In this document: one piece after another, positions 1 through 15,487 of the stretch | Position numbering within the stretch: the first letter of the stretch is position 1 | Layout of the letters: each line of letters begins with the position of its first letter | DNA from: an uncultured Thermococci archaeon | GTDB lineage: Archaea; Methanobacteriota_B; Thermococci; Thermococcales; Thermococcaceae | Direction of reading: 5' to 3' | Length of the DNA: 15,487 bases | NCBI GenBank assembly: GCA_964615185.1 | Contig: CAZTOS010000054.1 | Location: 1 to 15,487 of the forward strand | Program-made: the position numbers and the translations under genes | The notes under the pieces: model-generated | What the model was told of the DNA's origin: nothing | The model's database searches: none | What the model saw: only the letters and a program-made list of their open reading frames with translations

Positions 1-419
1 ATCTCAATGTCCCTGCTTATCTTTGAGAAGAACTTTTCAGCATTAACAAAGCTCTCTTCGCTTTCTTTAAAGCTTTTGGGAAGCTGGATTAAGATGAACC
101 TTGCGTTTAAAATTCTCGCCTCATTGAGTGTTATCTCCCAATACTTGAAGACCTCATTGGTGGGCTTTAAAAGTCCAACATCTTTGCTTGGCTTAACGTT
201 GCTCCTTTTCCATGTTGGGCTTCTGGCAGGATGTGTTACTCCCTGAAAAGCTTTGATTGAGAACACAAATCCTTCAGGTGCTTCGCTCCTCCACTTTTTG
301 AGAGTCTTTTCTTCCAAAATTCGGTAAAAAGTCTGCTGAATTTCAACTGTCTTGAAGTTCTGGAAGTATTTCTTTCTCGCCTCACAAAAGCCACAGGTAC
401 CAACAAAAATCATAATCAT
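1..419 (-). CDS. DUF72 family protein, 5' part only (runs off the window start)
   Basis: Not in the ORF track because there is no stop in the window. Manual translation from ATG 419 (or 413): MIMIFVGTCGFCEARKKYFQNFKTVEIQQTFYRILEEKTLKKWRSEAPEGFVFSIKAFQGVTHP...ILIQLPKSF. The GTCG, VEIxxTFY, WRxxAPxxFxFxxKA and QLPxSF motifs fit DUF72/YecE. ATG 417-419 overlaps the PIN gene stop (ATGA). Confidence 0.88.
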   Translation of the reverse strand, partial: MIMIFVGTCGFCEARKKYFQNFKTVEIQQTFYRILEEKTLKKWRSEAPEGFVFSIKAFQGVTHPARSPTWKRSNVKPSKDVGLLKPTNEVFKYWEITLNEARILNARFILIQLPKSFKESEESFVNAEKFFSKISRDIE

Positions 420-835
420 CCCTCAAGCATCTTAATTATCTCCGAAGTGCTCAGAACTTTAATCTCTTTGACCTCTTTTAATCGCTTATCATTGCTCCAT
501 AAATAAGCATTGAGCTTTAAGGCAAGAGCCACAAAAGGAATATCATCCGGATCGGGTGTTATCTTCTCGGCAATAGGTATAAACTCCACATAGCTTTCTA
601 TAGGCCACAGAAATATTCTTTCATTAAGTTCTTCCAGAATTTGGTAAAATTGAGCCTCGCTTATCTTGGCTTTCTTAATAACGATATCCTTCAGTTCTTT
701 CAGCTCACTAACTGCAAACAAGGGAGAATGGAGCTCAAGTTCAAATTCATGTCCATATATAATTTTACGGGTCCCACTATCACACTTGAACACGGAGAAT
801 AAAACGTTGGTATCAACAACAAACCTCAATACCAA
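416..835 (-). CDS. vapC: PIN-domain ribonuclease toxin (VapC-like)
   Basis: VVDTNVL N-terminal motif, internal Glu (ELKE), PDPDD..FVALA and LWSNDKRL supply the PIN acidic residues; 139 aa. TTG start at 835 or 829 overlaps the stop of the upstream small gene. Confidence 0.88.
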   Translation of the reverse strand: MVLRFVVDTNVLFSVFKCDSGTRKIIYGHEFELELHSPLFAVSELKELKDIVIKKAKISEAQFYQILEELNERIFLWPIESYVEFIPIAEKITPDPDDIPFVALALKLNAYLWSNDKRLKEVKEIKVLSTSEIIKMLEG

Positions 836-1035
836 CCCTTTTCCCTCGCCATTTTCTTAAGTAATCTGCCCAATTCAACTGCATCTTCATCCGTGAGTTC
901 AGATTCTTTTAGAATCTCATCAAGTTCTTTTAATCGCTCTTTGGACTTTAAAAGTCTGTTTGCTATCCCCTCTACTATCTTTTTGAAGGTTTTTTCATCA
1001 ACTTCTTCTGGAATGTTTATGGTTATTGTTTTCAT
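826..1035 (-). CDS. Putative antitoxin (VapB-like; ribbon-helix-helix-like N-terminus, acidic C-terminus)
   Basis: 69 aa, directly upstream of and overlapping the PIN gene. N-terminal alternating strand MKTITINIPEE and acidic tail ESELTDEDAVELG; RBS-like GGGGT upstream. Confidence 0.75.
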   Translation of the reverse strand: MKTITINIPEEVDEKTFKKIVEGIANRLLKSKERLKELDEILKESELTDEDAVELGRLLKKMAREKGWY

Positions 1036-1069
1036 GTCTGAACCCCTAATTAATTACAGTTACACAGAA

Positions 1070-1086
1070 GTATTAAAGATTTTTTG
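1070..1086 (-). promoter_or_regulatory. BRE-TATA promoter of the toxin-antitoxin operon
   Basis: Minus strand CAAAAAAT-CTTTAATA about 36 nt upstream of ATG 1035. Confidence 0.55.
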
Positions 1087-1092
1087 TAACCC

Positions 1093-1770
1093 CTATTTCC
1101 ACTCCAAATGCGCTTTCTTAACCACCAAAACTCCCGAATACGTGTATTCATCCCAAACTTTTTCAACTTCATCAAAAACTATTCTTGCTTTAAAGAACGG
1201 AGCATCTCTTACGAAGGTCTCAAATTCTCCCCCTTCTCCTCCAATATGAATGCCATATTTTCTGTTCAGCTCTTTAAGTTCTTCAATAGCTTTTTCATCA
1301 ATAATCCTTCCAAGCCACCTCTTATTCAGACCATAAGCAGATACCCCAACTATCACAATCTCAAAGCCGGCATGAAGCATGTCCCTCAAGAGCATCTCTG
1401 GATTCTTGTGCCAGAGAGGAGTGTAGCTTCTCAGCCCAAGCTCATGACAAACCCTCTCAATCCTCACTCTCTGATATTCGCTCTCCAAAGCCCCAGCAAC
1501 AACCCCATCAATGTCTAATCCTTCAAGAACTCTCTTTAAGTCCTCAACCTCTTTCTCTTTTTCCCCAGTGGTGTATCCTTTGATTAGGGGAATCCCTACC
1601 GCCTCAGCCTGCAACTCTGTCAGATGAATGTTTGGGACATGAAACATATAGCTCTCTTCACTTTTAGAGTGAATGCTAACCAGATATTTTACATCAAATC
1701 CCTGCTGCAATGCCCAATATAGGGCATAAGTTGAGTCCTTTCCCCCCGAAAATAAAGCCGCTATTTTCAT
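1093..1770 (-). CDS. Diphthine--ammonia ligase / TIGR00289 family PP-loop ATPase (Dph6-like)
   Basis: PP-loop [28 protein letters not shown] and GEGGEFET motifs. The likely start is ATG 1770 (MKIAALF) with GGTGGG upstream, not 1824. Confidence 0.88.
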
Positions 1771-1779
1771 ATTCCCACC

Positions 1780-1794
1780 CGAAAGCTTTAAATT
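1780..1794 (+). promoter_or_regulatory. BRE-TATA candidate for the IPCT/DIPPS gene
   Basis: CGAAAGC-TTTAAATT matches the usual Thermococcales BRE/TATA arrangement, about 75 nt upstream of ATG 1867. Confidence 0.5.
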
Positions 1795-1866
1795 AACCTT
1801 TGGTGAATTTAATATTGGTATCAAAATAAGATTCTCAATCCATCTTAAAAAAGCTTGGGGGATTCA

Positions 1867-3216
1867 ATGGTTCCAGAGAAGGCAGTGATTCTTGCAGGAC
1901 AAGGTTAGGAAAGCTAACTGAAGAAACTCCTAAAGGCCTTCTAAAAGTTGCTGGGAGAGAAATCATTTATAGAACTATGAAAGTTCTTCAAGAATTAGGC
2001 GTTAGGAAGTTCATAATCATCACAAATCCAAAATACAAGACTAAATTTAGGGAATTTGCTGAGAAGAGCGGCTTTAATGCTCAAATAATAAACGAACATC
2101 CAGAAAAAGGCAACGGATATTCCCTTTATCTAGCCAAAAATTGGGTTGATGGAAGGTTCATCCTTGTAATGAGCGACCATATTTATGAGAAAGCCTTTCT
2201 TGAGAGAGCATTGAAAGGGAAAGGGCTCATTGTTGATAAAGCTCCAAAGTATACTAGCATTAAGGAAGAAACAAAAGTTAAAATCAAAAATAACCGTGCG
2301 GAAGACCTTTGGAAAGCACCTCAAGGAGTTTGACGCCATTGATACTGGATTCTTTGTCTTGACTCCTGAGATATTCAATGCCGCGGATGAGATTCTGTCA
2401 GAAAAAGGAAAAGCTGAGCTGAGTGAGATTGTGAAAAAGGCAAAGCTCAAAGTAACTTTTGTGAATGGATTTTTCTGGATGGACATTGACACTCCAGAGG
2501 ACATTAAAAAAGCTAGGAAGCTGATAGTCCAGACCTCTATAAAAGGGAAGGGAGATGGCTTCATATCAAGACATTTGAACAGAAAGATTTCCACGAGAAT
2601 AAGCACTCTCCTCGTTGATCACGTTACTCCCAACCAGATAACCGTTGTAACTTTTTTGCTTGGCATTTTATCAGCCCTAGTGAATTTTATCAGCGTCCCC
2701 CTGGCTGGGATTCTGTATCAAATAAGCTCTATCCTTGACGGTGTTGATGGAGAGATTGCACGTGCAAGCATGAAGACGAGCAGATTCGGCGGCTATGTTG
2801 ATTCAATCCTTGACAGATACGTGGACTTTGCATTTTTGTTGATATTAGCTTACGTTACAATTAAAGAACCTCTCTGGTGGGTAATAGCTGTGACAGCAAT
2901 CTTTGGCTCTGCGATGGTGAGTTATTCAACGGAGTGCTATAAGGCAGCATATGGAAGCGACATTTACAAAGAAATATCCACAATGCGATACCTTATCGGA
3001 AAGAGGGATGAAAGGATATTCCTAACAATGTTATTCTGCTTAGCTGGACAAATAAAAGCTCTCTTTGCTCTATTAGCAGTCTTAACAAATCTTAGAATAG
3101 CGGCGACAGTTTGGTTGGTATGGAAAAAGGAATCAACTGACCTTAAAAACTACGACTTTTCCATCAACACGTTGAGCCACTATGTACTCTCCGCGAATGA
3201 ATATCTTAGTAGATAG
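1867..3216 (+). pseudogene. Frameshifted bifunctional inositol-1-phosphate cytidylyltransferase / di-myo-inositol-phosphate-phosphate synthase (IPCT/DIPPS)
   Basis: ATG 1867 gives MVPEKAVILAGQG* (TAG 1906-1908). The nucleotidyltransferase signature resumes in another frame (TRLGKLTEETPKGLLKVAGREII, from 1899) through GNGYSL and MSDH. It shifts again at 2307-2310 into [13 protein letters not shown]...WMDIDTPED. The CDP-alcohol phosphotransferase motif [10 protein letters not shown]7-GGYVDSILD and GKRDERIF follow. Confidence 0.9.
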
Positions 3217-4180
3217 GAGCTTCGCTTTATAGCACCTAAATCCCTCATCACTATAAACACAGAAACCGCTCTCACGCTTTCCTCCATATGTATTCACAAC
3301 ATAGGCAAAAGCACCTTGATTACATCCAATGCTAATTGACTCTGCATCCAACATAATTTTATCCGTGAGTGGGCTTTCTATTAGCTTCTCAAGCTTCCCA
3401 TCAAATGATAAAATAAACATTCTAGCGTTGTAGGTTATTCCGTAGAGCCTGTCGTTATCTGTATAGAGACATGCAAAAGCTTTATCCTCGGGTGTTAGAG
3501 GATATTCCCATAATAGTGTTCCAGCGTTATTGAACGCATAAAGCTTCCCAGAGTAGATGTCTCCCAAGGCTTCACCCCCATCAGCTATAAAAACTTTGTT
3601 CCCAGCAATTTCAAAAGTTTTTACTGGGAAATCACTTGTAAAGTTAAATATTATCCTCCCCCTTTTCAATATAGAAAACCTCCCTTCCAGTGGTTGAGCC
3701 CAGAATCATTTTGTTGTCTATTTTTAATACTTGAGGAATGCTTCCATTTTGTATTGAAGCCGAAAAACATTCATCACAATGGCAGATGTGATATATAATT
3801 GTTGAAACTGGAGACTTGTTTGCAATCTGGATAAAAAGCGTGTAATTCCCAAAATCAAATCCCGCATAGATTCTGGTTAGATTGGTTTGGATTTCTTTGA
3901 TTTCATCGCTCCTTAGATTTAGGTTATAAAGGGTATTTCCCTTCACAAATGAAAGAAGCTCGCCAATGAGGTAAGGATTTCTACCTTCAATCTCTCGAAT
4001 CCTATCACCACTTGTGATATCCAGAAGGACTATGTTCTCGTTGTTATGACATACCACATAATTATCAAAAACCCCAACAAGTAAACAATCTCTAACCCAG
4101 AGAGTCTGGGGCTGATTTGAATTTATCATAACCATTGAAACAAGCAACAAAAGAAAAAGAAAAACTATATCCTTTCTCAC
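3133..4180 (-). pseudogene. Secreted or membrane-anchored beta-strand-rich (probable beta-propeller) protein, split into two ORFs (4180-3644 and 3669-3133) by a 1-nt frameshift
   Basis: Removing one G from the G5 run (3658-3662) joins ...EVFYIEKG to RIIFNFTSDFPV... as a 348-aa ORF. Hydrophobic N-terminus, PQQ/BamB-like blade motifs (GKLYAFNNAGTLLWEY, ILSFDGKL). GTG start sits 3 nt after the ABC ATPase stop. Confidence 0.65.
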
Positions 4181-4183
4181 TCA

Positions 4184-5272
4184 TCACTCCTCCAGAAACT
4201 CCAGAGCTTCTTCTGTCTTTTTATCAAACAAGACGATTCTGTCTTCCCTAATCTTCACCGTTACCTTTTCTCCAAATGTGAAGTGCTCACCTTCCAATGC
4301 AAACACTTTAACAAATGCCCCACTGTTTACTGAAACAGTGACTATTTGCTCCCTTCCAAGAGGTTCGAAAGAGTAAACCTCTCCAACCAACCCTTCACTG
4401 ATGCCCTTTACTACCTCTGCATCATGCGGTCTAAATCCAAGGAGCACTTCCTTTATGTCGAGCTTTTCAATCAGCTCCTTATATTGAGCAGGGACTGGTA
4501 TTCTGCTTTCATAAATCCTTAAGTAGCCATTTTCAACCTCCGCTTCAACAAAATTCATGGGCGGATTTCCGAGGAATCCTCCAACGAACTTGTATTTTGG
4601 CTTGTGGTAGACCTCATCTGGGGTCCCAACTTGAAGTATTTTTCCTTCCCTAATCACAGCTATTCTGTCGGCCATTGCCAATGCCTCAGCTTGGTCGTGG
4701 GTAACGTAAACTGCCGTAATGCCTAACTCCTTTTGCAACCTCTTCAGTTCCGCTCTAACCTCAATTCTAAGCAAAGCATCTAAGTTGCTTAGGGGCTCAT
4801 CCAAAAGCAAAACATCTGGCTCCTTGACTAAAGCTCTCGCTATTGCAACTCTCTGCTGCTGACCGCCGCTGAGCTGCCAGGGGTATCTGTCTAAAAGGTG
4901 ATCTATGTGGAGCATCTTTGCCACTTCTTTCACTTTTTTCTCTATCTCTTCTTTGGGAGCTTTTTTAAGCTCAAGTGGGAATGCAATATTTTTGAACACT
5001 CTCATATGAGGATATAATGCCCAGTTTTGAAAGACCAATCCAACATTTCTGTCTTTTGGTGGAAGCTCTGTAACATCCCGTTCATCAAAATAAACCTTCC
5101 CAGATGTCGGCTTGTAAATGCCTGCTATTGTATAGAGCAGAGTAGATTTTCCACTTCCTGAAGGGCCTAACAAAGCCATGAATTCTTTTTCTTGAATTTT
5201 CAGGTTTATATTATTTAATGCAATGAATTTACCAAACTTTTTGGTTATATTCTTCAGAGTTACGCTAACCAT
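4184..5272 (-). CDS. ABC transporter ATP-binding subunit, MalK/UgpC (CUT1) family
   Basis: Walker A GPSGSGKS, Q-loop VFQNWALYPH, signature LSGGQQQR, Walker B LLLDEP, H-loop VTHD and a C-terminal TOBE-like region. Likely start ATG 5272 after RBS GAGGTGA. Confidence 0.95.
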   Translation of the reverse strand: MVSVTLKNITKKFGKFIALNNINLKIQEKEFMALLGPSGSGKSTLLYTIAGIYKPTSGKVYFDERDVTELPPKDRNVGLVFQNWALYPHMRVFKNIAFPLELKKAPKEEIEKKVKEVAKMLHIDHLLDRYPWQLSGGQQQRVAIARALVKEPDVLLLDEPLSNLDALLRIEVRAELKRLQKELGITAVYVTHDQAEALAMADRIAVIREGKILQVGTPDEVYHKPKYKFVGGFLGNPPMNFVEAEVENGYLRIYESRIPVPAQYKELIEKLDIKEVLLGFRPHDAEVVKGISEGLVGEVYSFEPLGREQIVTVSVNSGAFVKVFALEGEHFTFGEKVTVKIREDRIVLFDKKTEEALEFLEE

Positions 5273-5285
5273 TATCTTCACCTCA

Positions 5286-6155
5286 TTATCCTTTAATTCC
5301 TCCAACGTATGTTTTCAGGAGGAGCTGGTGAGCTAAGATGAAGAATATTATTGTTGGCAGTAGATAAAAAGTCCCCACTGCAGCTATTAGAGGCAAATGA
5401 GTGAATTCAACTTCGAGATTGCTCTCGATGTATGTTGCCAGAGTTGGATCTATAAGGAATGTTCTTACATATATCAAATCTCCCCATCCTGCCAAAAAAG
5501 CAAAGATTGCAATAGCCATTATCCCAGGTTTTATCAGAGGAACCATTATGTCCTTCCACACCTTTATCCTTGATGCTCCATCAATTATCCCAGACCACTC
5601 AAACTCCCATGGAATGGAGTCAAAGAATCCCTTCATTAGCCATACCGACATTGGTATTTCAAGAGCTCCCCTTGCAAGAATGACGTAGAGGAATGAATAA
5701 ACTCTCAATGCCAAAGGGTTTGTTGGTAATGTTAACCTATACATGAAGTAAACTCCTACTATTAGTGAGACCCCCGGAAATGAGTGCAGAAGCAGGAGAA
5801 ATATCATACTTTTCTTTCTTCCCCTGAATCTCATTCTTGAAAGGGCGTATCCTGCCATCGTGCTTATAAGCACAACTAAACCTGTTATTCCCAAAGCTAC
5901 AAGAAGCGTTGTAAGTGTATAGTGCCAGATATTAACAGTTATCCCTCCAGTTATAGCGGTCTTTCCTTTAAATACATTTATCCAGTTTACTATAGTAGGC
6001 CTAAAGGATGAGAGACTCAAACTGGTGAGCATTTCCTCGCTGAAGCTTGATAGAATGAGCAGTAAATACGTTATGATAATGGGGGATGCTGCTAAAATTA
6101 ATGCAAGAAGTATGACCATCTCATTCTTTTTGGGTATCGTCTCTATATCGTGCAT
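5286..6155 (-). CDS. Carbohydrate ABC transporter permease (MalG-like)
   Basis: About 6 hydrophobic segments, AGYALSRMRFRGR and EAA-loop variant FDSIPWEFEWSGIIDGAS. TAATG overlap with the upstream permease. Confidence 0.93.
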   Translation of the reverse strand: MHDIETIPKKNEMVILLALILAASPIIITYLLLILSSFSEEMLTSLSLSSFRPTIVNWINVFKGKTAITGGITVNIWHYTLTTLLVALGITGLVVLISTMAGYALSRMRFRGRKKSMIFLLLLHSFPGVSLIVGVYFMYRLTLPTNPLALRVYSFLYVILARGALEIPMSVWLMKGFFDSIPWEFEWSGIIDGASRIKVWKDIMVPLIKPGIMAIAIFAFLAGWGDLIYVRTFLIDPTLATYIESNLEVEFTHLPLIAAVGTFYLLPTIIFFILAHQLLLKTYVGGIKG

Positions 6156-7090
6156 TATAGATCACCCCTTGGTTCTCTCATCATCTCCTCAAATTTCATT
6201 ATCTTCAAAATCAGGAAACCAAGTGAAACTCCAAGTATGGATAGCAAAGTTGCAGCTGCAGCTGCAAGCCCCTGTTCCTGCCTCCCCCTACCGAACGCTG
6301 TCGTATAGACGTAGAGGGCTAAAGTACTTCCATAGTCATTGTTAACAATACCCCATGCCACAAGAGGATAAAGATGGAAATACGTTAAGAGTAAGCTCAT
6401 GAGCTGCCATATCGTTGCATACATTATATGCCATCTTATCATCGGAATTAAAATTTTTCTTGAGATCTCCCAATTTGAGGCACCATCAACCCTTGCCGCT
6501 ATCACTAATTCCCTGGGGATATGACTCAAAGCCGAACTAAAAACCAACATTCCATAACTAACCCCAACTATCGCATTTACAAAAATTATAACCCCCCATG
6601 CTCCCCACGGGATCCTTTGGCCCCAAGCAACTGGAGAATCAATAATTCCCAATTTCATCAAAATAGAATTTAGAGTTCCTATTTCACTATTGTGGAAGAA
6701 ATAGTACCAAAGAAGGCCAAAAACTGCTACAGGCGTCATTCTGGGTAAAAGCCAAATAACCCTCATAAGTGTTGAGGCATCTTCCCTTATGAAGAAGGTT
6801 CCAAGAGCTAATAACAACCCTCCAATTATGTTTATTATGAGAGTTATAATAACGAAAACTATAGTTGTCTCCAAGATTGATTTAAAAGAGGGATCATAAC
6901 GCATCATGTGTATAAGTCTTTTGTAATTATAAACACCTATAAAATCATGGAGGTATTTTAAATTCCAATTCATGGTTGGTGTGAAACTCGCATATAAGCT
7001 AACTATTAGTGGAACGAGATAAAACAACACAACAATAAGGATCATTGGAGAAAGAAAAAAGAAAAGTTCAAAAAGTTTGGACCTCCCCAT
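6155..7090 (-). CDS. Carbohydrate ABC transporter permease (MalF-like)
   Basis: Multiple TM segments, GxxNY motif and EAA loop IPRELVIAARVDGAS. Likely start ATG 7090 after RBS GAGGTGA. Confidence 0.93.
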   Translation of the reverse strand: MGRSKLFELFFFLSPMILIVVLFYLVPLIVSLYASFTPTMNWNLKYLHDFIGVYNYKRLIHMMRYDPSFKSILETTIVFVIITLIINIIGGLLLALGTFFIREDASTLMRVIWLLPRMTPVAVFGLLWYYFFHNSEIGTLNSILMKLGIIDSPVAWGQRIPWGAWGVIIFVNAIVGVSYGMLVFSSALSHIPRELVIAARVDGASNWEISRKILIPMIRWHIMYATIWQLMSLLLTYFHLYPLVAWGIVNNDYGSTLALYVYTTAFGRGRQEQGLAAAAATLLSILGVSLGFLILKIMKFEEMMREPRGDL

Positions 7091-7100
7091 TGGAATCACC

Positions 7101-8741
7101 TCAAGGGAATGTCCAATCTTCTGGAATCTTTCCGACGATCTCTACATTCTTCGTTAATTCTGGATCAGCTTTTATCTTCTGAATTATGTATTCAACTCCC
7201 TCCTTTGGTGTCATTTGTCCTCTAAGCACTTTATCAATTGCATCTTTAAAGATGTCCGCTAATGCAGGATATTGTGGATGTGCTGGTGTTAAGTTGGTGT
7301 ATTCAAGCATGTAACTAACATCAGCCAGGAATTGAGCATTTATTGGGTTTACTGTCTTTGCAACTATTTCACCTATGTGCTGCTTAACTTCTGAACTTAA
7401 GTCAAGATTGAGATTCCTTAAATCATTAAGCCACTTTTCATCTTTAATTAAGTCCGCTGCAGCCTTTCTAACTGGAAGGTGTGCCGAGATAACACTGTGA
7501 ATTGCATTAATATCTGGGTCGCTTGCTTTCACTATTATCAGGAATGCAAGCTTGTGATATACGTCTTTGAGCTCATCATACTTTGGATTTTGTGCACCGG
7601 CTTCCGAATTAATCATCCATACATATGGCTGGCTTAAAGTTACTGGCTTTTGACCCTTCTCACCAGCTGGGAACAATGTATAGTAGAACCATTCCTTAAC
7701 TTCTTCTGGCTTAAGGGCCCTTGGAGTTCCCTCTTTTGAATAGTACTTTTTGGTTTGCCATTCAGTCCAGTGCCATGTGCCACCTATGAAGAACATAGTC
7801 TTTCCTTCCACAGCGCTTGGATGTATTTGCTTAGCCCAATCCCAGCTCATTATGTCCTTTGCAAGTAATCCATCTTGAGCGAATTTCCATTCTGTGTAAA
7901 ACCACTTATAAACTGCTGGGACATCCAAAACAAGCTTACCTGTGTCTTTGTTATAGAGCTTTCCACCAAATGCAAAGATGAACTGGATTAAGTCCGGATG
8001 TGCCGAGCCCTTCCTGTGAACAAGACCCCACTCTGCACATCCCTTCTCCTTTGCGGTTTTTGCTAAGCTGTAAACATCGCTCCATGTAAACTCTCCATTC
8101 TTCACTTTCTCATTAATCCCGTTTAAATTGATTCCAGCACATTTTGCTACATCTGTTCTGATGTAAAGTGGTCTTGCCTCGGTGTCCTGTGGCAAGCCAT
8201 AAAGCCTGTCTTTCCATTTTGATGCTTCGATAAGGGCCGGGTAAAAGTCGTTTAACTCGTTCTTGTAGGCATTTGCAAATTCCGTCACATCCAGGATATA
8301 TCCTTCTTCTGCAAGAGTTGGTATATATGCATATGAATTAGCAAAGAAGTCTCCAGCTTGTTTAAGTGGCTGCTTGCTCATATATTCTTGGAAAATTTCC
8401 TTGGGATTTGCAACATACTTTACATCAACTGATATTTTCACGTTCACATTATTCTCCGACCAGATTTTGTTTATTCTTTCTGCGGCTTCTACTATTCCAT
8501 AAACCCTCATGATGCTGTTTGGGTCTCCCCCGCTCCATGCACTAAACTTAACCTCGCTAATGCCATTCTGCTCAAGAACCTTCCCTATCGCAATCGCATC
8601 CTTCGTAAAGTCCCCAGTAAGCTGAACTTCTGTAGAAGGGGCTTGTGTCTGAGTTGTTGTTTCCTTCCCGCCGCCAATACAACCGCTGGCAATCACTCCA
8701 AGAAGCAATATTGCAATTAACCATACGGCTCTTGTTTTCAC
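7101..8741 (-). CDS. ABC transporter extracellular solute-binding lipoprotein (sugar-binding family 1-like)
   Basis: Signal peptide ending in the Thermococcales-type SGCIGG motif, Thr/Gln-rich linker, and SBP motifs LYGLPQDTEARPLY and IFAFGGKLY. Likely GTG start at 8741 with AGGTGG upstream (the track gives 8750). Confidence 0.92.
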   Translation of the reverse strand: MKTRAVWLIAILLLGVIASGCIGGGKETTTQTQAPSTEVQLTGDFTKDAIAIGKVLEQNGISEVKFSAWSGGDPNSIMRVYGIVEAAERINKIWSENNVNVKISVDVKYVANPKEIFQEYMSKQPLKQAGDFFANSYAYIPTLAEEGYILDVTEFANAYKNELNDFYPALIEASKWKDRLYGLPQDTEARPLYIRTDVAKCAGINLNGINEKVKNGEFTWSDVYSLAKTAKEKGCAEWGLVHRKGSAHPDLIQFIFAFGGKLYNKDTGKLVLDVPAVYKWFYTEWKFAQDGLLAKDIMSWDWAKQIHPSAVEGKTMFFIGGTWHWTEWQTKKYYSKEGTPRALKPEEVKEWFYYTLFPAGEKGQKPVTLSQPYVWMINSEAGAQNPKYDELKDVYHKLAFLIIVKASDPDINAIHSVISAHLPVRKAAADLIKDEKWLNDLRNLNLDLSSEVKQHIGEIVAKTVNPINAQFLADVSYMLEYTNLTPAHPQYPALADIFKDAIDKVLRGQMTPKEGVEYIIQKIKADPELTKNVEIVGKIPEDWTFP

Positions 8742-8838
8742 GACCACCACCTGTTGGCAGTTTTTAAAGTCAGAGCCAAATAAAGCTCAAACGGGTTATT
8801 AAAGTACGTCAGACTCATATTTTAGTTAGCTTTTGTTA

Positions 8839-8854
8839 TTTATAAAATTTGTGG
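8839..8854 (-). promoter_or_regulatory. BRE-TATA promoter of the ABC operon
   Basis: Minus strand CCACAAA-TTTTATAAA; would imply a 5' UTR of about 75 nt. Confidence 0.55.
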
Positions 8855-8924
8855 ACTTTAAATGCCAGACAAACTTCATGGGTGTTATATACGTATGCCT
8901 ATTAACTATTGCTAATTTCATAAT

Positions 8925-8941
8925 CGAAAAATATTTAATTA
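8925..8941 (+). promoter_or_regulatory. BRE-TATA promoter of ino1
   Basis: CGAAAAA-TATTTAATTA about 40 nt upstream of ATG 8981; RBS GAGGTGG at 8969-8975. Confidence 0.6.
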
Positions 8942-8980
8942 ATATAAAATAATTAACAGCTAAAAAATGAGGTGGTAGAA

Positions 8981-10132
8981 ATGGTGAAGGTTGTTATACT
9001 TGGTCAGGGATACGTTGGGAGCATATTTGCAATAGGAGTTGAGCGAATCAAAAGAGAAGACCTCGGCTACTACGGAATTCCACTGGCAAATGAGTTACCA
9101 ATAAAAGTGGAAGACATTGAAATTGTTGGTTCTTACGATGTCGACAAGAGCAAGATTGGAAGACCTCTCTACGAAGTTGTCAAGAGATACTGGGAAGATG
9201 AAATCCCAGAGAGCCTCAAGAACGTTGTAGTAAGAAAGGGCATTCACTTGGGAAGCCTTCGCAACCTACCAATTGAGGCTGAAGGCTTAGAGGACAAGAT
9301 GACTCTCAAAGAAGCTGTAGAAAAGATCGTTGAAGAGTGGAAGGAGCTCAGGCCAGATGTCATTGTCAATGTCTGTACAACTGAGGCATTTAAGCCCTTC
9401 AACAACAAAGAAGAGCTAATCAAAGCCATAGAAAATGACAACAGAGAAAGACTAACGGCAACACAAGTTTACGCTTATGCTGCTTCGCTGTATGCAAAAG
9501 AAGTTGGTGGAGCTGCTTTCGTAAATGCAATTCCAACGTTGATAGCAAACGACAATGCATTCCTCGAACTTGCAAAGGAGAGCAACTTAGTCATCTTTGG
9601 AGACGACGGTGCAACCGGTGCAACACCATTGACAGCCGACATCTTGGTTCACTTAGCCCAGAGAAACAGATACGTTAAGGACATAGCTCAGTTCAACATC
9701 GGTGGAAACACTGACTTCTTAGCTTTGACAGACAAAGACAGAAACAAGAGCAAAGAATACACAAAGTCAAGCATTGTAAAGGACATTCTGGGCTATGATG
9801 CACCACACTTCATTAAACCAACTGGATTCCTTGAGCCCCTTGGAGACAAGAAGTTCATCGCAATGCACATCGAGTATGTCAGCTTCAACGGTGCAATAGA
9901 TGAGCTTGTCATAACTGGAAGAATCAATGACAGCCCAGCTTTGGCTGGACTATTGGTTGACCTAGTTAGACTGGGAAAAATTGCCATTGAGAGAAAGGAG
10001 TGGGGAACAGTCTATGAAGTCAACGTATTCTACATGAAGAACCCGGGACCAGCGGAAAAGGGCAACATTCCAAGGATTATCGCTTATGAAAAGATGCGCC
10101 AGTGGGCAGGGCTTAAGCCGAGATGGCTGTGA
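8981..10132 (+). CDS. ino1: myo-Inositol-1-phosphate synthase
   Basis: Rossmann GQGYVG, GDDGATGAT, QFNIGGNTDFLAL, LGDKKF, INDSPALAG and FYMKNP motifs. Intact reading frame; ATG 8981 after a strong RBS. Confidence 0.95.
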   Translation: MVKVVILGQGYVGSIFAIGVERIKREDLGYYGIPLANELPIKVEDIEIVGSYDVDKSKIGRPLYEVVKRYWEDEIPESLKNVVVRKGIHLGSLRNLPIEAEGLEDKMTLKEAVEKIVEEWKELRPDVIVNVCTTEAFKPFNNKEELIKAIENDNRERLTATQVYAYAASLYAKEVGGAAFVNAIPTLIANDNAFLELAKESNLVIFGDDGATGATPLTADILVHLAQRNRYVKDIAQFNIGGNTDFLALTDKDRNKSKEYTKSSIVKDILGYDAPHFIKPTGFLEPLGDKKFIAMHIEYVSFNGAIDELVITGRINDSPALAGLLVDLVRLGKIAIERKEWGTVYEVNVFYMKNPGPAEKGNIPRIIAYEKMRQWAGLKPRWL

Positions 10133-10141
10133 TTTTCCTTT
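10133..10141 (+). terminator. Oligo-T archaeal terminator candidate between convergent ino1 and xpd
   Basis: TTTTCCTTT immediately after the ino1 TGA. Confidence 0.35.
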
Positions 10142-12069
10142 CAAGCCTTCTCTTCCTCCAAATTTCTGTAAAATCTCCGCAGATATAGCTTCATTCTTGG
10201 CAGATTAACGGGTTTCATAGTTTCGTTCATCCAGTCGGGTAAATCTTTTCGTATCGAGCTCCAAAGAACGCGGTAGTCCAGAATAATTATTGCTCCTTTC
10301 TCTTCGGCACTTCTATGAACCCTTCCAGCTGCTTGAACAAGCTTTCTGTGAGCCGGCAGATAATAACCGTAGTATCTTCCCTTTCTTGGGAACTTCTTTT
10401 CAAAATACCTTATCTGGGCTTGAACCCTCGGAGTAGGTCTTGCATATGGAACTCCAACCAGAACAACGCCGTTCATTTCATCCCCCGAATAATCCTGCCC
10501 TTCACTGTTCCTACCACCCATAACCCCCAGCAAAACTCCACCTTCCCTCTTTGCCTCTTCTTTAAATGCTCTAACCAAAATATCGTTCTCCTTAGAGCTT
10601 GCATTCTTCTTCTCAATGAAAACTTTTTTGCCAACTTCTTCTTCAATTCTTAAATGAACGTTGGCAGATAAGAGACCCTGAAGAACTTCATATGAAGCTG
10701 TAAAAACACCAAGGTTCTTGGGAATGAGCTTTGCCGCTTCAACAATGTATTCGGCCATTTTTCTGTATAGCTCCAAGTTTCTCTCTTCTCCCCTTGTCGA
10801 AACGTCCTTAGCGACTAAGACAAGGGCATTCTCTTTCTTGACCATTCTCGGGAACTTTTTAAGCTTTGCATTCTCAATTCCCATAATGTCTTTAAACGCT
10901 TCAAGAGGCGTCAGCGTTCCAGACATAAAAATAGCCGATTGAATATCGTTTATGAAATCCAAGGCTTTAGAAGGGTCTAAGGCAACCAACTCAAGAGAAA
11001 AACCCTTATCCCTGCTCATTATAAAGAGATAATCCTCTCTACCAATTAGGGAGAGCCAGTTCAACAGAAATTCCCCGACTCTTCCAACATAAGAACGCGG
11101 AGGCTTGTTCTTCTCAATTTTGTCTTCCCTAATTGCGTCTCCTACTTCAATCATTTCCCTCAAGATTCTCACCAAAAGCCTCTCGCTGATATTAAGAGTA
11201 TCAAAAACGTGAGCAAATATGCTTTCTGGGAGAATGGGAGCTTCCTCAACTTCCCTATCCTTTAAACGTTCATTATAAAGATTCTCCAGTCCTTTTAAGA
11301 AGATGCTCAAAAAGTTTGCAATCTCATGCTCGTTGTACTCTTCGGCCTCTTTTATCGCCCTGCTTATGCTGTTAAGGGTTACCTTATCGCTTAAAACATC
11401 AATGGCTTGATTTGGTAAGTTGTGAGCTTCATCAAAAATTACTATCAAATCTTCATAATCAACTCCCAAACTCTCAATGAATACATCTCTAATAACTGGA
11501 TTGAGCATGTAGAGGTAGCTCGCAACAATTACATCTGCCTTTTCTCCCACTTTCCTTGTGACTTCATAAGGACAGAGCTCCAAGAGCTGAGAGTACTGGA
11601 GAATCTCAATTGGCTGGGAAGGAGAGTTAAGAAAGTATTCAACAATCTCGTTAAATTCATCTTTCTTTTTCTTAACGTTTTCAAAGTAGTCACACTTGTG
11701 GAGCTTTTTGAGGTTTTTACACACAATCATGGCATTATAAGCATCAAGAGCAAAGTTTTGAATGTAAGAGTGAAGGCAGAGCTCTTTTCTGCTCCTAAAC
11801 TCCACACCGCTGACAGAATTTATTTTATTTATCTCCTTGAGCTCCTCTATAACCCTGTCCATCTGCTTATGTGTTCTTGCTAAGTAAACAACCTTAAAAC
11901 CCATGCTCAAGGCATAAGGTAAAACCCCAGCAAGAACACTTATCGTTTTTCCAAAACCAGTTGGGGCTTCAATTACCAAGTTTTCCCCTTTTCTAACCGC
12001 TTCATCGACTAACCTAATGAATTCCTCTTGATTTGGACGCAGCGATTTATAAGGGAAATAATCAATCAT
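10141..12069 (-). CDS. xpd: XPD/Rad3 family Fe-S ATP-dependent DNA helicase
   Basis: Q motif RPNQ, Walker A APTGFGKT, four Fe-S cysteines (ELC, IVC, HKC, LCPY), DEAH, SGTL, SEGQD and QAAGRVHR; 642 aa. Confidence 0.93.
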   Translation of the reverse strand: MIDYFPYKSLRPNQEEFIRLVDEAVRKGENLVIEAPTGFGKTISVLAGVLPYALSMGFKVVYLARTHKQMDRVIEELKEINKINSVSGVEFRSRKELCLHSYIQNFALDAYNAMIVCKNLKKLHKCDYFENVKKKKDEFNEIVEYFLNSPSQPIEILQYSQLLELCPYEVTRKVGEKADVIVASYLYMLNPVIRDVFIESLGVDYEDLIVIFDEAHNLPNQAIDVLSDKVTLNSISRAIKEAEEYNEHEIANFLSIFLKGLENLYNERLKDREVEEAPILPESIFAHVFDTLNISERLLVRILREMIEVGDAIREDKIEKNKPPRSYVGRVGEFLLNWLSLIGREDYLFIMSRDKGFSLELVALDPSKALDFINDIQSAIFMSGTLTPLEAFKDIMGIENAKLKKFPRMVKKENALVLVAKDVSTRGEERNLELYRKMAEYIVEAAKLIPKNLGVFTASYEVLQGLLSANVHLRIEEEVGKKVFIEKKNASSKENDILVRAFKEEAKREGGVLLGVMGGRNSEGQDYSGDEMNGVVLVGVPYARPTPRVQAQIRYFEKKFPRKGRYYGYYLPAHRKLVQAAGRVHRSAEEKGAIIILDYRVLWSSIRKDLPDWMNETMKPVNLPRMKLYLRRFYRNLEEEKA

Positions 12070-12140
12070 TTTGGCTCATCAAAAAAGTTATTAATGCTTC
12101 TTTTTAACTTTTCTCACAGAGATTAAAAGAGGGGGCTAAA

Positions 12141-12404
12141 ATGGAAGAAAAAGATAAAAAGCTCATTGAAAGCGGCATTGAAGCGTTAATTCTTGGATGG
12201 CTGGCGTATCTGTTCTTTTACCAGAATTTCCTCCTCTATAAGTGGCACCGCGGATTGTCCTTGCCTTCAAAGCTTCCATTCATAGTTGCCGGGATTTTTG
12301 TGGGCTTAGCATACTTCCTCTACAGGTGGGAAAAGATAGAGAAGGAAATCCCCAAAAAAACTCCCGTTCCACAAGAAATTTCGGAAGAAAATCTACAAGA
12401 ATAG
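12141..12404 (+). CDS. Small hypothetical membrane protein (2 TM helices)
   Basis: RBS GAGGGGG before the ATG, two hydrophobic segments and a charged tail; followed by a T-rich tract at about 12421-12432. Confidence 0.8.
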   Translation: MEEKDKKLIESGIEALILGWLAYLFFYQNFLLYKWHRGLSLPSKLPFIVAGIFVGLAYFLYRWEKIEKEIPKKTPVPQEISEENLQE

Positions 12405-12453
12405 AAACAATCAGTTTGACTTTATTTTTGTTCTAGTCTCCCGCTGATACTGC

Positions 12454-13551
12454 TTAGACCCCACCCCGAGACTGAAAGACTCGCTTTATAACAGGGTCAG
12501 AAATTTTGTACTCACCATAGCCAACATGCTCAAGGAAGTTGTAGTCAACGAGTTTTTTGAGGTATCTTTGGATATCTGCCTTGGCTATCTTTGTCCTTTC
12601 TTGCAACTCAAGAGCCTCTTTTATCTCGGTCCACGTGGCAGTTTCTTTTGTGGAAGTTATATTAGCGACGATCTTCAACATTGCTCTGTAACGGGGGCTA
12701 AGCTCGTCCAATTCAGCAAATTCAGCCTCGATGTACCCCGAAGCTTCATTTATGACCTCATTAATTGCATCTTCATGATTGTAACCATCAACACGATATG
12801 CACCATAGTGGGTGAGCCAGCCTGCAACCCCATCAAGACTTTTTATTGCAGATAGCAGTTCCTTTGACGGGATACTCATGCCATACTCTTTAAACCCTTG
12901 CTCGAGGAACTCAAGGCTCTCTGACGGGTTGAAACGGTTGAGCTTTATTCGAACATGATACCGACCGTAAAGGAGTGCTTTGTAGTCATACAAACGGAGA
13001 AACTTCTCAAGGACACCAACCTGCGAGCCAGTAAGGATAAGTACGACATTCTTCAGTGTGTCATAAATCCACGCGAGGATTTTGGTAAAGTCGTCATTCG
13101 CAAAGCGGAGGTACTGCACCTCATCAAAAGCAAGAATAAGCAGTTCGTTAGATTCATTAAGATCTTGAAGAACCTGGGGTAATGTAGGCTTTTCATCTCT
13201 TAATCTAACACCAAAACCTGAGAGGGATACACCTTCTATCTTTGAGACTATCCCCCTAATCTTACTCTCTCTGTTTACGGCGTTGACTATCTCCCTTGCG
13301 ATGATATCGTGAGGTGCTTTCGCGTTTACGTTGAAAACAGCACGAGCATCGATAACAATGTATGGTATTGAGTAATCTTTATGGAGCTCATTGAGTGAGG
13401 CGTAAAGGAAAGTTGTTTTGCCTATCCTTCTCGGTCCAGTAATAATGAAAAGTTTGCGATTGTTCTCTATCTTATCAACAAGTTCAAGATATTCTGCCTT
13501 CCGTCCAAAAACTTCGTCCATCGATGTTTTAGGATAGGTATCAAAGAGCAT
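12454..13551 (-). CDS. Archaeal P-loop ATPase (ATPase_2/AP-ATPase type) with probable C-terminal winged-helix domain
   Basis: N-terminal FGRxxE, Walker A GPRRIGKT, Walker B LAFDEVQ, LTGS, LYGR and GxxGWL motifs. wHTH-like C-terminus WTEIK...YLKKLVDYNFL...YKISDP. Confidence 0.88.
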   Translation of the reverse strand: MLFDTYPKTSMDEVFGRKAEYLELVDKIENNRKLFIITGPRRIGKTTFLYASLNELHKDYSIPYIVIDARAVFNVNAKAPHDIIAREIVNAVNRESKIRGIVSKIEGVSLSGFGVRLRDEKPTLPQVLQDLNESNELLILAFDEVQYLRFANDDFTKILAWIYDTLKNVVLILTGSQVGVLEKFLRLYDYKALLYGRYHVRIKLNRFNPSESLEFLEQGFKEYGMSIPSKELLSAIKSLDGVAGWLTHYGAYRVDGYNHEDAINEVINEASGYIEAEFAELDELSPRYRAMLKIVANITSTKETATWTEIKEALELQERTKIAKADIQRYLKKLVDYNFLEHVGYGEYKISDPVIKRVFQSRGGV

Positions 13552-13587
13552 TTTTGGACACCCCTAACTATTAGGGACTACCTTTAC

Positions 13588-13603
13588 ATATTTAAAACTT
13601 TCG
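13588..13603 (-). promoter_or_regulatory. BRE-TATA promoter of the ATPase gene
   Basis: Minus strand CGAAAG-TTTTAAATA about 38 nt upstream of ATG 13551. Confidence 0.6.
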
Positions 13604-13658
13604 AGAACTAAACCATGCTGACAAATAATCTCCAAGTTTAAAAAATATTATGAGAAAA

Positions 13659-14720
<1,062 letters not shown>

Positions 14721-14752
14721 TTAGATGTCCATCTTAATGCTCTCAGCGAAGA

Positions 14753-14767
14753 TATTTAAGGTTTTAG
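14753..14767 (-). promoter_or_regulatory. BRE-TATA promoter of the aminopeptidase gene
   Basis: Minus strand CTAAAAC-CTTAAATA about 48 nt upstream of ATG 14705. Confidence 0.5.
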
Positions 14768-14815
14768 GTCATCAGCGTCAATAAAGCTTTATAATTTAAG
14801 CTCAAAGGTTAAAAT

Positions 14816-15214
14816 ATGGACAAGAGAGAACTGTTTGGTGCGTTTTTATTAACCATCTGGGTTCCTATGAATGCCAAGCTTTTACTGTTTTGTAGTGAGA
14901 GGATAAAGAGTTCCATCATATTTGTAAGCTTTTCAATCTTCTGGATTGTTGTGTTGACATTTCTTGCTGGATTATTTGCATTGAAGTTCCTTAGACTTCG
15001 TTATTCTACATATTTCAAGACTATAGCGTTATCAGCTTTGATATTTGCAGGATATACAGCAAGAAACACGATACTTAACAAAGAGCTTGTAAAACACGAT
15101 TTTGATGACACTCTTGGAGCTTTCTTTGAAGGTTTACTGTTTTGTGGGCTCTACTTGATAATACTCCTCGGAAGCTGGATGCTTTATGCAACAAAATTTG
15201 AAGAAAGAGGATAG
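14816..15214 (+). CDS. Hypothetical membrane protein (about 4 TM helices), probably leaderless
   Basis: 132-aa hydrophobic ORF filling the gap between genes. TTTATAAT at 14788-14795 ends 20 nt before the ATG and there is no clear RBS. Confidence 0.72.
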   Translation: MDKRELFGAFLLTIWVPMNAKLLLFCSERIKSSIIFVSFSIFWIVVLTFLAGLFALKFLRLRYSTYFKTIALSALIFAGYTARNTILNKELVKHDFDDTLGAFFEGLLFCGLYLIILLGSWMLYATKFEERG

Positions 15215-15216
15215 AA

Positions 15217-15487
15217 TCAGTGAAGAACTCTTGAAGCAAGGTTCAAAACTGCATTTACGTAGCTATTGTAGTCTATTGTCTGTGTCGCTGCAGGGGTTAT
15301 GAGCTTATCTATGACGACTGGTGCTGTTAATCCGATTGTTAAGCATGTTAATGCTAATAATAGGCAGATTAGGCTCATACTGAGTGGTTCTTTGGTTTTT
15401 AAGCCTTCTTTAGGTTTCCCAAGCCAGATGATGTAAAACACGCGCATGTAAGCAATCAAGGCAATCACTGAACTAACAACAAGAACT
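15217..15487 (-). CDS. C-terminal part of a proton-conducting membrane subunit (MrpD/MnhD, NuoL-M-N-like antiporter family), partial
   Basis: Frame is open to the window end: ...VVSSVIALIAYMRVFYIIWLGKP...KEPLSM...LLALTCLTIGLTAP. This matches the S-x5-6-YxR helix, EP-x-M and GxxP pattern of MrpD-type C-termini. Confidence 0.75.
   Translation of the reverse strand, partial: VLVVSSVIALIAYMRVFYIIWLGKPKEGLKTKEPLSMSLICLLLALTCLTIGLTAPVVIDKLITPAATQTIDYNSYVNAVLNLASRVLH

Follow-up and report, generated by a model that had tools for sequence, protein, structure and literature searches.

The four-gene ABC cassette that lies inverted between ipct-dipps and ino1 in an uncultured Thermococci archaeon probably imports phosphorylated inositol (inositol-1-phosphate, glycerophosphoinositol or di-myo-inositol-phosphate, DIP), and, since the DIP-synthesis gene of this genome is broken, what it takes up would be a salvaged supply for membrane lipids or carbon. 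An inositol phosphate or inositol phosphodiester is the likely ligand of its substrate-binding protein (SBP), because distant members of the SBP family adjoin glycerophosphodiesterase, inositol monophosphatase or inositol-catabolic genes.

Structure of the locus

The cassette occupies positions 4184-8750 on the minus strand of the window, i.e. the whole stretch of 15,487 nucleotides analysed, and its open reading frames all abut or overlap one another: a MalK/UgpC-type ATPase (InoK-like; 4184..5305; PF00005, PF17912, PF08402), two permeases (InoG-like permease 2, 5286..6155, and InoF-like permease 1, 6155..7099; both PF00528) and a lipoprotein SBP (InoE-like; 7101..8750, likely start GTG 8741; PF01547, lipobox GCIGG) that is the orthologue of P. 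furiosus PF0119. With an SBP_bac_1 binding protein, two BPD_transp_1 permeases and a MalK-type ATPase with OB/TOBE domains in one operon, it is a CUT1 importer. The intact myo-inositol-phosphate synthase gene ino1 (8972..10132, plus strand; PF01658, PF07994), 95-97% identical to that of six of seven own-genus relatives, is divergent from the cassette, and the region between them (8751..8971), which keeps AT-rich boxes at both ends in an alignment of nine intergenic regions, appears to be a divergent promoter region common to transporter and ino1. On the other side, ipct-dipps stands tail to tail with the downstream end of the cassette. A domain scan of the 17 ORFs in the window found no glycosidase family, in agreement with the preliminary description, whose complete CUT1 operon between ipct-dipps and ino1 and divergent from the latter is likewise borne out; its treatment of ipct-dipps as a pathway gene and of the secreted-protein gene as a part of the operon is not.

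Judged by its reading frame, ipct-dipps (1867..3135, plus strand) is here a pseudogene, lacking the one intact frame expected of an IPCT/DIPP synthase. DNA alignment with four same-genus relatives reveals a 10-bp deletion after 1896 and one additional base at about 2307, and in translation the normal stop is lost and the frame continues to 3216; the model NF041135 matches in two pieces, of 158 and 477 bits vs a cut-off of 580. Both frameshifts are present in a second study's contig (run X2), which spans 1217-2452 with no differences, and the copy is the sole one found in the genome, which is 95.6% complete. In G100 the gene is likewise broken, and run X3 shows additional indels. The suggestion that the transporter supplies a thermoprotectant precursor to the DIP pathway is not supported in this genome, since ipct-dipps is a pseudogene.

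The gene at 3133..4180 (minus strand), predicted to encode a secreted PQQ-like β-propeller, is by its distribution a passenger and does not belong to the transporter core, because it occurs at this site solely in G000, G100, G098 and, as a remnant, G127. It consists of two 178-aa pieces (3133-3669 and 3644-4180) of a single gene with a +1 frameshift near 3658, and they are 94% and 85% identical to the respective halves of a 345-aa ORF that is intact in G100. For the passenger protein the ESM Atlas gave PQQ_2 at 0.90, which we regard as a lead only.

The pattern of nucleotide identity furthermore indicates that the SBP/permease block has been swapped in place by recombination and is common to a genome of another genus, at an identity of about 94-99%, which is newly found here. 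The block, with approximate ends at 4800..8600, is 92-100% identical to G124 of genus g5 vs 60-83% to own-genus relatives, whereas its flanks are mostly 80-97% identical to the own genus. At the amino acid level permease 2 is 98% identical to G124 and 68-70% to the seven other g1/g5 genomes compared, and permease 1 is likewise 98% identical to G124 and 63-66% to the others compared. The ATPase is chimeric by sliding-window identity, its 3' half being of own-genus type and its 5' half lying in the swapped block, and contigs from runs X1 and X7 read across the block junctions.

The binding protein family and its neighbourhoods

In a quick tree (30 of 38 rows, with uncharacterised SBPs as outgroups) the SBP family forms one clade (SH-aLRT 99) apart from the seven other PF01547 matches of this genome and from one other Thermotogae SBP. 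Grouping with the maltose/trehalose binders (MalE/TMBP/MdxE), which had been named as a result that would speak against an inositol ligand, was rejected, the clade being separate and the T. litoralis trehalose/maltose binder 1EU8 matching with E 0.008 by sequence and 16% identity by fold. Among the solved structures listed in the fold search with the predicted model (pLDDT 93.6), none exceeds 19% identity, and the nearest folds are sugar and sulfoquinovose binders. UgpB membership was likewise set aside, as no NCBIfam SBP model matches the protein and no UgpB structure is found among the 60 profile or 40 fold matches listed. The residues R82, QDTE.R 188-193, HR 245-246, W326, H418, S422 and H424 are conserved from archaea to rhizobia, and the PQDTEARP motif noted in the preliminary description is real and family-wide as PQDTE[AV]RP (129 of 131 close homologues). 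Six of the best 120 homologues listed carry the JGI label 'inositol-phosphate transport system substrate-binding protein', while the remaining names in that list are generic, and the same label is found on one NCBI record; these labels are automated and presumably derive from KEGG K17237. T. maritima InoE (TM0418) is absent by name among the matches listed from protein searches.

The homologues with informative neighbourhoods are just 24-39% identical to this SBP. A glycerophosphodiesterase directly follows the ATPase in all six annotated bacterial plasmid loci examined, three of which also have an inositol monophosphatase; in the Thermus locus among them, the transporter closes an iolDCGB operon. 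In the crenarchaeal locus L107 the flanking genes are IolM (538 vs a cut-off of 450), IolN (255 vs 245) and an IolO-like gene with TM0416 as best PDB match, that is, the genes adjoining inoEFGK in T. maritima, and L106 adjoins IolC (368 vs 300) together with a glycerophosphodiesterase and an IolB-like gene. A glycerophosphodiesterase also stands immediately upstream in L105, L082 and L090, and the Martelella and Terrarubrum loci have diesterases without an inositol gene. All catabolic pathway genes adjoining family members are inositol genes. At 12 close-clade crenarchaeal loci a scan of 79 hand-picked proteins found neither inositol nor diesterase neighbours, and no glycosidase was found among the scanned neighbours of close-clade loci.

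Carriers of the cassette make up 47 of 97 Thermococcaceae genomes, and in 35 of the 46 carriers other than the present genome it is divergent from ino1 and within 500 bp of it. This linkage is probably a single ancestral event and is missing in 10 of the 46 (all nine g3 genomes and G132), so the position between ipct-dipps and ino1 is weaker evidence than it looks. Neither ino1 nor ipct was found beside family members in 26 metagenome loci (many of them short) or 20 crenarchaeal loci, and the ino1 position was not seen at any non-Thermococcales locus examined. The predicted conservation of inositol genes in the neighbourhood therefore holds in part, for ino1 in most carriers and for iol, inositol monophosphatase and IolM/IolN genes near distant members, but not for g3, G132 or the close crenarchaeal loci.

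Cargo, its fate and competing explanations

Elsewhere the genome encodes an archaetidylinositol-phosphate synthase, an inositol-kinase homologue and two glycerophosphodiesterase-family genes. On contig C25, IolM (553.7 vs 450) adjoins IolN (346.9 vs 245), both over curated cut-offs, in a Thermotoga-type operon, newly found here, that also holds mannosidases and two Zn-dehydrogenases, ends in a PhnP-like phosphodiesterase and adjoins mannosylglycerate genes. Two IolG-like genes on C17 are both under cut-off, and homologues of IolO (one query), IolD, IolE and IolB were not found in this genome; the two Zn-dehydrogenases could substitute for IolG/IolO. All six of the 97 Thermococcaceae with IolM over cut-off, representing about three lineages, are among the 47 carriers, and the other 41 carriers are without it. 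A single-copy paralogue of the PhnP-like enzyme lies at most 1.5 kb downstream of ino1 in eight of nine g3 genomes, and the cassette is missing from the genome that has a kinase identical to the one of T. kodakarensis.

The cassette could instead be a dedicated importer of DIP (or mannosyl-DIP), by which the intact osmolyte is taken from neighbours and kept as a heat protectant rather than made. We consider this unlikely, even if it would fit the broken ipct-dipps genes, the splitting of an ipct-ino1 pair that stands in tandem at 42-202 bp in six cassette-free loci, and T. barophilus, which has the same insertion and, according to PMC4932500, makes no DIP. The 550-aa clade is moreover found in hyperthermophiles (Thermococcales, Desulfurococcales, Methanocaldococcus and Pseudothermotoga) with members about 100 aa longer than those of mesophiles, and glycerophosphodiesterase does not track the transporter, being present in 88 of 97 genomes and missing from 4 of 37 good-quality carriers. 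However, carriers have not lost ipct-dipps more often than other genomes (the gene was not found in 2/37 good-quality carriers vs 6/41 non-carriers), P. furiosus has PF0119 yet makes DIP, and soil rhizobia, whose habitat would hardly offer DIP, have identical predicted pocket residues.

A broader Ugp-like importer, one that takes up glycerophosphodiesters or polyol phosphates of various kinds (glycerophosphoglycerol, diglycerol phosphate) and for which inositol is just one head group among several, seems to us equally improbable: glycerophosphodiesterase is indeed the most constant neighbour (the six bacterial loci, L082, L090, L105 and L106) and the best NCBIfam match of the ATPase is UgpC, under its cut-off, but the catabolic neighbours all belong to inositol pathways and UgpB is missing from the listed structural matches. 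Least probable of the three is an ordinary sugar importer that landed by chance in the ipct-ino1 gap. The gap does behave like an insertion hot spot for unrelated DNA, since L116 has an IS605 element there, L046/L047 have a 464-aa gene and the present locus has the β-propeller gene; the nearest solved folds include sugar binders, and in PMC3824201 the annotation of PF0119 is that of a sugar-binding protein, to which a 'more general role' is given; yet the SBP clade is separate from sugar binders, distant members have independent inositol and phosphodiester contexts, and glycosidases are missing from the scanned close-clade neighbourhoods.

Import of an inositol-containing compound, as originally proposed, is supported by the family neighbourhoods in bacteria and crenarchaea, the JGI label and the lack of maltose/trehalose grouping, whereas the proposed DIP-precursor purpose is not upheld for this genome. 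As to the ligand itself, a glycerophosphoinositol-type diester and an inositol monophosphate are equally credible candidates, each at well under even chances, DIP or mannosyl-DIP is slightly less credible, and free inositol would be very surprising; that no inositol compound is bound is about as conceivable as either of the first two. Under the salvage reading, an imported diester would be cut intracellularly by a glycerophosphodiesterase or the PhnP-like enzyme, and the freed inositol would either be re-phosphorylated towards archaetidylinositol or be oxidised via scyllo-inosose towards 2-keto-3-deoxygluconate. The remaining sinks for the cargo would be lipid head groups and the catabolic IolM/IolN operon, and the best reading is salvage, not DIP synthesis: a former DIP maker would have become a scavenger of this compound, with import of inositol phosphates likely and their breakdown predicted.

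Relation to known systems and significance

T. maritima InoEFGK (TM0418-TM0421), an inositol-1-phosphate ABC transporter, is the same four-gene CUT1 set, and a table in the supplement of PMC3750489 gives inositol-1-phosphate and inositol as ligands of its InoE, determined by a binding assay. The likeness is one of label and context: homologues share the JGI label, the family member in L107 has IolM/IolN/IolO-like genes around it just like InoE, and this genome too has IolM and IolN. Unlike InoEFGK, the present cassette lies inside a biosynthetic locus; the catabolic operon is found on a different contig, has no IolO and carries a PhnP-like phosphodiesterase at its end. UgpBAEC and MalE/TMBP/MdxE share the CUT1 architecture and class II SBP fold, and family members accompany glycerophosphodiesterase as Ugp does, the Ugp operon gene order including this gene; the SBP differs from UgpB, MalE, TMBP and MdxE in its low identity to the structures listed, its lack of an NCBIfam SBP match and its separate clade.

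The cassette layout at ipct-ino1 is already published for T. barophilus: PMC4932500, in its available part and citing Cario et al. 2015, describes a four-gene insertion of about 5 kb between IPS and IMPCT/DIPPS, the same in position and size as here, and treats both T. barophilus insertions as interruptions, naming in that part no function or ligand. G125 has this cassette layout and, between its MPG synthase and MPG phosphatase genes, an insertion of 17 kb, matching the same account. Unlike T. barophilus, the present locus has a physically broken ipct-dipps, an added passenger gene and a divergent, swapped SBP-permease block (76-79% SBP identity). PF0119, the P. furiosus 'periplasmic sugar binding protein', was detected as a secreted lipoprotein (PMC3824201, which in its available part states no ligand), and its published signal peptide is the start of the G042 protein; unlike the SBP gene here, it is without ino1 linkage. 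The literature searched, which was of partial coverage, yielded no archaeal inositol-phosphate importer or DIP uptake or breakdown route.

More speculatively, and with considerable doubt, some Thermococcales may have given up the synthesis of hyperthermophile osmolytes and now feed on them, with the PhnP-like enzyme cleaving DIP. The operon for DIP synthesis would then be uncoupled by an importer of DIP-type inositol phosphodiesters sitting within it, the mannosylglycerate locus would house an operon for inositol degradation that includes mannosidases and the PhnP-like phosphodiesterase, and the binding module would be exchanged between genera by in-place recombination. If true, this would account for both the absence of DIP and the two interrupted solute loci in T. 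barophilus, and archaea would have their first pathway for taking up and turning over DIP.

The salvage reading gives a probable ligand class to a widespread orphan transporter, the PF0119 family, and offers a functional interpretation of two T. barophilus insertions that an earlier study regarded as no more than breaks in osmolyte synthesis. The reading is testable in genetically tractable archaea, since T. barophilus and P. furiosus types carry the cassette, and if it is true, the inositol lipids and osmolytes of dead cells would be a resource common to vent communities.

The transporter cassette at the DIP locus

Gene calls and profile matches bear out the four-gene CUT1 ABC transporter of the preliminary description, which lies between ipct-dipps and ino1, the genes of di-myo-inositol-phosphate (DIP) synthesis, and is divergent from ino1. 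All four genes are on the minus strand, namely the substrate-binding protein (SBP, 7101-8750), two permeases (6155-7099 and 5286-6155) and the ATPase (4184-5305). The source genome, G000, is a Thermococcales genome (95.6% complete), and the runs holding the window are mostly hydrothermal-vent metagenomes. A PIN-domain gene (416-835) and an archaeal ATPase_2 gene (12454-13551) are small insertions absent from the own-genus loci compared.

The SBP occurs in 47 of the 133 genomes of the class, all within one family: 7/7 in g1 (the own genus), 0/3 in g2, 9/9 in g3, 16/62 in g4, 13/14 in g5 and 1/1 in g6, plus G000. Linkage to ino1 across archaea, proposed as a check in the preliminary description, holds for 35 of the 46 other carriers (7 in g1, 15 in g4 and 13 in g5), where the coordinates place the SBP divergent from ino1 at less than 500 bp, but not for the nine g3 genomes and G132 (G098 is unscored), and ipct-dipps on the same contig completes the sandwich in 18 of the 46. 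Among 11 cassette-free ipct loci fetched for comparison, six have ipct and ino1 in tandem, 42-202 bp apart, and the cassette thus occupies the gap of a two-gene unit; the others have a small ORF or IS element in between (2/11), ipct alone (1/11) or no call after the ORF filter (2/11). Unrelated insertions at the site mark this gap as an insertion hot spot, and the 35 linked cases probably represent one ancestral placement, not 35 observations. In the complete genome G118, SBP and ATPase fragments stand beside ino1 (L044:10698-11353), with the permeases absent and no ipct-dipps match. The four-gene insertion layout at the DIP locus of T. barophilus has been published already, and the accessible part of that description names no function for the inserted genes (PMC4932500).

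Exchange and decay around the transporter

The block from about 4800 to 8600 shares 92-100% identity with G124, a g5 genome, and 60-83% with own-genus relatives, whereas the window outside this block mostly shares 80-97% with its own genus and about 60-80% with G124. Own-genus type is seen in the promoter, in the region encoding the SBP signal and in the 3' part (half) of the ATPase, which makes the lineage of G000 the likely recipient. The donor could belong to a third lineage, because a quick tree sets the G000/G124 pair on a long branch separate from both genera (support 100). The swap junctions are bridged by contigs of run X1, possibly the source run, and of the independent run X7. Predicted pocket residues are the same after the swap except in loop 73-74, with no sign of a ligand change.

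The ipct-dipps gene, previously taken as a working DIP gene, is a pseudogene here, having frame-breaking indels relative to four own-genus relatives: a 10-bp deletion after 1896 and one extra base near 2307, with the usual stop missing. Over 1217-2452 the window agrees base for base with a contig of a second study, both indels included, and contigs of a third study have different indels within the gene; a search of the 95.6% complete genome gave no further copy. The secreted-protein gene that had been counted as part of the operon (3133-4180, minus strand) is indeed present, being a single 345-aa gene that is intact in genome G100, but it is frameshifted here by an extra base near 3658 and found at the same site in only four genomes, which speaks against its belonging to the operon. 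Its product resembles a PQQ-type beta-propeller, which we regard as a lead only. A perfect TrmBL1 motif within this broken gene (4003-4019) is probably there by chance; the genome contains 11 sites that match it with one mismatch or none. Contigs of runs X3 and X7 link 1930 to 4192/4196, with just 27-33 bases on the shorter side, hinting at strains that have deleted the remaining ipct-dipps and the passenger gene. In G100, a g4 genome, the PIN gene, 3' ipct-dipps and beta-propeller gene of locus L128 (contig C313) are 88-97% identical to the window and dph6 about 66%, and ipct-dipps has internal stops; this likeness reflects either further exchange at the locus or a binning artefact.

The binding-protein family and its neighbourhoods

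The SBP model has a class II SBP fold (pLDDT 93.6), and the 40 solved structures listed in the fold search are all 13-19% identical to it. A quick tree of 38 proteins groups the 30 family members into a single clade (SH-aLRT 99), separate from the seven other PF01547 matches of G000 and one other Thermotogae SBP. Near-universal in the family are R82, a QDTE.R motif, H245-R246, W326, H418, S422 and H424; of 131 close homologues, 129 contain PQDTE[AV]RP, and PQDTEARP, which the preliminary description associates with the Thermotoga InoE-like SBP clade, is found in 106 of 120 Thermus-centred homologues. Presumably E191 and W326 correspond to ligand-contacting positions of maltose-binding protein, and the conserved arginines would be in line with a negatively charged ligand. 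Six among the best 120 close homologues listed have the JGI label 'inositol-phosphate transport system substrate-binding protein', and a published table lists T. maritima InoE (TM0418) as a binder of inositol-1-phosphate and inositol (PMC3750489); TM0418 was compared with the SBP through labels and genomic context, which make the SBP a putative member of the InoE family. In the accessible text of two further papers, TM0421 is placed near archaeal ATPases of unknown function with low support (PMC2246101), and the P. furiosus orthologue PF0119, matched through its published protein start, is a secreted lipoprotein (PMC3824201). Pseudothermotoga species (L067-L075) have an archaeal-type SBP of 526 aa, about 60% identical and divergent from an AP_endonuc_2 gene, likely through interdomain transfer.

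In distant lineages the recurring theme is inositol and phosphodiester cleavage. Seven of 140 bacterial plasmid records were chosen by genus, six annotated and the seventh unannotated; a glycerophosphodiesterase immediately follows the ATPase in all six annotated loci, those of Rhizobium, Marinovum and Antarctobacter have an inositol monophosphatase as well, the cassette of the Thermus plasmid follows iolD, iolC, iolG and iolB, and the Terrarubrum and Martelella loci have no inositol gene. Crenarchaea have a family member in 30 of 401 genomes, and 20 of these 30 loci were fetched and 79 hand-picked neighbours scanned. Within the distant clade, IolM, IolN and an IolO-like gene (best PDB match TM0416) flank the cassette in L107, in L106 the neighbours are IolC, an IolB-like gene and a diesterase, and L105 carries a diesterase directly upstream; among the neighbours scanned, the other five of the eight distant-clade loci have no direct inositol or diesterase neighbour and the 12 close-clade loci have none. 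The 26 metagenome loci include two with a diesterase and HAD hydrolase upstream (L082, L090), four with a GT2 glycosyltransferase downstream and none with ino1 or ipct. A GT2 glycosyltransferase after the ATPase, which could glycosylate inositol lipids or DIP, is seen in L084, L085, L089, L091 and L096, of one crenarchaeal-type lineage. The nearest non-Thermococcales relatives are mostly uninformative.

Possible fates of the cargo and the likely substrate

G000 encodes an archaetidylinositol-phosphate synthase (223 against a cut-off of 180), an inositol phosphatase, two glycerophosphodiesterase-family genes and a kinase that shares 45% identity with a protein of G060 equal to PDB 3W4S, which we take to be the T. 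kodakarensis inositol 3-kinase; G060 itself is without the transporter. Furthermore, a co-directional Thermotoga-type inositol catabolic operon (G000:C25:7768-16404, L166:2768-11404) runs through IolM (553.7 against 450), IolN (346.9 against 245), a Zn-dehydrogenase, an altronate-dehydratase-like gene, a PfkB kinase, a DHDPS-family aldolase, a second dehydrogenase and a PhnP-like metallo-hydrolase, after which it adjoins mannosylglycerate genes. IolM is above cut-off in six of 97 family genomes (G000, G122, G124, G125, G130 and G131), all transporter carriers, and absent from 41 of the 47 carriers; the six amount to some three lineages, and the co-occurrence is therefore suggestive only. The seven-gene order from IolM to the second dehydrogenase is kept in all five other IolM genomes and the PhnP-like gene is nearby in four, the G130 contig ending before that point. 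About 17 kb separate MPG synthase from MPG phosphatase in G125 (L169:3093-21941), a stretch taken up by the operon together with two GH130 genes and a GH38 mannosidase. This matches the second insertion in the accessible description of T. barophilus (PMC4932500), and the island possibly serves the utilisation of mannosylglycerate or mannosyl-DIP.

Most genomes of the family have a single-copy paralogue of the operon's PhnP-like gene (any match in 83 of 97). In eight of the nine g3 genomes (G040-G047) this paralogue, a metallo-beta-lactamase gene, follows ino1 on the same strand at a distance of 68-1,430 bp downstream, which makes the PhnP-like enzymes candidate inositol-phosphodiester hydrolases, and the g3 gene itself a putative DIP phosphodiesterase or DIP-phosphate phosphatase. 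Another CUT1 cassette of G000 (C17:17990-24379, L168) is preceded by two IolG-like GFO/IDH/MocA dehydrogenases below cut-off, and the C17 genes may provide the initial step of catabolism or a route of entry for free inositol.

Three rival readings have to be weighed. An ordinary sugar importer would be in keeping with the insertion hot spot, but the T. litoralis trehalose/maltose binder is 16% identical to the SBP in the fold search and, as the preliminary description held, the window lacks a glycosidase (0 among 17 ORFs scanned). The diesterases beside distant cassettes call to mind a general glycerophosphodiester importer. Counting against the favoured reading itself, besides the hot spot, glycerophosphodiesterase presence does not follow transporter presence. 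As regards pure scavenging of DIP for heat protection, to which the position of the cassette lends itself, loss of ipct-dipps is not commoner in carriers (2/37 against 6/41 non-carriers among good-quality genomes). Among the six IolM genomes the gene is broken in G000, intact in G125 and G131, cut by the contig end in G130 and not found in G122 and G124 (95% and 81% complete).

Since the layout is published and an automated label exists, an inositol importer is not new as an annotation. Within the partial literature searched, nothing was found that ties the insertion to the uptake of inositol, describes an IolM/IolN operon for Thermococcales or points to the PhnP-like candidate, and primary papers may contain part of these points already. 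Taken together, the cassette is in our judgement quite likely an InoE-like importer of phosphorylated inositol, which in this organism would serve salvage into lipids or catabolism.
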